From: an uncultured Aminicenantes bacterium
GTDB taxonomy: Bacteria > Acidobacteriota > Aminicenantia > UBA2199
Direction: 5' to 3'
NCBI GenBank assembly: GCA_965195285.1
Contig: CBDAFS010000031.1
Span: 96,001 to 160,000, forward strand
DNA: 64,000 bases
Shown here: piece after piece, positions 1 through 64,000 of the stretch
How the letters are laid out: each line of letters opens with the position of its first letter
How positions within the stretch are numbered: position 1 is the first letter of the stretch
Translations under genes and position numbers: made by a program
The notes under the pieces: model-generated
Seen by the model: the letters and a program-made list of their open reading frames with translations, nothing else
Told to the model about the DNA's origin: nothing
The model's database searches: none

Positions 1-1
1 T

Positions 2-169
2 ATGAAGGAAAAAATGGAGTCCATGCAAGAGGAGTTTTCAAAGTTCCTCGAGGAACTCAAGAGGGAATTCGAAGATAAAGAAGCCCTGTTTGAAGAAAAG
101 AAAAATTCCATCGTAAAGTTTTCACCCTCAAAGGTTACGATTTTCAGAAATGACAAAAAACAATCCTAG
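2..169 (+). CDS. Partial (probably 5'-truncated) hypothetical coiled-coil protein
   Basis: Open frame from the window edge (MKEKMESMQEEFSKFLEELKREFEDKEALFEEKKNS...) to TAG at 167-169, overlapping the sigma-factor start. Confidence 0.5.
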   Translation: MKEKMESMQEEFSKFLEELKREFEDKEALFEEKKNSIVKFSPSKVTIFRNDKKQS

Positions 170-998
170 GGAATCCCTGAATTCCCTGAACCTATATTTC
201 CAAAAGATCAAGGGTATATCGATTTTAAATCCGGTTGAGGAAAAGGAATTGATTAAAAAAGCCAAGCAGGGGGATGAGGAGGCTTTTCAAAAAATCATCA
301 TTGCCAATCAAAAATTGGTGGTGAAGGAAGCTTTAAAATATTACTTCAAAGAGGATAATCTGCTGGACCTGATCAATGAGGGCAATAAAGGATTAATCGA
401 GGCCTTGAAGCGGTTTGATGTTACCAGGGATAATCGTTTTTATACCTATGCCCTGTGGTGGGTCAGGAGTGAGATTAGACGATATCTGTCCAAGAATCAG
501 AATATTATTTCTTTCCCGGATATTTTTTATAATGATTATCTCAATTTTAAAAAAGCTTATTTCAAATTGAGCAAAATTTTAAACCGGAAGCCCAGCGAGA
601 GTGAATTGGCAGAACATCTGGATATCCCTGAAAAAAAAGTGAAGGTCATGCTTTCGGTCCCGAATGAAATCGTTTCTCTTGATGTAGGGATCGCCGATGG
701 CCGGTTTCCCAACCTGGCATCCTTTCTCCCGGATGATTCGGCTGATGATCCCCAGAAAATCATGCTGGGAATTTCAATGAAGAATGTCATCCGCGATGAT
801 GTTGAGGAATTAACCGAAAAGGAAGCCCGGGTAATCAAGATGAGATTTGGTTTTAACACGGAAGAACCCATGAAATTGAGGGAAATTGCCAAAATCATGA
901 AAATGAGCCCGGAGGGAGTGCGAAGAATTGAAATGAAGGCCCTGTCCAAATTGAAAAGAAAACTGATCAAGAAAGGAATTTATGGAGTTTTGAATTGA
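150..998 (+). CDS. RNA polymerase sigma-70 family factor (RpoD/RpoS-like, lacking region 1.1)
   Basis: Region 1.2 LNLYFQKI, region 2 LLDLINEGNKGLIEALKRFD...FYTYALWWVR, region 3 RKPSESELAE, region 4 MKLREIA...SPEGVRRIEMKALSKL. Confidence 0.9.
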   Translation: MTKNNPRESLNSLNLYFQKIKGISILNPVEEKELIKKAKQGDEEAFQKIIIANQKLVVKEALKYYFKEDNLLDLINEGNKGLIEALKRFDVTRDNRFYTYALWWVRSEIRRYLSKNQNIISFPDIFYNDYLNFKKAYFKLSKILNRKPSESELAEHLDIPEKKVKVMLSVPNEIVSLDVGIADGRFPNLASFLPDDSADDPQKIMLGISMKNVIRDDVEELTEKEARVIKMRFGFNTEEPMKLREIAKIMKMSPEGVRRIEMKALSKLKRKLIKKGIYGVLN

Positions 999-1699
999 GC
1001 CAGAAATTGTGTACAAAATGTAATGGAACCGGTTGGATCATAAAGAACAGGAAGGGCCAGGAATTTGCCATCCGGTGTGAATGCCAGGTCGAGGATTTGG
1101 TGCTGAATAAGTGCCAGTCGGCCAATATTCCCCAGAGATTTCTGGGAGCGGAATTGAAGGGTTATCAACTGGATCCTCAAAAACCTTCTCAGAAACGGGC
1201 CAAAAATACCGTTGGAAAATTTATTCAGGATTATCCGGCTGTGGAAAAGGGTTTGTTGTTGCAGGGTTCCATTGGCCTGGGCAAAACCAGGCTTCTCTGT
1301 TCTATAGGCTTTGAGCTGATAAAAAAAATGGATGTTGATGTGTACTATATTGACTGGAATGACCTGGTCAGGGAGATGAAAACCGGGGAAGATCATGCCA
1401 GCAGGGATTTTCAGGCTATTAATCAATTAATGAACCGTTTGATTGCGGTTGAATTGCTTTTATTCGATGAGCTGGGGGCTTCCAAAGTCAGCCCCTGGGT
1501 AAATGACAATATTTACTATGTGTTCAACAAGCGTTACAACCTGAAAAAAACGACGGTGTGTGCAACCAATTTTTATGATGATCCGTCCGATGGAAAAGAA
1601 TCACTGACCCAGCGAATCGGTGATCGAATCAGAAGCCGGTTGTATGAAATGGCCCGGGTTATTGAAATCAATGGAATTGATTACAGACTAAATTACTAA
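995..1699 (+). CDS. DnaC/IstB-like AAA+ ATP-binding protein with N-terminal Cys motifs
   Basis: CTKCNGTG...CEC zinc motif, IPQRF, Walker A GSIGLGKT, Walker B LLLFDELG, IGDRIRSRL; TTG start overlaps the sigma stop. Confidence 0.85.
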   Translation: MSQKLCTKCNGTGWIIKNRKGQEFAIRCECQVEDLVLNKCQSANIPQRFLGAELKGYQLDPQKPSQKRAKNTVGKFIQDYPAVEKGLLLQGSIGLGKTRLLCSIGFELIKKMDVDVYYIDWNDLVREMKTGEDHASRDFQAINQLMNRLIAVELLLFDELGASKVSPWVNDNIYYVFNKRYNLKKTTVCATNFYDDPSDGKESLTQRIGDRIRSRLYEMARVIEINGIDYRLNY

Positions 1700-1711
1700 G
1701 AGGAGATTAAT

Positions 1712-2701
1712 ATGGATCCGGATATCACCTTCATCAATGAAAAAGTGAAAGAGGAAAGTGAAATTGTTGAAAGGATATTGTCAGAAATGGGAAAGACAAT
1801 TGTTGGCCAGAGAATCTTGCTGGAAAGGATGATGATTGCCCTGGTCACTTCCGGACACATTCTTCTGGAAGGTGTTCCGGGCCTGGCCAAAACCCTGTCC
1901 ATTAAAACCCTTTCCCAGGTACTGGATTTGAATTTCAGCCGGATTCAGTTTACTCCAGATTTATTGCCTGCCGATTTGACCGGAACCCTGGTTTTTAACC
2001 CCAAGACATCTGATTTCTATACCCGAAAGGGGCCGTTATTCACCAATCTCCTCCTGGCTGATGAAATCAACCGAGCCCCGGCAAAGGTGCAGAGTGCGCT
2101 GCTTGAGGCCATGCAAGAGTTGCAGGTGACCATCGGAGAGAAGAGTCATGAAATTGAGAAACCCTTTCTGGTGATGGCTACCCAGAACCCGATCGAACAA
2201 GAGGGGACCTATCCGTTGCCGGAAGCTCAGATAGACCGTTTTTTATTGAAGATAAAGGTGACATATCCGTCCAAAGAAGAGGAAAAGGATATCGTCACGA
2301 AAATGGCCGGATCAGAACCCCAGCCGGTCCAGACCATTTGTTCCAAGGATGAAGTCTTCAGAATGAATCAATCCTATAAAATGGTTTATATGGATGAGCG
2401 CATCAAGGATTACATCATTAATCTGGTTTTTGCTACCCGGTTTCCGGAGGAGGCCGGGCTGGAAAAATTGAAAAACCTGATTCAATTCGGGGCTTCGCCC
2501 AGGGCATCCATTTATTTAACTGAAACATCCAGGGCGCTGGCATTTATCAAGCGGCGGGGATACGTGACCCCGGAAGATGTCAAAACCATTGGAATGGATG
2601 TGTTGAGGCATCGCATTATTCTTTCTTATGAAGCTGAGGCCGAAGAAATGACCACCGATGACATTATAACCGAAATTTTCAATAATATTGTTGTGCCCTG
2701 A
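1712..2701 (+). CDS. moxR: MoxR family AAA+ ATPase
   Basis: HILLEGVPGLAKT, RIQFTPDLLPAD, LADEINRAPAKVQSALLEAM, ATQNPIEQEGTYPLPEAQIDRF. Confidence 0.95.
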   Translation: MDPDITFINEKVKEESEIVERILSEMGKTIVGQRILLERMMIALVTSGHILLEGVPGLAKTLSIKTLSQVLDLNFSRIQFTPDLLPADLTGTLVFNPKTSDFYTRKGPLFTNLLLADEINRAPAKVQSALLEAMQELQVTIGEKSHEIEKPFLVMATQNPIEQEGTYPLPEAQIDRFLLKIKVTYPSKEEEKDIVTKMAGSEPQPVQTICSKDEVFRMNQSYKMVYMDERIKDYIINLVFATRFPEEAGLEKLKNLIQFGASPRASIYLTETSRALAFIKRRGYVTPEDVKTIGMDVLRHRIILSYEAEAEEMTTDDIITEIFNNIVVP

Positions 2702-2717
2702 ACCAAGCCGGATACCA

Positions 2718-3149
2718 ATGGGGAAAAAAAAGAAACGAATACTTCAGAAGATCAATCCGGAAAAGTCCAACAAGATGATTTATGCAGTGGGTATCGGACT
2801 GGTGATCATTTTTACGGTTTTCTTCATTTTAATTAGCAGAGGAACCGATCCGGAAAATAAAAAGGAATTGCTTTCTGGGGTTTTGAGGTACTTAACCAAA
2901 ACCCAGGGTATAATCGATTTGGTGATATTACCTGAAAAGAACAATGTCCAAATCCGATATGACGGTCTGGACCGTAAAGATTTTTTTAAAATCACCACCT
3001 ATGCCGGTATCAAGCTTTCTTTGGAATTGAAGGGTGAAAAAATAAAGGTGGAACTCTTTCGAGACAATGAAAAACGGCCGGTCTATACGATTTTTTTAAA
3101 GAACGGAACCATTTTGAAAGAGGAGAGATCCATTCCGGCTGGGCAGTGA
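2718..3149 (+). CDS. Hypothetical single-pass membrane protein
   Basis: Basic N-terminus, one hydrophobic helix (IYAVGIGLVIIFTVFFILI), soluble C-terminal domain; ATG at 2718 is the likelier start. Confidence 0.7.
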   Translation: MGKKKKRILQKINPEKSNKMIYAVGIGLVIIFTVFFILISRGTDPENKKELLSGVLRYLTKTQGIIDLVILPEKNNVQIRYDGLDRKDFFKITTYAGIKLSLELKGEKIKVELFRDNEKRPVYTIFLKNGTILKEERSIPAGQ

Positions 3150-3194
3150 TCCCTGACCGGCTGGGGGTTCGGAAGTCCCGAATCACCACTTGAG

Positions 3195-3366
3195 TGTAGC
3201 GAATCGAAACACTCAAGATACAACTTTAAGCTTCTGAGTTGTTGCCTTTTGCCAATTTATTGTCCTCGAGTGTATCAAAATGGAACAATTTGATCAGTTA
3301 TCGATAGAGCAGTAATAAAAGTAACGTTGACCTGATTTACGGATTTGGCTGTAGCGATTTGCTACA
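3195..3366. promoter_or_regulatory. Three bEBP enhancer (UAS) sites, TGT-N11-ACA, at 3195-3211, 3271-3287 and 3350-3366
   Basis: tgtagcgaatcgaaaca, tgtatcaaaatggaaca, tgtagcgatttgctaca (perfect 6-5-6 palindrome); spaced 76-79 bp, upstream of a -24/-12 promoter. Confidence 0.7.
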
Positions 3367-3443
3367 CTTACATGATAATTGAAAATATAATCTGTTTCTG
3401 AAAAGCCTTTCCGGATAAGAAATTCCCTTCCTATTGCTTTTTT

Positions 3444-3459
3444 TGGAAAATAAATTGCT
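3444..3459 (+). promoter_or_regulatory. Sigma-54 (-24/-12) promoter
   Basis: TGGAAAATAAATTGCT: GG-N10-GC with TTGC; a near-identical copy lies at 9251-9266. Confidence 0.7.
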
Positions 3460-3599
3460 TGCTATTTATTATACGATTGCCTGAAATATTGTAAATCTGC
3501 TTGGTAGGAATTGGATATAAATTAATTTGATAACCGGAGGGTAAAATTATGCAGAAAGCAATGTTAAATCCAATAAAAATATCAAAAAGGAGAAATCAG

Positions 3600-4253
3600 A
3601 TGAAAAAAAAGGTTTTAAAACCGATTTTGGTTGTTTTGCTGGCGGTCTTTATTTTATCCGCCTGGTCAGGTCAGGCGTATGCCAGACTGGTTTATAATCA
3701 GGTTGATGGCTGCTTCGATGATACGGGCCGGCAGGCCATTCGAACTCACATTATTGAAGCGGCAGGCTATTTTCTGAAAGCCTATTCGGAGATTCTGGCC
3801 TTATCGGATCGTATCGAAATGTCGGATTTGAGCGGTATTGATTACTTTGAATCCCGGTTATTGGTTGACCAGGCGATTTTCAACCTGGAGAATGCCAGGG
3901 AGAAATATCTGATTCTGACTCAAATTGCAGCCAACACTCCTTATAACCCGGGAGTGATCAACAATTTGCTCATTTTCAATTATCGGGAATTCAGAGATAA
4001 TCAACAGTTAAAGGGGTTACAGTTTGATCAGGTCAAAAGTTTCCTGATGAATGGCGATGTCCGGGGGATATTTGATAAAGCGCTGGCCGATGTGGAAAAT
4101 ATCCTGGAAAGGCTGGACCGGGTAAAAATTGCCATTTATTCCCTTTCATTGCCTGAGATGTCAGATATTTGGGAATTGAACCGGCTGTGCTCCGAATTCA
4201 TGATGTTCGGGCAATATTCAGCCAGAATCTTTTATCGGGTCACTGGAAAATAA
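3600..4253 (+). CDS. Secreted, mostly alpha-helical hypothetical protein
   Basis: MKKKVLKPILVVLLAVFILSAWSGQAYA signal peptide (AYA cleavage), AAGGAG RBS; an alternative in-frame start at 3549 also has GGAGG. Confidence 0.8.
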   Translation: MKKKVLKPILVVLLAVFILSAWSGQAYARLVYNQVDGCFDDTGRQAIRTHIIEAAGYFLKAYSEILALSDRIEMSDLSGIDYFESRLLVDQAIFNLENAREKYLILTQIAANTPYNPGVINNLLIFNYREFRDNQQLKGLQFDQVKSFLMNGDVRGIFDKALADVENILERLDRVKIAIYSLSLPEMSDIWELNRLCSEFMMFGQYSARIFYRVTGK

Positions 4254-4278
4254 TGTAAAATTGGTTTACTATTAAACG

Positions 4279-5616
4279 GTGAAAACTTTATACACCGTTT
4301 TTTTATTGGAACTCAGGAGGGTATTCAGTAAGCGAAATATTGTCATTTTAATCTTATTCCTGATGCTATGCCTGTATTTTGTTCAGGTAGGTATTCAGCA
4401 CTACCGGACCATCATTGATAACAAGGAGAAATTCCTGGAGACCGAACGCTTAAAAACCGATCTTTATATCACTTATTCCATGTATGCCGCTTATGGTTTT
4501 AGGCTTCAGTTTGTCCCCTCTCCTCTGAGTGTTTTGTTTGTTAATTCAACGGTAATATCAGAACTCTCATCCAATGTGGATGTGGCCAGTCTGTTGAATA
4601 TATACAAATCTTACAAGGGCAGGGTCCTGTTTGCTGAAAAGTCCGGGGGATTTAAAGATTTTTCCGGAATCATTCTCCTGTTTGGCACCATGATAGTGCT
4701 CTATCTGGGGTTTGAAACCTTCCTGAATAAAGACTATATTCGTTTTATATCCAGTTTTATTCAACCCAAAAAGTTGTTTTATTCCATTGTCGGGTCCCGA
4801 TTGTTGTTGCTTGTACTGTACTTTTTTTTCATGACCATCAGCTCGATTATTTTACTCGGGATAAACGGGATTCAGCTTTTGAAAAATGAATTCAGTCATC
4901 TCTATTATTATTTGCTGGTCATGGCCATAATGCTGGTTTTCTTTTTCATATTGGGTTTGGTTTCCGGAACCATAAAATCTCGATTTGCCGGATTTATCAT
5001 GGTGATTTCGGTATGGTTTATTTTTGTTTTTTTGATCCCCGGGGTCATTCAGTCCCTTATTGCCACCAGTGCAGAAAATATCACCTCCGGTTATGATCTG
5101 GAATTGAAAAAACTTCAGGCCCATATGGGTTTTGAAAAAAGAGCCATGGAGCAGGAAGGGGTTTTGCAGGATTCCCGAAAAAACACCCAGTCTGAAAGGG
5201 ATATAATGGAGAGCTATTGGAAAAATGAATTGAAAAAAATTCAAAGCCTGGAAAAAAACATGGAAAACGATATGAGAAAGAATATCAGGAATTTTCAAAG
5301 AATGTCCCTGATTGTTCCCTCCAGTTTTTATATATCGGTAAGCAATGAAATCAGCAGTCGGGGCTACAAGAATTTTGTTAATTTTTTCAGTTATTTGCAG
5401 AAGCTGAAGGAGGGATTTATTCGGTTTTACATTGATAAGCGCTTCTATTCCAATTTTTCAAAGGTTGAGTTGTATATCAAAGGCGAAGAAAATATTTATT
5501 ATTCCAGAAATCTCCTGCCGGATTTTTTTATATGGGGCGTGTGTTTAACCCTGCTTTACATCATGTCATTATTTATTTTTGCTTATTATCGGTTTAAAGG
5601 GTCTCTGGTGATATGA
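4279..5616 (+). CDS. ABC-2-type transporter permease
   Basis: ELRRVF N-terminal amphipathic helix, about 6 TM helices, large extracytoplasmic loops; overlaps the downstream ATPase gene. Confidence 0.8.
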   Translation: MKTLYTVFLLELRRVFSKRNIVILILFLMLCLYFVQVGIQHYRTIIDNKEKFLETERLKTDLYITYSMYAAYGFRLQFVPSPLSVLFVNSTVISELSSNVDVASLLNIYKSYKGRVLFAEKSGGFKDFSGIILLFGTMIVLYLGFETFLNKDYIRFISSFIQPKKLFYSIVGSRLLLLVLYFFFMTISSIILLGINGIQLLKNEFSHLYYYLLVMAIMLVFFFILGLVSGTIKSRFAGFIMVISVWFIFVFLIPGVIQSLIATSAENITSGYDLELKKLQAHMGFEKRAMEQEGVLQDSRKNTQSERDIMESYWKNELKKIQSLEKNMENDMRKNIRNFQRMSLIVPSSFYISVSNEISSRGYKNFVNFFSYLQKLKEGFIRFYIDKRFYSNFSKVELYIKGEENIYYSRNLLPDFFIWGVCLTLLYIMSLFIFAYYRFKGSLVI

Positions 5617-6305
5617 TCAGGATTGACAATCTGTTTTTAAAAAAGAAAATTCCCGAAATCAGTGATCTCAGTCTACAGGTGAAAGCCGGGGAAACGTTTG
5701 TATTGTTGTCCTCCGGTGAAAGGGTCAGCAACCATCTGATTAATATTTTTACCGGAAGGGAACGAGATTTTTCCGGGACTGTGAAGGTTGATCAACAAAA
5801 TATATTAAATGATCTGAAAGAACTCAGAAAAAACCTGGTTTATATAGGTAAGGAAAGCGACTGGCCTCCGGTGATCAGAATCAAAGATATCATGGGCTTT
5901 CTGAGGAGGATTACCCGCATTTCAGAGGAAGAGTACGAGGAATTCAAAATAAAAATGAATCTTGATCAATTGAACCGCTACCGGATCAATGACCTGGAAG
6001 AGGTGGAAAAACGTCGATTGTTGTTTTCAATTGTTCAGCTGGGCAAAAGCAACAATTTTGTAATCCATGACCTGGCCAAGGGTATGCCCATTGATTTTAT
6101 CCTGGAATTCAAGGAAAATATTCGCCAGTTGAAACAAAACGGCTGTTCAATACTCTATATCAGCGATGATGTTTTTTTTGCTCCTGAGATCGGGGATCGC
6201 ATTGGATTTTTGAAAAAAGGCAAGCTGTTACTGGAGCTAAAAGGAAGAAAAGTAAAACGGATGGACCTGAAGGAACTGTATTTCAGGTTTCTGGCCGAAG
6301 AATAA
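5613..6305 (+). CDS. ABC transporter ATP-binding-like protein with degenerate catalytic motifs
   Basis: ABC fold cues (DLSLQVKAGETFVLL, GDRIGFLKKGKLL) but Walker A, LSGGQ, the Walker B glutamate and the H-loop are all altered. Confidence 0.75.
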   Translation: MIRIDNLFLKKKIPEISDLSLQVKAGETFVLLSSGERVSNHLINIFTGRERDFSGTVKVDQQNILNDLKELRKNLVYIGKESDWPPVIRIKDIMGFLRRITRISEEEYEEFKIKMNLDQLNRYRINDLEEVEKRRLLFSIVQLGKSNNFVIHDLAKGMPIDFILEFKENIRQLKQNGCSILYISDDVFFAPEIGDRIGFLKKGKLLLELKGRKVKRMDLKELYFRFLAEE

Positions 6306-6306
6306 G

Positions 6307-7536
6307 TCAGATTTCATCTTCTTCCTCAAAGGAATAAGCCAGGGAAAGAATGACTTCGGTACCCTTGGCGGAACTGTTTATGGTGATTTCTCCTCCCAGG
6401 GATTTCATTAATCCGTAACAGGTATATAATCCCAGACCGGTCCCTTCCTCCTTGGTGGTTTGAAAGGGTTGAAACAGTTTTTCCTTAAAGGATTTTGGGA
6501 TACCGGGACCTGTATCCCGGATAGATATGTTAAACAATTCATTCTCGGGAAGCTGATCCCTTCCGCTAATATAGGTGGAAATATGGATCTGGCCATCTTT
6601 TTTTCCGATGGCATCCACTGCGTTAAACAGGATATTGATCAATACCTGCTGCAATCTCTGGGCATCGGTTTTCACCAATAGGGGAGGGTCCAGGCTTTTG
6701 ATTAATTTTATATTCCTGGGGATTTTCAGAGCAATGGATTGGATGGTGTTGTCAATCAAATCAGGAAGTTCGATTTTGTTGATCTTTTTCTTTTCATGTT
6801 TTGAAAAACTCAGCAATGATTTAATAATATGATCGATGCGCTGGATCGACTGTTTCATGATGGCCAGTTCGTCCATGAAAGCTTCGGGGCCTAGGTTCCT
6901 TTTTTCGGTAAAATATTTGATATAGGTGGATATCCCGGCCAGGGGATTTTTGATTTCATGGGCAGCCGAGGCAGCCAGTTCACCCACCAGAGCCAGGCGA
7001 TCCATTCTGTAGATCCGGTAGTAATTGCGACTGTCATCAATGCGGGTTCTCTCGTAAGTGATCTGGGGAATTAATATATGGGATAATATGTTGAAAAACC
7101 GGGAAATCAGATTTATTTCCTTCAGGGTTTTTTTACTGGCCCCGATGACCGCAAAACCATTGAGGGTTCCCAATGACAGGAGGGGCACCACCACATCCAC
7201 GGCCAGTATTTCGAACAGCTCAGGGTTGGATTTCTTAAATATATTGATTTTGGCCGGTTTTTCTCTGGACATGATAATGGTAGTTTTGGTATTTTTTAGC
7301 TGAATCAAGAGATTGGATTTTTCGTTTATGGGATTCAGTTTTATCCGGGGAAAGCGATCGGAATAATAGGGTTTGAATTTGCTTTTTTCCTGGTTGATAT
7401 AAAACAGGGTAATACTCTCAAGTGGAAGCTGTTTGGACAGGAAATCCGGGAGTAGATCGAGGCTTTGCTCTGCATAATGAAGGGTATTCAACATCCCGAT
7501 CACTTCTTGCAGTTTTTTTAAATAATCTCTGTTCAT
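6307..7536 (-). CDS. Cytoplasmic sensor histidine kinase (GAF-like N-terminus, NtrB-type)
   Basis: H-box AAHEIKNPL, N-box QVLINILFNAVDA, DTGPGI, FQPFQTTKEEGTGLGL; no clear TM helix. Confidence 0.9.
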   Translation of the reverse strand: MNRDYLKKLQEVIGMLNTLHYAEQSLDLLPDFLSKQLPLESITLFYINQEKSKFKPYYSDRFPRIKLNPINEKSNLLIQLKNTKTTIIMSREKPAKINIFKKSNPELFEILAVDVVVPLLSLGTLNGFAVIGASKKTLKEINLISRFFNILSHILIPQITYERTRIDDSRNYYRIYRMDRLALVGELAASAAHEIKNPLAGISTYIKYFTEKRNLGPEAFMDELAIMKQSIQRIDHIIKSLLSFSKHEKKKINKIELPDLIDNTIQSIALKIPRNIKLIKSLDPPLLVKTDAQRLQQVLINILFNAVDAIGKKDGQIHISTYISGRDQLPENELFNISIRDTGPGIPKSFKEKLFQPFQTTKEEGTGLGLYTCYGLMKSLGGEITINSSAKGTEVILSLAYSFEEEDEI

Positions 7537-7580
7537 TCTAACCTGATCCCGGGCTCAATTATATCTCCCTTGGGGGTTTG

Positions 7581-8927
7581 TCACTGTTGTTTTCGGTTCA
7601 TATCAATTTGGTCCATTTTTCGATACAACCGGGTTCTGGATATTCCGAGAATTTTAGCTGTTTTGGTGACATTGAAATTGTGCAATTCGAGAACCTTTTT
7701 AATGTATTGGTACTCATAATCCCTGAGTGACAGCTGATAATTTTCAGTCATTTCTTCATGGATGTTCAGAGAAAGAATGAGGTCATTGGGGGTGATGAGA
7801 TCATCGTCTTTATAGGCAAAAATTCCCTTTACCGCATTTTTTAACTCCCTGACATTTCCCTCCCATGAGTATTCCAGCAGGTGTTTTTCAGTTTTTTTGG
7901 ATATGCCTTTGATATTTTTATCATATATATTGTTGTAAAAAGAAATAAAATGATGGAAGAGCGGTAAGATATCCTCTTTGCGCTCCCGCAAGGGGGGAAT
8001 GGTAATCATGGTTTCTCTGAGTCTGAAGTATAAATCCTTGCGGAAACGATCCGCTCCGACCTCCTTCCAGAGGTCCTTGTTGGTAGCCGTGATCAGCCGG
8101 ACATCTAATTTCTGGGGATTTTTATTTCCCAGCTGGTAGATGATTTTATCATCCAGAATTCGGAGTAATTTGGCCTGAAGGTTCAGGGGCATGTCGCTGA
8201 TTTCGTCCAGGAAGAGGGTTCCCTGGTTGGCCTGTAAGAATCTCCCGCTGTAGTCTTTTGATGCGCCGGTAAATGCTCCCCTTTTGAAGCCGAACAATTC
8301 CGATTCAAACAGTTGTTCGGGAATAGTCGAACAATTTATGGGCAGAAAAGTCTTGTTTTTTCGTTTTGAGTTTCGATGGACGAAACTGGCGATGATTTCT
8401 TTTCCCACCCCGGTTTCTCCCTGGATAACGATGATATCTTCCGTTTTGGATAGTTTTGTTGCCTGCGTAATGATATCAGACATGGCCTGGCTTTTGTAGA
8501 TGATGGCTTCCGATGACTGGTTATACAGCAGTTCTTTTTTCAGGGATATGTTCTTTTCCTTCAAGTGGGAATATTCAATAATTTTTTTCATTTGAATAAA
8601 CAGCAAATCTTCATCAAGCGGTTTTTCAAGATAATAAAAAGCCCCATTTTTTATGGCTTCGACAGCGCTGGAAACTGTAGCATGAGCGGTAATGATGATG
8701 GTTTTCCCCTCCATTTTTTCCGGAAATTCTTTCAGGAGATTGATGCCGTTGTTATCCGGAAGTCTTAAATCCAGTATGAATATAGCATATTCTCCGTTTG
8801 ATACTTTCCTTTTGGCAGTTTGGTAGTCTTCCGCCTCATCAATCATATAATCTCTCAATTCCAGTAATTTTTTCAGAGAATTTCTAAGTGACAGCTCATC
8901 TTCAATAATCAATACCCGAACGCTCAT
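7581..8927 (-). CDS. Sigma-54-dependent NtrC-family response regulator (REC-AAA+-Fis HTH)
   Basis: REC (IIEDE, LDLRLPD), GETGVGKE, ESELFGFKRGAFTGA, FLDEI, WEGNVRELKN, TKTAKILGISRTRLYRKM. Confidence 0.95.
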   Translation of the reverse strand: MSVRVLIIEDELSLRNSLKKLLELRDYMIDEAEDYQTAKRKVSNGEYAIFILDLRLPDNNGINLLKEFPEKMEGKTIIITAHATVSSAVEAIKNGAFYYLEKPLDEDLLFIQMKKIIEYSHLKEKNISLKKELLYNQSSEAIIYKSQAMSDIITQATKLSKTEDIIVIQGETGVGKEIIASFVHRNSKRKNKTFLPINCSTIPEQLFESELFGFKRGAFTGASKDYSGRFLQANQGTLFLDEISDMPLNLQAKLLRILDDKIIYQLGNKNPQKLDVRLITATNKDLWKEVGADRFRKDLYFRLRETMITIPPLRERKEDILPLFHHFISFYNNIYDKNIKGISKKTEKHLLEYSWEGNVRELKNAVKGIFAYKDDDLITPNDLILSLNIHEEMTENYQLSLRDYEYQYIKKVLELHNFNVTKTAKILGISRTRLYRKMDQIDMNRKQQ

Positions 8928-9007
8928 AACAAAATTATATAAGATTAAAATTAAAATTCAATTGATTAGACGGACAAAATCGGATTTTAGATTTATGACT
9001 GAAAATA

Positions 9008-9101
9008 TGTTTCAAAACGCAACAATTTTATAGAGGGTCAGAAGGCTTGGTGTTGCGGCCAATTCTGGATATTCGCGGAAAAAGCGTATCGAAACGATAC
9101 A
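9008..9101. promoter_or_regulatory. Two bEBP enhancer sites at 9008-9024 and 9085-9101
   Basis: tgtttcaaaacgcaaca and cgtatcgaaacgataca match the motif at 3195-3366; 77-bp spacing. Confidence 0.65.
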
Positions 9102-9250
9102 TTCCGAGTATATCAAAAAAGCTATATATATGGGTGATTTTGAAAGAAATGAAAAAATGGTGTTTCATTCTTGGACAAAATAAAAAAAAATTATTTTTTC
9201 AAACATCTCGAACCCCTTTTCTGTAGCGTAATTGGGCTTATATGCTTAAC

Positions 9251-9266
9251 TGGAAAACATATTGCT
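9251..9266 (+). promoter_or_regulatory. Sigma-54 (-24/-12) promoter
   Basis: TGGAAAACATATTGCT: GG-N10-GC; 14 of 16 positions identical to 3444-3459. Confidence 0.7.
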
Positions 9267-9342
9267 ATATTATTTATTTTGGTAATGACAGCATTCAGGA
9301 GTTTGAGGCATGAAGTCGTTGAAAGAGAAAAATTATTGAAAA

Positions 9343-9597
9343 ATGAGAAGAAAGGAAATTATTGAAAAAGAATATTATAGAGTTCATAAGGATCATGTTT
9401 TTTTCAATGGTTTTTTTACCCGGGAGAAACTGATAGTCTTGATCGATTTAAAGGAAAAAGAAGGCTGGAGTTATATGGGGGACAAGGATATTCTTAAAAT
9501 CGGCAGTTTTGGAATGGGTCTGGGGGATTCAGATATTTATCATCCCAGGATCGTGGCGGTTTTCGAGCGGAACCCTGTTCTACCTGAAACCAGATAG
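9343..9597 (+). CDS. Small DUF4177-like protein
   Basis: Pattern KEYY...KL...KEGWSY...AVFER resembles DUF4177 (EYK...eGWELV...FKR); lies downstream of the sigma-54 promoter. Confidence 0.55.
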   Translation: MRRKEIIEKEYYRVHKDHVFFNGFFTREKLIVLIDLKEKEGWSYMGDKDILKIGSFGMGLGDSDIYHPRIVAVFERNPVLPETR

Positions 9598-9618
9598 AAA
9601 TGATTTTTGAACTATTTT

Positions 9619-9999
9619 TCAAATTCTCTTTTCCTTAAGATATTCATAAACCCGACGCAAGGCTGAACCGCCTTCATAACTGCGCTGGCCGGAGGGATCG
9701 TAAATAATGAAATAGGGTATACTTCTGAGATTATATTGCCGGGCAGCCGGTGAGTTCCAGTCAATACCCTGGATGTTTTTCCGGTTGATATCGATTTTAA
9801 TCACCTCAATATCGTCATTCAATTCATCCAGGCGCTCCAACCGGGGAGAAATTTTCAGGCATGGCCCGCAATACTTGCTGTAGAAATCAAATATAGTGAT
9901 TTTCCCCGGTGCCAACAGGTCTTCCAGGTCTATCCTTTCACCGGGTTGATATGAACCGGATGTTTGGTTCGGATTAAGGATAAATACGATAGTTTGCAT
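9619..9999 (-). CDS. Thioredoxin family protein
   Basis: FDFYSKYCGPC active site, IKIDIN, cis-Pro SIPYF. Confidence 0.85.
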   Translation of the reverse strand: MQTIVFILNPNQTSGSYQPGERIDLEDLLAPGKITIFDFYSKYCGPCLKISPRLERLDELNDDIEVIKIDINRKNIQGIDWNSPAARQYNLRSIPYFIIYDPSGQRSYEGGSALRRVYEYLKEKRI

Positions 10000-10034
10000 C
10001 CATTTTCGGTGCCTGTGTTATAATGAAGGACGAA

Positions 10035-10517
10035 ATGCGAAGAAAGGAAAAGGAAATAAAAAACATTAATGAAATTAAAAAGATCCTGGGTTCTACCCAA
10101 TATATCACCGTGGCCATGTGTGAGAAAAACCGCCCTTATCTGGTCACTTTAAGTCATGGTTTTGATGCAGAGAAGAACTGTTTGTATTTCCACTGCGCTT
10201 CAGCAGGGAAGAAAATGGATATCCTAAAATCCAATTCCCAGGTATGGGGGCAGGCCATTATGGATATGGGTTATGCAGATGATCAATGTGATCATCTTTT
10301 TGTTTCGGTGCATTTTGAGGGCCGGGTGATTTTCCTGGAAAGCATTCCGGAAAAAAAGCAGGCCTTGGGGATCATGATCAAACAGCTGGAAAAAAATCCC
10401 GACCGGGTGATGTCCGAGCAATTGGGTGAAGAGGCGCTTAAAAAAGTGGTTATCGGAAAGATTGAAATCGAGAGGGTTTATGCTAAAAAATCCGAAAAGG
10501 TGGTCGTATCCCTTTAA
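10035..10517 (+). CDS. Pyridoxamine 5'-phosphate oxidase/NimA-like flavin-binding protein
   Basis: MRRKEKEI start typical of the family, PYLVTLSHG, LYFHCASAGKKMDIL; extended -10 TGtTATAAT at 10016-10024 favours ATG 10035 over 10023. Confidence 0.85.
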   Translation: MRRKEKEIKNINEIKKILGSTQYITVAMCEKNRPYLVTLSHGFDAEKNCLYFHCASAGKKMDILKSNSQVWGQAIMDMGYADDQCDHLFVSVHFEGRVIFLESIPEKKQALGIMIKQLEKNPDRVMSEQLGEEALKKVVIGKIEIERVYAKKSEKVVVSL

Positions 10518-10591
10518 ATATTGACTGATCCCGGTGTCCTGGCCACTACCCGGCAATTGTTGCGGTGGTGGTTGCGGGTTTTTAGGCTACA

Positions 10592-11392
10592 TTAAAATTC
10601 CAGAATTTTTCCGGTCCCCATTTTGATAAAATTCCGGCCGTAGGCCTTTTTGAACATCTCGATTTGTTTTTTACCGGTACAGTGAGTGGGACCCACTTTT
10701 TTGACTCCCATAAGTTTGAATTGTTCGATGATTTTTTGCATTTGTTGTTCGGTTTTTTGCATCAGGTGGAAGCCTCCGAAAACCGTGTGTATATCTTTTC
10801 CCAGGATATGTTTGGCTTTTCTGATGATGCTTAAAATCCCCGGGTGGGAACAGCCGGTAATTAAAATACCACCACTGTCAGTATCCATGATCAATGAGAG
10901 TTCCGGGATGCGGTCTCCCAGCTGACCGGTCAGGTAAATGTTTCTGCCGATTTTAACGGGATTGGAAACGGCTATGGCTTTGGCTCCGTGATTTTTTACC
11001 CTCTGGTAAAAGTCATCCGGGAAAGCATGGGGCATATAGACCGTTACCTGGTGGTTTCGCTTGAGGAGTTCAAACAAGCCGCCGGTATGATCGCCATGCT
11101 GGTGGGATAACACTATCAGTTTCACTTCTTGGGGATTGACCTTCAATTGCTTGATATTATGAAACAGTATCTCCGGTTTGGTGCCGGTATCAAATAAGAT
11201 GGTTTTTTCAATACCCTTGATCAGGCAGGAAAATCCCCAGTCCGCTCGGGTCCCCTCGGTATAAACATAATTGTCATACAATATGGTAACCGTTGGACCG
11301 GTTGTCTCGGTTCCCTGGGCTGGAATGAAACCCAGCATTAATAAGATTGGACCAAAAAAAGCAAAAAAACTGGTCATGTTTATCTCCTGCAT
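10592..11392 (-). CDS. MBL-fold metallo-hydrolase with signal peptide
   Basis: ILYDN, WGFSCLI, LFDTG, SHQHGDHTGG (HxHxDH), ITGCSHPG, GGFHL, PTHCTG. Confidence 0.9.
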   Translation of the reverse strand: MQEINMTSFFAFFGPILLMLGFIPAQGTETTGPTVTILYDNYVYTEGTRADWGFSCLIKGIEKTILFDTGTKPEILFHNIKQLKVNPQEVKLIVLSHQHGDHTGGLFELLKRNHQVTVYMPHAFPDDFYQRVKNHGAKAIAVSNPVKIGRNIYLTGQLGDRIPELSLIMDTDSGGILITGCSHPGILSIIRKAKHILGKDIHTVFGGFHLMQKTEQQMQKIIEQFKLMGVKKVGPTHCTGKKQIEMFKKAYGRNFIKMGTGKILEF

Positions 11393-11432
11393 TGTAACTT
11401 GACTTGTATGATGTCACTCTCGGCAATCGCAC

Positions 11433-12755
11433 TCAGGCGAAAGAAAGTCTTTCATGGGTCAGGCACAACAATCCCTGGATGGGGACTTCATAGGGGCAGG
11501 CTTTTTCACAGAAACCGGAACAGTCACTGCAGACATCAGCCTTTTTTCCGCTTAAGTGAAAATATTTTGAAAGCGCAACCTTTTCCTGTCCCTGGGCTTC
11601 GAAATAGTGGTTGTATCGCATGATGGTATTTACCGGAACTTGGTGGGGACAGCTGGATTCGCATATGCCACAGGCGTGCCGGCAGTAGAATTTTCCAGGG
11701 CCCCGGGTGAAAGCGGCCAGTTTTCTGGCTTCTTCGGCCGATAAGGGGGTACCGGAAGCTTCCAGAAATTGTTCCGCATCCTCAAATGAGGCTGTGCGGG
11801 CCAAAACGGTGGAAACGTCCGGATTTGACAGTACATAGCGGGTGGAAGCAATACGGATTTCGGTCGGATTGGTCAATTTGAATTTGTTAATAAACCATTC
11901 GCCCTGCTCGGCTGTTTTCTTAAGGTTTTCAAAGTAATCTTCCATTCTTTTCAAGCGTTCCGGATCCTGATCCTGTTTTGATTTCATTTCCTCGATCCGC
12001 TCTTTCATAGAGAGATAGCGTCCCACCGGATTGGTTTTCATCAGGGTCACCCCGATTTTTTTCTCCCCACAAACCGCAATCACCCGTTCAGCCATTTCCT
12101 GCTGGATGAAATTATAAACCAGCAACATTACGGAAAAGCGGCCGTCCCGGGAAGCTGCCAATAGAATCTTGTCCATGGGCTCACCTTCCCGCCCATGTCT
12201 TGCCCCGTGGCTGGATATGCCGATGAATTTTAGCTTGCCCTGTTCTTTCAATTGCTGGCAGGCCTGAAAAAAGGGTTCATAGGCCACCAGCTCAGTAGAG
12301 GAGGGATTATGGGTCATCAGGCAGTCGACATAGGGGGTGTCCAGCCGTTTCAGACATTGCTCCGCTCTTTTGAGTATGGATTCCCGGCTCTCGTTTTCCT
12401 TGATATGCAATTTGGTATTGATAAAAAGCGACTCCCTTTTAAAACTTTTGATGGCCTGCCCCATGCTGATTTCCGATTTACCCCGGCCGTAACTCTCGGC
12501 GGTGTCAATATAATTGACACCGGCCTCCAGCATGGCTTTAATGACTTCCACATTTGAAACCCCTCCCAGGGAGACATCTGATATTTTGAATCCGGTCTGA
12601 CCCAGGGGGCGAAATGATTTTATTTTGCCCAGGGAAGGAGTGGGATCTTCAGCAGCATCGAGTTTGATGTTTTTCCCGGCAAGACTGACTCCCATAACTC
12701 CCAGGGCAGAATTTTTCATGAATTGTCTGCGATTTATACCCTTTTTTTCAATCAT
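11433..12755 (-). CDS. Aldo/keto reductase with Tat signal and C-terminal 4Fe-4S dicluster domain
   Basis: NRRQFMK twin-arginine, NYIDTAESYG, CRHACGICESSCP and CSDCSGFCEKACP. Confidence 0.9.
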   Translation of the reverse strand: MIEKKGINRRQFMKNSALGVMGVSLAGKNIKLDAAEDPTPSLGKIKSFRPLGQTGFKISDVSLGGVSNVEVIKAMLEAGVNYIDTAESYGRGKSEISMGQAIKSFKRESLFINTKLHIKENESRESILKRAEQCLKRLDTPYVDCLMTHNPSSTELVAYEPFFQACQQLKEQGKLKFIGISSHGARHGREGEPMDKILLAASRDGRFSVMLLVYNFIQQEMAERVIAVCGEKKIGVTLMKTNPVGRYLSMKERIEEMKSKQDQDPERLKRMEDYFENLKKTAEQGEWFINKFKLTNPTEIRIASTRYVLSNPDVSTVLARTASFEDAEQFLEASGTPLSAEEARKLAAFTRGPGKFYCRHACGICESSCPHQVPVNTIMRYNHYFEAQGQEKVALSKYFHLSGKKADVCSDCSGFCEKACPYEVPIQGLLCLTHERLSFA

Positions 12756-12909
12756 TTTTACCTCCGATCACCGATTTTATTTATTTTATATCATACTGAC
12801 ATTTTTATTAAAAGTGATACGGGGATGATTTTGTTGTTAACTTTTACGGGTGTTGAGCCGTTATGGGATATGAGATCCTGGGTTCTATCAATATCATTTT
12901 GGAGGAAAC

Positions 12910-13342
12910 ATGAAAAAAATAATACTCTTTCTTATGTTGATGTTATTCATATTCTTGATTTTCCCGCGGAAAATCGGTGATCTGACCGAGGTTTTGAAAC
13001 CGGATAATATCAGTATTTTTCAGCAAGACCTGTTTGTGGCCGAAGGTTTCACTTTTTATATTTACTCGATTGAGAATATTCACCTGAAGAAAAAATTCAG
13101 CAGAAAGGGGGAGGGTCCAGACTTTCAGAAAAAAACAGGGTAAGGAGGAATATATTATCATGGATTTATCAGGGAAAATTTAAAAGACGGTCTATATCCC
13201 CTGCAAAGTGAAGGTGTCGCTCATGCCCCAGATAATGGGGGTGAAACTGTATGCCATCCACAACCAGAATCTTTTCTATATCAATGAAAATGAGGTCGAT
13301 GAAACCTGGGAACTGCACGCAGAGAATATGCTCAGGGAATAA
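12910..13342 (+). pseudogene. Internally deleted, frameshifted 6-bladed beta-propeller family gene
   Basis: N-terminal signal plus KKFSRKGEGP joined directly to a C-terminal piece in another frame (QTFRKKQGKEEYIIMDLSGKI*KTVY...YAIHNQNLFYINENEVDETWELH) containing an in-frame TAA. Confidence 0.7.
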
Positions 13343-14039
13343 GTCCGTTCCAAAAATCATTGAGGTTGTGCAGGCTTTGTTTTCGTTCGGCGGATATTTT
13401 TTCTACGGGGTGTCGAACAAATTTCTGAAAATTCTCTGATTTGATCGTTTGGCTTAAACGGGTTTGACCATCTTTACCGTTGTAATCGGCCAGTTTTATG
13501 ATTTTTACAGCGGCATGGTTGATGGCCAACCAGAACACATCATTGTCCGGATGAAGGTCAGGTCTTGTCTTCAGGCAATTGAGCAGTTCCAGCAATGTAT
13601 TGTTTATGCTTTCCAGTTTCAAATTGAAAAAATCACTTTCAACTTTTTCCCCTGCCGACACCAGTATTCCCAGTCTGGCTATCCGATCGATAAATGATTC
13701 CAGTTCCTCAATACATAAGGGAACCTGAAATTTTCCTCTCTCCTCTTCTTTGAAATAGGCTTGAGCCGGGGATACATTGGAGAGTTCCATGGGCCTGAAA
13801 AAATCCGAACACTGCCAATTCAAGCGTCGGTCATGAAATCCGCGCCAAAGGTGAATGACAACCGCATACCATCGGATATGTATGTTTCCATTTTCAGCCA
13901 CGTTATTCAGGTGGGAAAAAATACTCTGTATAACTTCATATTCTTTTCCATTTTCGCCGTGGTATCGGTATTTATTGAGGGTATGATTGAGCAACTCCTC
14001 GATCCGGAGCTCAAATTTCAGGTGTGAATATGCTTGCAT
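13332..14039 (-). CDS. Hypothetical protein
   Basis: 235-aa ORF co-oriented directly downstream of the PilZ gene; no motif recognised. Confidence 0.65.
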   Translation of the reverse strand: MQAYSHLKFELRIEELLNHTLNKYRYHGENGKEYEVIQSIFSHLNNVAENGNIHIRWYAVVIHLWRGFHDRRLNWQCSDFFRPMELSNVSPAQAYFKEEERGKFQVPLCIEELESFIDRIARLGILVSAGEKVESDFFNLKLESINNTLLELLNCLKTRPDLHPDNDVFWLAINHAAVKIIKLADYNGKDGQTRLSQTIKSENFQKFVRHPVEKISAERKQSLHNLNDFWNGLIP

Positions 14040-14088
14040 TATGTTGTTTCAGGTTCTGGAAATTCGGGGCAAAAGTCGGAGATTCGAT

Positions 14089-14433
14089 TCACTGAATCAT
14101 CTGAGCTGAGTATTTCAGGTACTCGATATAGTTCAGGTATTCAGCTGGTGCTTCGGTAAGCTTTATTCCGATGCCCTGGATGGATTTTTTTGTGGTCTTT
14201 ATGGGCAGGTTCTTGATCCAGGCGATTTCCCCTCTCAATTGGTAAAGGCTCCTCTCAACTGCTGCAATGATGGATAATTCCTGGTCTATGGATGATTTGA
14301 TATCAATGGCCTCAATATACATTCCATTTTTTGATATGTTCTGGGTGATTCCGGAAAATACCTGGCCATTATATTTTACATTGATGGTCAGGCAATAATT
14401 TAGCCTGAGCTCACCTCTATGATTTGAAATCAT
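14089..14433 (-). CDS. Stand-alone PilZ domain protein (c-di-GMP receptor)
   Basis: RGELR (RxxxR) and NISKNG (D/NxSxxG), GEIAW...GIGIK. Confidence 0.85.
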   Translation of the reverse strand: MISNHRGELRLNYCLTINVKYNGQVFSGITQNISKNGMYIEAIDIKSSIDQELSIIAAVERSLYQLRGEIAWIKNLPIKTTKKSIQGIGIKLTEAPAEYLNYIEYLKYSAQMIQ

Positions 14434-14478
14434 TTTTCTTTCACTTTTAAGTTATTTTACAGATCAACACTTTATTTT

Positions 14479-14494
14479 AGCAATTTTGATGCCT
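14479..14494 (-). promoter_or_regulatory. Sigma-54 promoter upstream of the PilZ gene
   Basis: Minus strand reads AGGCATCAAAATTGCT (GG-N10-GC), 46 nt before the ATG. Confidence 0.6.
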
Positions 14495-14896
14495 TTTGAA
14501 AGATTTTTTACCTAAAAAGGATTGGAATAAAGTCAGATTGTCATAATGATGATTATAAGATAATCGAGAACCCTACAATCAATTGAATCGCTTGGTTATG
14601 AAGCGGGTTTGTTAAAAACCGGAATGATTTTTTGGAGTAATATTTACACACATGAGAATGTAAATTCACAATGAACCATGACCCATTCAAAACGAATAAC
14701 CAATTTTTTAAATAGAGAAACGAGGATGAATGTTTGGGTTTCTGGATTACAAATTTTCTTTTTTATTAAAATTTATTTGAATTTTATTCCAATTCAAAGT
14801 ATACTCTCTGTCATTAAGTTCTATTGGCTTTATGATTGATTTTGAAAATACTTCCAATGATTTGGATGATTGAAAAAAAAGAGTAGACGCTATACC

Positions 14897-15367
14897 ATGA
14901 AACTAAGTGAGATACTGAACAAGAATTTGATTTGTTTTTCAGAATTAGAGAAAAAACAGGATAATTTGGAAGTGTTACTCCAGATGATCGAGAAGAAAAA
15001 TCTGGTTGAAGACAAAAATAAATTAAGGGAATCTATTTTTGAGCGAGAAGATCTTATGAGCACCGGAATAGGACTTGGAATTGCTATCCCTCATGTCAGG
15101 ATTAAAGGAGTTGATGATATTCTTATTTCAATTCTGATAAACAAAAAAGGCATAAAAGACTATGATTCTTTAGACGGATTACCGGTCAAAATTATAATTA
15201 TGATTGTTGCCGGTGATGAGCAGCATAGAGACTATTTGATTGTACTTTCGCGAATTGTTAAGATGCTGAAAAAAGATTTTATCAGAAAGAGTATAGTAGA
15301 ATCCATAACAGAAGAAGAGGTTATTGAACTTATTTCAGAGAATTTAAATTCTGATCCGTTGAAATAA
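14897..15367 (+). CDS. PTS EIIA (Ntr/Fru-type) domain protein
   Basis: ERE..MSTGIGLGIAIPHVR with phospho-His; start MKLSEIL. Confidence 0.9.
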   Translation: MKLSEILNKNLICFSELEKKQDNLEVLLQMIEKKNLVEDKNKLRESIFEREDLMSTGIGLGIAIPHVRIKGVDDILISILINKKGIKDYDSLDGLPVKIIIMIVAGDEQHRDYLIVLSRIVKMLKKDFIRKSIVESITEEEVIELISENLNSDPLK

Positions 15368-15603
15368 ATTTTTTTAATAAAAAATGGGTGACATTCGGAT
15401 CAATAAGGAAAAAGAACAGTCACTTCTGAGTTTGAATAGATGATGAGGTCAATCAGTGGATTTTGATACAATACTTGGTTTGATTTTAATCTTTGGCGGG
15501 ATTTTTTTTATTACTTATTTGTTTTTATGGAGTTGCAAAACCATTAATATTATTTCGAAAGACAACCTCCGTTCACTTCGAGAGATCCTGAATCGATTAC
15601 GAA

Positions 15604-17871
15604 ATGGCCGATAGAGATTCTATCCAATCAGAACTATCTCGTGAATTAAATCTATTCCATATTACCATGATGGGATTGGGTATGATGATCGGTGCCGGTG
15701 TATTTTTGGGTGTAGGAAATGCCATTTATGTGGCTGGCCCCGGAGGAGTGGTTTTAACTTTTTTATTAAATGGTGTCATTGCTCTATTTACAGCCGCATC
15801 TTATGCTGAATTGAGTTCAGCAATACCCCATGCGGGTGGTGCATATAACTATGCCAGAGTTGGATTTGGCAAAGGTCCAAGTTTTGTTGCTGGTTGGATG
15901 GAGTGGTTCGCATCCAGCGTAGCCGGAAGTTTATATGCGGTCACTTTTTCTATTTATACGGTTCGATACCTGAGTGTTCTGGGTCTGTTATCCTGGTTGC
16001 CTTTTCCCACAATAATCACAGAAAAGATAATGGCTATACTGGTGGCTCTATTATTCATATACATTAATTATTGGGGTGCATCGAAAACCGGAAAAATCGG
16101 AGCTTTATTCACATTAGGACAAACTATATTTTTGATATTGATAGGACTGATTGGTGTAATCGTTGCCATTAAAGATCCTTCTCGTTTGCAGAATTTTCAA
16201 CCTTTTCTCCCCAAAGGGTGGGCAAAATTATTGGTTACCATGGGATTTACTTATGTTGCTTTCGAGGGTTTTGAGGTGATTGCTCAAGCAGGAGATGAAA
16301 CCATTGAGCCAAGAAAAAATTTACCCAAAGCCATGTTATATTCCGTATTTATTGTTACCATAATCTATATGATAGTTGCATTCGCAACAGTTATAGCAGT
16401 AAAAGCCGGTGACCCGGGAATCAATGTTGCTCCCTGGCAATGGATCGGTGGTTTCAAAGAAAGAGGTTTTGGAGAGGCCATTTCCCGATTATTGCCAATG
16501 GGAAATTTCCTGTTGACGCTGGCGGTTATTTTTGCTTCAACTTCAGCTCTGAATTCTACTATCTATTCAGCTACCAGGGCGTTGTATGCTCTGGGACGTG
16601 ATCGCATGGTATCTCCATTTTTTGCCAAAATTTCAAAAAAGCGAAAAACTCCCTGGGCGGCTTTACTGGGTACAGCAATTCTACTTATTATTGTAGCTAC
16701 CGTGTTACCGACTATGGATGTTGCCTCCAGTGCCAGCATGATGTTTTTGATTTTGTTTTTTTTGGTTAATATATGTGTGATCAGAGTCAGATGGCATATC
16801 GGAGATGAATTAACCTATGGTTTTGTTATGCCATTGTTTCCATTGTTTCCATTGCTTGCCATTATTTGCCAGGCTGTATTAATTTTCTGGATGATACACA
16901 TGAGTATTATTGCTTGGATAATTGCTCCATTGTGGATTATTTCTGGTGTGTTGATATTCAGATTGTATTCAAAAAAGCATGCCATAGCCACAGCGGATGA
17001 AATTCAGGTACTGGAAGAAGAGGAAGCCCCTGCTGGTGAGGAATACCGGATCATGGTTGCTGTTGCCCATCCCAAGAATGCCATTGAAATGATGAAGACA
17101 ACTTATAAGCTGAGTACTGCAAAAAAGGCCAGGATCGAGCTCATCCATATGGTTCCCGTACCGGAACAGGTTCCCCTGACTGCAGCCAGAGATTATATGT
17201 GGGAGGGCAAGGAAGCTATTGTCGAGAGCATGATGTATCTGGAACCGTTATTCCAAATCAGTTCAACCATTCGTTATTGTCGAAATATTTCTCGTGGCAT
17301 TGTGACGGCTGCCCGGGAAAAAAAAGTAAACATGTTGATAACAGGCTGGCATGGTCGTCGACGTACCCATGATTTCATATTCGGAAGCACCATTGATCCC
17401 ATTATGGAGCGGTCGCCCTGCAATGTGGTAGTATTAAAGGGCGGGAAAATTGATTCTTATCAGAAAATTTTATTACCTCTGGCTGGAGGCCCGAACGGGC
17501 CATTTGCTCTGGAAGTGGCCAGTCTTCTGGTTGATACAGATGGAAAGATCACACTGCTCTATGTATATAACGCAGAAACTGAAAAAAGGAAGTTTGATGT
17601 TTATCTGTTTTTAAAAGAATATTCTCAGAAGTATCATCTGGCATCAGAGAGAATCGAAGTGAAAATAGTCAAAAATGATAATATTGAAAAAGCAGTATTA
17701 AAAGAAGCGGAAAATTACGATCTGCTCATTCTCGGAACCACCCGAAAACCTCTTCTGGCCCAGCTGGGAAAGGAGTCAATCCCGGAAATTATCTCCCGGA
17801 AATGCTCAAAACCATTGATTATGGTGCATGCGGCAACCGGAATTCAATCCTGGATCAAACGATTAATATAA
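15604..17871 (+). CDS. APC family amino-acid permease with C-terminal universal-stress (USP) domains
   Basis: GMMIGAGVF, YAELSSAIPHAGGAY, YVAFEGFE, about 12 TM helices; C-terminal IMVAVAHP...FGSTIDPIMERSPCNV, ILLPLAGGPN. Confidence 0.9.
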   Translation: MADRDSIQSELSRELNLFHITMMGLGMMIGAGVFLGVGNAIYVAGPGGVVLTFLLNGVIALFTAASYAELSSAIPHAGGAYNYARVGFGKGPSFVAGWMEWFASSVAGSLYAVTFSIYTVRYLSVLGLLSWLPFPTIITEKIMAILVALLFIYINYWGASKTGKIGALFTLGQTIFLILIGLIGVIVAIKDPSRLQNFQPFLPKGWAKLLVTMGFTYVAFEGFEVIAQAGDETIEPRKNLPKAMLYSVFIVTIIYMIVAFATVIAVKAGDPGINVAPWQWIGGFKERGFGEAISRLLPMGNFLLTLAVIFASTSALNSTIYSATRALYALGRDRMVSPFFAKISKKRKTPWAALLGTAILLIIVATVLPTMDVASSASMMFLILFFLVNICVIRVRWHIGDELTYGFVMPLFPLFPLLAIICQAVLIFWMIHMSIIAWIIAPLWIISGVLIFRLYSKKHAIATADEIQVLEEEEAPAGEEYRIMVAVAHPKNAIEMMKTTYKLSTAKKARIELIHMVPVPEQVPLTAARDYMWEGKEAIVESMMYLEPLFQISSTIRYCRNISRGIVTAAREKKVNMLITGWHGRRRTHDFIFGSTIDPIMERSPCNVVVLKGGKIDSYQKILLPLAGGPNGPFALEVASLLVDTDGKITLLYVYNAETEKRKFDVYLFLKEYSQKYHLASERIEVKIVKNDNIEKAVLKEAENYDLLILGTTRKPLLAQLGKESIPEIISRKCSKPLIMVHAATGIQSWIKRLI

Positions 17872-17906
17872 ACCTGTGATTGTGATTGGGAACGGTGGAT
17901 CTATAT

Positions 17907-18347
17907 TTAATGCGCCGTCTCCACTCCTTTTTTAATCCTGACTGCTTCAAAATACAGTTGTCGGGGATTGCGCTGGGAAAACACTTTGAACCAGTCTTTG
18001 CCAATGAATTTAATCATAGAGGTGGAAAAGGTAACCGGTCTTCCGTTTTTATAGATTCCCCGGCATAAATAGGACTTGTTGTATTTTTTTATCTTTAAAA
18101 CGGCATAGATGTATTCCCGGCTCAATGGTTTTTGAGATGTTTTATATTGATAGAACTTGAAACCATAGAATTTCCTGACAAATTGCTTGGAATACTCAAA
18201 TGTATAATTGCTGTCCTGAATTTTCCAGGTTCCCAGGATTAGTTTTGCGGTCTCCGGATCCGGTTCTGCAACTTCCATGAAACTCTCAGCCAGGATCATG
18301 GTGGTTGAGAGCAACACCATCATAAAGAGAAAATTGATTTTTTTCAT
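17907..18347 (-). CDS. Secreted hypothetical protein
   Basis: Signal peptide MKKINFLFMMVLLSTTMILA; LILGTWK lipocalin-like start motif. Confidence 0.7.
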   Translation of the reverse strand: MKKINFLFMMVLLSTTMILAESFMEVAEPDPETAKLILGTWKIQDSNYTFEYSKQFVRKFYGFKFYQYKTSQKPLSREYIYAVLKIKKYNKSYLCRGIYKNGRPVTFSTSMIKFIGKDWFKVFSQRNPRQLYFEAVRIKKGVETAH

Positions 18348-18476
18348 GCTATTCCTTTATACTCTTTTATACTGGAGTTTCTATGAAAAAGTCTTTTAAG
18401 TTTAATTTTTATTTTATCACATTCTTCACTTTTTTTTACTTTTCTGTTATTAAGAGAGAAGAAATCGGAGGAATTC

Positions 18477-19565
18477 ATGAAGGTACTTGAGCCCCTGACA
18501 TTGAAATCTCATGAGTTGATCAATCGTTTCATCCGATCTGCTACCTGTGAATATATGGCGGATGAAAAGGGCGTACCGGAAGATAGATTCGTGGAACTTT
18601 ACCGTCAACTGGCATCCGGAGGAATCGGAATTGTGATTTCCGGATATGCCTATGTGATGCCCAATGGCAAATCCAATCCCGGGCAATCTGCAATTTGTTC
18701 TGATGAATTGATTCCAGCCTGGAAAAAAGTCACCCGGATATTTCAGGATTCGCCCTCATTGTTTCTGCTTCAGATTGTTCATGGCGGGAGACAGGTCCGT
18801 CCCAAGCATCACCAGGGATCCATATGGGCTCCTTCGGCGGTTCCGGACCATGCCTATAAGACCCGGCCCCGGGAAATGACTGTTGCCCAGATCGAAGAGG
18901 TGGGTGAGGCTTTTATCCAGGCTGCGGATCGGGCCAAGAAAGCCGGATTCGATGGTGTCCAGCTGCATGTGGCACATGGTTATTTGCTGAGCCAGTTTAT
19001 TTCTCCCTATACCAACCGGAGAAATGATGCCTATGGGGGGGATCAGAAAAAACGAACACGGCTGGTTGTGGATATCATAAACGGTATAAAGAAACAGGTT
19101 GGAGATGAATTTATTGTTTCTGCCAAAATCAATGGGGAGGATTTTGTTCCGGGAGGCCTGAAACTCGAACAGGCTGTGGCTTCCGCCCGGCTGATGAAAA
19201 ATGCCGGCCTTGATCTTATCGAAGTTTCAGGTGGAATGGCAGAATCCAGGCTGGGGACGGTCAGGAGGGACATAAAATCCATTGATCAGGAAGGATATTT
19301 CCGGCAGCATTCCGGGATGATATGCCGGAAAGTTAAAATTCCCACTGCAGTGGTGGGGGGATTCAGAACCCTTTCCGTCATGGAGCAAACCATCAGTTCT
19401 GGTGAAGCCGATTTTATCAGCCTGTGCCGCCCCTTTATCCGCGAACCTCAGCTGGTTCTCCACTTTGAGAAAGCGTTACAAAAGCGGGCTTCATGTGTTT
19501 CCTGCAACCGCTGCTTCAATCCCCGGGGATTGAAGTGCTGGCAGCTCGATTTGAGAAAAATCTGA
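18477..19565 (+). CDS. NADH:flavin oxidoreductase (old yellow enzyme family)
   Basis: NRFIRSAT, QIVHGG, GFDGVQLHVAHGYLLSQFISPYTNRRND.YGG, C-terminal CVSCNRC. Confidence 0.92.
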   Translation: MKVLEPLTLKSHELINRFIRSATCEYMADEKGVPEDRFVELYRQLASGGIGIVISGYAYVMPNGKSNPGQSAICSDELIPAWKKVTRIFQDSPSLFLLQIVHGGRQVRPKHHQGSIWAPSAVPDHAYKTRPREMTVAQIEEVGEAFIQAADRAKKAGFDGVQLHVAHGYLLSQFISPYTNRRNDAYGGDQKKRTRLVVDIINGIKKQVGDEFIVSAKINGEDFVPGGLKLEQAVASARLMKNAGLDLIEVSGGMAESRLGTVRRDIKSIDQEGYFRQHSGMICRKVKIPTAVVGGFRTLSVMEQTISSGEADFISLCRPFIREPQLVLHFEKALQKRASCVSCNRCFNPRGLKCWQLDLRKI

Positions 19566-19590
19566 ATTTAAACAATTGTGTGAAAAGAGG

Positions 19591-19619
19591 TTGACATCGG
19601 GTATATTTTGTATTACCTT
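19591..19619 (+). promoter_or_regulatory. Sigma-70 promoter
   Basis: TTGACA-N17-TACCTT. Confidence 0.5.
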
Positions 19620-19648
19620 CGAAAACGGGTCGATAATGAAGGAGTCAC

Positions 19649-20605
19649 ATGCCTGAGGAAAAGACACCGGTTTCACTGCGGTTAAGGAATCTCTCCAAAT
19701 CTTACAGGGATATAAAAGCAGTGAGAAATTTGACTCTGGACATATTTAAGGGGGAAGTGTTCGGTTTTTTGGGACCCAATGGGGCCGGTAAGACCACAAC
19801 CATCCATATGATCTGTGGCTTGCTGAAAAGTGATTCCGGTGAAGTGTTCATCCAGGGCAAATCACTGAATCAATTTTACCGTGAATGCAAATCTTCACTG
19901 GGATTGTGCCCCCAGAACCTGATTGTCTGGGAAACACTGACATGCCTGGAACAATTAGAGTTCATAGGTAGGCAATACAATGTGAGTCAGAAGAATGTCA
20001 GGAAAAAAGTCTGTGAACTCCTGGAGTTGTTGGGGCTTTATGATAAACGACACAAGCTGGCCAAAACCCTGTCCGGTGGCATGAAGAGACGGTTGAATCT
20101 GGCCCTGGGATTGGTTCATGACCCGGATATCTTAATACTGGATGAACCCCAGGCCGGGCTTGATCCGCAGAGCCGAATACTGGTAAGGGAGTACATCCGT
20201 TCAATGGCCAGGCACAAAACCATTATTTTGACTACCCATGAAATGGTTGAGGCTGATCAGCTTTCCGATCGGATTGCCATTATTGATCACGGACAGCTGC
20301 TGGTTCTGGACACACCCGATGAATTGAAAAACCGCATGGGCCAGGGTAATATTCTGGAGATTAAACTTGCCCCTGGCCAGCATCAAAAAATTTCACCGTT
20401 TATTGAGCATCTGCCCCGGAGACTCCGGCATCTCTCTCTGCAAAATGATAGCCTGCATATGGTGGATACCGATATCCTGGGTATCTTGTCGGTTCTGATT
20501 GATAAACTCAGGAAGGGCAATATCAAAACCGAAGATGTTAAGATCCGGAAAAAGACACTGGAGGATGTTTTCATATCCCTGACCGGCAGGAGGCTTAGAG
20601 AATGA
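19649..20605 (+). CDS. ABC-2 exporter ATP-binding protein
   Basis: GPNGAGKTT, LSGGMKRRL, LILDEP, TTHEM. Confidence 0.95.
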   Translation: MPEEKTPVSLRLRNLSKSYRDIKAVRNLTLDIFKGEVFGFLGPNGAGKTTTIHMICGLLKSDSGEVFIQGKSLNQFYRECKSSLGLCPQNLIVWETLTCLEQLEFIGRQYNVSQKNVRKKVCELLELLGLYDKRHKLAKTLSGGMKRRLNLALGLVHDPDILILDEPQAGLDPQSRILVREYIRSMARHKTIILTTHEMVEADQLSDRIAIIDHGQLLVLDTPDELKNRMGQGNILEIKLAPGQHQKISPFIEHLPRRLRHLSLQNDSLHMVDTDILGILSVLIDKLRKGNIKTEDVKIRKKTLEDVFISLTGRRLRE

Positions 20606-21771
20606 GATTGCTAAGCCTGATCAAAAAGGCCTTGATTGAAAACTTCAGGGACTGGAAAATTATGGTCCTCATTTTGACTTTCGCCCCTTTTTTTGTTTTC
20701 CTGATGTACTTTTATTTCGGAGAGACCACCAAGGTTTACCGGATCACCGTGGTAAATCATGACCAGGGACTGCAGCGTGACAATGGAGAGTGGTTCCGGG
20801 CCGGAGAAGAACTGATTTCGGAAATGATGCAGATCCGTTCATCCGAAGGTAAAAACATGTTGAAAATTCATATGGAAAAGAACTTGAAAAATGCCCGGAA
20901 GCGGGTGGAGAACAGGTCCGCGGATCTGGTGGTGGAAATCCCCCGGGATTTCTCCCGGATACTTACGGATTATAAACAGGGAAGTCAACCCGATCCCGCC
21001 ATTGTGCGAACTCACGGTGACCAGTCCAACCTGGACTACCTGATGGCAGTGGTCTGGAGTGATGTCATTACCTATCAATATGCCAGCCGGGTAACAGGGT
21101 GGAAAGGTCCGCTCGACCTGCAGGCACTGCCCGTGGGAAATATGAAATTCCTTAATGAGTTTGACTTATATGTGCCGGGTTTGCTGGTTCTGTCGCTGAT
21201 AATGCTGATGTTTACCGCAGCGGCCTCGCTCATAAAAGAAAAGGATAAGGAAACCCTGGTCCGTCTGCGCATGTCCCGTATGACCACTTTTGAATGGCTT
21301 CTGGCCGTGAGTTTCACTCAGATCATTATCGGGCTTCTGGCCCTGGCCCTGACTTTTCTGTCTGCTCTGGCAGTGGGTTATGAAACCGGCGGATCTATAT
21401 TGGCCATGATGGTGGTGGGCCTGTTGTCATGCCTGTCGGTTATGGCCATCGGGGTCATTGTGGCAGCCTTTTTACGGACTGTTTTTGATCTCATGACCAT
21501 TGGCTGTTTTCCCTTTTTCATTCTGATGTTTTTTTCTGGCGGAATGTTTCCGCTTCCCCGCCTGAAGCTCTTTTTCCTGTTCGGTCATGCCATCAATGTC
21601 AATGATATCCTTCCGACCACCCATACTATCTCGGCCTTGAACCAGATACTGAATTTCGGGGCCAGCCTGGGTGATGTATTATTTGAGCTGGTAGCCATCC
21701 TCATCCTGACCGTGATTTATTTCTCTCTGGGAGCCTGGATTTTTACCCGGCGTCACATGATGGCTCGATGA
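20602..21771 (+). CDS. ABC-2 exporter permease
   Basis: N-terminal TM, periplasmic loop, 5 C-terminal TMs, EKDKETLVRL motif; ATGA overlap with the ATPase gene. Confidence 0.9.
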   Translation: MRLLSLIKKALIENFRDWKIMVLILTFAPFFVFLMYFYFGETTKVYRITVVNHDQGLQRDNGEWFRAGEELISEMMQIRSSEGKNMLKIHMEKNLKNARKRVENRSADLVVEIPRDFSRILTDYKQGSQPDPAIVRTHGDQSNLDYLMAVVWSDVITYQYASRVTGWKGPLDLQALPVGNMKFLNEFDLYVPGLLVLSLIMLMFTAAASLIKEKDKETLVRLRMSRMTTFEWLLAVSFTQIIIGLLALALTFLSALAVGYETGGSILAMMVVGLLSCLSVMAIGVIVAAFLRTVFDLMTIGCFPFFILMFFSGGMFPLPRLKLFFLFGHAINVNDILPTTHTISALNQILNFGASLGDVLFELVAILILTVIYFSLGAWIFTRRHMMAR

Positions 21772-21812
21772 ATTTTAAGATCGGCCGGAATCTTATTTTT
21801 TGGTGCAATCGC

Positions 21813-24800
21813 TTAGATAGCGGTTGAATCCTGGTTGGACGGTTTCTCATCCAGGACATCCCGGATTTTTTTTGATAATTCTTTTATATTAAAGGGTTTT
21901 TGAATGAATCCGTTACAGCCACGCTGGAGGAGTTCGCTGGCCTGGCCATCAACACTATATCCACTGGAAAGAAGAATTTTTACATTGGGATTGATTCCCT
22001 TAAGCCTTTCGAAAGTAACGCCCCCACTCATTTTTGGCATGACCATGTCCAAAACAACCAGATCAATTTCCTTTTTTCTCCCCCAGTAAATTTCAATGGC
22101 TTCCTGGCCACTTCGAGCCACAAAAACATTGTAGCCAAGACTTTCCATTATTTGTCCAACAACCTCAATCACGATCTCTTCATCATCCACCAGCAGTATG
22201 GTTTCGGTTCCGTAAACCAGATCTTCCTTGACCACCTTTTCTACCATCGGTTGTTTACTGGAAGCCGGAAGAAAAATATCGAAAGTAGAACCGATATCCA
22301 GTTCGCTATGTACGGTGATAAATCCGCCATGATTTTTTAAAATACCATAAACTGTTGCCAGTCCCAGTCCAGTACCGCGCCCTCTCTCTTTGGTGGTAAA
22401 AAACGGATCAAAAATCCTTTGTTTGGTCTCGTCATCCATACCTTTTCCGGTATCGGTTACTGATATTTTGACAAAATTTCCCGGTTCTATAAGATGGGGT
22501 TTTGTCTGGTTGTGATCCAGATAAACATTTCTGGTTTCAATCAGGATATCTCCGCTCTCCGGCATTGCCTGCCAGGCGTTTACAAACAGGTTCATGAAGA
22601 CCTGATCCATCTGACCCGGATCCACTTCAACCGTAGAGATGTTATCTTGATATTGAGCACGAATACCAATTTCCTTTTTGGTTCGACCAAACATCAATAC
22701 GTTATCTTTGACCAGGTTATTTATGTTGATTGGTTTGACCTCGAATTTTCCTTTTCTGGCAAAACCAAGTAATTGTTTGGTCAGATCCGCAGCATTCTTT
22801 ACATAATGTTCCATTTCCTTTAAATGATCTTTTGGGCTGGATTTTTTATCAAATCCAATTTGCATGAGCGAAACCCTTCCCTGGATTCCAGTCAGAAGGT
22901 TGTTGAAATCATGGGCGATACCACCGGCCAGAGTACCCAACGCTTCCAGTTTCTGTGCCTGTTGGATCATTTTTTCCATGTTTTTGCGTTCGGTAATATC
23001 TCTCAATATGCCCTGAACAGCAACTCCGCCTTTATATAAAATAGTGGTGACCGACGCTTCAACTTCCAATTCTTTTTGATCTGATGTGAGAGCGGTGTAG
23101 TTGAATTGTGATTCCGACTTTTTTTCATCAATGATCTGCTGGAATTTCCGTTCAACAGAATTTTTGCTCTTGAGTGAAATCAACTCCAGATAATCGAACT
23201 CGGGCCGACATACATATTCCTGACTGACACTAAAGAGTTGCCTGAATTTTTCGTTAATCAATTCGAATTTTCGGTTATGCAGAATAAAAATCGGATCATT
23301 GGAAGATTCTACCAGATGCCGGTATTTCTTTTCGCTGGCCCTTATCTCTTCCTCAGCGCGTAGTTTTTCTTCAATCTCCTGATTTAGCTTCAGATTTTTC
23401 CTCTTCAGCTCGTCAACTTTTTTTCTTATGGAATAAGTCCGGTAAAAATACAGTAAACCAATAAACAGCGAAGCAATTAACAGACCCAATAATCGGATCC
23501 AGGTGTTGGAAAAAAACGGAGGTGTGATGGAAATTCTTACAGCCGTACCTTTTTCATTCCATATTCCTTCGTTATTTGATGCTCGCACCCTGAAGGTATA
23601 TTCTCCCGGTGGAATTCCTGAATACGTTGCATGTCTCAGATGTTTGATGTAATTCCAGTTTTCCTCCAGCCCCTCCATCTTGATGGCATACTCATTTTTT
23701 TCTGGAAAAATGTAGTTTAATGCTGAAAAATTTAAGGTAAAAATATTTTCTTTATAGGAGAGATTAACCTCTGAATATTTCGAAGAAGACTTCCGGGATG
23801 AATTTGATTGGGTCCTGGATTGCCAGATCTGTATCGGTTTGTTGAATATTTTAAAATCCGTGATTATAACCGGGGGTATATACCGGTTGATTCGTACCTC
23901 ATAGGGATGAAAACAGTTCAATCCTCGAATTCCCCCAAAAAAAAGCCGACCTGACCTGGTTTTATAATGAGCACCGGTGTTGAAGGTGTTGGATTGCAAA
24001 CCATCTTGAAGTGTAAAGTTTCTTATGGTTTTGTTATCGATATCAAAATGGGATAATCCTTTCTTGGTACTCAGCCAGAGATTGTTTTTTGCTCCGGGAA
24101 GAATTCCGGTTATGATATTGTCAGGGAGTCCGTTATTTTTTGTGTAATGTATAAAGGTTTTATTCTTTTTTACAAATTGGTTCAACCCCTTGCTGGTACC
24201 GATCCAAAGACGCCCTTGTTGATCTTCCATTATTGACAATACCTCATTTATACTGAGGCTGTTTATGTCACCCGGGCTATATAAGTAGCGAATTGGAGGA
24301 AGAGTCGGATTGAAACATATTAATCCTCCACGGCTGGTTCCGGCCCAAATATTTTGGTTTTGATCCTGGTAAAGGACATTGATTTGGTCATCATTGAGAT
24401 CGTTCAATTGCGGAAATTGAGAAGTTATTGCGTTAATGGTCGAGTTTTCGATATCCATTTTAAACAGACCTTGATCTGTTCCCACCCACAGGTTGTTTTC
24501 ATTTTCAGCCAATAGGGCAGTTACCGATGTGCCTTTGAAATTAAATATGCTATCGAAGTCATATTCTTTAATTATGTGTCGGGTATTTCGACTCAATTTA
24601 TTGAGTTCCTGGTTTTCATTTTTTAGGCCCAGCCAAATAATATCGTTTTTTGTGTGGGGATTAATATAGATTACCTGTATGTTTCCTGTTGGACCGGATC
24701 TGGGAACTATGTTGACAAATTGATCGGTTTGGGGATCGAATCGATTAAGCCCCTTATACCCCCCGATCCAAATTTTTCCTTCAGGATCTTCGCAAATTGA

Positions 24801-25949
24801 GTGAACACTCGATATTTTCAGACTATTTGTACTTTCGGAAATATTCTGATACTTTCTGAATTTTTGCATGCATGGATTCCAGTAATTTAATCCACTGCTC
24901 CGGGTGCCAATCCATATAGTAAAGCTGCGATCCCGGTACAGGTGGGTAATGGTATCATGACTTAAACTATCCGGGTTAATGGGATCGCGATATTGATGGA
25001 AAAACAGGTTGCTCTTTTTATAAAAAATATCAATTCCTTTTTGCTGAAATCCTATCCAAATTCGTCCCATATTGTCCTCACAGATATAATTGACAAAATT
25101 ATCCGAAAGGCTGGTGGGATTTTTGGGGTTGTGGGTGAAATGAGAAAATGTTGATTCACCTGGCTTCAAACGATACAATCCTGAGCCCATTGTGCCGATC
25201 CATAGATTGTTTTCACTATCGACAAAGAGATCATTTGGATTTTTTATTTGATTGTTATATGCTTCTGAATCGATGATTTGAATGGATTGAGATTTAAGAT
25301 CACCTTTCTTTAAATGGAATAGCTCCTTACTCGAAGCCATCCAAAAATGACCTTTGCCATCCTCTACGATATCTTTTATGACTTGGCTGTTAATTTTTTG
25401 AATCTTACTCTGTTCAGTATCAAGAAAGTATATTCCTTGTCGGGTTCCCACCCAAAAATGATTGTCGTTATCTTCAAAAAGACAGGTGATATGTTCCTGA
25501 AATTTCCCCTTTCTTTTGCGATTGTTATAAGGGATGAAAAGTTCAATTCTTTCATGTTCTTTGCTAAAGCGGTACAATCCTTTTTCGGTTCCCACCCAGA
25601 TAGTACCGTTATGACTTTCCAGTATGGTGGTGATATTATAATTGGCCCATTTGATAGGGGTATTCGTATCTCTCGGAAATATATTAAAATCATATCCATC
25701 ATAACGATATAGCCTTTCGGTGGTAGCAAACCACATGAATCCGCTGGCATCCTGTAAAATTCCCTGTATTTTGCTTAAAGGCAGATCATCTGGAAGAGAA
25801 AGGTATTTGAATTGATGCTGGATTTGACCCTGATCAGAAGATCTTTCCTGGTTGTTGGATTCGAGGTTTATTGCAAATAAAAGAATAATAACCAGGGTAC
25901 TCAGTATTGCTCTCAAAAAGAAGAAAAATAAATTGTATACTTTTTTCAT
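21813..25949 (-). CDS. Hybrid sensor histidine kinase (beta-propeller/Y_Y_Y - TM - PAS - HisKA - HATPase - REC)
   Basis: Repeated D..G.LWIGT..GL blades, [49 protein letters not shown]. Confidence 0.95.
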
Positions 25950-26065
25950 TTAAAAACAAACACTGTTTCTGGTTTGGTCTGGTCTCCCTTACCTAATAAT
26001 TATTAATCTTATTTAGTGAATTTGCAACCTTTTTATCATTTTTTTTAAATTATCAAATTTCTTGA

Positions 26066-27187
26066 TCAATCAGCCCTTGGTACCTTTATCGAAAACTTGG
26101 AAACAGCCAGGTTTCCCTCTTCATCCTCGGTAGCAATAAAAAGCCACTGGTCCCATATAGTGAAAGTTTTGATGGACAGACCGTCTTCCACCTTCATCTC
26201 TGAGGTGTAAAGATATTTTCCCTGCGGGGAAAATATATCGATTGATTTACGGGACCTGCTTTCCGGTTCTGAAACAAAAATGTAGATCATTCCGTTTTTA
26301 TCGATAAACATATTGTAAAAATACGAGGCGGTTTCAGGCAGGCCATCAATGATTTTCTTAACCATATCCTGGGGCGCATCATTGAACTGTTTCCCCAATT
26401 CCTTTTTGTATTGATTGGATATTTTTTTAGGTTCCCGGTTCTCGATACAGAAGCTGTTAACAGGCTTTCCTTCCAGGTCCATGATATGGATCCGATACTG
26501 ACTGGTCATACCCTGGTATATTTTCCCATCATGGTATCTCACAATCATCAAAGGAGTGATGTCACCGATCACGATGGCAATCATGACCTTATTCCCCCGG
26601 TTTTCCTCAGAAACGGTTGCTTTTTTAAAGGGTGTAAATGTGGCAATGACTTTTTCTGCATTATCTTTCAAATTATACAATTTGATTTTGGCTTCGGGTT
26701 TTCTCGGGTTATCAATAGTGGCCGGGGCAGAGATGAAAACATCTTCTGAAACAAAAGTCTGGGGTTTTGTCTGAAAAGGATACGGAGCGGTTCTTTTAAA
26801 TTCCCCTTTGCGGGTGAAAAAGTGGACCCTTCCCCGGTCAACCACAATGATATTGTTTCCGATACTGAAAAGCTGTGCCCCCATCCGGAGATTTTTTATT
26901 TCACCCGGGCCTTCTCCCTTTCTGCCAAAGGCGGATATAAATTTTCCATTTTTGTCAAAAATAAAAATCTTGAAATTTTTAGCATCCAAAATATAGACCT
27001 TCCCATCTGGAGTGATGTCAATTTCTTGTATAGCACCGAACACATCGTTTCCGGCGGTTTCAATCTCCCACATTTTTTTCATCTGCAGGTTCCAGGAGCC
27101 TTTTTCAGGCTTATCTGGATTTATGATCTGGCCAAAAGTGAGACAACTGGCAATGATGAAAACCAGGAAAAATAAATTTTTTTTCAT
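26066..27187 (-). CDS. Secreted 6-bladed beta-propeller protein
   Basis: Signal peptide; NHL-like DGKVYILD..IFIFDKNGKFISAFGRKGEGPGE; DIFSPQGKYL. Confidence 0.85.
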   Translation of the reverse strand: MKKNLFFLVFIIASCLTFGQIINPDKPEKGSWNLQMKKMWEIETAGNDVFGAIQEIDITPDGKVYILDAKNFKIFIFDKNGKFISAFGRKGEGPGEIKNLRMGAQLFSIGNNIIVVDRGRVHFFTRKGEFKRTAPYPFQTKPQTFVSEDVFISAPATIDNPRKPEAKIKLYNLKDNAEKVIATFTPFKKATVSEENRGNKVMIAIVIGDITPLMIVRYHDGKIYQGMTSQYRIHIMDLEGKPVNSFCIENREPKKISNQYKKELGKQFNDAPQDMVKKIIDGLPETASYFYNMFIDKNGMIYIFVSEPESRSRKSIDIFSPQGKYLYTSEMKVEDGLSIKTFTIWDQWLFIATEDEEGNLAVSKFSIKVPRAD

Positions 27188-27374
27188 CTTTTTCTCCTAA
27201 AAAGTCATTAAAAATATGAATTGATATGTGATTTATTTGCATGGAGCAAACAGACAACATATTACCATGACGCCAACATTTAAGTTAAAGTTTATTCAGA
27301 GAGAATATCTTGGAATATTATATCATTATTCTTAATAATTACCAATTTGATTTTGGTTTTTTCTTTCTGTGGAA

Positions 27375-27403
27375 TTGACATTTTCAGGGGTGAGTTTTAT
27401 AAT
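27375..27403 (+). promoter_or_regulatory. Consensus sigma-70 promoter
   Basis: TTGACA-N17-TATAAT, exact. Confidence 0.75.
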
Positions 27404-27424
27404 CACCGGCAGTAAGGAGATAAC

Positions 27425-27934
27425 ATGAAATATTACCGGTTTATATGGGTTGTATTCGTTATGGTTTTTCTTGCTTCCTGCGCTTCCAAGGGTGTGATGA
27501 TCAACATCACCCCTTCGGAAGTGAAACTTTCTTCCTACAAATCCCTTTGGGTGAGCGTTTCGTCTGAGACTGCCAATGAAGATGAGATGAGAATGCTGGT
27601 AGACGAAGTGGTCAAAAAGTTGAAGTCGACAACCATGTTTGAGCAAATTTCAGGTCTCGAAGATTCAGCAACTCCGCTGGATCTGCATTTGAAACTGAAT
27701 ATTGTGGATGTCATCCGGGTGAGCATGCAGGACAGGGCTTTTGCCGGAGCCATACCGGGAAAGGCGAAAATTCTGGTTGATGGGGAGCTTATCGATACCG
27801 CATCCGGGAATTCAGTCGGGTCTTTCCGGGTGGAAGGGAAATCCTCCGGAGGTTCTGTGTTTGCCGGGGATACCCGCCAGGCTATTTTGCGGGCCTCTGA
27901 AATGATTATAGAATATATTTCTATAAATCATTGA
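27425..27934 (+). CDS. DUF4410-like lipoprotein
   Basis: Lipobox FLASC; RAFAGAIPGKAKILVDGELID pattern. Confidence 0.7.
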   Translation: MKYYRFIWVVFVMVFLASCASKGVMINITPSEVKLSSYKSLWVSVSSETANEDEMRMLVDEVVKKLKSTTMFEQISGLEDSATPLDLHLKLNIVDVIRVSMQDRAFAGAIPGKAKILVDGELIDTASGNSVGSFRVEGKSSGGSVFAGDTRQAILRASEMIIEYISINH

Positions 27935-28122
27935 TATTTGATATTATAATGGTTTGATTATTGTATTTCAGCCCTTTACCAGAAGCTCTGATATTTCCTC
28001 TATATTGCATTTGATTCACTATTCAGAGGCTACTGGATTCAAATCAAAATAGGGCAGGTAATCATCAATAGCCCCTATGTTTATAAAAATGGTTTTCATT
28101 ATCAAATAAATATATTTTTGTA

Positions 28123-28151
28123 TTGACAAAAGTAGAGATGAGAATTATCAT
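28123..28151 (+). promoter_or_regulatory. Sigma-70 promoter
   Basis: TTGACA-N17-TATCAT. Confidence 0.6.
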
Positions 28152-28214
28152 AGCCTGTTAAGTTCCTGACAGAGACGTCAAGACTGCAAAAAAAAAATTT
28201 GAAGGAGTAAGCTG

Positions 28215-29561
28215 ATGATAAAAACCGACATTGCCGTGATCGGGGGCAGTGCAGCCGGATTGACCGCTGCTATTACGGCACGACGTCATTACCCTGATAA
28301 GAAGATCACGCTTATACGCAAAGAAAAAAAGGTTTTAATTCCATGCGGAATCCCTTACATTTTCGGAACAGTTGGGACACCGGACAAGAATTTAATGCCG
28401 GATGCGGCACTTGAGAAAAACAATGTTGAGCTTATGATAAGCGAAGCAACCGACATAAACCGGGAGAAAAAGACGATTCTCACCAAAGACGGGGAGATCG
28501 GCTATGACAAGTTGATTATTGCTACCGGTTCCAAACCGGTCATGCCACCGATTCCCGGCTTTGAGCTGGAAGGGGTCTATGCGGTGGTCAAAGACATTGA
28601 TTATCTTTCCGCCCTGCAGAAAAAGCTGGAAACCGTCAAGGAGATTGTCATCATCGGGGGCGGTTTTATCGGTATCGAATTTGCGGATGAAATAAACAAG
28701 CTCGGGGGCAAGAATGTAACCGTGGTTGAAATTGCACCCCATTGTTTGAACCTGGCCTATGATGAAGAATTCTGTGAGGAAATGGAAAATCATCTGCGGG
28801 ATCGCGGGATCAATATACTGACTTCAACTAAAGTTGAGCGTATTGCCGGCAGGGAAAAGGTCGAGAAGGTTATCTTTTCCAATGGAGATGAAATAAAAGC
28901 GGATATTGTCATCCTGGGGATCGGGTCGGTTGCCCATAACGAACTGGCCAGGAAGGCGAAATTAAGGATCGGATTGACCGGTGGGATTGAAGTGGACCGT
29001 ACCATGAAAACTTCGGATGAGCATATCTTCTGCTGCGGCGATTGTGCGGAAAAGGTGTCGTTTTTTGGTGGTAAAGCGTCGCCTCTGAAGCTGGCTTCTA
29101 TTGCTTCCCTGGAAGCCCGGATTGCCGGAGCCAATTTGTATGGGTTGCACCGGGAGAACGGAGGTACCATCGGGGTGTGGTCAACCGCAGTGGGTGATCT
29201 GGCCCTGGCCACTGCCGGGTTAACCGAAGAAATGGCCAAAATGCTCGGTTATGGTATCGTGGTGGCCAAAATCGAGGGTCCCAACCGCCACCCGGGAATG
29301 ATGCCCGGAGTCAAATTGCACAAACTCAAGCTGGTTTTTGAAAAAACCACGGGAGTATTATTAGGGGGTCAGGTATTGGGTGGAGAAAGTACCGGGGAAA
29401 TATCGAATATCATTTCTGCCTGCATTATCTCCCGTATGACGACCAATGATATTTCCATGTTCCAGGTCGGAACTCACCCGGCTTTGACATCTTCACCGGT
29501 GGCATATCCCCTGATCAATGCGGCCGAGATGGCCATCGGGCAGATGAAAAAAACCAAATAA
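28215..29561 (+). CDS. FAD-dependent pyridine nucleotide-disulfide oxidoreductase (NADH oxidase/CoA-disulfide reductase family)
   Basis: IGGSAAG, redox Cys PCGIPY, IATGS, IGGGFIGIE, CGDCAE, C-terminal dimerisation domain THPALT. Confidence 0.9.
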   Translation: MIKTDIAVIGGSAAGLTAAITARRHYPDKKITLIRKEKKVLIPCGIPYIFGTVGTPDKNLMPDAALEKNNVELMISEATDINREKKTILTKDGEIGYDKLIIATGSKPVMPPIPGFELEGVYAVVKDIDYLSALQKKLETVKEIVIIGGGFIGIEFADEINKLGGKNVTVVEIAPHCLNLAYDEEFCEEMENHLRDRGINILTSTKVERIAGREKVEKVIFSNGDEIKADIVILGIGSVAHNELARKAKLRIGLTGGIEVDRTMKTSDEHIFCCGDCAEKVSFFGGKASPLKLASIASLEARIAGANLYGLHRENGGTIGVWSTAVGDLALATAGLTEEMAKMLGYGIVVAKIEGPNRHPGMMPGVKLHKLKLVFEKTTGVLLGGQVLGGESTGEISNIISACIISRMTTNDISMFQVGTHPALTSSPVAYPLINAAEMAIGQMKKTK

Positions 29562-29584
29562 ATGACCCTGTCCAGAGGTGGATT

Positions 29585-29995
29585 ATGTTAAAAATTTTAT
29601 TGATAGACGATGATTTGGATTGCATCGAGCCCCTGAAGATTGTACTGACTTCAGAGGGATTCGGGGTAGAAACAGCTTTATCTCCCCAGGAAGGAATCGA
29701 AAAGGTAAAACAGACAAACCCTGATCTGGTGGTCCTGGATGTCATGATGCCCAATGATTACGAGGGTTTTGAAGTGGCTAAGCATATACGGGAAAATTTG
29801 GGATTAAAGGAATTGCCCATCCTGATACTCTCCAATGTACACAATGTTAAAAAAGTTCCTTACCGGTTTGCCCCGGATAAGGATTTTTTACCGGTGGATG
29901 TTTTCATCGACAAACCGGTTGATCCTGATATTTTACTTGATACGGTGAATAAACTGCTTGGCGAAAAACGTGAAGATCCCAGGACCCCCCTATAG
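29585..29995 (+). CDS. Single-domain response regulator
   Basis: LLIDDD, LDVMMP, IDKPV. Confidence 0.9.
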   Translation: MLKILLIDDDLDCIEPLKIVLTSEGFGVETALSPQEGIEKVKQTNPDLVVLDVMMPNDYEGFEVAKHIRENLGLKELPILILSNVHNVKKVPYRFAPDKDFLPVDVFIDKPVDPDILLDTVNKLLGEKREDPRTPL

Positions 29996-30071
29996 AGGGA
30001 ATCTGATTTCCGGCATCATTCCATTATAACCCGGTGCAGGATCACTTCAGCTGTAAAATTTCAGATTTGGA

Positions 30072-31394
30072 TTAAATTCCGGAAACCACCACGTCGGTAA
30101 ATACCAGGCTGGGTGTGCGCCAGCTGGAATAGATCCAGGGATCGTTGGCCGCTTCAGACAGTTTCTGCCAGAATTCCAGATGATTGTAAGCAATATTCAT
30201 TTCCACCACGGTTTGAACCGGTAGGCCCTTGTCAAAGAGTTTTCCGATGATGCCTACCGAGGCATCCCCGGTGATGGAGTTGGAATTACCACCGATAAAT
30301 CCGGTAATGAAAATTCCCCGGCCCAGGTCTTTCATGATCTCTGACACCGATCGTTTCCCCGGGGGGATGATAATATTGGAAGGCCGTCCGGCGGTCGGTT
30401 CCCAGCCCAGTTTCCGGCTGTAATACCAATCCAGATAAAATTCCTTTAAAACGCCCTTTTCAACCATGGTTCTTTTCTTGGCGGCAAATCCGTCACCATC
30501 ATACAAACGGCTGCCCAGGCCCCCTTGCATCAGGGGATCATCGATTAGGGTAAACCAATCGCTGCCTATTTTCTGTCCCTTTTTCTCAGCCAGGAATGAA
30601 CGTTTTTGTTGAATGCTTCGTCCGAACAGGGGAGACAAGAATCCATACATGATGCGGGGAACGTTACGGTTTTCAATGATGATGGGCAGGGTTTCGGTTT
30701 TGATTTTTTTGCCTCCCAAAAGGTCAAAGGTGCGTTTGGCTGCCACTTTTCCGATTTCCTCTGCTGGGGGAAGTCCCTTTTGATTGACCGAGGCCACATA
30801 GTTGTACCCATTGGGCCGGCGGTCTCCCTCATCCTGCATGGTTATTTCCGCTCCGGCCCAGTAAATGGTGGCCTGCCTGTATCCTTCGAAGCCGTTACTG
30901 GCCATCATGACCGATTCATAACGGTTGTCATATTCCATGGCCGTTACTGAAATTGTTTTTTCCCCGCCTTTTTTCAGGCAGGCATTTTCAATGGCCTTAG
31001 CCATTTTATGCCGTCCTTCGGCAGTCAGATTCTTATAATCCGGATCATTGATTTCCAGATCCACATTGGCTCTGCCCTGATAATATTTGGGGTCCGGCAA
31101 GATTCTGAAAGGGTCCTCGGCCAGAAGTTTGGTGGCACTAACCGCATTGGTAATAAAGGTTTTCAGCGCATTCATTCTCAAATCGGATGTCCATTGGCGG
31201 GAATAACGCTTGTTGACAAAAATTTCGACCGAGAGTTGCATTTTAGAGGCTTCTTTTATATTTTCCGGCTTCTGATTGCGGTAGCTGATTTCAACAAATC
31301 GTTCACTGTCAATATTAACCCGGCATTCATCTGCTCCGGCTGCCTTGGCTGTTTTTATTGAAAATTCAGACAAATCACACATTTCTTTTTTCAT
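30072..31394 (-). CDS. pmbA: TldE/PmbA family protein
   Basis: KAAGAD, DDP...GLGSRLYDGDG, NSITGDASVG, TPSL; no HExxH. Confidence 0.88.
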   Translation of the reverse strand: MKKEMCDLSEFSIKTAKAAGADECRVNIDSERFVEISYRNQKPENIKEASKMQLSVEIFVNKRYSRQWTSDLRMNALKTFITNAVSATKLLAEDPFRILPDPKYYQGRANVDLEINDPDYKNLTAEGRHKMAKAIENACLKKGGEKTISVTAMEYDNRYESVMMASNGFEGYRQATIYWAGAEITMQDEGDRRPNGYNYVASVNQKGLPPAEEIGKVAAKRTFDLLGGKKIKTETLPIIIENRNVPRIMYGFLSPLFGRSIQQKRSFLAEKKGQKIGSDWFTLIDDPLMQGGLGSRLYDGDGFAAKKRTMVEKGVLKEFYLDWYYSRKLGWEPTAGRPSNIIIPPGKRSVSEIMKDLGRGIFITGFIGGNSNSITGDASVGIIGKLFDKGLPVQTVVEMNIAYNHLEFWQKLSEAANDPWIYSSWRTPSLVFTDVVVSGI

Positions 31395-31409
31395 GGTTAC
31401 CTCCCTGAT

Positions 31410-32945
31410 TTAGGCTTTTCGCCCGCCAACCGTCATTGATTTGACCAGAACCGTAGGCATCCCAAAACCAACCGGAACTCTCTGACCGTCTTTGCCGCAA
31501 TATCCGGTACCGCCTTTGGACATCTCCAGATCGTTGGCCACCATGGTCATATTTTTCAGCATCTTGGGGCCATTTCCCATGATATTCATGTCTTTTATAG
31601 GGGCGGTCAATTTTCCGTTTTCGATCATGAGTCCCTGGGACACATAGAAGGCAAAATCTCCCTCGCCAATTTTAACCTGGCCATTGCTAACGTCTTTTAC
31701 ATAGATTCCCTTTTTAACACTCTTGATAATTTCTTCGGGTGTGGATGGCCCTGCCAGCATATAAGTGTTTCTCATTCGAGGGACTACATAGTGTTCATAG
31801 CTTTGACGGCGGCCGTTTCCGGTGGGTTTCACCTGGTAGTGTCTGGCTGAAATTTTGTCATGCATATAGCTGGTCAAAATTCCATTTTCTACCAGAATGG
31901 TTTTTTGACCCGGTGTTCCTTCATCGTCTACATTCAGTGCACCCAGTAATTTTGGAATGGTCCCATCATCGATAATGGTCACAAAGGGTTCGGCCACTTT
32001 TTTCCCGATCATGGTGGTGTAGGTGGAAATCTTTTTCCGGTTGAAATCGGCTTCCATCCCGTGCCCGATGGCTTCGTGAAGCAGTATGGCCGGTATACCC
32101 GGACCCAGTACCACCGGCATTTCACCAGCCGGTGCCGGGACGGCATCAAAAAGAACCAGGACCCGGTCAACAGCGGTTTTACAGATTTCTTTCACCACGT
32201 CCATGGTGTAATAAGAGAAGTCATGACGTCCGCCTAGATTCCAGCCCGAACGTTCCCGCTTACCGTTCTTTTCCGCGACAACCGAGGCGTAAAGATAATT
32301 TTTCGGAATCAGGTCTTCGGTTTTAACCCCGTCACTGGTGACCACCAGTATGCGTTTTTGACGGTCGTGAAATCCTGCACTGACCTTTATAATATGTGGT
32401 GAGAGGGCAAAACACCTGTCATTGGCTGCCTGGACCAGTGGAAGCTTGGATTCCAGGGGAACCGAAGTCAGGAGTCTTTTCAAGGGATAGTAGTTTTTGG
32501 TCTCCTGCCGTATTAATTTATCGGCCGGTTTTTTTGCGGTTCCGGATGCGATAGTGGCAGCTGTGGCTGCGGCATCCAGCATTGATTTTTCATTGAGTAT
32601 CTGGGTAAATCCATAACCCACCTGATCCCCTTTTACCGTCCGGATACCGACTCCCAGCTGGACCACGCTGTAGGCTTGATTGACTTTTCCGTCTTCAAGA
32701 TTAACCCAGTTTCCGATGGAATGCTCGAAAAATAAATCGGCAAAATCACCCCCTCTGGAAAGGGCTTTGGTAAGTACCCTCTGGCAAAGCAGGTCATTAA
32801 TCCCGAATTCCTTTTCAAAATAACCGGTAGTTTTTACAGCGCCAGGGCCGGCTAAACTCCGGGGGATTAATGGAACTGATGCCATTGCAATTGACGTCAT
32901 GGCAGAGCTCTTCAGAAACGAACGCCTGCTTATTTTTTTCATCAT
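31410..32945 (-). CDS. tldD: TldD family metalloprotease with Tat signal
   Basis: SRRSFLK; GDFADLFFE, LLHEAIGHGMEAD, DDEG, TGNGRRQSY..PRMRNT, CGKDGQRVPV. Confidence 0.92.
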   Translation of the reverse strand: MMKKISRRSFLKSSAMTSIAMASVPLIPRSLAGPGAVKTTGYFEKEFGINDLLCQRVLTKALSRGGDFADLFFEHSIGNWVNLEDGKVNQAYSVVQLGVGIRTVKGDQVGYGFTQILNEKSMLDAAATAATIASGTAKKPADKLIRQETKNYYPLKRLLTSVPLESKLPLVQAANDRCFALSPHIIKVSAGFHDRQKRILVVTSDGVKTEDLIPKNYLYASVVAEKNGKRERSGWNLGGRHDFSYYTMDVVKEICKTAVDRVLVLFDAVPAPAGEMPVVLGPGIPAILLHEAIGHGMEADFNRKKISTYTTMIGKKVAEPFVTIIDDGTIPKLLGALNVDDEGTPGQKTILVENGILTSYMHDKISARHYQVKPTGNGRRQSYEHYVVPRMRNTYMLAGPSTPEEIIKSVKKGIYVKDVSNGQVKIGEGDFAFYVSQGLMIENGKLTAPIKDMNIMGNGPKMLKNMTMVANDLEMSKGGTGYCGKDGQRVPVGFGMPTVLVKSMTVGGRKA

Positions 32946-33146
32946 TACCTCCTTAAAATTCGGATAAAAAACATTTTTCTGTTTTTATGGTAGCAAAATA
33001 ATTTTTAATTTTCAACAGTGATCTTTAGATGATTTATTTTACTAACCAGATTCATTTTTGATGATTTTAATTCGGAATAAAAAATATTTTTCCCTATGAC
33101 ATTATTAAAGGCTTGACCCCTTGTTTCCTGGAAGGTAAGATGGGGT

Positions 33147-34667
33147 ATGAAAAAAAAAATTGGTTTTGATAATGAAAAATATTTGAAAGAACAGACAAAA
33201 GCTATTTTTCAGAGAATGGAAAGGTTCAGTGATAAATTGTATCTGGAATTTGGCGGCAAACTTCTATATGATTACCATGCGGCCCGGGTTTTACCGGGTT
33301 TTGATCCAAATGTTAAGATTAAATTGCTGCAAGAAATAAAAGACCAGACCGATGTGATTCTGTGTATATATGCCGGTGATATCGAAAGAAAAAAGATTCG
33401 GGCAGATTTCGGTATCACCTATGATTCCGATGTTTTAAAACTAATTGATGATCTAAAGGAATGGGGGATTTCATTATCTGCTGTGGTTATTACCCGTTTT
33501 GAAAATCAAATAGCTGCCCAGGTGTTTAAAAATAAGCTGGAGCGCCGGGATATCAAGGTCTTTACCCATAAATATACCAGAGGATATCCCACTGATATTG
33601 ATGTGGTTGTTAGTGATGAAGGATATGGTAATAACCCGTATATTCAAACCGACAAACCCATCGTGGTGGTCGCCGGCCCGGGGCCTGGCAGCGGGAAACT
33701 GGCCACCTGTCTCTCTCAGATGTATCATGACCACAAGAAAGGAATTCAGGCCGGTTATGCAAAGTTTGAAACCTTTCCCATCTGGAATCTTCCCCTCAAG
33801 CATGAGGTAAATGTGGCCTATGAAGCGGCCACGGCAGATATCAAAGATTTTAATTTAATTGATCATTTTCATCTGGATGCCTACAATCAGAAAACAGTGA
33901 ATTACAATCGGGACATTGAGGCATTTCCTTTACTTAAACGAATCATGGAAAAGATTTCCGGAAATGTTTTGCCCTATAAATCCCCTACTGATATGGGAGT
34001 AAATCAGGTTGGATTCGGGATAACCAATCATGAAATCATTAGAGAAGCCTCTACCCAGGAGGTTATCAGACGCTACTTTCGTTATGCTTGTGAATATTCC
34101 ATGGGTTTAGCAGAAAAAGAAACAGTTCAGAGATTGGAATTGTTGATGGAAAATTTAGGGGTCACTGTAGTGGATCGCCAGGTGGTAACCCCTGCACGGA
34201 AGGCTGCGGCTGAAGCTCAGAAAACCGAGGGAAAGGGAAGTAGCGGTATTTTCTGTGGGGCTGCGATTCAGTTCCCTGATGGGAGCATTGTAACCGGGAA
34301 AAATTCTCCTCTGATGCATGCGGCATCCAGCCTTATTTTAAATGCGACAAAAGAACTGGCTGCCATTCCGGATGAAATCCCATTATTACCTCAAAATATT
34401 ATTGAATCTCTGAGTTATTTAAAAAAAGATGTTTTAAATGGAAGCAAAGTGAGTTTGAATCTGGATGAAACCCTGATTGCACTGGGAATTAGTGCCACCA
34501 GTAATCCAGCTGCCCGGGTAGCAGTGGAAAAATTAAAAGAGCTCAGAAATTGTGAGGCTCACATGACCCATATGCCCTCACCCGGAGATGAGGCCGGTCT
34601 GAAAAAATTGGGAATTAATCTCACCAGCGATCCCAACTTTTCCTCAAAAAACCTTTTTATTAATTAA
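33147..34667 (+). CDS. DUF1846 family P-loop protein
   Basis: GFDNEKYL, KLYLEFGGKL..DYHAARVLPG, PGPGSGKLATCLSQ, YAKFETFPIWN. Confidence 0.9.
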   Translation: MKKKIGFDNEKYLKEQTKAIFQRMERFSDKLYLEFGGKLLYDYHAARVLPGFDPNVKIKLLQEIKDQTDVILCIYAGDIERKKIRADFGITYDSDVLKLIDDLKEWGISLSAVVITRFENQIAAQVFKNKLERRDIKVFTHKYTRGYPTDIDVVVSDEGYGNNPYIQTDKPIVVVAGPGPGSGKLATCLSQMYHDHKKGIQAGYAKFETFPIWNLPLKHEVNVAYEAATADIKDFNLIDHFHLDAYNQKTVNYNRDIEAFPLLKRIMEKISGNVLPYKSPTDMGVNQVGFGITNHEIIREASTQEVIRRYFRYACEYSMGLAEKETVQRLELLMENLGVTVVDRQVVTPARKAAAEAQKTEGKGSSGIFCGAAIQFPDGSIVTGKNSPLMHAASSLILNATKELAAIPDEIPLLPQNIIESLSYLKKDVLNGSKVSLNLDETLIALGISATSNPAARVAVEKLKELRNCEAHMTHMPSPGDEAGLKKLGINLTSDPNFSSKNLFIN

Positions 34668-34712
34668 TATTTGATTGTTATTTCTTGTCCAAAAGAAACG
34701 CTTCAATCCGGG

Positions 34713-35132
34713 CTAATTCAGCTGGATGTCCTTTTCCTTTAAAAAATTTCCGAATTGAACATCTATGCCCTTGATGTGTTTGACCAGCCAGTTATTGAGA
34801 AAACTATTGAGGGCATCGGCCAGCTGAAAGGTGGCTCCTTCCTCTTTGAAATCCCGCTCCAGATCATTCAAGGTGTTGACCAATTCCCGGTGGCTGGTCT
34901 GGTGGGCTTCCAAACCCGGGTAGTTATTGGATTGCATGTGGTTTTCTTCGGTTGAAAAATGAAAGTGGGTATAGTCGATCAGAAAATCCAGCGTTTTGAT
35001 GATTTGAGTTAATGCCTGGCCATTGTCAATGGCCAGGGAAACATCATTGGCCCGCTGAAACAGCATTTTATGTTGTTCATCGATCAATGCTATCCTGACT
35101 GCCAGGTCCTGGGTCCATTCAAATGTGGGCAT
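34713..35132 (-). CDS. Bacteriohemerythrin
   Basis: IDEQHK, HFSTEE, HQTSH, WLVKHIKGID iron ligands. Confidence 0.92.
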   Translation of the reverse strand: MPTFEWTQDLAVRIALIDEQHKMLFQRANDVSLAIDNGQALTQIIKTLDFLIDYTHFHFSTEENHMQSNNYPGLEAHQTSHRELVNTLNDLERDFKEEGATFQLADALNSFLNNWLVKHIKGIDVQFGNFLKEKDIQLN

Positions 35133-35167
35133 GTTTTTCCCTCCCTGAAAGGTGGCTTGGTGATGAA

Positions 35168-36463
35168 TTAACTGTCCGGTGTCCAGTTTTCCATTTCATC
35201 AAACACCTCTTTGATTATGTTCGTGCAACGGTCCATATGTTTCTTGGTATGGCTGGATGAGATGGATAAACGCAGGCGTGTGCGTTTCTTGGATACTGCC
35301 GGGAAGGTTACCACGCCCGTATAGAGCCCTTTCTCCATAATTCGTTTGCTGACTTCCCGGAGTCGGATGTCCTCTCCGGTCATGACCGGAATTACATGAG
35401 ACTTGGTATCACCGATGTCCAGGCCCGCCTCATTGAGTTTCTTATGCATATAGTGGATGTTTTCCCAGAGTTTTTCCTTAGGGGATTTATCCTGTCGGTA
35501 GAGATCCATTACCTTCAAAATACCGGCCGCGGTATGAGGGGCCATGGCACAGGAAAATACATAAGACCGGGCAGCCATTTTCAGATACCACATCAATTTC
35601 AGTTTGCCGGCGGCAAAACCACCGATGGCTCCGAAAGCCTTGCTGAAGGTTCCGATGGTGATGTCAATCTCACCCTCAACTCCGAAGTGTTCACCGACAC
35701 CGCCGCCCCTCTCACCGAAAATAAGGGTGGCATGGGCCTCATCCAGGAGAATTTTAGCCCCGTATTTCTTGCAGACCGGGACAATTTCCGGTAAATTAGC
35801 CAGGTCACCATCCATGCTGTATATACCTTCTACGCAGACGATTACCCGTCTTCCCTTCAATGACTGCAGGATCTTTTCCAGGTGTCTGGCACTGTTATGG
35901 GAAAAAACCTTAATCTCAGCGCCGGACAGTAGTACGCCGTCATATATCGAGGCATGGGACAGGATATCCAGTACCGCCACATCCCCGGGTCTCAATATGC
36001 CGGACAAGGCCCCCAGATTGGCGCTGTATCCGGTCGGGAAAACCACTGCCGCTTCCTGACCCTTGAATTGGGCAATGGTTTCTTCCAGTTGATAGGTCAA
36101 ATCATAATATCCGCTGAGTAACGGAGCCGAAACCGCACCGGTGCCGTATTTGGCAACGGCATCCTGTACCGCTTTTTTGACTTCGGGATGAAAGGAATAT
36201 CCCAGATAATTATAGGAACAAAAGTTTAAGAATTTCCGGATTTTATTAGTATATCGGTCGAGCACGTCGAATTCCGGGGTGGGAGCGCTGGAAATGGGTT
36301 GGCCGTAAACCATGTATTTTTTTCTGTCCCAGTCCCGAATATATTCAAAAAAGTATTCAGAGGCCTCAAACATGTCATCGCTCTTGAAATTGACAAAATC
36401 AAAAGTGGTATAATCATTTGAATTGAGATTCTTCAAGTCCATATCTTTTTTGTTTAGTGTCAT
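35168..36463 (-). CDS. PLP-dependent alpha-oxoamine synthase (BioF/Kbl/serine palmitoyltransferase family)
   Basis: NFCSYNYLG, FPTGYSAN, HASIYDG, EGIYSMDGD, DEAH, GTFSKAFG. Confidence 0.9.
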   Translation of the reverse strand: MTLNKKDMDLKNLNSNDYTTFDFVNFKSDDMFEASEYFFEYIRDWDRKKYMVYGQPISSAPTPEFDVLDRYTNKIRKFLNFCSYNYLGYSFHPEVKKAVQDAVAKYGTGAVSAPLLSGYYDLTYQLEETIAQFKGQEAAVVFPTGYSANLGALSGILRPGDVAVLDILSHASIYDGVLLSGAEIKVFSHNSARHLEKILQSLKGRRVIVCVEGIYSMDGDLANLPEIVPVCKKYGAKILLDEAHATLIFGERGGGVGEHFGVEGEIDITIGTFSKAFGAIGGFAAGKLKLMWYLKMAARSYVFSCAMAPHTAAGILKVMDLYRQDKSPKEKLWENIHYMHKKLNEAGLDIGDTKSHVIPVMTGEDIRLREVSKRIMEKGLYTGVVTFPAVSKKRTRLRLSISSSHTKKHMDRCTNIIKEVFDEMENWTPDS

Positions 36464-36628
36464 GGTTTTTACCTCATTTTCAGTTTATTATATTTCCTAA
36501 TCATATTTAAATACCATTATATGATAAAAATTTCAAATATTTTCTCATTAAAAAGTAAAATACTTTGTAATAGATGAACCGGCTAAAATTCTGGTTTCGT
36601 TCGGTAAGAAAAGGTTGAAAGCCAATGA

Positions 36629-37318
36629 TTACAGGTTCATTAAATGGCCCTGGTGTTTTAACCAGTTTCTCTGTTCCCGGTAGTTTGGGATTAATTGTTC
36701 GACCCGGTCCCAGAAAGCTCTGGAATGGTTGTTTTCACGAATATGGACCAATTCATGAACCACGACATAATCAATGACTTTCAGGGGGGCCATGATCAGG
36801 CGCCAGTTCAGGAATAGATTGCCCCTGGTGCTACAGGACCCCCATCTTTTACGGGCATTGGAAATGTTTAGCTGACGGCAGTGGATACCCGAAAGTCGAT
36901 AATAAAGGGATATCCTATCTGTAAATATATCCATGGCCTGTTTCCGGTACCAGACCTTGAATAATTCACGGGCCTCGGACAGAGATTTCGGGGTAATGTG
37001 GAATTTGTTCTCCCGGTAGAGGAACGGAATCTCCTGGCCTTGGGCCAGGATCAGTGGGTATTCATTTCCCAGAAATAGAAATTTTTCACCGGGGATATAT
37101 TTTTTCTGTGGAACCTGGGCCAGCCTCTTTCTGGCTTCCTGTTGTTTGCGTAAAATCCAGATCTTTTTTTCAATCACGATTCGGTTGATTTGCCGGGTTG
37201 ATACCAATAAAGGTGCGCGTACAATCAGGCGGGCATTACCGGAAATCTCCAGTCCTATGCTTCTTCTTCTGGATCTGATTATCTGATCAATCTGAATTTT
37301 CGAGTGGGATGAATCCAT
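36629..37318 (-). CDS. YgjP/SprT-like (DUF45) zinc metalloprotein
   Basis: RSRRRSI, RWGSCS, DYVVVHELVH..NHS..FW. Confidence 0.9.
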   Translation of the reverse strand: MDSSHSKIQIDQIIRSRRRSIGLEISGNARLIVRAPLLVSTRQINRIVIEKKIWILRKQQEARKRLAQVPQKKYIPGEKFLFLGNEYPLILAQGQEIPFLYRENKFHITPKSLSEARELFKVWYRKQAMDIFTDRISLYYRLSGIHCRQLNISNARKRWGSCSTRGNLFLNWRLIMAPLKVIDYVVVHELVHIRENNHSRAFWDRVEQLIPNYREQRNWLKHQGHLMNL

Positions 37319-37374
37319 CTTATTTTTCCATTATATATTTTATCCTAAAATTTTGATTTTTCAATCCTAAAAAT

Positions 37375-38145
37375 TTATTGATACTGCTTCCAGATGGCAT
37401 CCAGGGCAGCGGCTGCGCCCTGATTGATTTTGATATCCACCAGATCGGATATCTCGGTCCTGCCGGGATTAATTTCAATGGTCGGACGGCCCTGATGCCG
37501 GGCCAGCATAACCGGTTGCATGATATAGGGGAATACACTGGTGGTTCCAATGGAAAAGGTCAGGTCAAAACCCATCTCCAGCTGGCTTGATAACATTGCC
37601 AGGCTGGGAGCGGGAAGTATCTCACCGAAGAATACCACATCCGGCCTTATCAGGGCCTGGCATTCGGGGCAAAGAGGGGGTATGGACAGGCCGTCAAAAT
37701 CTTTCACCCGCTGCTTCCAGTTACAATTCGAACAGATCAGTTGATGGATATCACCGTGAATATTGATCACATTCCGGGAACCGGCGTCCTGGTGGAAGCC
37801 ATCCACATTCTGGGTCAGGACCCACACCCGCTCAAAACAGGTTTCCATTTTGGCAATTATTTCATGCCCGCGGTTGAAGTGGGCTCCCCGGCATTTTTTT
37901 TCAATCTGGGATATGTATTTCCAGGTCAATTCGGGCCGGGTCCGAAGGGTGCAGACAGACAAAGCTGTCTCAATTGACATTCCATCCTCGGTAGTCTGGC
38001 TGTCATAGAGTCCCCCGATTCCCCGGTAGGTGGGTAGTCCGGAATCCGCTGAAATACCGGCGCCGGTAATGAAAAGGATGCTGCGACAACTTTTCAAGAG
38101 GCTGGCAGCCTGGCTGATTTTTTCCGGTTCACTCATCTCAGACAT
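37375..38145 (-). CDS. cobB: NAD-dependent protein deacylase (sirtuin, CobB-like)
   Basis: GAGISADSGLPTYR, TQNVDGFH, HG, CSNC/CPEC, RPDVVFFGE, IGTT; start probably 38145 or 38136. Confidence 0.88.
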   Translation of the reverse strand: MSEMSEPEKISQAASLLKSCRSILFITGAGISADSGLPTYRGIGGLYDSQTTEDGMSIETALSVCTLRTRPELTWKYISQIEKKCRGAHFNRGHEIIAKMETCFERVWVLTQNVDGFHQDAGSRNVINIHGDIHQLICSNCNWKQRVKDFDGLSIPPLCPECQALIRPDVVFFGEILPAPSLAMLSSQLEMGFDLTFSIGTTSVFPYIMQPVMLARHQGRPTIEINPGRTEISDLVDIKINQGAAAALDAIWKQYQ

Positions 38146-38501
38146 GTCATTGTTAGGTGATATCCGGTCTATTTTATCCCCTGCTGATAAAAATAGCAAG
38201 GCCTGGTTTCTGGTGAGCCCGCCCACTACTTTTTTAAAAATGTGACCAAAGTCACATTGAAAAAAACCCTGTCTTATAATATTTATATTTATGTGATTCG
38301 GCTGAAATTCAGATGTCGAATATAAAAAAAGAAAATGAAAAAAATTATCATTTACTTCCTTTTGTTTTTATTCTTGCTGTTCTTTGCCTGGTGAATGCGA
38401 TCGGGGAAACGGATTAAAACAGCATTTTTGTTTGCCGGATTGTTTTCTGGTTTCCCATCAATTTTTCCGATATTATCTTTTTGCTAAAAGTCAGGCTTCA
38501 A

Positions 38502-39032
38502 TTATTTTTTTTTTACCGGGATTTCAATGCGGGTCAACAACTCCTCCGGTTTTGTCTGCATGGGGCTATTGAGGTAAAATTCATAGGTGGGCAGGGCCAT
38601 TTCATACTGGTTGGCCTGGATGTAGGCTGCCAGTTTTTTATAGACTGTTGGAAGTAAATCGTAACTTCCCTTGTGGATAAACTCCAGCACGGTTTTCTTT
38701 TCATAAGTGGCCATTTGCAACGGTGATTTTACCTGGATGTCAGTAGAGACCGGGAATCCGATATCCCACTTCAACTCGCTCTCCTCCACCATCTCCGGTG
38801 AATTGTGATAAACGGAAATCAGAGCTCCGGCGGGTTGCAGTCCCTGTTTGAAGAATTCTCCCATAAATGCCATTATGTTCTGGGACATGGTTTTAAAGGA
38901 ACCGCTGAAAGACATATAAGCATAGGAAAAAGCCGGTTTTTCCTTGACCTGAATCGGGGTTTCGCCCGAGGTAAATGAAAAAGTGGCCAGTATCGTCAGA
39001 CTCAAAAATACAAAAAATGTAATTTTCTTCAT
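38502..39032 (-). CDS. Secreted GyrI-like small-molecule-binding protein
   Basis: Signal peptide; HKGSYDLL..VY, YEFYLNSP..TKPEELLTRIEIPV; promoter TTGACG-N17-TATAAT at 39093-39065. Confidence 0.85.
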   Translation of the reverse strand: MKKITFFVFLSLTILATFSFTSGETPIQVKEKPAFSYAYMSFSGSFKTMSQNIMAFMGEFFKQGLQPAGALISVYHNSPEMVEESELKWDIGFPVSTDIQVKSPLQMATYEKKTVLEFIHKGSYDLLPTVYKKLAAYIQANQYEMALPTYEFYLNSPMQTKPEELLTRIEIPVKKK

Positions 39033-39135
39033 TTTTTCCTCCTGTTCGCTGATTGTTCGCCTTTATTATATTCGCTGAAATCCAAAACGTCAAGTGAAAA
39101 ATATTTTTTCTATTATTTTATGGTAATATTTTTGT

Positions 39136-40263
39136 ATGAAAAAAACAGAAAAGTTTATCTGGCGGCACTTTTTTTGCAGGCCTCTGATTTTTTTAATGAT
39201 TTCTGTCCTGGTTATTTCATGTTCTACTGAAAACAGCATGGAGATTGACATTACCCCCCTGCAATTGAATGATGGATGGAAAATATCCACACCGGAAGCA
39301 CAGGGAATGAGTTCGAGTGAATTAATAGAGGCTTTTGATAAAGCATCAGACATGTCCTTCTTATACAGCATAATTATTGTCAGGAATGGGTTTTTAGTGG
39401 CAGAGAAGTATTATAACGGTGCAGGTGTTGATCAGGCTAAATATGTGGCTTCTGTTACCAAAAGTTATCTTTCAGCTCTTATTGGCATTGCCCTGGATAA
39501 AGGCTTTATTCAAAGTCTGGATCAGAAAATGATGTCCTTTTTTCCCGAATATGATTCAATAGATATTGAATCGGCAAAATATGAAATCACTCTCAGACAA
39601 TTGCTACAAATGCAAGCAGGATACTGGCATGACAGTGAAACCAGCCGATGGCTGGCATGGGTGAATAGCCCGGATTGGATTGCATATATGATCAATCTGC
39701 TTTTGGAAAATTCCCCGGGCACTCAATGGAATTACTCAACCGGTTCTTCTCATATTTTATCGGCAATATTAACAAAGACCTCCGGAATGAGTGGTGAAGA
39801 TTTTGCCAGACAATATCTTTTTGAACCGCTGGATACGGAACTTGTCCATTGGGGTGAAGATCCGCAGGGCTACAATTACGGTGGTTTTGATATGCATATT
39901 ACCCCGCGAGATATGGCGCGTTTTGGATTGCTTTATCTTGGCAAGGGACAATACCAGGGTCAGCAAATTGTGCCGGAAGACTGGATACGGAAATCAACTT
40001 CAGCCTATAGTGACGTATCCTGGTTTTTCGGGGTTATCCAAAATCCACAGTACGGTTATCACTGGTGGATCGGAAGTATGGAGGGTCATAACATTTTTTT
40101 CGCCCAGGGGCATGGCGGTCAGAATATTATTGTGTTCCCGGGACTTGAGATGGTTGTGGTCACTACCACAAATCCTGATCTCGGCTTTGAAGACAGCTGG
40201 CTACAATCCATTTCCACATTCCATTTCATTGCCAAGGATATTCTTGTTGCTGTGAAAGAATAG
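39136..40263 (+). CDS. Serine hydrolase/class C beta-lactamase family lipoprotein
   Basis: Lipobox-like VISC, SVTK, WNYS, HITPRDMARFG, AQGHGGQ. Confidence 0.9.
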   Translation: MKKTEKFIWRHFFCRPLIFLMISVLVISCSTENSMEIDITPLQLNDGWKISTPEAQGMSSSELIEAFDKASDMSFLYSIIIVRNGFLVAEKYYNGAGVDQAKYVASVTKSYLSALIGIALDKGFIQSLDQKMMSFFPEYDSIDIESAKYEITLRQLLQMQAGYWHDSETSRWLAWVNSPDWIAYMINLLLENSPGTQWNYSTGSSHILSAILTKTSGMSGEDFARQYLFEPLDTELVHWGEDPQGYNYGGFDMHITPRDMARFGLLYLGKGQYQGQQIVPEDWIRKSTSAYSDVSWFFGVIQNPQYGYHWWIGSMEGHNIFFAQGHGGQNIIVFPGLEMVVVTTTNPDLGFEDSWLQSISTFHFIAKDILVAVKE

Positions 40264-40449
40264 TTATTTTCATTTATTATACACTTTGTCCTTTCCCTCT
40301 TAATTTTGAATTAATTGTTTTTTATTCGGGAAAAATATCCCGGCTGGGTTTTTTTATCCTCCAGGAACTGGGAAAAGGTCAACATCTATTGGTAAGCAGG
40401 GAAAAATAACATTATTTCAGATCGGGAAAATATTTTATATTTCTTTTTA

Positions 40450-40848
40450 TTATCGGGTGCAGACCCAAGTACCTGGGGTGCCTTCCTCATCCAGGGTTCC
40501 GTTCATGGTATTGTCTGTGGTTATGGTTCCGGTGCAGATGTCGGTTACATCAGCACTGGGCCAGTAAACCGTCCAATTAACCGTTGAACCACTGACCGTA
40601 TAAGTCCCAGGACCTGTATAGGTACCGGTTGTCCAGTCCGGGCTTACCGTACAGGTTACCGCTCCGGAAGTATCGGATCCGGCAAAAGTAATCGTACCAG
40701 TATAGGTCCAGGTGCCCGAATAGGTCATGGTGATATTCCAGTTTCCGAGAATACTGAAGGTGTCTTCCTCTTCACTGGTTTTACATGACGTGTTGAATGT
40801 CAAAAAAGCAAAAAGTAGCATACAAATCCAAATTGATGTTTTTTTCAT
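40450..40848 (-). CDS. Small Thr-rich beta-barrel lipoprotein
   Basis: GGAGG RBS, signal peptide ending NTSC, ILGNW motif, Thr/Gly/Trp-rich beta strands. Confidence 0.7.
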   Translation of the reverse strand: MKKTSIWICMLLFAFLTFNTSCKTSEEEDTFSILGNWNITMTYSGTWTYTGTITFAGSDTSGAVTCTVSPDWTTGTYTGPGTYTVSGSTVNWTVYWPSADVTDICTGTITTDNTMNGTLDEEGTPGTWVCTR

Positions 40849-40989
40849 GATAACCTCCGCTCTGTTTTTACTATATGGGAAATTGAAAGTCAACCTCAAT
40901 TCATTTAAATATACCTATTTTGGTCAAGATTAGAATTTTATCCGATAAGGTTACTACCGGGGTGTTATAATTACTCTATTTTTCAAATT

Positions 40990-41328
40990 CTAAATATTCA
41001 GAATCGAACCTTCTTTGATGATGATCATTTTTCGTTTTATGGGGAAAAATAGAAAATAAAAAACTCGGTGATAATGAACTTCGACACGAAAAGTACCCGC
41101 TTCCTTGTTTTCAGTGATGATGATGTCATCGGATTTTACACGTAGTCTGTCATCCCGGTAGATCCCCATTATCTTCTCTTTGAAGGCCTTTTCGCCTATG
41201 GTGTTGTAATCATTTAAAATGGTTCCTAAATTCAAATTTAAGCTGACTTTCTGGTTACTGTGATTAAACAATTGAATGGCTAAAAATACCAGGTAGATCA
41301 CCACCAAAATCAGAATAATCTTTTTCAT
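40990..41328 (-). CDS. Hypothetical membrane-anchored protein (DUF4845-like)
   Basis: N-terminal TM helix; VEVHY..V..LF C-terminal pattern. Confidence 0.6.
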   Translation of the reverse strand: MKKIILILVVIYLVFLAIQLFNHSNQKVSLNLNLGTILNDYNTIGEKAFKEKIMGIYRDDRLRVKSDDIIITENKEAGTFRVEVHYHRVFYFLFFPIKRKMIIIKEGSILNI

Positions 41329-41603
41329 GGTTAATCCTCTCTTTTCTCCTGGTTACACAATGCTTGTCTATATATTATATTAAATCATAATAAAAAAAAA
41401 TCAACTGGTATAACAAAATATGAAATGACCGACCGAACCACTATCCGGAATCCCCCGGATCCGTTTTGCCTATAGAGTATCGAAACAAAAGTCAATGGTT
41501 GCGGAATTCGGGAAACTTTTTGGCCGCTGAATCCGTTATTATAAATATGATAGGAGATTTGTATTTGTCTCCCCACTTATTCATTTTTAAAGGAGTGATA
41601 TCA

Positions 41604-42560
41604 ATGCTTTTACCCGAAAAAAGAATAATTGATTATCAAGTCAAATTTTTAAGCTGGTTTTTTCTGACATTCTTTCTGACTTCGAGCTGGATTTTTCCGG
41701 CCCGGGCTCTGACCGTTCCGTCCCGAACCTGGGGGATCTGTTTCGGGAATTCTCCCCGCTTTACCGGATTGCGCTTCAATTTTATCGACCGCAATATCCA
41801 GACTATCAACGGCATCAATCTAACCTTGTGGAAGCCTTCGGATAAACTGGCCAGCGGAACCGTAAACGGTTTTTCTCTGGGATTGATACCATATGCCAAT
41901 CATTTGAATGGGATTCAAATCGGGTTGCTAGGTGCGGGGGCCAAAGAAAACATCACCGGGATTACCATTGGTTTGATCGGTGCCGGTTGTGGTAGTGATA
42001 TGAAAGGCATTAACATCGGTGGAATCGGGGTGGGGGCCGGTGGCAGTATGGTCGGTCTCAATCTGGGCCTGGTGGGAGTCGGTGCCGGAGAGAATGTCAT
42101 CGGCATTAATATCGGTGGCCTGGGTGTCGGAGCAGGTCAGAATTTGATTGGTTTGAATATCGGCCTGCTGGGTGTGGGAGCCGGTGAAAATGTGACCGGG
42201 ATCACTATTGCCGGACTGGGAGCCGGTGCCGGAGAGAAATTGACCGGGCTGACCATCTGCGGGTTGGCGGCCGGTGCTCCAATGATTAAAGGAATTACCA
42301 TTGCCGGATTTGGACTTGGCGGAAAGTCCATATCCGGACTCTCAATTGCATTGGGAACGGTGCAGGTAACGGATGACGGCATCATCAGCGGCTTGAGCAT
42401 CAGTGCTTTCAATTATATCCGGGGTACCCAGAGAGGAGTGGCCATCGGTATTGTCAATTACGCCTACCGGTTGAAGGGATTGCAGATCGGACTGGTGAAC
42501 ATTGTCCGGGATAATCCCAAAGGAAGAGTGGTTCTTCCCATCATCAATTTTTGCTTTTGA
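41604..42560 (+). CDS. Secreted glycine-rich 16-aa-repeat protein (LA_2272-like surface repeat)
   Basis: AAGGAG RBS, signal peptide ending ARA, GLRFN, tandem xxGxxIGxxGxGAGxx repeats, GLQIGLVN...LPIIN tail. Confidence 0.8.
   Translation: MLLPEKRIIDYQVKFLSWFFLTFFLTSSWIFPARALTVPSRTWGICFGNSPRFTGLRFNFIDRNIQTINGINLTLWKPSDKLASGTVNGFSLGLIPYANHLNGIQIGLLGAGAKENITGITIGLIGAGCGSDMKGINIGGIGVGAGGSMVGLNLGLVGVGAGENVIGINIGGLGVGAGQNLIGLNIGLLGVGAGENVTGITIAGLGAGAGEKLTGLTICGLAAGAPMIKGITIAGFGLGGKSISGLSIALGTVQVTDDGIISGLSISAFNYIRGTQRGVAIGIVNYAYRLKGLQIGLVNIVRDNPKGRVVLPIINFCF
41905..42290 (+). repeat. About 8 degenerate 48-bp coding tandem repeats
   Basis: ITGITIGLIGAGCGSD / MKGINIGGIGVGAGGS / MVGLNLGLVGVGAGEN / VIGINIGGLGVGAGQN / LIGLNIGLLGVGAGEN / VTGITIAGLGAGAGEK. 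Confidence 0.8.
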
Positions 42561-42568
42561 CGGTTACT

Positions 42569-42724
42569 TCAGGTTTTATAAATTGTATTGACCCAGTTCC
42601 GGAACCAGGGAGGCTTTTCCAGGATCACATAGATCAGCAGGATGGCCATGAAGGGAATGGGAATAATCATATCAAATACGGCAAAAACGATCAGGAATAT
42701 CAAAAGAGTTGTTTTTAATTTCAT
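42569..42724 (-). CDS. Small membrane protein (51 aa)
   Basis: MKLKTTLLIFLIVFAVFDMIIPIPFMAILLIYVILEKPPWF; ATGA overlap with the methyltransferase stop, AAGGA RBS. Confidence 0.7.
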   Translation of the reverse strand: MKLKTTLLIFLIVFAVFDMIIPIPFMAILLIYVILEKPPWFRNWVNTIYKT

Positions 42725-43374
42725 CTTAATTTCCTTGTTTTTGATTCCGGTTGGCACAACCAGACGTTGCCGAAGCTCGAGGTGGGGAAAGATTTTTTGA
42801 TTTTCAGGCCGGCAGCACCAAATTCCGCTTCCCGGGAAGTGGAAATAAATTCGGGATAATTTGGGCCCTCGATCCATTCGATCAGGCGTACAAACCAGCC
42901 TCCCTCACAGCAGTAGTCAAAAATCACCACATATTCGGCGGCAATACGGGATATGTTATTCAAAATGGTTTTTCTGAATTCCGGGGAAAGTCCGTGGAGG
43001 AAGTAACCGGATGAAACAATCCCGAAACTAGTGGAGGGGATTTCAGGAAGGTCAACCAGGTCAAATTTTTTAAAATCGATCCGGGGAAATTTTTTTCTTG
43101 CCCTTTTCAGCAGTCGTTGCGAAAAGTCGAATCCGGTTACCGGGTGGCCCTGACGGGCAAAAGCTGCCGCCAGTATCCCGCTGCCCGTGGCCACATCCAG
43201 GACCGATAGTTCGGGGTGAAGCCCCAGTTTCCTGATGACTTCTTCATAGCGGGGAAACAGATGCCATTCGATCAGGGGATACAGAATGGCTGTCAAATTG
43301 AAAAAAATTTGGGCCCGCTTTCTTTCCGATAAAAAATCTTTGGTTTGACCCGGGTCCGGGTTGCCTTTTTTCAT
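42721..43374 (-). CDS. Class I SAM-dependent methyltransferase
   Basis: VLDVATGSG, VTGFDFS, YFLH, VIFDY. Confidence 0.9.
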   Translation of the reverse strand: MKKGNPDPGQTKDFLSERKRAQIFFNLTAILYPLIEWHLFPRYEEVIRKLGLHPELSVLDVATGSGILAAAFARQGHPVTGFDFSQRLLKRARKKFPRIDFKKFDLVDLPEIPSTSFGIVSSGYFLHGLSPEFRKTILNNISRIAAEYVVIFDYCCEGGWFVRLIEWIEGPNYPEFISTSREAEFGAAGLKIKKSFPTSSFGNVWLCQPESKTRKLR

Positions 43375-43438
43375 CCATCTATTTTGCCAAAAAACCGAAA
43401 AAAAGTAAAAGATAAATAGTAAATCCGACTTCTCTAAT

Positions 43439-43651
43439 TCATTTTGTACTTAATGACCACGGGATTGTAATGTATTTCCCGTTGTGATCAAATACATCCA
43501 CCAGGACCCGCTTCTGTGTATTCATGGCCGAAGTAACGACCATTAACTTTCTCTTGGTAAGACGCCTTTCTTTTAAAAAAAGTTTACCAGAAAGCAACCG
43601 GAATTTGAATATAAATGACCGGGATTTGATTTTTTCATCCCGACTTGTCAT
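43439..43651 (-). pseudogene. Remnant of a 6-bladed beta-propeller gene
   Basis: VVTSAMNTQKRVLVDVFDHNGKYI resembles the C-terminal blade (compare SIDIFSPQGKYL in 26066-27187); the rest is not family-like. Confidence 0.4.
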
Positions 43652-43705
43652 TAATTTAGAAATGGAATATAATCAATATGAGGACAGGGTAAAAGGAGGA
43701 ACAAG

Positions 43706-43810
43706 ATGCCCAAAGGAAGGGAAAAACCCAAATCCAGTGATAAGAAACCCCCAAAACTATCTTTAAAGGAAAAACGGAAAAAAAAGAAAGAAAAAAAAGA
43801 AAACAGATAA
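43706..43810 (+). CDS. Very small lysine-rich protein (34 aa), not in the ORF track
   Basis: AAGGAGG RBS then MPKGREKPKSSDKKPPKLSLKEKRKKKKEKKENR*. Confidence 0.7.
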   Translation: MPKGREKPKSSDKKPPKLSLKEKRKKKKEKKENR

Positions 43811-43820
43811 TCTCCTGCTA

Positions 43821-43895
43821 TCAGGGCAGGAACCAGTGGATGTAACGGCAGGTGTCGCACACGTAGTACCTGGCATTCCGGTTGGCCCAGTCCAG
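43821..43895 (-). pseudogene. 3' remnant of a small zinc-ribbon protein gene
   Basis: LDWANRNARYYVCDTCRYIHWFLP*; an in-frame TAA and no start codon upstream. Confidence 0.6.
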
Positions 43896-43972
43896 GGTTT
43901 TGCTGAATATTAAATCTTAAAGTCCGGTTTGTTTCGTTCCGGAGAATTCATTTTATTTCTGGAGGTAATCAA

Positions 43973-46540
43973 ATGAGATCAAAATTTGCTGTTTTACTGA
44001 TACTGTTAATGATCGTTCCCGTATTGGCAGTCGATACCGCCAAAGAAGCGGAAAAGGAAAAAACCATAGAGAACTGGCTGATGCTGGGTCCCGGTCCGGT
44101 GACGGGGCTGGAACAGGCGGTTTATAAATCGAACCGGGATATTGCCAATCACCGGTTTCTTGATATCTCCGCACTCTGGCCCCGGGCCGGCCAGGAGGTG
44201 GTCTGGAGCCATGGCCGGGTACTCCAATGGAATCCGGTTAACCAGTATAGCATTACCCCGACAGGCGATTCGCTCTATTATTTTGTCAGCTTTGTGGATG
44301 CCCATAAATTCCTGAAGGCCAGACTGGTGGTCAACGGAATCCATAAGGCCATGGTCAACCTGTACCTGAACGGCCAGGAGGTAAAGAAGCAATGTGACCA
44401 GAAAACCGGGAAGGTAACGGCAGACCTGACCCTGCTGAACAAAAAACATGTACTCCTGCTCAAGGTGTTTATCCCTCAAGGAGAAAACTTTATCCTGGAT
44501 GTCCGGGTGTCTGATGCCCGTCAGGTGGAATCCGGAGAGCTTGCTTTTTCAAATTCCCGGACCAGGCGGGTTGATTTCAACCAGATTTTGAAGGTGAAAG
44601 GCGTATACTCCCTGAAGGTCTCTCCTGACGGCCGGTATGTGGCGGTTTCGCTGGGGCAGACCGGACCGGATGGCAGCACCGGCCGCTGGATCGAGATCCT
44701 CAAAATCGCTGATGGCTCTAAAATCCTGACTACCGAAGGTCGGGGAAGTTTTTCCAATCTGACCTGGCTGAAAAACTCCAGGGGCTTTCTCTACAGTGTC
44801 GAGAGCAAAAAGAAAACCACCATCTATCAATACAACCTGCAGTCCGGGGAAAGAACAGCGGTCATCTCCGGAATCAAGGACCTTTCCAATTTTCGCCTGT
44901 CTCCGGACAACTCTTTTATCATGTACTGGACCTATAAGAAAAAAGACACGGGGAGTGGGTACAAGTATATCGAAACCATACCCGACCGGGCCGCTTCCGG
45001 GCGCTATGACTACGAACTGTGCCTCCGCTACCTGAGGGGGGGAGCCGCTCACAAGATTCGTTCCTTCACCGAAAACCTCTATTCGGTGATGATCAGCCCG
45101 GACAGCAGCAAGGTGCTCTTCTCCACCCTGGTCCCGGATCCCCGGAAAAGGCCCTATTACAAAAGTGTTTTCCATATATTGGATCTGAAAGACCATAGCA
45201 TTAAAAAGCTATTTGAAAGCAACCTGGTTTTTCCGGCCGCCTGGGCACCGGACTCCTCCCGGCTTTTGTTCACCGGAGGCCCGTCCTCATTCGGGGGGAT
45301 CAGTAATACCCTTAAGGAGGGTGTGATTCCCAACGAATACGACACCCAGGTGTTTATTTACGATATCGCCACCCGCAAGGCCAGCACCATCACCCGGGAT
45401 TTCACTCCCTCGGTGGAGGATGTGTTATGGAGCCAGTGGGACGGGAATATTTATCTGCGGGTCACGGATCGGTCCTTTATCAAATTGTACCGCTACCAGA
45501 CCAAACGGAATACCTTTAGCGAGATCCGGATGCCGGTAGAGGCGATCCGGCGTTTTGATGTTTCTTCCAGAGGAGGGTTTGCAGCCTTCTGGGGTTCCGG
45601 GGCTGCCAATCCCCACAAGCTTTACCGGGTGGACCTGTCCCGGCTGCGAGTGTCACTGCTGAAGGACTACAATGCCCGGTATTTTCGCCATATCCGGTTC
45701 GGAAAGGTGAAAGACTGGGATTACCGGACCCCGGAGGGGAAATACATCATTGGCCGTATCCATTATCCCCTGGATTTTGATGCCAGTAAAAAATATCCCT
45801 GCATTGTCTATTATTACGGCGGTACCTCGCCGGTGGAGAAAAGTTTCGGCGGCCGTTATCCCTTCAACTGGTATGCGGCCAACGGCTATGTGGTGTACGT
45901 GCTGCAGCCCAGTGGTGCCGTGGGTTTCGGCCAGGCCTTTTCAGCGTTGCATGTCAATGATTGGGGCAAGGTCACTTCCCGGGAGATCATCGGGGCTACC
46001 AGAGAGCTGATCAAGGCCCATCCCTATATCGATCCCCAACGGCTGGGGGCCATGGGTGCCTCTTATGGTGGTTTCCTGACCCAGTATCTGGCCACCCGGA
46101 CCGATATCTTCGCGGCCTTCATCTCCCATGCCGGTATCAGTTCCCTATCCAGTTACTGGGGAATTGGCGATTTTGGCTATACCTACAGCGGGGTAGCCAC
46201 AGCCGGAAGCTTCCCCTGGAACCGCCGGGATATCTATGTGGACCAGAGTCCGCTGTTCCTGGCTGACAAAATCACCACCCCCCTGCTGCTGCTTCACGGC
46301 GAAAAGGATAACAATGTGCCCCCGGGTGAGAGTTACCAGATGTTTGCCGCCCTGAAGCTGCTGGGCAAGGAGGTCGCCCTGGTAACCGTCAGCGATCAGG
46401 CCCACTGGATCATGAAATATGAAAAGCGGCTCCACTGGATGAAGACCATCATGGCCTGGTTTGACAAATGGCTCAAGGGGGAAACCCTTTACTGGGATGA
46501 CCTGTACGGAAAATACCAGACCAAAAAAGAGAAAAAATAA
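43973..46540 (+). CDS. S9 family (prolyl oligopeptidase/acylaminoacyl) peptidase, secreted
   Basis: Signal peptide, SPDG beta-propeller, GASYGG nucleophile, LLLHGEKDNNV, AHW. Confidence 0.93.
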   Translation: MRSKFAVLLILLMIVPVLAVDTAKEAEKEKTIENWLMLGPGPVTGLEQAVYKSNRDIANHRFLDISALWPRAGQEVVWSHGRVLQWNPVNQYSITPTGDSLYYFVSFVDAHKFLKARLVVNGIHKAMVNLYLNGQEVKKQCDQKTGKVTADLTLLNKKHVLLLKVFIPQGENFILDVRVSDARQVESGELAFSNSRTRRVDFNQILKVKGVYSLKVSPDGRYVAVSLGQTGPDGSTGRWIEILKIADGSKILTTEGRGSFSNLTWLKNSRGFLYSVESKKKTTIYQYNLQSGERTAVISGIKDLSNFRLSPDNSFIMYWTYKKKDTGSGYKYIETIPDRAASGRYDYELCLRYLRGGAAHKIRSFTENLYSVMISPDSSKVLFSTLVPDPRKRPYYKSVFHILDLKDHSIKKLFESNLVFPAAWAPDSSRLLFTGGPSSFGGISNTLKEGVIPNEYDTQVFIYDIATRKASTITRDFTPSVEDVLWSQWDGNIYLRVTDRSFIKLYRYQTKRNTFSEIRMPVEAIRRFDVSSRGGFAAFWGSGAANPHKLYRVDLSRLRVSLLKDYNARYFRHIRFGKVKDWDYRTPEGKYIIGRIHYPLDFDASKKYPCIVYYYGGTSPVEKSFGGRYPFNWYAANGYVVYVLQPSGAVGFGQAFSALHVNDWGKVTSREIIGATRELIKAHPYIDPQRLGAMGASYGGFLTQYLATRTDIFAAFISHAGISSLSSYWGIGDFGYTYSGVATAGSFPWNRRDIYVDQSPLFLADKITTPLLLLHGEKDNNVPPGESYQMFAALKLLGKEVALVTVSDQAHWIMKYEKRLHWMKTIMAWFDKWLKGETLYWDDLYGKYQTKKEKK

Positions 46541-46708
46541 AACACGTAAAAAGTAAAATCTAAATGGTAAGGTTTCTTGTCCTGAATATAGATTTATATT
46601 TAAATTGAAAGAAAGAGAAAATTATATTATTTATTTGTTAGGAATAATATCACAATGATATGGAGAGTTAGAACATTAAGATAAAAATCAAAAATAAATA
46701 ACAAAAAA

Positions 46709-49700
46709 ATGAATGACTCAATAAAAATTTTTGTCATCATTTTGTTGATTTTATTTCTCAACTTATCTGCTCAACAACTACACATAAAAAATTATACAAC
46801 CGATAATGGTCTCCCATCATCACAAGTATGGTGCAGTTTACAGGACAGTAAAGGTTATATCTGGTTTGGAACATCTAATGGCCTGGTAAAATATAACGGG
46901 AAGAGATTTTTCACATACAAGGTCTCGGACGGACTTGTCAGTAGTGTTGTGCTGGCATTATTGGAAGAAAATGGTAATATCTGGATTGCAACTGATAACG
47001 GGATAAGCTGTTATAATGGTAAAAGTTTTACCAATCATATATCAAATAATGATTTAAATTTTGGAATAGTTTGGTGTATCTCAAAATTTCAGGGTTGTTT
47101 GTGGTTCGGAACAAAAAGACAGGGGTTGTTTAAATTTGACCCTGCCGGGGCTGAAGATAATGTTTTTTCAAATTATTCTGCAAAAGAAGGCTTATACCTT
47201 TCCAGTATTTTTTCCTTGGCTGCGGATGATAACCATTTGTGGATTGCCAATGCCCATACCGGATTATTCATGTATGATGGGAAAAATTTTTTAGATTATA
47301 CAAAAAGTTTTAACCTGGAAAATAAAACATTAACAAACTTATTAATAGTTGACTCTACATTACTGGTAGGAACGGCAAAGAATGGCTTATTCGAATTGGA
47401 TCTTAATAGATTGCCTGATAGAATGGCTAAATCAAAAAAAGTTGCCAACTACTTTCCTACTGATTACATTTATTACTTGGCAGCAAAAAAGGAAAACCTG
47501 TTTTTGGGAACTCGTGGTAGCGGTCTTATTCATTATAAAGACAGACCAATCAGGTATACAACGGCAAACGGTTTAATAAATAATTTCATTTATTCAATAT
47601 TAATAGACAAGGAAAATTCCGTATGGATTACCACCAACAAAGGAATCAGCAAAATTATTTCTCATAAATTTATAAAATATGTAGATAATATGTCGGTATT
47701 ATCTGCTTGTGAATTTAAGAGTGCAATCTGGCTGGGAACGTTTGAAAACGGTTTGATAAGAATAGAAGGTGATAAGATTACTACTTATAACCAAAATGGT
47801 TTCTTTAACCCCAGCCATATATGGGTGCTGGGTGTGTTCGATAACAAGCTGTGGATAGGGGGTATGAGTGGATTATATAGTTATGATGGTAATAAGTTTA
47901 AAAAATACAGAAGAAAAAATGGAATTGCTGAAGAAGGCGTATTAAGCCTCTTACCTACCGTGAAATCTTTGTGGGTTGGAACTGTAAATAAAGTATACAA
48001 ATTCGAACCTCATAAATTAAAAGATAAATTTTTAACTTATGGATCAGAAGACGGTCTAACCAACACCTATTTTCAGACTATCTGTCAGGATGGGAATAAA
48101 ATATGGGTTGGTTCCCCTGGCGGTGCCTTCTGTCTTGACCTAAAAGAGGGGGGGGGATTTAAAAAGTTCTCAAAAAAAGATGGGCTGTCTTCTAATTGTA
48201 TAAATGTGATTTTTAAGGACAACAAGGGAATATTATGGTTCGGAACTTCAAATGGGCTGAATAAATATGAACCAGACAAAGAAAAGAAATTTAGCGTTTA
48301 CACTATTGAAAATGGATTAAGTGACAATCATATAGTATCTATTATTCAAAAAGGTAAATATTTATGGCTCGGGACCAGTAATGGATTAAATAAATTTGAT
48401 GGCGAAAATGTCATAAAAATATTTACCCAGAAGAGTGGCTTAATTGGTAATGAGTCATCATCACCAAACGCAATGTTTCTTGACAGCAATAATCATATCT
48501 GGATCGGTTCTCCAAAAGGGGTAACAAAATATATTCCTGAGAATGATATTCCCAATAAAGTGCCTCCACCGGTATATATTGAGAATTTTTTTATGAATAA
48601 TTCACTGGTTGGTGATGAACAAGATCTTGAGTTTGAATATAAAAAAAACACAGTAAAATTTTCTTATATAGGTCTTTCCTTTCAAAATGAAGACGACGTG
48701 CGGTACAAATACAAATTAGAAGGATACGATAAAGAGTGGTCGGAAGTAACTGAAAAAGATGAAGTTAGATATACCAATTTAAATAACGGGACTTACACTT
48801 TCATGGTATTTGCTCGAAACGGGGATGGTTTTTGGTCAAAAACTCCGGCAGAAATATCTTTTAAAATACTTCCCCCTTTCTGGAAATCCTGGTGGTTTGT
48901 AATTATTGTGGCACTCATGCTGGTTGGGATAGTATATGTTGTTTTTATATTGAAGACCACTCAAATGAGGAATAGGGCAAAAAAGTTAGAGCAAAAAATT
49001 GATGAAAGAACAAAAGTGCTAAAGGACTCAGAAGAAAAATACAGAACATTAATTGAACATTCAAACGATATGATATGGACCCTGGACGAAAAGGGAAATT
49101 TCAGCTACTTTAACAAAAAGTCAGAAGAGATAACAGGCCACCAAATTGAAGAAGGGATCGGAGGGTCATTTGCTCCCATAATTCTTGAAGAAGATTTAGA
49201 AAAGGTTCAGAAGGTTTTTATTGGAGCAATGCAGGGAAAACCTCAACATTATGAAGTAAGAATTTATGACAGTAAAAAAAGAATATTATTTTTATCTGTA
49301 AATACCGCGCCCATTTTTAAAAACGGAAAGGTTATTGGAACTATTAGTTTTGGAAGAGACATAACGAAACAAAAGAAAATGGAGGAAGAACTTCTGAAAG
49401 CAAGCAAACTCGAATCACTCGGGATCCTTGCCGGGGGTATAGCTCACGATTTCAATAACACCCTTACTGCAGTTATTGGTAATTTATCACTGGCAAAATT
49501 ACAAGTAGATTCAAAAGACAAACTCAATAATACGTTGATGAAAATCGAAAAATCCTCACAGCAGGCAAGGGATTTAACTCAGCAATTACTAACTTTTGCC
49601 AGAGGTGGTACTCCGATTAAGAAAAAAATCTTTGTTAATGATTTGCTAAAAGATTCCGCTTCATTTGCCCTGCGAGGTTCCAATGTCAGATGTAAGTTTT

Positions 49701-50524
49701 TGATTTCTGATGATACATGGCCTGTGGAAGTTGATGAAGGACAGATTAGTCAAGTTATAAATAACCTAACTATGAATGCTGACCAGGCCATGCCAGCAGG
49801 AGGAGTATTAAATATATCTGCAGAGAATATAAGCATTGACATAGAAGAATCTCTTCCTATTAAAAAAGGAAACTATGTAAAAATAACCATCAAAGACATA
49901 GGCGCCGGTATACCGGATGACTGTATACAAAAAATATTTGATCCCTATTTCACAACAAAACAAGAGGGAAGCGGACTGGGGTTGACAATTACTTACTCAA
50001 TTATTAAAAAGCATAACGGGTATATTACTGTAAAATCAAAACCGGGAGTTGGAACAACATTTTTTGTTTATCTTCCGGCTTCTGAAGAAAAAGAACCATC
50101 AAAAGAAAAAAAGAAAAAAATACCACTTCAAGTTGGAAAAGGGAAAGTCCTGGTAATGGATGATGAAGAGTCGGTTAGAGATATTGCCGGGGAAATGCTA
50201 AAACATATTGGCTATACGGTGGAGTTTGCAGAAGATGGAAAAGAAGCTTTAAAACTATTCATGAAGGCTAAAGACTCCGGAGCTCCATACGAGGTTATGA
50301 TTTTAGATTTAACGGTAGCCGGTGGGATGGGAGGCAAGGAAACGATTAAGGAACTAAAAAAGATTGATCCCAACGTAAAAGCAATAGTATCCAGCGGTTA
50401 TTCGGATGATCCGGTTCTGTCAAATTTCAGAAAGTATGGTTTTTCAGAAGTAGTCTCAAAGCCATACACTATTCAAGAACTCAGCGCTGTATTGAATAAA
50501 GTTTATCAAAAAAAATCCATATGA
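46709..50524 (+). CDS. Hybrid sensor histidine kinase (propeller/Y_Y_Y - TM - PAS - HisKA - HATPase - REC)
   Basis: QDSKGYIWFGTSNGL blades, [37 protein letters not shown]. Confidence 0.95.
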   Translation: MNDSIKIFVIILLILFLNLSAQQLHIKNYTTDNGLPSSQVWCSLQDSKGYIWFGTSNGLVKYNGKRFFTYKVSDGLVSSVVLALLEENGNIWIATDNGISCYNGKSFTNHISNNDLNFGIVWCISKFQGCLWFGTKRQGLFKFDPAGAEDNVFSNYSAKEGLYLSSIFSLAADDNHLWIANAHTGLFMYDGKNFLDYTKSFNLENKTLTNLLIVDSTLLVGTAKNGLFELDLNRLPDRMAKSKKVANYFPTDYIYYLAAKKENLFLGTRGSGLIHYKDRPIRYTTANGLINNFIYSILIDKENSVWITTNKGISKIISHKFIKYVDNMSVLSACEFKSAIWLGTFENGLIRIEGDKITTYNQNGFFNPSHIWVLGVFDNKLWIGGMSGLYSYDGNKFKKYRRKNGIAEEGVLSLLPTVKSLWVGTVNKVYKFEPHKLKDKFLTYGSEDGLTNTYFQTICQDGNKIWVGSPGGAFCLDLKEGGGFKKFSKKDGLSSNCINVIFKDNKGILWFGTSNGLNKYEPDKEKKFSVYTIENGLSDNHIVSIIQKGKYLWLGTSNGLNKFDGENVIKIFTQKSGLIGNESSSPNAMFLDSNNHIWIGSPKGVTKYIPENDIPNKVPPPVYIENFFMNNSLVGDEQDLEFEYKKNTVKFSYIGLSFQNEDDVRYKYKLEGYDKEWSEVTEKDEVRYTNLNNGTYTFMVFARNGDGFWSKTPAEISFKILPPFWKSWWFVIIVALMLVGIVYVVFILKTTQMRNRAKKLEQKIDERTKVLKDSEEKYRTLIEHSNDMIWTLDEKGNFSYFNKKSEEITGHQIEEGIGGSFAPIILEEDLEKVQKVFIGAMQGKPQHYEVRIYDSKKRILFLSVNTAPIFKNGKVIGTISFGRDITKQKKMEEELLKASKLESLGILAGGIAHDFNNTLTAVIGNLSLAKLQVDSKDKLNNTLMKIEKSSQQARDLTQQLLTFARGGTPIKKKIFVNDLLKDSASFALRGSNVRCKFLISDDTWPVEVDEGQISQVINNLTMNADQAMPAGGVLNISAENISIDIEESLPIKKGNYVKITIKDIGAGIPDDCIQKIFDPYFTTKQEGSGLGLTITYSIIKKHNGYITVKSKPGVGTTFFVYLPASEEKEPSKEKKKKIPLQVGKGKVLVMDDEESVRDIAGEMLKHIGYTVEFAEDGKEALKLFMKAKDSGAPYEVMILDLTVAGGMGGKETIKELKKIDPNVKAIVSSGYSDDPVLSNFRKYGFSEVVSKPYTIQELSAVLNKVYQKKSI

Positions 50525-52725
50525 AAAAACATAACTATTTTTTAATTCCTTTTCTTATTTTAAGTATTAATCTGTTCTCTCAGACCAATATCGATAGTCT
50601 GGAAAAAAGATTATCCCGATTTACCGGGACGAATGAGGAAAAAGTTAATATTTTAAATAAATTGGCAAAAGAGTATCTGAGTACATCACCTGAAAAATCA
50701 ATAGAATACGGACAACAAGCCTTGACATTATCAAAACAATTAAATTTCCTTAAAGGACAAGCAAAATCTTTAGAAAACATTGGAATAGGGCATTCTTATC
50801 TGGGCAATTACAATAAGGCTTTGGAATATCTTACCAAATCATTAACAATAAGTGAAAAAGCAGGATATATAAAAGGGGTTGCCGACACGGCAAAAAATAT
50901 TGGAATTAATTATCGAAAATTAAGCAATTATGATATGTCGTTAGAGTATTATTTAAAATCGTTAAAAAAATATGAACAAATTAAAGATAAAAATGGGGTT
51001 ACCGATGTTTTAAACAACATAGGAATTGTATATGGAAAATTAAGTAATTTTGATAAGGCGTTAGAATATTTTCTTAAATCATTAAAAATGTATGAAGAAA
51101 TGGGTAATAAAAAAGGTATTTCTTTTTCTTCAATTAATATTGGGAATGTCTATTATTTCTCAAAGAAGTATAACAAGGCATTGGATTATTTTCTAAAGTC
51201 CTTGAAGATTTTAAAAGAGCTCGGGAACAAATTCGGTATTGCCAGTTCTATGAGTAATATCGGAGAAATTTATCAACAATTAGGTGATTACGATAGGGCT
51301 TTGGAATATTATTTGAAATCATTAAAAATAGTAAAGGAAATCGGAGATAAGAACATCATTGTCATTAACTTAATCGGTATTGGAAATCTTTACTTAGAAA
51401 AGAAAAAGTATGACAAATCATTACAATATCTTGAGCAAGGGTTGACATTAGCAAATGAAATTGGAGCAAAAGATTTAATTCAGGAAATCTATAAGGTCTT
51501 TTCTGATTTGTATTCGAGAAAATCCAATTACAAAAAGGCTTTAAAATATTATTTGCTTTATTCGGAAGTAAAAGACAGTATTTTTACCAAAGAAAGCAAC
51601 AATAAAATTGCAGAAATGCAGACTAAATATGAGACGGAAAAGAAAGAAAAAGAAATCGAAATATTGCGCAAAGACAAAGAAATTCAAAATTTCGAGATAA
51701 TTCGCCAGAAAAATGTTCGCAACTCATTTATTGCTATTTCGGGATTAATTTTGGTTTTAGTTTTAGTGATTTACAGTCGTTATCATACCAAAAAGAAAGC
51801 AAATAAAATGCTTTCAGAAAAAAATATTCAAATTACCAAGCAAAAAAATCAGCTATCTCAAACTTTAGCCGAATTACAAGAGACTCAGAAAATATTAGTT
51901 GATACTGCACATCGAGCGGGAATGGCCGAGATTGCCAGCGGATTGCTCCATAATATAGGAAATGTACTAAACAGCGTTAAGGTATCCTCTCAACTTATTC
52001 AAGAAAAAATAGAAAAATCAAAGGTTAATGAATTACAAAAGGTGCTTGACTTGATGAAGCAGCACACAACCGATCTCAGTAATTATATGACTTCAGATGA
52101 AAAGGGGAAAATGCTTCCGGCTTATTTAATAAAAGTAGGAAAAATACTGAATGATGAACAAAATAGCCACCTGAATGAACTATCCATTTTAGGCAGTGGT
52201 TTAAATCACATCGAGGAAATTGTAACTGTTCAGCAAAATTATGCAGGTGTCTCAGGTGTTGTGGAATTAATCACTTTATCAAATATAATGGACGATGTTT
52301 TAAAGATGTATCAAGACACTTTTAAAAAACATATGATTGAAGTGGTCAAGCACTATAAGGAGCTTCCCCCTGTTCTGGTTGAGAAAGGAAAATTAATGCA
52401 GGTTTTTGTCAATCTCCTGAAAAACGCGCAGGAATCTCTGGTTTCAAAAGGTGATAAAAAGAAGGTAATTACCATAAACATTTCAGAAGACGAAGAAAGG
52501 AAACATCAGATAGTTGAAATCGTTGATAATGGAACTGGAATAAAAAAAGACCATGTTAAGCAAATATTTTCTTTTGGGTTTACTACTAAAAAAGGCAGTC
52601 AGGGTTTAGGCCTTCATACCGGTGCTTTGACAATGGCTGAGATGGGAGGTAAAATAGTCGCATTCAGTGAGGGAGAAGGACGGGGGGTTACATTTACTGT
52701 GATCTTACCGGAAAACAAACAATAA
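50521..52725 (+). CDS. TPR-repeat membrane sensor histidine kinase
   Basis: About 7 TPRs (ALEYYLKSL...NIG), TM helix, H-box AGMAEIASGLLHNIGNVL, DNGTGI, FGFTTKKGSQGLGL. Confidence 0.92.
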   Translation: MKKHNYFLIPFLILSINLFSQTNIDSLEKRLSRFTGTNEEKVNILNKLAKEYLSTSPEKSIEYGQQALTLSKQLNFLKGQAKSLENIGIGHSYLGNYNKALEYLTKSLTISEKAGYIKGVADTAKNIGINYRKLSNYDMSLEYYLKSLKKYEQIKDKNGVTDVLNNIGIVYGKLSNFDKALEYFLKSLKMYEEMGNKKGISFSSINIGNVYYFSKKYNKALDYFLKSLKILKELGNKFGIASSMSNIGEIYQQLGDYDRALEYYLKSLKIVKEIGDKNIIVINLIGIGNLYLEKKKYDKSLQYLEQGLTLANEIGAKDLIQEIYKVFSDLYSRKSNYKKALKYYLLYSEVKDSIFTKESNNKIAEMQTKYETEKKEKEIEILRKDKEIQNFEIIRQKNVRNSFIAISGLILVLVLVIYSRYHTKKKANKMLSEKNIQITKQKNQLSQTLAELQETQKILVDTAHRAGMAEIASGLLHNIGNVLNSVKVSSQLIQEKIEKSKVNELQKVLDLMKQHTTDLSNYMTSDEKGKMLPAYLIKVGKILNDEQNSHLNELSILGSGLNHIEEIVTVQQNYAGVSGVVELITLSNIMDDVLKMYQDTFKKHMIEVVKHYKELPPVLVEKGKLMQVFVNLLKNAQESLVSKGDKKKVITINISEDEERKHQIVEIVDNGTGIKKDHVKQIFSFGFTTKKGSQGLGLHTGALTMAEMGGKIVAFSEGEGRGVTFTVILPENKQ

Positions 52726-52734
52726 TAAGGAAAA

Positions 52735-55188
52735 ATGGTTATAAATAAAAGTATAAAAAATAAAAGAATATTAATCATCGATGATAATAAACAAATTCAT
52801 CTGGATTTCAAAAAAATATTACTTATTTCCAAAAGGGAGGAAAGTGACCTGGTCAGACTGGAAGAAGCTATACTGGGAAAAGAAGAAAAGAAAGAAGATG
52901 AAACATTCATCATCGATTGTGCATTTCAGGGGGAAGATGGTTTAAAGAAGGTTAAAGAGTCGCTTAAGAAAAACGAACCCTATGCCGTTGTATTTGTGGA
53001 TGTGAGGATGCCGCCGGGTTGGGATGGCATCGAGACAATATCCAGGATCTGGAAAGTGTATCCCGATTTGCAGGTTGTAATCTGTACAGCTTATTCCGAT
53101 TATTCTTGGGAAGAGATAATAAAAAAATTAGGTTATTCAGACAAACTTTTTATTTTAAAGAAGCCTTTTGACAACATAGAAGTCCGGCAACTAACCTATG
53201 CCCTCAGTAAAAAATGGGAACTCACCATGATCGCCAATTTAAATATGTCTGAACTGAATAAAAATATTGAAATGAGAACAAAAGAGTTGAGTGACTCAGA
53301 AGAAAAATACAGAACATTAATTGAGCATTCCAATGATATGATTTGGACTCTGGATAATAAAGGTCACTTTGCTTATATAAATAAAAAATCAGAAAATATA
53401 ACCGGGCATAAGGTTAAAGATGCGATCGGTGAGTCATTTGTACCTTTAATTTTTGAAGAGGATCTACCAAAAGTTGAGAAAGTCTTTAAAAAAACACTGC
53501 AGGGGAAGCCCCAGCATTACGATGTTAGGATTTATGACAGTAAAAAAAGACTGTTATTCTTATCTGTAAACACAGCACCAATTTTTAAAAAAGGAAAAAT
53601 GATAGGAACTGTCAGCTTTGGAAGAGACATAACCGAGCAAAAGCAGGCAGTGGAAAACCTTCGTAAAAATGAAGAAAAATATCGCTTGATAAGCGAAAAT
53701 ACCAGTGATTTAATTATAAAATCTACATTCACATTAAATCCGGTTTTCACCTATGTCAGTAATTCAGTAAAAAGTTTTGGTTATGAACCTGAAGAACTGA
53801 TTGGAACGCCATGTTTTGATATTATTCATCCTGATGATAAAAAAAACCTATTTCCCCTGTTAAAAAAATATATTAAAAAAATGGGAAAAGATTTTTTTGG
53901 TATTAAGGGTTCAGAGATCTTTGAAAAGGTTGAATTCAGGTCGAAAGACAAATCAGGGAACTGGCATTTTATGGAAAGCACGGTAAATTTCATAGACTCT
54001 GAAATATTATATATTGCCAGAGATATTACAGAGCGTAAACAACTCCAGGAAGAAATGTTTAAGGCACAGAAACTCGAATCCATTGGTATTCTTGCCGGAG
54101 GCATAGCTCATGATTTTAATAACATTCTAACCTCAATTATCGGGAATTTATCCCTGGCAAAATTGGAAGTAGATTCAAAAAATAAACTCGATAATATTTT
54201 GACAAAAATTGAAAAATCCTCACAGCAGGCACAGAATTTAACTCAGCAATTACTCACATTTGCCAGAGGAGGAGTACCGTTAAAAAAAGTGATTTCACTG
54301 ATTAACTTAATAAAAAATTCAACACTATTTGCCTTGAGAGGATCCAATGTCAGTGGCGAGTTTTTGATTTCTGACCATCTCTGGCCTGTAGATGTTGATG
54401 AAGGACAGATTAATCAAGTCATAAATAACCTAATTATTAATGCTGACCAGGCAATGCCCGGAGGAGGGGTAATAAAAGTTGGTGCCGAAAATATTGTTAT
54501 TGATGCCACACAAACTATCCTTATTAAAAAAGGAAAATATGTAAAAATAACCATAGAAGATCATGGAATCGGAATTTCAGAAGATCATCTGCAGAAAATA
54601 TTTGATCCCTATTTCACCACAAAACAAAAGGGAAGCGGGCTGGGATTGGCCATAACTTACTCAATTATAAAAAGGCATGACGGGTACATAACTCTTGAGT
54701 CACAAATTGGAGTTGGAACAACATTTCACATTTTCCTTCCGGCATCGAAAAAAAAGTTGTTTGCAAAAGAAGTGCAAAAGAAAAAGTCACTCCAGGTTGG
54801 GAAAGGGAAAGTCCTGGTAATGGATGATGAAGAGTCGGTTAGAGATGTTGCAGGAGAGATGCTAAGACGTATTGGCTGTACTGTTGAGCTTGCAAAGAAT
54901 GGCAGAGAAGCTTCAGAATTCTTCATGGAGGCAAAAAACTCCGGGATTCCATTTGATATTGTAATTTTAGATTTGACTGTTCCTGGTAGCCTGGGAGGCG
55001 AGGAAACAATTAAGGAATTGATTAAGATTGATCCCAAAGCAAAAGTAATAGTTTCCAGCGGTTATTCGGATGATCCGGTCCTGTCAAATTTCAGAAAGTA
55101 TGGTTTTTCAGGAATGATCTCAAAACCATACAGGATTCAGGAACTTAGTAAAGTTATAAATGAAGTCTTAAAGGTTAACAAAGAATGA
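52735..55188 (+). CDS. Cytoplasmic hybrid kinase REC - PAS - PAS - HisKA - HATPase - REC
   Basis: ILIIDDN...FVDVRMPPGWDG...CTAYSDYSW, two PAS domains, [12 protein letters not shown]-terminal REC. Confidence 0.93.
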   Translation: MVINKSIKNKRILIIDDNKQIHLDFKKILLISKREESDLVRLEEAILGKEEKKEDETFIIDCAFQGEDGLKKVKESLKKNEPYAVVFVDVRMPPGWDGIETISRIWKVYPDLQVVICTAYSDYSWEEIIKKLGYSDKLFILKKPFDNIEVRQLTYALSKKWELTMIANLNMSELNKNIEMRTKELSDSEEKYRTLIEHSNDMIWTLDNKGHFAYINKKSENITGHKVKDAIGESFVPLIFEEDLPKVEKVFKKTLQGKPQHYDVRIYDSKKRLLFLSVNTAPIFKKGKMIGTVSFGRDITEQKQAVENLRKNEEKYRLISENTSDLIIKSTFTLNPVFTYVSNSVKSFGYEPEELIGTPCFDIIHPDDKKNLFPLLKKYIKKMGKDFFGIKGSEIFEKVEFRSKDKSGNWHFMESTVNFIDSEILYIARDITERKQLQEEMFKAQKLESIGILAGGIAHDFNNILTSIIGNLSLAKLEVDSKNKLDNILTKIEKSSQQAQNLTQQLLTFARGGVPLKKVISLINLIKNSTLFALRGSNVSGEFLISDHLWPVDVDEGQINQVINNLIINADQAMPGGGVIKVGAENIVIDATQTILIKKGKYVKITIEDHGIGISEDHLQKIFDPYFTTKQKGSGLGLAITYSIIKRHDGYITLESQIGVGTTFHIFLPASKKKLFAKEVQKKKSLQVGKGKVLVMDDEESVRDVAGEMLRRIGCTVELAKNGREASEFFMEAKNSGIPFDIVILDLTVPGSLGGEETIKELIKIDPKAKVIVSSGYSDDPVLSNFRKYGFSGMISKPYRIQELSKVINEVLKVNKE

Positions 55189-56693
55189 TTTATTCTAAAT
55201 TTAAATCAATATTATTTCTTTTCTTTTTTTTGGGAGTCTTTTCTGTTATTGAGGCAAGAGATACCATTATTTACCTGCAACCTTCGGATGTGATCACACT
55301 CGATCCAGGGGAAGCCACCGATTTCTATTCTGCAGAGGTGATTTCAAATATTTTTGAAGGACTTGTTAGATTTAAAGCAAATTCCTTTGTTATTGAACCT
55401 TGTTTGGCAAGCCGGTGGGAAATCAAAGAAAATGGTAGAAAATGGGTTTTTTATTTGAGAAAAGGAATAGAGTTCCATAATGGAGAAACTTTTAATTCCG
55501 ATTCGGTTGTCTATTCATTTTTAATTCGAATGAAAAAAAAAGAAAGAGATTATAATAAATGGAATTTTTTATACTCTTTTATTTCCAGCGTAAAAGCTTT
55601 AGATGAATATAAAATAGAAATCACGCTTGTTAAGCCCTTTATACCCTTCCTGACCATTTTAGCAGAAACCACCAATTTTATCATTTCGACTGATTCTTAC
55701 AGGGATAAAGCTTTTATTCCGATAGGTACCGGACCATTTAAATTTTCAAAGTGGACAAAAGGTGAATCTTTAGTAATTGAGAAAAACAATAATTACTGGA
55801 GTGAGAGTGCAAAAATTTCCAAGGTGGTTTTCAAGGTTGTAAAGGATCCTCAGTGGAGAATCCTTCAAATAAAAAATAAAAATGCTGATATTATTTCTAT
55901 TGGATCAGCAAAAGAATATGATGAATTGGTAAGAAATAAAGAAATTAAATTTAAATCTATCACTTCCCTATCTGTACATTATTTAGCCTTTAATACAAGT
56001 AAAAAGCCTTTTGATAAGCTTGAAGTAAGAAAAGCTATCGCTCATATAATAAATAAAAAAATACTGATTACTTCAATTTTTCAAAACTTGGCAATCAATG
56101 CAACAACACCTTTACCGCCTCATCTCTTCGGGTTTAATAAAAACATCAAAGACTACAGTTTTGATATAAAGAGAGCAAAAACCTTACTTGAAAAAGTTGG
56201 TTATCAAAAAGGATTTGCAACCACTCTCCATTTTTCAGGTGAGACAAATTTCTTAGATAAGTTCATAAATAGACTCATTTTAAATACAAAATTAATTGAT
56301 GTAAAAATAATCAAAAAAAGGCATTCTTTTTCTGAATTAAGAGAAATTGCCAACAGGGGAGAACATAATATGCTGATTTTAGGATGGACAGCAAGTCCTG
56401 ATCCTGATCTGTTTCTATTTCCACAATTCACCATGAAAAAAGGAAATTTTAACAGAGCCTTTTATGAGAACCCTATACTGACTGAAATCCTTGAAAAAGC
56501 CAGAGAAACACTTTCTATACCTGAGAGAGCGCGACTTTATATGAAGGCACAGGAGATCATTCATAGAGATGTCCCATGGATTCCCCTCTTTCACTTATGT
56601 ATTACAAAGGCATATAATAATCAAATTATTGATTTAAATATAAATCGATTGGGATTTCTTGTTTTTAAAGATTCCTATTTCAAAAACCAATAG
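55185..56693 (+). CDS. ABC transporter substrate-binding protein, family 5 (peptide/nickel)
   Basis: TLDPG..., IFEGLV, LRKGIEFHNGE, IGTGPFKF, VRKAIAH, IPLFH. Confidence 0.92.
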   Translation: MIYSKFKSILFLFFFLGVFSVIEARDTIIYLQPSDVITLDPGEATDFYSAEVISNIFEGLVRFKANSFVIEPCLASRWEIKENGRKWVFYLRKGIEFHNGETFNSDSVVYSFLIRMKKKERDYNKWNFLYSFISSVKALDEYKIEITLVKPFIPFLTILAETTNFIISTDSYRDKAFIPIGTGPFKFSKWTKGESLVIEKNNNYWSESAKISKVVFKVVKDPQWRILQIKNKNADIISIGSAKEYDELVRNKEIKFKSITSLSVHYLAFNTSKKPFDKLEVRKAIAHIINKKILITSIFQNLAINATTPLPPHLFGFNKNIKDYSFDIKRAKTLLEKVGYQKGFATTLHFSGETNFLDKFINRLILNTKLIDVKIIKKRHSFSELREIANRGEHNMLILGWTASPDPDLFLFPQFTMKKGNFNRAFYENPILTEILEKARETLSIPERARLYMKAQEIIHRDVPWIPLFHLCITKAYNNQIIDLNINRLGFLVFKDSYFKNQ

Positions 56694-56694
56694 G

Positions 56695-56805
56695 GGATCG
56701 GTATACATCTATGATCCGGAAACCGGTGAGTGGAAAGTGATCAATCCCTCCGGCTCCTTGGCCTACAATTACCTGTCCCGTGATGAGTGGGGCTGGCTGG
56801 ATTGA
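56695..56805 (+). pseudogene. Possible orphan 3' gene fragment at the island junction
   Basis: Start-less frame GSVYIYDPETGEWKVINPSGSLAYNYLSRDEWGWLD*; abrupt rise in GC. Confidence 0.35.
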
Positions 56806-57473
56806 AGCGTATGGTGTCTCTGGAATTCCGGGTTATTTTTAAGGATTTTGATGATGAATTCCACCCGTCTGTTTTTTTGTCTGCCTGCGGGATTGTCCGA
56901 TCCGTCCTCTTTCTGGTTGGGTGCAATCGGTTTGGTCTCACCGTATCCGAATATCCCGAACGAGTTCCCGGGTAGTGTCGAATTTTTGATGATCCAGTCT
57001 TTTACCGATTGTGCTCTTTTCAGCGATAATTTGTGGTTATAGGCTTCGCTTCCCCTGGAATCGGTATGCCCGCTGATGTTGATTCCAGTGCTTTTATAGG
57101 CATTGATTAATTTAACCACTTTTTTCAATTCGGCTTCGGCATCTTTTCTGATGTTCCACCGGTCAAAGTCAAACAACACATCCCCGGACATGGCGATCTT
57201 TATCTCGGTATCGGTTATGGTTGCATTCAGGTCTTTCAGATTTTTATTTATTTCCTTTTGATCAAAATTCAATTCGGAAACAACTCCGATTATGGCCACC
57301 ACTTTGGATGATAAGGTCAATGCCCCCCGGTCCGGTCCCAGTGTTTTTAAGGCCTTTATGGCTTTGGGGTGGGCATCCGGGGGTATCAAAGAATCCTGTT
57401 CTGCTTTTGTGTTGATGGTGATACAGATGATGAGAATAAAAATTAATCCGATCAACCGTAGTTTGTTTTCCAT
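56769..57473 (-). CDS. OmpA family peptidoglycan-binding protein
   Basis: DVLFDFD, GHTDSRGSEAYNHKLSLKRA, GYGETKP, KNRRVE. Confidence 0.92.
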   Translation of the reverse strand: MENKLRLIGLIFILIICITINTKAEQDSLIPPDAHPKAIKALKTLGPDRGALTLSSKVVAIIGVVSELNFDQKEINKNLKDLNATITDTEIKIAMSGDVLFDFDRWNIRKDAEAELKKVVKLINAYKSTGINISGHTDSRGSEAYNHKLSLKRAQSVKDWIIKNSTLPGNSFGIFGYGETKPIAPNQKEDGSDNPAGRQKNRRVEFIIKILKNNPEFQRHHTLQSSQPHSSRDR

Positions 57474-57487
57474 TTTATTTGTTATTT

Positions 57488-57943
57488 TTAAGTCAGTTTT
57501 ATTTCCTCAAAGGGTAAAAAACCGGGAATTGAAATGGATATTGATTCGGGGTTGTCAACGGGCAACGGAAACTTGGCCCAGATATTTTTTATTTTCTGTG
57601 GCTTGATCCAGGATTCGAACCGGCCGCCCGAGCCATCGGAACTGAAGGGGCCGCCAATGCATTTGGCTTCCGAATCTTTCAAGATATAGTATTTTTTTTG
57701 ATTGGCTTCATCGATGATATAAAAATCTTTAAAATGAAAATCCAGTTTTACACTTTCATTACCGTTGTTTCTAATCTTGATCTTGACAGTAATGATGTTG
57801 TTTTTAATCGTCAGTCCGGTGAGTTCGGCAACAATATCTTCATTATCGGTTGATTCCTGGGTCTGAATGATACCGGCGTTGAGAGAGCCGAATCCGAAAA
57901 CCAGAATAAACATCAGCCATAGGACTCCGTTTTTTAAATTCAT
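57488..57943 (-). CDS. Secreted Ig-like hypothetical protein paired with OmpA
   Basis: GGAGG RBS, signal peptide ending LNA, KKYYILKD...WAKFP; promoter TTGACA-N17-TATTAT at 58029-58001. Confidence 0.75.
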   Translation of the reverse strand: MNLKNGVLWLMFILVFGFGSLNAGIIQTQESTDNEDIVAELTGLTIKNNIITVKIKIRNNGNESVKLDFHFKDFYIIDEANQKKYYILKDSEAKCIGGPFSSDGSGGRFESWIKPQKIKNIWAKFPLPVDNPESISISIPGFLPFEEIKLT

Positions 57944-58129
57944 TTTACCTCCTCTATGGAAATTCATATTTGATAAATATTCAATCGGGTCATTATTCCC
58001 ATAATAAAGTATAGATCATTGCCTGTCAAGAGCAAGCGTGTGGGGCAGAAACCGTCCCCTGTTTTCAACTTAGGATTCACTGGTACTAATTACTGGCCCC
58101 CAAATCCCATTGAAATATTATGTCGTGGA

Positions 58130-59089
58130 TTAAAATTCTATGGTTTTTGATTTTTCGTGTGGTTGAGCGGCTTTTGAACCGGCTGTAGCTGCGGCAATCT
58201 TTCCGCCCCCGAAACTGTCCATGGGATAAATAATAATGGTTGAACTTTCTTCTTTGGAAATCTCCAGGAGTGCCTGAATCTGCCTCAACTCCATGGTTCC
58301 CTCCTGGGTTGACAGTATTTGACTGGCTTCTGAAAGTGAAGTGGCTACCTTTTTTTCAGCTTCTGCTTGAATTTGTTTTGCCTGGGAGCTGCGCTCTGCC
58401 CGGGCCATAACGGCTAATTCCTCAATAAGAGAAGGGGGAGCAAAAATATCGGTTATCCGCACTGCCCTGACATTCACACCATAATCCTTTGCCGCTCCAT
58501 CGATCTCACTCTTCAAACTGGAAGCAATAGTTTCGGTTTCGCTGAGCAGGGGTCTCAGGTCATTTTTACCGATAGTACTTTTTAATGCCTCCATAGAAGC
58601 CCATTCGGTGGTTTTCCAGTAATCTTTAACCCGGATGGCCGCTTTTTCCGAATCTTCAATTTCCATTTCCACGGCAGCCGTCACATCAATCGGGACATTA
58701 TCCTTGGTCAGTGTTTTGGTCGCTTTTACCTCATAGGTAGTGATTCGAATATCGATAATACGGGCAATGGAGTAGATAAATGGCGGTATAATAAAAAAGC
58801 CCGGGCCTCTGACACCCACAGATTTTCCCAGGCGAAGCAAAACCAGCCTCTCCCATTCGGGCAGGATATAAAACATGCGGGCAATGGTATTGGCCACCCA
58901 GAGGATAACCAGGGTTATGACCACACCAGCAAAAATCCGACCGGGAGAAGGTTCTTCTCCAATTTGCTTAAAGCTGGAAAAAATATTCCTGAAAATCGGC
59001 CAGGCAAATATGTACCATAAGGGGATAGCAATTCCCCAGCGAAAAACATTACGGATAAATGTTTGAACGGGATTACGTTTTTGTAACAT
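58130..59089 (-). CDS. SPFH/stomatin (slipin) family protein
   Basis: EWERLVLLRLG...GPG, IDIRI, LTKDNVPI, ARAER. Confidence 0.9.
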   Translation of the reverse strand: MLQKRNPVQTFIRNVFRWGIAIPLWYIFAWPIFRNIFSSFKQIGEEPSPGRIFAGVVITLVILWVANTIARMFYILPEWERLVLLRLGKSVGVRGPGFFIIPPFIYSIARIIDIRITTYEVKATKTLTKDNVPIDVTAAVEMEIEDSEKAAIRVKDYWKTTEWASMEALKSTIGKNDLRPLLSETETIASSLKSEIDGAAKDYGVNVRAVRITDIFAPPSLIEELAVMARAERSSQAKQIQAEAEKKVATSLSEASQILSTQEGTMELRQIQALLEISKEESSTIIIYPMDSFGGGKIAAATAGSKAAQPHEKSKTIEF

Positions 59090-59234
59090 TTTTTCCTCCT
59101 TTTCCTTTTTTGTACTGTTCTTTTAGGAAATTCAAATGTTATTATGTTACCGCATAAAAAATACTCGATTTATTCATAGATCTATTTTAAGAGGAAATCA
59201 AACCAAAATCAACCCAAACACTGCCCCCCATTAC

Positions 59235-59263
59235 TTGACAAAAAATTATATTTGGTGTAATTT
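59235..59263 (+). promoter_or_regulatory. Sigma-70 promoter of the riboswitch leader
   Basis: TTGACA-N17-TAATTT places the TSS near 59270, at the 5' end of the RNA motif. Confidence 0.6.
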
Positions 59264-59270
59264 TAAAATT

Positions 59271-59370
59271 CATACTCCGAGCCTTGTTTGCTAACGCATC
59301 CCTGCCAGGCAACTGGGCCGATAGGGCATAAAGGGAAACCTTTATCGCCTGCCGTGTTTGCAAAGGAGGA
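59271..59370 (+). ncRNA. Moco (molybdenum/tungsten cofactor) riboswitch-like motif
   Basis: 5' ACUCCGAGC; GNRA stems CCAG-GCAA-CUGG and AUAAAGG-GAAA-CCUUUAU inside AGGG...GCCU; 3' GCCUGCCGUGUUUGCAAAGGAG versus canonical GCCUCCCGUAUUUGGAAAGG(A/U)G; P1 CUCC/GGAG overlaps the SD. Confidence 0.8.
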
Positions 59371-59374
59371 TTTT

Positions 59375-61309
59375 ATGATTAAGAGAGTTATTTTTTTATT
59401 TTTTTTCTCATTTTTTTCATCCTTATTCCTTTTTCCGGATTCAAAAGATGATGACAAACAACCGGTATCACACCCCTCTTTTACCGAAGAGATTGTGGTT
59501 GAAGGTGAGATTGTATCTAAAACCGCAACGGTATCTACTATAACCGCAAAGGAAATTGAAGAAAAAGGTGTGAAAAATGTTGCTGAAGCTTTGGAATTGA
59601 TACCCGGGGGTTTTGTTCGGGTCGGTGGAAGCGGAGAGGCTTATATCCGCATCCGCGGTTTTCGTCAAAGGGAAATTGCCCTGTTAATTGATGGTATACT
59701 CATTAGTTCGCCTTATAATGGTCAATTGGATTTGAGCAGTATCCCGGTCAATACCATTGACCGTATTGAGTTGGTAAGAGGCGCATCTTCACTGATGTAT
59801 GGGCCCAATACCATGGGTGGGGTAATTAACATTATCACCAAGAAAAGCAGTGGTGCTACCGAGTTTAGTATGACCAATGAATACGGGAGCGGAGATACCG
59901 GCAAGGTGGGGGCTTATCTTCAAGGTGGAATCGGTTCCCTTCGTTATATGGTTGCGGGTAGCTACTTTAATCAGAATGAATATCTGCTTTCAAGGAGTTA
60001 TGAAGAACAAGAAAATCAGGGAAGTGGAGCCAGAGCCAATAGTGACCGGAAAATTTGGAATTCTTCGGTTAGTCTGGGCTGGGATATGGGTAAGAAGAGT
60101 CGGGCAACCTTTCATTTCAGTCACATTGACCAGGTTCGGGGCCTGCCGCATCATGAGAGTGACCCCAGGGCAAAATTTCGACGATATACTGATTGGCAGC
60201 AGGGAATGGTCGATTTTATTTTTGATACCCATTTTGGCAACAGTTCATTAAAGGCAAAAGTTTATTACGAATATTTAAATCACACCCTGGATAACTATGA
60301 TGATATGAGCTATTCAACTCAAGACAATCAGAAATCGACAACAGAAAGCATGAAAAATTATGCCATGGGAGGTGATCTGTTTTACCGCTATCATTTTAAC
60401 CAACGGCTGCTCTTTAAATCGGCACTTCGCTTCCGCTATGACCATAACAAATCCCGCCCCGATTTCTCCGATCCCTGGGGAAGTCATGCATATAATATAT
60501 TTTCAATCCCTCTGGAAATAGAATGGAGAGGAACAGATATACTCCTCATTTCAGGAGGTGCGTCTTTTGATCTGATGAGTTTTGATAAAGGCCAAGATTT
60601 AGGATCCCGCACCACAAATAGCTTTAATCCTCAACTTGCCCTCATGGTATTTCCCATCAAAACCTTGAGTTTTAAAGCCACGGCCTCCCACAAGACCCGT
60701 TTTCCAACAATCAGGGAACTGTTCTCGCTGGATTCGGGAAATCCTGATTTAGAACCCATGACTGCAGATATCTTTGAATTGGGGGCTGAATGGAGAATTA
60801 ACCCGAAATGGTCAGTTTCACTTTTGGGTTTTTACAATAACATCAATGATCTGATTGGTCGCTCCAGCAAAGACGATCCCTATGATAATATTGACAAAGC
60901 CGTTTTCAAGGGATTTGAAGCCGGCATGGAATGGGATAACCAAAATTGGATTATACTCAAACTTTTTTATACCTATCTTGAGGCTATTGATAAATCACCA
61001 ACAAGTTCAGGGTATATTGAACATAGACCGCGGCATAAGATCGATACTTCCATAGCGATTAAGTTGCCGTCTCAGTTCTACATAAGCGCAGATATCGGTT
61101 ATGTGTCATCACAGCTCTATTATAGTGATGAAGAAGAAGAACATCTGGATCCTTTTACCCTTATTGATTTGTGCCTGACTAAAAAAGTAGGGCGCTTCAT
61201 GGAGTTTTTTGTGACGATTCGTAATCTATTCGATGTAATTTATTATGAAAGTGAAGGATATCCCAGAGAAGGGAGAATAATCCTTGGTGGCTTTCGTTTA
61301 ACCCTATAA
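59375..61309 (+). CDS. TonB-dependent receptor
   Basis: Signal peptide, TonB box EEIVV, plug IRIRGF...LLIDG...IDRIELVRGASSLMYG..MGGVINIIT, GNPDLEP, RNLFD...GR...LTL; true ATG is 59375. Confidence 0.93.
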   Translation: MIKRVIFLFFFSFFSSLFLFPDSKDDDKQPVSHPSFTEEIVVEGEIVSKTATVSTITAKEIEEKGVKNVAEALELIPGGFVRVGGSGEAYIRIRGFRQREIALLIDGILISSPYNGQLDLSSIPVNTIDRIELVRGASSLMYGPNTMGGVINIITKKSSGATEFSMTNEYGSGDTGKVGAYLQGGIGSLRYMVAGSYFNQNEYLLSRSYEEQENQGSGARANSDRKIWNSSVSLGWDMGKKSRATFHFSHIDQVRGLPHHESDPRAKFRRYTDWQQGMVDFIFDTHFGNSSLKAKVYYEYLNHTLDNYDDMSYSTQDNQKSTTESMKNYAMGGDLFYRYHFNQRLLFKSALRFRYDHNKSRPDFSDPWGSHAYNIFSIPLEIEWRGTDILLISGGASFDLMSFDKGQDLGSRTTNSFNPQLALMVFPIKTLSFKATASHKTRFPTIRELFSLDSGNPDLEPMTADIFELGAEWRINPKWSVSLLGFYNNINDLIGRSSKDDPYDNIDKAVFKGFEAGMEWDNQNWIILKLFYTYLEAIDKSPTSSGYIEHRPRHKIDTSIAIKLPSQFYISADIGYVSSQLYYSDEEEEHLDPFTLIDLCLTKKVGRFMEFFVTIRNLFDVIYYESEGYPREGRIILGGFRLTL

Positions 61310-61321
61310 GGAGAAATTCAT

Positions 61322-62590
61322 ATGTCATTAAAAATTTTGGTTATGTTGTCTTTGTTATTGTTTCAAAACATTTCTGCAGCGGAAAAGGAATTATTGGTAC
61401 AAAACGCCCGCTTTTATTCAGCCAATACAGTTGATATTAACCGGGATGGTATAGTTGAAGTTATTGCTGCCGGTCAATTGAATCATGGGAATGAAAAAAA
61501 CCATTCGGCCTATATTGCTGTTTTCAAAAGAGATAACGGTTCATTTAAAAAAGTGTCCGAGTTATCCTTCCGCATCTCTCATAAAGGGGCAAATATTTCT
61601 ACAAGAATCCGCAACATCCAGATCATTCCGGAGAAAAGCACGGGGAGTTTATTTTTTGTTACCTCCGGTCGGGCAGGCGAGGATGAAGGCGGAATCGGTT
61701 TTATCCAGTATGGTAAACTTCAACAAGATCAGATTTCCATGGACGGGTATCATAAATTTGTTGATACCCAGGCAAAATATACCCATGGTTATCCCCTGGC
61801 TATTGGAGACCTGAACGGTGACCGGAAGCCTGAAATTGTTTATGGAGGGTTTGTGGGAACTGAAAAAGGAGATCGAGCCGATATTCATGTCTTTAGATTC
61901 GAAAAGGGTAAACTTAAAGAAGATAAAATTGCTTTTTCTTCTCTCAAAATTCCCCTGCGGGTAAATGCCATCGTGATTGGTGATCTGGATGGTGACAGTA
62001 AAAATGATATTGTTATCGCAGGCAGAACTTTAAAACCAAACGGCAAGGAGTATGCTTCCTTTGCCTGGGATTCTCAGGGTAAAACCTACCATCATATATT
62101 CAATGATGGGTTTCCCAGTCGATTAAGAACTCTGCTGATAATTGATATTGATCAGGATGGAAAAAATGAATTGGTTACCGGAGGAAGACAAGAATTCGGT
62201 AAAATCTGGGTGGCGGACCTTCAAATCTGGAATATCAATGATAATGATGCTAACTTATCCGATCGTTTCTTCTGGAGCTCTGGTCATCAAATAAGATTGC
62301 GGGCAATCTCGCCAATAAAAAACCAGCCCAACCATTTCAGGGTCGCCGGAAGAGTTGAGTATAGAAGAAAAGATGGAAGTGTTGGATGGTCCGGTTTTAT
62401 CAGGTCTTTTGGAAAAGAGAATGGCTCTTTTCAGCCGGTTTCTGGTTTAGAGTTGTTTGATTTTGGCCATGAAACTCGTATCCGGGATCTTCATCTGGCC
62501 GAAAGTGGTGATACGGTTCTTGCCGGTTTTGGTAAAACCAAAGCAGGACAAAACTTCGGATTCATCCGTTTCATAACTGCCAACAAGTAA
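61322..62590 (+). CDS. Secreted FG-GAP/VCBS-repeat beta-propeller protein
   Basis: Signal peptide; DINRDG, GDLNGDRKPEIV, GDLDGDSKNDIV, DIDQDGKNELV Ca-loop repeats; 12 nt after the receptor stop with AGGAG RBS. Confidence 0.85.
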   Translation: MSLKILVMLSLLLFQNISAAEKELLVQNARFYSANTVDINRDGIVEVIAAGQLNHGNEKNHSAYIAVFKRDNGSFKKVSELSFRISHKGANISTRIRNIQIIPEKSTGSLFFVTSGRAGEDEGGIGFIQYGKLQQDQISMDGYHKFVDTQAKYTHGYPLAIGDLNGDRKPEIVYGGFVGTEKGDRADIHVFRFEKGKLKEDKIAFSSLKIPLRVNAIVIGDLDGDSKNDIVIAGRTLKPNGKEYASFAWDSQGKTYHHIFNDGFPSRLRTLLIIDIDQDGKNELVTGGRQEFGKIWVADLQIWNINDNDANLSDRFFWSSGHQIRLRAISPIKNQPNHFRVAGRVEYRRKDGSVGWSGFIRSFGKENGSFQPVSGLELFDFGHETRIRDLHLAESGDTVLAGFGKTKAGQNFGFIRFITANK

Positions 62591-62600
62591 AACCTGATTT

Positions 62601-63344
62601 TTATTCTTTGTTTTTGACATAAATAAGTTTAAATCTTCCCTTTTGACTCTCCCGGGTTTCGATGTCGAATTTACCGATGGAAGCAATCAGGGGGGTTAAC
62701 TTTTCAAAACCATAATTTCTGGAATCAAAATTGGGTTGTTTCTTCTGCAAAAGGCTTCCCACATCTCCTAAAAAAGCCCAGCTATCATCATCAGCCAGGT
62801 CAGATATGGTTGATGAAATTAACTGGATGATTTCAGGGGTAATTTCTTCGACCGTACTTTTCCGGGAAGGTTTATTCTTATTGATACTGGATTCACTTCT
62901 CTTTGATCGGTTCTTGAGGATTTCAATGTAGATAAATTTATCACAGGCCACTATAAACGGGTTGGGAGTCTTTTTTTCTCCGATTCCAAACACCTTCATC
63001 CCGGCTTCCCGCAACCGGGTGGCCAGCCGGGTAAAATCGCTATCGCTGGATACCAGGCAAAATCCGTTGACCTGACCGGAATACAAAATATCCATGGCAT
63101 CAATAATCATGGCAGAGTCAGTGGCATTTTTACCGGAAGTATATGCATATTGCTGGATCGGGATGATGGCATTTTTTAAAAGGACTTTTTTCCATTTGGC
63201 CAGAGTGGGTTTGGTCCAGTCTCCAAAGATCCTTTTGATAGTGGGATTTCCATATTTGGCAATTTCCTCCATCATTTCTTTTACATAATCAGAGGCGATA
63301 TTGTCCCCGTCGATCAATACGGCAAATTTTATTTCCTTTTCCAT
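62601..63344 (-). CDS. NYN domain protein with C-terminal LOTUS (OST-HTH) domain
   Basis: AVLIDGDN, GKNATDSAMIIDAMD, LVSSDSDF, FDSRNYGFEKL. Confidence 0.92.
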   Translation of the reverse strand: MEKEIKFAVLIDGDNIASDYVKEMMEEIAKYGNPTIKRIFGDWTKPTLAKWKKVLLKNAIIPIQQYAYTSGKNATDSAMIIDAMDILYSGQVNGFCLVSSDSDFTRLATRLREAGMKVFGIGEKKTPNPFIVACDKFIYIEILKNRSKRSESSINKNKPSRKSTVEEITPEIIQLISSTISDLADDDSWAFLGDVGSLLQKKQPNFDSRNYGFEKLTPLIASIGKFDIETRESQKGRFKLIYVKNKE

Positions 63345-63465
63345 TTTATTTCCTCATTTTATCATTCCATTGTTTAATGCTTTTGCATTTGCCTTAACTA
63401 TACAAGAAAACAACAACATAATCAAAAATATAAACTCTTTTTTCACTAATCCCTTTTATTGTATT

Positions 63466-64000
63466 TCAATCTATATTCTTGGTGTATACCGTTCTGGTGG
63501 GAAATGGAATCCCGATATTTGCTTTGTTTAAGGCCTTATAAATTTCATCGGTTATATTGAGCTTGGTTGAAAAGGCTTCCGTATAGTTCTTGACCCAGGC
63601 CCTGGCAACAAAATCCAGGGAAAAATCAGACATTTTTAAAAACAGGACATCAGGCGGAGGTTCTTCAAGGACTGATTCCACCTTCTTTATGGCTTCTAAA
63701 ACAACATGCTTAACCTGGTCAGAATCTGATCCGTATTCGACACCAAAATCAATGTTTACCCGGATAGTAAGATCAGGCATCGTAAAATTTTTAACCTTAG
63801 CATTGGCTAGATAACCATTGGGGATATATATAACCTCATTGTCGTAAGTCTTCAATTTTGTACTTCTTAGCCCAATGTCAAGAATGACTCCCATTTCACC
63901 CGATTCTAACTGAACCTTATCTCCAACTTTAAAAGTTCTATCTAAGACAAGCTGAATCCCACCCAGGATATTAGACAAACTGTCTTTTACAGCCAGGCCA
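63466..64000 (-). CDS. MscS family mechanosensitive channel (5'-truncated by the window edge)
   Basis: LAVKDSLSNILGG, FKVGD, IGLRST, IPN, GVEYGSD, GIPFP. Confidence 0.9.
   Translation of the reverse strand, partial: GLAVKDSLSNILGGIQLVLDRTFKVGDKVQLESGEMGVILDIGLRSTKLKTYDNEVIYIPNGYLANAKVKNFTMPDLTIRVNIDFGVEYGSDSDQVKHVVLEAIKKVESVLEEPPPDVLFLKMSDFSLDFVARAWVKNYTEAFSTKLNITDEIYKALNKANIGIPFPTRTVYTKNID

What the first reader, a model, noticed from the sequence alone, without database searches (positions are those of the whole stretch)
59235..62590. Moco/tungsten-cofactor riboswitch controlling a TonB-dependent receptor plus beta-propeller operon: candidate outer-membrane Mo/W acquisition system
Seen: a TTGACA-17-TAATTT promoter is followed by a ~100-nt leader with the landmarks of the Moco RNA motif (ACUCCGAGC...AGGG-[GAAA stem]-GCCU-[short stem]-AAAGGAG). 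Its P1 (CUCC 59275-78 / GGAG 59365-68) covers the SD of a TonB-dependent receptor, followed 12 nt later by a secreted FG-GAP propeller. Established: Moco RNAs normally precede molybdate/tungstate ABC transporters, moa/moe/mob genes or molybdo-/tungstoenzymes; TonB receptors import scarce metals, chelates and cofactors, and riboswitch identity (B12, TPP) is a good guide to their substrate. Inference: this receptor imports molybdate/tungstate, a metallophore complex or molybdopterin cofactor itself, and is translationally repressed when cofactor is sufficient. It would otherwise be annotated as a generic BtuB/siderophore receptor. I know of no characterised system with this composition.
Basis: partly seen in the sequence, partly recalled or inferred. 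Interest (0 to 1): 0.88.

Follow-up and report, generated by a model that had tools for sequence, protein, structure and literature searches.

The report
Tungsten-cofactor riboswitch gating outer-membrane importer
A known RNA switch that senses the tungsten/molybdenum cofactor turns off a two-gene operon for an outer-membrane TonB-dependent transporter and a rare arginine-rich propeller protein, which points to an uncharacterised uptake route for tungsten or its cofactor in uncultured anaerobes.

Summary
Rfam's Moco/Tuco model (RF01055) hits window 59263-59382 (+) at 64.5 bits against a cut-off of 36 (E 3e-13). It is the variant without the P3 stem. The 3' strand of P1 is the Shine-Dalgarno sequence of a 644-aa TonB-dependent receptor (59375-61309). 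A secreted 422-aa FG-GAP propeller follows 12 nt later (61322-62590).

The genome has two more such riboswitches. One precedes wtpABC-moeA-moaA-moaC-MOSC-mog. The other precedes a paralogous receptor plus a Cys-less protein with a sulfite-oxidase/PruR-like pterin-binding fold.

In 61 genomes of the same class, receptors of this clade are the most common first gene behind the riboswitch (27 of 81 hits). 26 of the 30 clade receptors carry one. The genome also has four AOR-type tungstoenzyme genes.

Best reading: an outer-membrane uptake system that is repressed when the cofactor is plentiful and serves tungsten-cofactor supply. The cargo is unresolved: tungstate or a tungsten complex, or a pterin cofactor.

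I found no characterised system in print; one 2012 genome paper mentions the linkage in passing. This scan has noted the riboswitch-receptor pairing before on other DNA. The propeller partner and the class-wide counts are new here.

The parts
59235..59263 (+). Promoter-like site: TTGACA, 17 nt, TAATTT
   Evidence: Read from the sequence. The -35 matches 6 of 6 and the -10 only 3 of 6. The consensus scan did not list it. Weak evidence.
59263..59382 (+). Moco/Tuco riboswitch aptamer (RF01055), variant without P3
   Evidence: cmscan 64.5 bits against a cut-off of 36, E 3.2e-13, model positions 1-135, P3 hairpin deleted.
59275..59278 (+). P1 5' strand core (CUCC)
   Evidence: Rfam alignment and minimum-free-energy fold.
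59365..59369 (+). P1 3' strand, which is also the Shine-Dalgarno sequence GGAGG, 5 nt before the ATG
   Evidence: In 22 of 26 receptor-linked leaders an in-frame start codon lies 5-9 nt after this GGAG.
59375..61309 (+). TonB-dependent receptor TBDR1, 644 aa
   Evidence: Plug 91.7 bits and TonB_dep_Rec_b-barrel 110.4 bits. It is below the cut-off of every NCBIfam equivalog (BtuB TIGR01779 scores 158 against 599.7). Orthologues at 44-95% identity.
61322..62590 (+). Secreted FG-GAP beta-propeller, 422 aa, with conserved R-x-R motifs on its blades
   Evidence: FG-GAP_3 54.4 bits and FG-GAP 53.1 bits. AlphaFold2 model with pLDDT 91.7 and pTM 0.90, all-beta. Thirteen invariant arginines in the 20-sequence alignment.

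Best explanation
The leader is a riboswitch of the P3-less (proposed tungsten-cofactor, Tuco) class. When the cofactor is bound, helix P1 forms and buries the Shine-Dalgarno sequence and the start codon, so the receptor is not translated. When the cofactor runs short, the cell makes the TonB-dependent receptor and the periplasmic propeller, along with the other members of the regulon. In this genome those are wtpABC-moeA-moaA-moaC-MOSC-mog and a second receptor operon. The operon therefore serves cofactor supply by energised uptake across the outer membrane (this general part about 0.8). My committed guess for the cargo is tungsten, as tungstate, thiotungstate or a tungsten chelate. In this view the arginine-rich propeller receives it in the periplasm and it is passed to WtpABC for the inner-membrane step (about 0.45). 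Shown here: the riboswitch identity, the SD inside P1, the domain content, and the conservation of the linkage. Inferred: ligand response, direction of regulation, cargo, location and role of the propeller.
For: The riboswitch is a strong hit. All three copies in the genome lack P3. A strict pattern for a P3-less junction matched 69 of 80 copies in the class. Regulski et al. 2008 link P3-less RNAs to Tuco metabolism (PMC2408646, passages read).

The genome looks tungsten-centred. The substrate-binding protein behind the strongest riboswitch is WtpA (TIGR03730, 297.7 bits against a cut-off of 242.75). There are four AOR-family loci.

Across 61 genomes there are 81 RF01055 hits. Their first downstream genes are: clade receptor 27, WtpA-like 25, TupA-like 9, MoeA 5, SUOX-fold protein 3, aldehyde dehydrogenase 3, AOR 3, other 5, contig end 1.

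Of the 30 receptor hits at E <= 1e-44 in those genomes, 26 have the riboswitch upstream. The 27 weaker hits that are intact, distinct genes have none. The receptor leaders share the SD-in-P1 platform.

The full architecture of riboswitch, receptor and propeller recurs on metagenome contig L200 (78% and 73% identity).

The two-gene operon has no inner-membrane transporter. That fits a cargo that WtpABC or TupABC can take over. TonB_C proteins are present.
Against: No experiment exists. The cargo is inferred from regulation alone. Free oxyanions are small for a TonB-dependent transporter. Relatives place a phosphate-type porin inside riboswitch-controlled tupA operons, which already offers an oxyanion route. 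The usual partner of the receptor family is a Cys-less protein whose predicted fold matches sulfite oxidase, YedY and the pterin-binding PruR, which points to a pterin cargo instead. MoaE was not found in this genome or its three genus mates, which also favours pterin import. The 12 homologous Desulfobacterota and Geobacter receptors placed in the tree have no riboswitch.
Confidence: 0.5

Rival explanations
1. Cofactor or pterin salvage. The receptor imports ready-made molybdopterin, Moco/Tuco or a precursor such as cPMP released by other cells in anoxic sediment. The periplasmic partner (the propeller here, the SUOX/PruR-fold protein elsewhere) acts as the binding protein, much as BtuF does for B12.
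For: The family's usual partner (19 sequences, no Pfam match) gives a model with pLDDT 85.8. Its 35 Foldseek matches at E < 1e-3 are all sulfite oxidase or dehydrogenase, nitrate reductase Moco domain, YedY or PruR pterin-binding proteins (TM-score 0.55-0.61 normalised to PruR). It has no invariant cysteine. In G019 and G029 orthologues of this window's receptor are followed by that protein type. MoaE was not found in the own genome, even with a clade-specific HMM (best E 0.88), nor in 49 of the 61 class genomes. A cofactor-sized cargo suits a TonB-dependent transporter. The nearest curated model, far below its cut-off, is BtuB.
Against: The genome keeps moaA, moaC, moeA and mog under the same riboswitch class. 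No inner-membrane pterin transporter lies in either receptor operon. Moco is very labile (established knowledge). Absence of MoaE does not track the receptor: 6 of 25 receptor genomes have MoaE, against 6 of 36 others. This window's operon carries the propeller, not the pterin-fold protein.
Confidence: 0.3
2. Co-regulated supply of another nutrient, above all iron, for the Fe-S clusters of tungstoenzymes. On this view the receptor is a siderophore-type importer that merely shares the Tuco regulon.
For: In Eubacterium limosum two operons annotated as iron ABC transporters lie behind Tuco riboswitches (PMC11725836, passages read). The receptor scores weakly against siderophore and haem receptor models.
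Against: All those scores are far below the cut-offs (TIGR01783 scores 146 against 223.5). The partner proteins are a pterin-fold protein or a propeller, not siderophore-binding proteins. An OFF switch would cut iron import just when cofactor is plentiful and apoenzymes need clusters. Fur sites were not examined.
Confidence: 0.08
3. The two genes are not an uptake system. They could be, for example, a surface or periplasmic enzyme pair or an export or signalling unit that needs the cofactor indirectly.
For: The propeller's best structural match is the propeller domain of the enzyme CylK (TM-score 0.68 normalised to the query). Riboswitches of this class also precede cofactor-using enzymes such as AOR (3 of 81).
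Against: Plug plus 22-strand barrel receptors are importers (established knowledge). The other Foldseek matches are generic WD40-type propellers. No catalytic family is detected.
Confidence: 0.07

Closest known systems
E. coli btuB under the cobalamin riboswitch, and TPP-riboswitch-controlled TonB receptors (Bacteroides BT2390; Caldithrix abyssi, PMC5317091, passage read)
   Same: A cofactor-sensing riboswitch in the leader of a TonB-dependent receptor, with translational control through the ribosome-binding site. The riboswitch class predicts the cargo class.
   Different: The sensor here is RF01055, not the cobalamin or TPP class. The receptor fails the BtuB model (158 against 599.7 bits). 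The partner is a propeller, not BtuF. The btuB case is recalled, not looked up.
Moco/Tuco riboswitch regulons: E. coli moaABCDE (Regulski et al. 2008, PMC2408646) and the E. limosum Tuco regulon (PMC11725836)
   Same: Same RNA family. P3-less type as in tungsten users. The RBS lies in or next to P1. The same genome uses it for wtpABC and moa/moe genes.
   Different: The 2008 main text never mentions TonB or the outer membrane (0 occurrences of each). The E. limosum regulon has ABC transporters, WOR1 and FocA, and that organism has no outer membrane.
[quoted passage not shown] 2012, PMC3543383, passage read)
   Same: The only statement in print I found that links TonB-type channels with molybdopterin riboswitches and suggests metal transport.
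   Different: It is a one-sentence genome-annotation remark with no family definition, no partner proteins and no test. Its supplementary table could not be read.
[quoted passage not shown]
   Same: They serve Mo/W supply. WtpABC is in the same regulon here. The IcmP case shows that outer-membrane passage of molybdate can be assisted.
   Different: This operon has no ABC components. The receptor is TonB-dependent. No secreted ModA or type VI secretion link was seen.
PruR and the sulfite-oxidase-fold pterin-binding domains (PDB 7kom, 7kp2, 7rkb, 2ca3, 1xdy)
   Same: The predicted fold of the partner of the paralogous receptor in this genome.
   Different: That protein is a tandem, Cys-less form with no Pfam hit. 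It is not encoded in this window.

Membership tests
Moco RNA motif (Rfam RF01055) | Covariance-model score at or above the gathering score | tested here: met
   64.5 bits against 36, E 3.2e-13, full model span 1-135.
Moco RNA motif (Rfam RF01055) | Conserved P1, P2, P4 with a GNRA loop, P5, and the junction nucleotides CUCCGAG, AGGG, GCCU and AAAGGAG | tested here: met
   The alignment to the consensus shows them all. P4 has a GGAAAC loop and P5 reads GCC-GUGUUUG-C.
Moco RNA motif, P3-containing (Moco-sensing) subclass | Presence of the P3 hairpin | tested here: not met
   P3 columns are deleted in all three copies in the genome. It therefore belongs to the P3-less subclass, which Regulski et al. 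proposed senses Tuco.
Moco RNA motif (Rfam RF01055) | Binds the cofactor and regulates the downstream gene | not testable with these tools
   Needs a reporter or in-line probing. Only the position of the SD and AUG inside P1 is shown.
TonB-dependent receptor | N-terminal Plug domain plus C-terminal 22-strand barrel | tested here: met
   PF07715 91.7 bits and PF00593 110.4 bits.
TonB-dependent receptor | TonB box and a TonB system in the genome | tested here: inconclusive
   Four TonB_C loci in the genome. A TonB-box-like EEIVVEG (residues 38-44) was read by eye only. ExbB and ExbD were not searched.
BtuB cobalamin receptor | Equivalog model score (TIGR01779 or NF007926) and a cobalamin riboswitch | tested here: not met
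   158 against 599.7 bits and 115 against 836 bits. No cobalamin riboswitch in the window.
TonB-dependent siderophore receptor | Subfamily model TIGR01783 over its cut-off | tested here: not met
   146.1 against 223.5 bits. Fur boxes not examined.
FG-GAP beta-propeller | FG-GAP repeats over the Pfam cut-off and a propeller fold | tested here: met
   PF13517 54.4 against 26.9 bits and PF01839 53.1 against 22.1 bits. All-beta model with pLDDT 91.7, and all Foldseek matches are propellers.
ModABC / WtpABC / TupABC Mo/W importers | Periplasmic oxyanion-binding protein plus permease plus ATPase | tested here: not met
   The operon holds only the receptor and the propeller. WtpABC lies elsewhere in the genome.

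The most novel reading that the evidence does not exclude
This receptor family is the first dedicated outer-membrane gate for tungsten/molybdenum, or for the ready-made pterin cofactor. Its two alternative periplasmic partners are new classes of binding protein for the oxyanion or the cofactor. One is a Cys-less tandem sulfite-oxidase/PruR-fold protein. The other is the rare FG-GAP propeller of this window, in which the FG and GAP positions have become R-x-R and G-G/A-R on the blades.
Probability: 0.3. Interest if true: 0.85.

Novelty: new variant of a known kind. Interest (0 to 1): 0.72.

Why it matters
How tungsten and molybdenum, or their cofactor, cross the outer membrane of Gram-negative cells is essentially unstudied. 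Only the inner-membrane ABC systems are characterised. Here a well-understood sensor RNA labels a coherent receptor family as part of the tungsten-cofactor starvation response in a whole class of uncultured sediment anaerobes. In those genomes it is as frequent a target of the riboswitch as the tungstate ABC transporter. That gives a concrete, clonable pair of genes for testing energised uptake of tungsten, molybdenum or Moco. It would also correct the routine annotation of these genes as cobalamin or iron receptors (source names).

Tried and rejected
1. BtuB or siderophore receptor: rejected, because all curated models score far below their cut-offs and there is no cobalamin riboswitch.
It returned only relatives at 32% identity or less. 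I used these as an outgroup set rather than as orthologues.
A 9-sequence alignment found only 3 loci.
4. Foldseek on the propeller model gave only generic propellers, with the CylK propeller domain best. The protein atlas gave generic FG-GAP clusters. Neither is informative on function.
5. The pterin-fold partner had no useful Pfam or PDB sequence match. Only the fold search was informative.
6. I looked for an inverse relation between MoaE and the receptor and found none: MoaE is present in 6 of 25 receptor genomes and 6 of 36 others.
7. My ORF picker mis-called G006:C32 as a 988-aa frame. One search shows a 641-aa receptor there, so I moved that hit from the pterin-fold-protein class to the receptor class. 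Its row in the tree (branch length 5.3) should be ignored.
8. No complex prediction was run. The two proteins together exceed the size limit, and the report does not claim that they bind.
9. The propeller profile matched no other genome among 400 sampled from the phylum. It is therefore not a general part of the system.
Full report
**The sequence**

A search of the whole 64-kb window against Rfam gives one family over threshold. It is RF01055, the Moco RNA motif, at 59263-59382 on the + strand, with 64.5 bits against a gathering score of 36 and E 3.2e-13. The alignment spans the whole model. It shows P1, P2, P4 with a GGAAAC loop, P5 and the conserved junctions. The P3 hairpin columns are deleted.

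GGAGG (59365-59369) belongs to the 3' strand of P1 and lies 5 nt before the ATG at 59375. In the minimum-free-energy fold the AUG itself is paired with 59270-59274 (z-score -2.15, 3 of 200 shuffles as stable). No terminator-like site lies between the aptamer and the start codon, so the design is translational.

The -35 is perfect, but TAATTT matches the -10 consensus at 3 of 6 positions, and the scan did not list the site.

**The genes**

The ORF at 59375-61309 encodes 644 aa with Plug and TonB-barrel domains. It stays far below every curated equivalog cut-off: BtuB 158 against 599.7 bits and the siderophore subfamily 146 against 223.5 bits.

Twelve nucleotides after its stop, the ORF at 61322-62590 encodes a 422-aa FG-GAP protein with an N-terminal hydrophobic leader and no lipobox cysteine (leader read by eye).

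The flanking genes are on the other strand or unrelated: SPFH, OmpA-like, NYN/LOTUS, MscS, and a block of hybrid sensor kinases. The unit is therefore a stand-alone two-gene operon.

**The genome**

The assembly is 3.28 Mb in 62 contigs, 94.9% complete, 42% GC. It has three RF01055 hits, and all three lack P3.

- The strongest hit (77.3 bits) precedes a substrate-binding protein, permease, ATPase with a TOBE domain, MoeA, MoaA, MoaC, a MOSC protein and Mog. The binding protein passes the WtpA equivalog (297.7 against 242.75 bits), and the ATPase is closest to WtpC.
- The third hit (57.2 bits) precedes a second receptor of 642 aa, 27% identical to the first. It is followed by a 338-aa protein with no Pfam match.

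The genome also has four AOR-family loci, four DMSO-reductase-family loci, six Plug-domain genes and four TonB_C loci. Named homologues of both window proteins come from Candidatus Aminicenantes. This looks like a tungsten-using anaerobe.

**Conservation across relatives**

I searched RF01055 in the own genome plus 60 relatives, 36 of the same family and 24 of the same class. 44 of the 61 genomes have a hit, with 81 hits in all and 80 over the cut-off. I fetched about 5 kb downstream of every hit. I classified the ORFs by BLASTP against this genome's proteins, by clustering, and by Pfam on cluster representatives.

First gene after the riboswitch:

| First gene | Hits |
|---|---|
| Receptor of this clade | 27 |
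| WtpA-like | 25 |
| TupA-like | 9 |
| MoeA | 5 |
| No-Pfam partner protein alone | 3 |
| NAD-type aldehyde dehydrogenase | 3 |
| AOR | 3 |
| Other | 5 |
| Contig end | 1 |

The receptor count includes one hit corrected. The TupA-like operons often continue with a phosphate-type porin, a permease and an ATPase. Riboswitch-linked receptors occur in 26 of the 61 genomes.

In the reverse direction, I searched the window's receptor against the same 61 genomes. This gives 30 matches at E <= 1e-44, two of them in the own genome.

- 26 have an RF01055 hit directly upstream, or in one case at the head of the operon.
- 2 are cut by contig ends.
- 1 has 912 nt of upstream sequence without a hit.
- 1 has none.

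Of the 30 weaker matches, 3 are fragments of the same clade. The other 27 have no riboswitch nearby. Of the 26 leaders first classed as receptor-linked, 22 have an in-frame start codon 5-9 nt after the GGAG of P1. The remaining 4 also show a start codon (ATG or TTG) within a few bases of the GGAG, in another frame or next to a frameshift. By contrast, many wtpA leaders carry a 33-65-nt spacer.

A strict pattern for a P3-less junction matched 69 of 80 aptamers. Most of the other 11, read by eye, show the same short junction with variant letters.

**Family structure**

A maximum-likelihood tree was built from 45 receptors (quick search, SH-aLRT support only; three other receptors of this genome as outgroup; the G006 row is invalid).

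- The window's receptor falls in a fully supported clade of 7. Six of these are riboswitch-linked and one has no upstream sequence.
- The paralogue falls in a clade of 18, all riboswitch-linked.
- A group of 12 Desulfobacterota and Geobacter receptors has no riboswitch.

Of the 12 best distant loci scanned with all of Rfam, 1 has a Moco riboswitch and none has a cobalamin riboswitch. A sequence HMM of the riboswitch, run over 85 loci, added three more cases. One riboswitch lies about 1 kb upstream of a receptor, with a 253-aa ORF in between. Two Geobacter loci have the order receptor, periplasmic binding protein, riboswitch, XdhC, ModA. Several riboswitch-less homologues still sit beside the no-Pfam partner protein or a WtpA-like gene.

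**The partner proteins**

The propeller family is small and narrow.

- 22 specific homologues (E <= 4e-55) appear among 5.8 billion clustered proteins.
- 1 clear orthologue appears in the 60 relatives.
- None appears in 400 other genomes sampled from the phylum.

Wherever I could see the DNA, a receptor of the window's clade lies directly upstream. This holds for the window, L200 (riboswitch, receptor at 78%, propeller at 73%), L201, and G014, where the receptor is split over two contigs.

The AlphaFold2 model is confident (pLDDT 91.7), but its PDB matches are generic propellers.

The alignment shows 13 invariant arginines. They occur as R-x-R at the start of the strand that precedes each DxDxDG loop, and as G-G/A-R in the next strand. 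By recalled integrin topology these are the innermost strands, so a cationic central channel is plausible. I could not check this on coordinates.

The partner of the paralogous receptor (19 sequences) has no invariant cysteine. Its model has pLDDT 85.8. All 35 of its Foldseek matches at E < 1e-3 are sulfite-oxidase-family Moco domains, YedY or PruR pterin-binding proteins. In G019 and G029, orthologues of the window's receptor are followed by that protein type rather than the propeller.

**Interpretation**

Shown: the RNA family, the SD and AUG lying inside P1, the domain content, and a tight, clade-wide linkage between this receptor family and the riboswitch in tungsten-centred regulons.

Inferred: cofactor binding closes P1 and blocks translation, so the operon is part of a cofactor-starvation response and serves supply by TonB-energised uptake. 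I put this at about 0.8.

The cargo is open.

For tungsten, as oxyanion or complex (my choice, about 0.45):
- The rest of the regulon is tungsten uptake plus metal insertion.
- Cofactor biosynthesis genes are present.
- No inner-membrane transporter lies in the receptor operons, whereas WtpABC is available.
- Both partner proteins are rich in conserved arginines.

For a pterin cofactor or precursor (about 0.3):
- The usual partner has a pterin-binding fold.
- The cargo size would suit a TonB-dependent transporter.
- MoaE was not found here (clade HMM, best E 0.88), in the three genus mates, or in 49 of the 61 class genomes.

Absence of MoaE does not correlate with the receptor (6 of 25 against 6 of 36), and the genomes are incomplete.

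Iron co-supply is a minor rival. It is suggested by the operons annotated as iron ABC transporters behind Tuco riboswitches in E. limosum (PMC11725836, passages read).

**Literature**

Searches for 'Moco riboswitch' with 'TonB-dependent' and for 'molybdenum riboswitch' with 'TonB' found nothing. Searches combining riboswitch, TonB-dependent, tungsten, tungstate, molybdopterin and molybdenum cofactor gave no characterised system.

- Regulski et al. 2008 (PMC2408646, passages read) do not mention TonB or the outer membrane. They propose that P3-less RNAs sense Tuco.
- Aklujkar et al. [quoted passage not shown] Their supplementary table was not readable.
- The library excludes most subscription journals, so absence from print is not proven.

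**Earlier notes of this scan**

The riboswitch-receptor pairing has been reported before on other DNA, including an Aminicenantes genome, a spirochaete and a Cloacimonas genome with a pterin-fold lipoprotein.

**Verdict**

This is a real, conserved, uncharacterised variant of riboswitch-controlled TonB-dependent uptake. The regulatory reading is strong. The cargo and the propeller's role need experiments.

Noticed in passing
Own genome (whole assembly) and the 60 relatives: MoaE (PF02391) was not found in the own genome (94.9% complete), even with a clade-specific HMM (best E 0.88). It was also not found in the three same-genus genomes, or in 49 of the 61 class genomes overall. Yet moaA, moaC, moeA, a MOSC gene and mog form a riboswitch-controlled operon. 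Either MPT synthase is very divergent here or these organisms cannot make molybdopterin.
   Followed up: partly
L005 8059-9075 (-) = G000:C24:26058-27074: A 338-aa periplasmic protein with no Pfam hit is the usual partner of riboswitch-linked receptors. Its predicted structure is a tandem sulfite-oxidase/PruR-like pterin-binding fold with no invariant cysteine. Its motifs FSWGE, DGYR and DFFSDR are conserved.
   Followed up: yes
L144 (G012:C13:8217-21096), L186 (G027:C52), L175 (G036:C15): In three relatives an NAD-type aldehyde dehydrogenase is the first gene behind a Moco/Tuco riboswitch, upstream of the receptor. It may be a tungsten-independent backup for AOR, made when the cofactor is short. 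G012 has three riboswitches within 8 kb.
   Followed up: no
L143 3192-4172 (-) and four similar loci in relatives: Riboswitch-controlled TupA-like operons carry a phosphate-selective-porin-type gene (Porin_O_P) between tupA and the permease. This hints that outer-membrane passage of tungstate is limiting in this lineage.
   Followed up: partly
L029 5878-11502 and L030 5788-12580 (Geobacter MAGs): A distant receptor homologue and one or two Peripla_BP_2 genes lie directly upstream of a Moco riboswitch that controls XdhC and ModA. The receptor is near the riboswitch but not under its control.
   Followed up: partly
L005 6121-7971 (-) = G000:C24:24120-25970: A Ser/Thr protein kinase fused to an Lcl_C domain follows the second receptor operon in all three genomes of the genus where the locus is seen.
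   Followed up: no
window 46709-55188 (+): Three consecutive large sensor proteins: a Reg_prop/Y_Y_Y hybrid kinase, a TPR-HATPase protein and a PAS hybrid kinase. An SBP_bac_5 gene follows. They appear unrelated to the finding.
   Followed up: no
L027 4905-7794: In an unclassified MAG a Moco riboswitch is followed by a 253-aa protein with no Pfam hit and then a distant member of the receptor family, on a long branch in the tree.
   Followed up: no

Follow-up and report, generated by a model that had tools for sequence, protein, structure and literature searches.

In the window, by which we mean the whole 64,000-nucleotide stretch of DNA that was analysed, a gene for a seven-bladed beta-propeller protein follows a gene for a TonB-dependent receptor, and both stand behind a riboswitch for the molybdenum or tungsten cofactor (Moco/Tuco). 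The features are these:

59235..59263, + strand: candidate promoter, read from the sequence, with TTGACA (59235-59240), a 17-nt spacer and a weak -10-like TAATTT (59258-59263)
59263..59382, + strand: Moco/Tuco riboswitch aptamer (RF01055) without the P3 stem, which the Rfam alignment shows as deleted
59375..61309, + strand: BtuB-like TonB-dependent receptor (TBDR1), 644 aa, from Pfam
61310..61314, + strand: Shine-Dalgarno sequence GGAGA of the propeller gene, abutting the TAA stop of the receptor and 7 nt 5' of the ATG
61322..62590, + strand: FG-GAP seven-bladed beta-propeller, 422 aa, from Pfam and AlphaFold2
61322..61381, + strand: Sec-type signal peptide MSLKILVMLSLLLFQNISAA, with a putative cleavage site after which the next residues are EKE

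The RF01055 match scores 64.5 bits against a gathering score of 36 (E 3.2e-13) and is the only Rfam match within the window. The candidate promoter directly precedes it; this promoter is missing from the output of a consensus scan because its -10 element agrees at 3 of 6 bases only. The Shine-Dalgarno sequence of the receptor sits within the conserved 3' AAAGGAGG of the aptamer, and the last bases of the aptamer include the receptor's ATG. That ATG, at 59375, is the true start, and the TTG at 59288 of the ORF list falls inside the riboswitch. The receptor itself is recognized by the Pfam families Plug (91.5 bits) and TonB_dep_Rec_b-barrel (110.7 bits), and it scores under every NCBIfam equivalog cut-off.

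The spacing from the receptor stop to the propeller ATG is 12 nt, which suggests tight coupling of the two genes, and the genes that flank the pair are divergent and convergent. RF01055 thus lies upstream in the same predicted transcription unit and overlaps a Shine-Dalgarno sequence and a start codon, as expected of a Moco-riboswitch regulon. This layout supports co-transcription of the propeller gene with the receptor behind the riboswitch, as far as that can be read from sequence.

A preliminary description of this DNA had called the product of the second gene an FG-GAP propeller, and rightly so. FG-GAP_3 (54.4 bits, cut-off 26.9) and FG-GAP (53.1 bits, cut-off 22.1) both match in Pfam, and the AlphaFold2 model is confident (pLDDT 91.6, pTM 0.90). 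According to DSSP, the model has seven blades of four strands each; with antiparallel blades of this kind and the DxDxDG-type loop, the protein belongs to the FG-GAP/VCBS superfamily. A leftover N-terminal strand (24-27) would close blade 7 in the model. The signal-peptide region is modelled as a helix (residues 2-17) followed by a low-confidence stretch (15-20), and its sequence contains neither a lipobox cysteine nor a twin arginine. Most homologues likewise have no lipobox cysteine in their aligned N-termini. A lipoprotein reading of the propeller was rejected, as the lipobox is absent.

Predicted Ca2+-loop motifs of the DxDxDG type were found in the sequence between strands 1 and 2 of blades 1, 3, 4 and 5 (61433..62170, + strand):

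61433-61459, + strand: DINRDGIVE, blade 1 loop
61808-61834, + strand: DLNGDRKPE, blade 3 loop
61982-62008, + strand: DLDGDSKND, blade 4 loop
62144-62170, + strand: DIDQDGKNE, blade 5 loop

The acidic columns of the loops in blades 3-5 are at least 80% conserved.

Arginines at the hub end of the blades

The preliminary description had also quoted seven short segments, most of them with arginine, as the openings of the blades. All seven are present at the expected places in the open reading frame, and each starts strand 1 of its blade in the AlphaFold2 model, where the innermost strands begin at 29, 94, 154, 213, 266, 323 and 384 and the motifs are spaced 54-65 residues apart. They are given below with conservation in an alignment of 37 homologues (identity down to 22%) at positions -8 and -6 from the DxDxDG loop:

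61406..61423, + strand: blade 1 opening ARFYSA, residues 29-34; R30 at -8, 37/37; Y32 at -6, 35/37; strand 29-37
61601..61618, + strand: blade 2 opening TRIRNI, residues 94-99; R95 at -8, 35/37; R97 at -6, 36/37; strand 94-103
61784..61801, + strand: blade 3 opening HGYPLA, residues 155-160; H155 at -8, 33/37; then G156; Y157 at -6, 36/37
61955..61972, + strand: blade 4 opening LRVNAI, residues 212-217; R213 at -8, 37/37; N215 at -6, 37/37
62117..62134, + strand: blade 5 opening SRLRTL, residues 266-271; R267 at -8, 36/37; R269 at -6, 37/37
62291..62308, + strand: blade 6 opening IRLRAI, residues 324-329; R325 at -8, 34/37; R327 at -6, 36/37
62474..62491, + strand: blade 7 opening TRIRDL, residues 385-390; R386 at -8, 37/37; R388 at -6, 37/37

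A third ring, absent from the preliminary description, lies at the end of strand 2, at the P position of GAP (61469..62530, + strand). It emerges from the columns of the 37 homologues and the strand ends of the model:

61469-77, + strand: AGQ52
61664-72, + strand: SGR117
61844-52, + strand: GGF177
62018-26, + strand: AGR235
62180-88, + strand: GGR289
62345-53, + strand: AGR344
62522-30, + strand: AGF403

The arginine conservation for which the preliminary description had called is indeed there. Thirteen arginines are conserved at 92-100% across the 37 homologues, and lysine occurs in at most 1 of the 37 in any of these columns; for the 12 arginines outside the motifs, conservation does not exceed 73%. 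The thirteen fill three repeating positions, namely those of F and phi in the integrin "cage" and that of P in GAP, and in the model they stand where strand 1 begins and where strand 2 ends. R117 of the third ring is arginine in 26 and lysine in 10 of the 37 homologues. H155, Y32, Y157, N215, Q52, F177 and F403 are the other conserved residues of the hub end.

Four RxR motifs are unremarkable by themselves, as 589 of 10000 composition shuffles reach that count. The pattern is non-random because of its conservation and position, not because of the number of RxR. In 115 generic FG-GAP proteins matching the family profile, arginine occupies position -8 in 65 of 1151 repeats, and 8 of the 1151 have it at -8 and -6 alike, while in the propeller family it occupies -8 in 80 of 100 repeats. 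Generic FG-GAP repeats therefore seldom have arginine here, and the motif is specific to the propeller family.

By analogy with integrin-type propellers, in which the Ca2+ loops lie opposite the FG-GAP/cage end (available text of PMC3192720), the Ca2+ loops and the arginine positions are supported as lying at opposite blade ends. There are 15 conserved basic columns and 15 conserved acidic ones, nine of the latter in the Ca2+ loops at the other blade end, and a charge count over conserved columns leaves about +9 at the hub end. Six conserved acids (D121, D184, D187, E243, E291 and E384) share the hub end and could pair with some of the arginines.

The predicted Mo/W regulon and the sister operons

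The genome has three Moco riboswitches, all without P3, a riboswitch class that the accessible text of Regulski et al. 2008 (PMC2408646) ties to the tungsten cofactor. One stands before an ABC transporter and MoeA/MoaA/MoaC operon, another before a second receptor (TBDR2) and a 338-aa protein, and the third before the TBDR1 and propeller operon. The riboswitch-controlled SBP of the genome is an SBP_bac_11 protein (109 bits), and there are four AOR-family genes. A regulon of three riboswitches fits scarcity of Mo or W. Since the organism makes its own cofactor, salvage of it from outside would not be obligatory. None of the papers in the collection searched uses both terms, Moco riboswitch and TonB-dependent. 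For Pelobacter carbinolicus, the available portion of Aklujkar et al. 2012 (PMC3543383) describes TonB-type channels close both to molybdopterin-responsive riboswitches and to molybdopterin-binding proteins; the Caldithrix paper, in its available portion, notes no such pairing of TonB channel and riboswitch.

At all four loci with DNA, the gene immediately 5' of the propeller gene encodes an orthologue of the receptor; this count takes in the window, L005 (73% identity), L006 (43%) and L104/G658 (about 41%) and leaves aside the more divergent half of the propeller family (P0017-P0022, P0062-P0080). L005 has a Moco riboswitch of 68.1 bits, and in G658 a riboswitch is found on a separate contig, ahead of the 5' portion of the receptor orthologue. 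Six further pairs of propeller and receptor homologues agree in the size of their longest contig. Association of the propeller with the receptor operon, as proposed in the preliminary description, is thus upheld by the Sec signal, by the order of riboswitch, receptor and propeller, and by recurrence at other loci. A complex prediction for receptor residues 45-644 and propeller residues 22-420, run twice with alignments, gave a score of 0.00 with the mark at 0.32 and is neutral on contact.

Four other orthologues of TBDR1 (47-49% identity) all stand behind a Moco riboswitch. Two of them lack a partner, and the other two have another protein in the propeller slot; the receptor clade can do without the propeller, which weighs against the uptake operon with an accessory propeller that is proposed below. 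The protein in the slot is distantly related to the 338-aa protein (hhalign 98.7%), and the model of the latter (pLDDT 90.1) consists of two tandem sulfite-oxidase/PruR pterin-binding folds, with the top ten fold matches at Z 8.8-12.1 and the next at Z 6.2. A reading of the 338-aa protein as a Mo enzyme was rejected, as its signal is Sec and not Tat and none of its cysteines is conserved at 85% or more. That a protein with a pterin-binding fold fills the same slot elsewhere suggests that the propeller, too, handles a ligand.

The propeller family is rare; clustering at 50% leaves about 27 full-length representatives. It occurs in 2 of 339 genomes of the class and in 1 of 401 in a phylum sample, was found in none of three genomes of the same genus (70-91% complete), and is missing from most genomes that carry the receptor clade. 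A single-protein query of the genome contigs gave no further propeller loci. An alignment query of the same contigs gave at least 57 loci, those listed being all partial generic FG-GAP at 21-38% identity. Two of the 13 loci in a metagenome scan are true orthologues, and a search of the ESM Atlas yielded generic FG-GAP/VCBS clusters only.

What the propeller may hold

Conserved arginines at the hub and a receptor under a sensor of the Mo/W cofactor together suggest that the propeller probably helps to capture a scarce, negatively charged compound of Mo or W. The explanation that we favour, tentatively and at a little under an even chance, is a two-gene uptake operon with an accessory propeller whose cationic hub cup holds anionic Mo/W cargo. 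Plentiful Mo/W pterin cofactor would keep the receptor from being translated and, through coupling, shut down the operon, so that receptor and propeller would be made when the cofactor is scarce. Once the receptor had carried the anionic cargo, with its Mo or W, through the outer membrane, the propeller, exported by Sec and most likely periplasmic, would receive this cargo and hold it in its cup. This cup would arise where arginines replace the aromatic cage and proline positions; it would be strongly cationic and asymmetric, nearly all arginine in blades 4-7 and polar or aromatic in blades 1-3.

Several kinds of cargo can be suggested. In our order of preference, a phosphate-bearing pterin cofactor or precursor comes before a metallophore-oxometalate, and that before a free, thio- or poly-oxometalate. 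The 13-15 conserved basic residues are far above the need of one tetrahedral oxyanion. Together with the pterin-fold protein in the sister slot, this excess moves the odds from bare molybdate or tungstate to a larger anionic cargo; the case for bare molybdate is no stronger than that for a pterin-phosphate cofactor or a metallophore complex. The preliminary description had taken the arginines as independent support for its riboswitch-based reading. Here we differ: the motif alone is silent on molybdenum and so cannot be independent support, and the link to Mo or W exists because of the operon only. The fold, the conserved and family-specific arginines, the export and the operon remain from the earlier interpretation; the independence does not.

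The arginines might instead be structural. A network of hydrogen bonds among arginine, aspartate, glutamate and backbone would then replace the packing of cage and proline, possibly around a buried anion, and the protein would function through another surface, as a scaffold, an enzyme or a periplasmic partner. In integrin-type propellers the same positions form a rigid unit within and between blades (PMC3192720, in the part accessible). Within one blade of the model, the arginines at -8 and -6 appear to face one side of the sheet and the GGR arginine the other, a register that fits inter-blade packing as well as it fits a cup. Strict intolerance of lysine is also what buried networks of bidentate hydrogen bonds typically show, a fixed residue type in each blade is expected of a packing solution, and the six conserved acids are at hand. 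Yet about nine conserved positive charges at the hub end have no matching conserved acids, generic FG-GAP propellers fold without arginine there, and a ligand-binding fold fills the same operon slot elsewhere. We consider a purely structural role unlikely, though the likeliest of the rival explanations.

A more specific version of cargo capture is TonB-dependent salvage, in anoxic sediment, of the W/Mo pyranopterin cofactor (or cPMP/MPT) freed by other cells. The receptor would import it intact, the arginine half-ring of blades 4-7 would clamp its phosphates and the oxo/thio-metal centre, and the pterin would lie stacked against His, Tyr and Phe of blades 1-3; the tandem PruR/sulfite-oxidase-fold protein would take this role in the sister operons. 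So detailed a scheme is decidedly unlikely to be right in full. If it is true, it would be the first dedicated bacterial Moco/Tuco uptake system and a new kind of cofactor-binding propeller.

Another possibility is that the propeller is co-transcribed with the receptor and acts elsewhere, as a periplasmic enzyme or envelope protein, much as YncE may beside PqqU. According to the available text of a preprint, yncE is not needed for PQQ-dependent growth and its mutant is like the parent in PQQ uptake (bioRxiv 10.1101/2022.06.07.495086). The absence of the propeller from most genomes with the receptor clade points the same way, and so does its best structural match, which is the propeller of an enzyme, CylK, but at an identity of merely 11-13%. 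Adjacency to the receptor, however, is retained at 4 of 4 loci at 41-73% identity with differing genes on the far side, and the short spacing suggests tight coupling, so we rate this possibility as very unlikely. Highly improbable is a very-high-affinity capture lid, exported to the outer face and placed on the extracellular loops of the receptor as BtuG is on BtuB: the receptor is BtuB-like and the BtuG lipoprotein forms stable complexes with BtuB (accessible text of PMC10404256 and PMC6143338), but the Sec signal of this propeller, like that of most homologues, is a plain one without a lipobox cysteine, and there is no evident route to the cell surface.

What makes an uptake operon with a cargo-holding propeller worth pursuing is that, to our knowledge, the passage of trace-level Mo and W across the outer membrane is poorly understood. 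An operon of riboswitch, receptor and propeller is a way to study it. A riboswitch for the finished cofactor would control two different TonB-dependent receptors here, each with an exported accessory, which makes for a small regulon whose cargo can be searched for, and mutagenesis can be aimed precisely at the lysine-intolerant arginine set. Should the hub bind a Mo or W species or the pterin cofactor, these metals would gain a binding protein of a new type, and piracy of cofactors or metallophores might be at work in anaerobic communities reliant on tungsten enzymes, such as the AOR family of this genome.

Comparison with known systems

With integrin-alpha-type FG-GAP/VCBS proteins (PF01839, PF13517) the propeller shares seven four-stranded blades and DxDxDG loops between strands 1 and 2, and the structures match at Z 30-32 over 347-371 residues. 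Blade 3 is the sole blade to retain an integrin-type phi-G-phi cage, its H-G-Y aligning with F-G-Y of integrin alpha-6. Unlike the integrin type, the propeller has no cage glycine in six of seven blades and has arginine at the aromatic positions; the proline position of GAP is Q, R, F, R, R, R and F in blades 1-7. The strict cage motif, phi-phi-G-phi ... P in every blade (Chouhan et al. 2011, PMC3192720, in the part available), is thus not found, G156 being the only such glycine. The propeller also differs in being a small, single-domain, exported bacterial protein of a transport operon.

The best structural match is the C-terminal propeller of CylK (PDB 7ron, 7fh6), at Z 39.0 and rmsd 3.2 over 344 residues (Foldseek E 7.8e-12). 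CylK is a two-domain Friedel-Crafts alkylating enzyme, and the propeller has no counterpart of its N-terminal domain. The best PDB match by sequence is CRTAC1 (E 3.7e-5), which covers one repeat pair only. Neither an SBP_bac_11 nor an SBP_bac_1 Pfam match, as for a ModA, WtpA or TupA fold, was found in the propeller, and its all-beta propeller model is not of the sulfite-oxidase/PruR (SUOX) fold.

Closer in setting is E. coli YncE, likewise a Sec-exported seven-bladed propeller beside a small TonB-dependent receptor, which in the case of YncE serves an anionic cofactor (Z 31.8, rmsd 2.8 over 309 of 321 residues). In the accessible text of the preprint it is a periplasmic propeller encoded beside the PQQ receptor PqqU (YncD) (bioRxiv 10.1101/2022.06.07.495086). 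Sequence kinship was not detected, YncE being absent among the 6 PDB matches of the family profile at E<=1. yncE is divergently transcribed and outside the receptor operon, whereas the propeller gene is within it.

BtuG of Bacteroides resembles the propeller as an accessory of the same fold, encoded with a BtuB-type receptor and serving cofactor capture, as the available BtuG literature has it. The propeller gene does adjoin a BtuB-type receptor gene, but BtuG is a surface lipoprotein and the propeller has no lipobox signal peptide; the ligand is a corrinoid for BtuG and presumably a Mo or W species here.

The last comparison is with the 338-aa sister proteins (G000:C24, L107 and L108). Their fold is entirely unlike that of the propeller, and their family is large (2260 proteins at E<=1e-5) where the propeller family is small. 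Like the propeller, they have a Sec signal and are encoded directly 3' of a paralogous or orthologous receptor behind a P3-less riboswitch.

An arginine set conserved in a small propeller family

The protein that carries the arginine motif is encoded directly behind a TonB-dependent receptor:

61322–62590, + strand: propeller ORF, 422 aa; Pfam FG-GAP_3 (54.4 bits, cut-off 26.9) and FG-GAP (53.1 bits, cut-off 22.1)

The protein begins with MSLKILVMLSLLLFQNISAA, a plain signal peptide of the Sec type that has neither a lipobox cysteine nor a twin arginine, and from this we infer export to the periplasm. The AlphaFold2 model, built from an alignment of 23 sequences (pLDDT 91.6, pTM 0.90), has seven blades of four strands, and an N-terminal strand (24–27, an eighth of a blade) presumably closes blade 7. 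In structure comparison the closest fold is the C-terminal propeller of CylK (Z 39.0, rmsd 3.2 over 344 residues), and Foldseek agrees (E 7.8e-12); integrin alpha propellers give Z 30–32 over 347–371 residues and E. coli YncE Z 31.8, rmsd 2.8 over 309, with WD40 proteins next. None of these matches is a functional relative. A profile search of PDB sequences gave weak, repeat-level matches only (CRTAC1 3.7e-5, integrin alpha-6 0.15).

The preliminary description had quoted seven blade-opening segments in which arginine recurs. All seven are where it placed them in the sequence, and in the model each begins the innermost strand of a blade, the strand starts being 29, 94, 154, 213, 266, 323 and 384. 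The number of RxR motifs is not in itself unusual, as there are four in a protein with 26 arginines and 589 of 10000 shuffles reach the same count. It is by conservation and register, not by this count, that the pattern proves real. Conservation among homologues, on which the idea of a binding site depended, holds: the motif arginines are strongly kept in an alignment of 37 family members with identity down to 22%, as the column counts show.

Residues at the three repeating positions, blades 1 to 7 (number of the 37 aligned members; −8 and −6 are counted from the first Asp of the DxDxDG loop)
Position −8: R37, R35, H33, R37, R36, R34, R37
Position −6: Y35, R36, Y36, N37, R37, R36, R37
Third position (end of strand 2): Q34, R26/K10, F37, R37, R36, R35, F36

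The third position was absent from the earlier list. Lysine replaces a motif arginine in at most one sequence per column, save at R117, and the 12 arginines outside the motif reach at most 73% conservation in the same 37 sequences. The alignment pairs H155-G156-Y157 of blade 3 with F-G-Y of integrin alpha-6, so that position −8 corresponds to the F of "FG", −6 to the next cage aromatic and the third position to the P of "GAP" (motif definitions as in PMC3192720). The 115 generic FG-GAP proteins that match the family profile have 1151 repeats, of which 65 carry arginine at −8 and 8 carry it at both −8 and −6; in the propeller family 80 of 100 repeats have it at −8. On these counts the arginine set is a defining character of a small propeller family, not of FG-GAP repeats generally.

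That family comprises 22 clear orthologues among 5.8 billion clustered proteins, about 27 full-length representatives at 50% clustering and 57 matches at E<=1e-30; the source names seen for it are all "hypothetical protein". In the phylum sample 1 of 401 genomes has the propeller, and in the class 2 of 339 have it; the receptor-propeller unit was found in none of three same-genus genomes (70–91% complete). The unit looks like an accessory module, probably a laterally moving one.

Position and charge of the arginines

The model places the three repeating positions on the opening residues of strand 1 and the final ones of strand 2, with the strand 1–2 hairpins, which bear the DxDxDG loops, at the opposite end of each blade. 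Because strand 1 is the one nearest the axis in a propeller blade, residues in equivalent places at its start encircle the hub on one face. The cage aromatics of integrin alphaV-beta3 are arranged in rings atop the central cavity and hold an arginine of the beta subunit; by analogy with these rings, arginine for aromatic at the cage positions would invert the polarity of the cavity. The FG-GAP/cage end and the Ca2+ loops of integrin-type propellers are described as lying at opposite blade ends (PMC3192720).

Columns of charge conserved at 80% or more number 15 basic and 15 acidic. Nine of the acidic ones are in the Ca2+ loops at the other end, so that six remain outside them (D121, D184, D187, E243, E291 and E384) against 15 basic. 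This count supports a predicted cationic hub end. The arrangement is asymmetric: blades 4/5, 5/6 and 6/7 give R,R,R each, and the other side (blades 1–3) has Y32, Q52, H155, Y157, F177 and N215.

The riboswitch-receptor-propeller unit and its regulon

Three further features frame the propeller gene:

59263–59382, + strand: Moco riboswitch (RF01055), 64.5 bits, gathering score 36
59375–61309, + strand: TonB-dependent receptor TBDR1, 644 aa, Plug and barrel domains
62601–63344, − strand: NYN-domain and OST-HTH/LOTUS gene, convergent, ending 11 nt from the propeller stop

The conserved 3' strand of the riboswitch, AAAGGAGG, is the Shine-Dalgarno sequence of the receptor, and the last bases of the riboswitch include ATG 59375. 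This is the true receptor start, 7 nt after GGAGGA, itself part of that strand; the start listed among the ORFs, TTG 59288 (59288–59374), is an artefact inside the aptamer. A riboswitch so placed over Shine-Dalgarno sequence and ATG is, to judge from the sequence, the usual translational OFF arrangement. TTGACA and a weak −10 precede the aptamer. The propeller ATG, with its own GGAGA, is 12 nt past the receptor stop. Since the upstream gene is divergent and the NYN/OST-HTH gene convergent, the transcription unit consists of riboswitch, receptor and propeller; nothing resembling an intrinsic terminator was found between the propeller and NYN/OST-HTH genes. On the upstream side, 56769–59089 (−) encodes an SPFH/Band-7 protein, a small signal-peptide protein (weak DUF4352) and an OmpA-family protein, with no evident operon link. 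TBDR1 resembles BtuB-type receptors and falls far under every NCBIfam equivalog cut-off.

The window is G000:C31:96001-160000, and its genome has three RF01055 matches, the other two heading these operons:

G000:C55:57271-63467: SBP_bac_11 binding protein, permease, ATPase, then MoeA-, MoaA- and MoaC-like genes and two small genes
G000:C24:26058-29129: second receptor TBDR2 (27% identical to TBDR1), then a 338-aa signal-peptide protein

All three riboswitches, and that of L005, another propeller locus, miss the P3 stem; the class without P3 is reported to go with tungsten-cofactor metabolism, with Tuco sensing proposed (Regulski et al. 2008, PMC2408646). The genome also has four AOR-family genes, four molybdopterin-oxidoreductase genes and MoaC, and the organism therefore uses W and/or Mo and makes its own cofactor.

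A receptor orthologue lies directly upstream of the propeller in all four loci with DNA (the window, L005 at 73%, L006 at 43%, and L104 in genome G658), all from the less divergent half of the family. The L005 riboswitch scores 68.1 bits; the L006 locus ends inside the receptor; and the sole riboswitch of G658 stands ahead of the 5' part of a receptor fragment, 60% identical, that runs off another contig. Six more pairs of propeller and receptor homologues match in longest-contig size between the two protein searches, an indication, though no proof, that the members of each pair share one contig.

Pterin-fold proteins in the same slot, and possible roles

Of 61 genomes sampled from the class, 41 have the riboswitch; among 29 of its loci, 12 precede TBDR2 orthologues, 12 the ABC binding protein and 5 neither. 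The 338-aa protein behind TBDR2 has no Pfam match, and its family of 2260 members is labelled "hypothetical" throughout. Its model (pLDDT 90.1) has two tandem domains; each of the ten best structural matches is either a Moco domain of the sulfite-oxidase family or a PruR pterin-binding protein (Z 8.8–12.1, the next being 6.2; Foldseek agrees). Having a Sec signal and lacking any conserved cysteine, the protein would arrive in the periplasm free of cofactor. Together with TBDR2 it is a candidate system for taking up a molecule of the pterin or molybdopterin type.

TBDR1 orthologues in four other genomes (47–49% identity) all have the riboswitch ahead of them. In two, the next gene encodes a protein distantly related to the 338-aa one (hhalign 98.7%, E 1.8e-16), and these two downstream proteins are 59% identical to each other; the other two orthologues have no downstream partner. 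One partnerless unit (G657:C16:47000-55400) adjoins, back to back, an operon for a FecCD permease, an ABC ATPase and a Peripla_BP_2 binding protein, which also encodes a PD40 beta-propeller protein and a 248-aa protein without Pfam match. This neighbourhood is a hint, no more, of a bulky chelate or cofactor as cargo.

Our tentative reading is that the most likely role of the propeller is to handle a ligand in an outer-membrane uptake system repressed by cofactor, with the arginine set as the best binding-site candidate. Bare molybdate or tungstate, the ligand first preferred, is possible; a larger anionic cargo is favoured, since the basic set is large and the corresponding slot elsewhere holds pterin-fold proteins. 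The strongest rival, that the arginines are a packing solution, we consider unlikely. It is improbable that the propeller is a passenger, for which YncE beside the PQQ receptor PqqU offers a precedent (bioRxiv 10.1101/2022.06.07.495086) and which agrees with a partner that TBDR1 orthologues can do without. A surface lid like the lipoprotein BtuG on BtuB is very improbable, as the propeller has no lipobox.

The genome paper of Pelobacter carbinolicus remarks on TonB-type channels near molybdopterin-responsive riboswitches and molybdopterin-binding proteins (PMC3543383); our literature search found no paper joining the Moco riboswitch with TonB-dependent receptors. We regard the protein as an FG-GAP propeller whose hub has been remodelled and which was recruited as an accessory to a TonB-dependent receptor.
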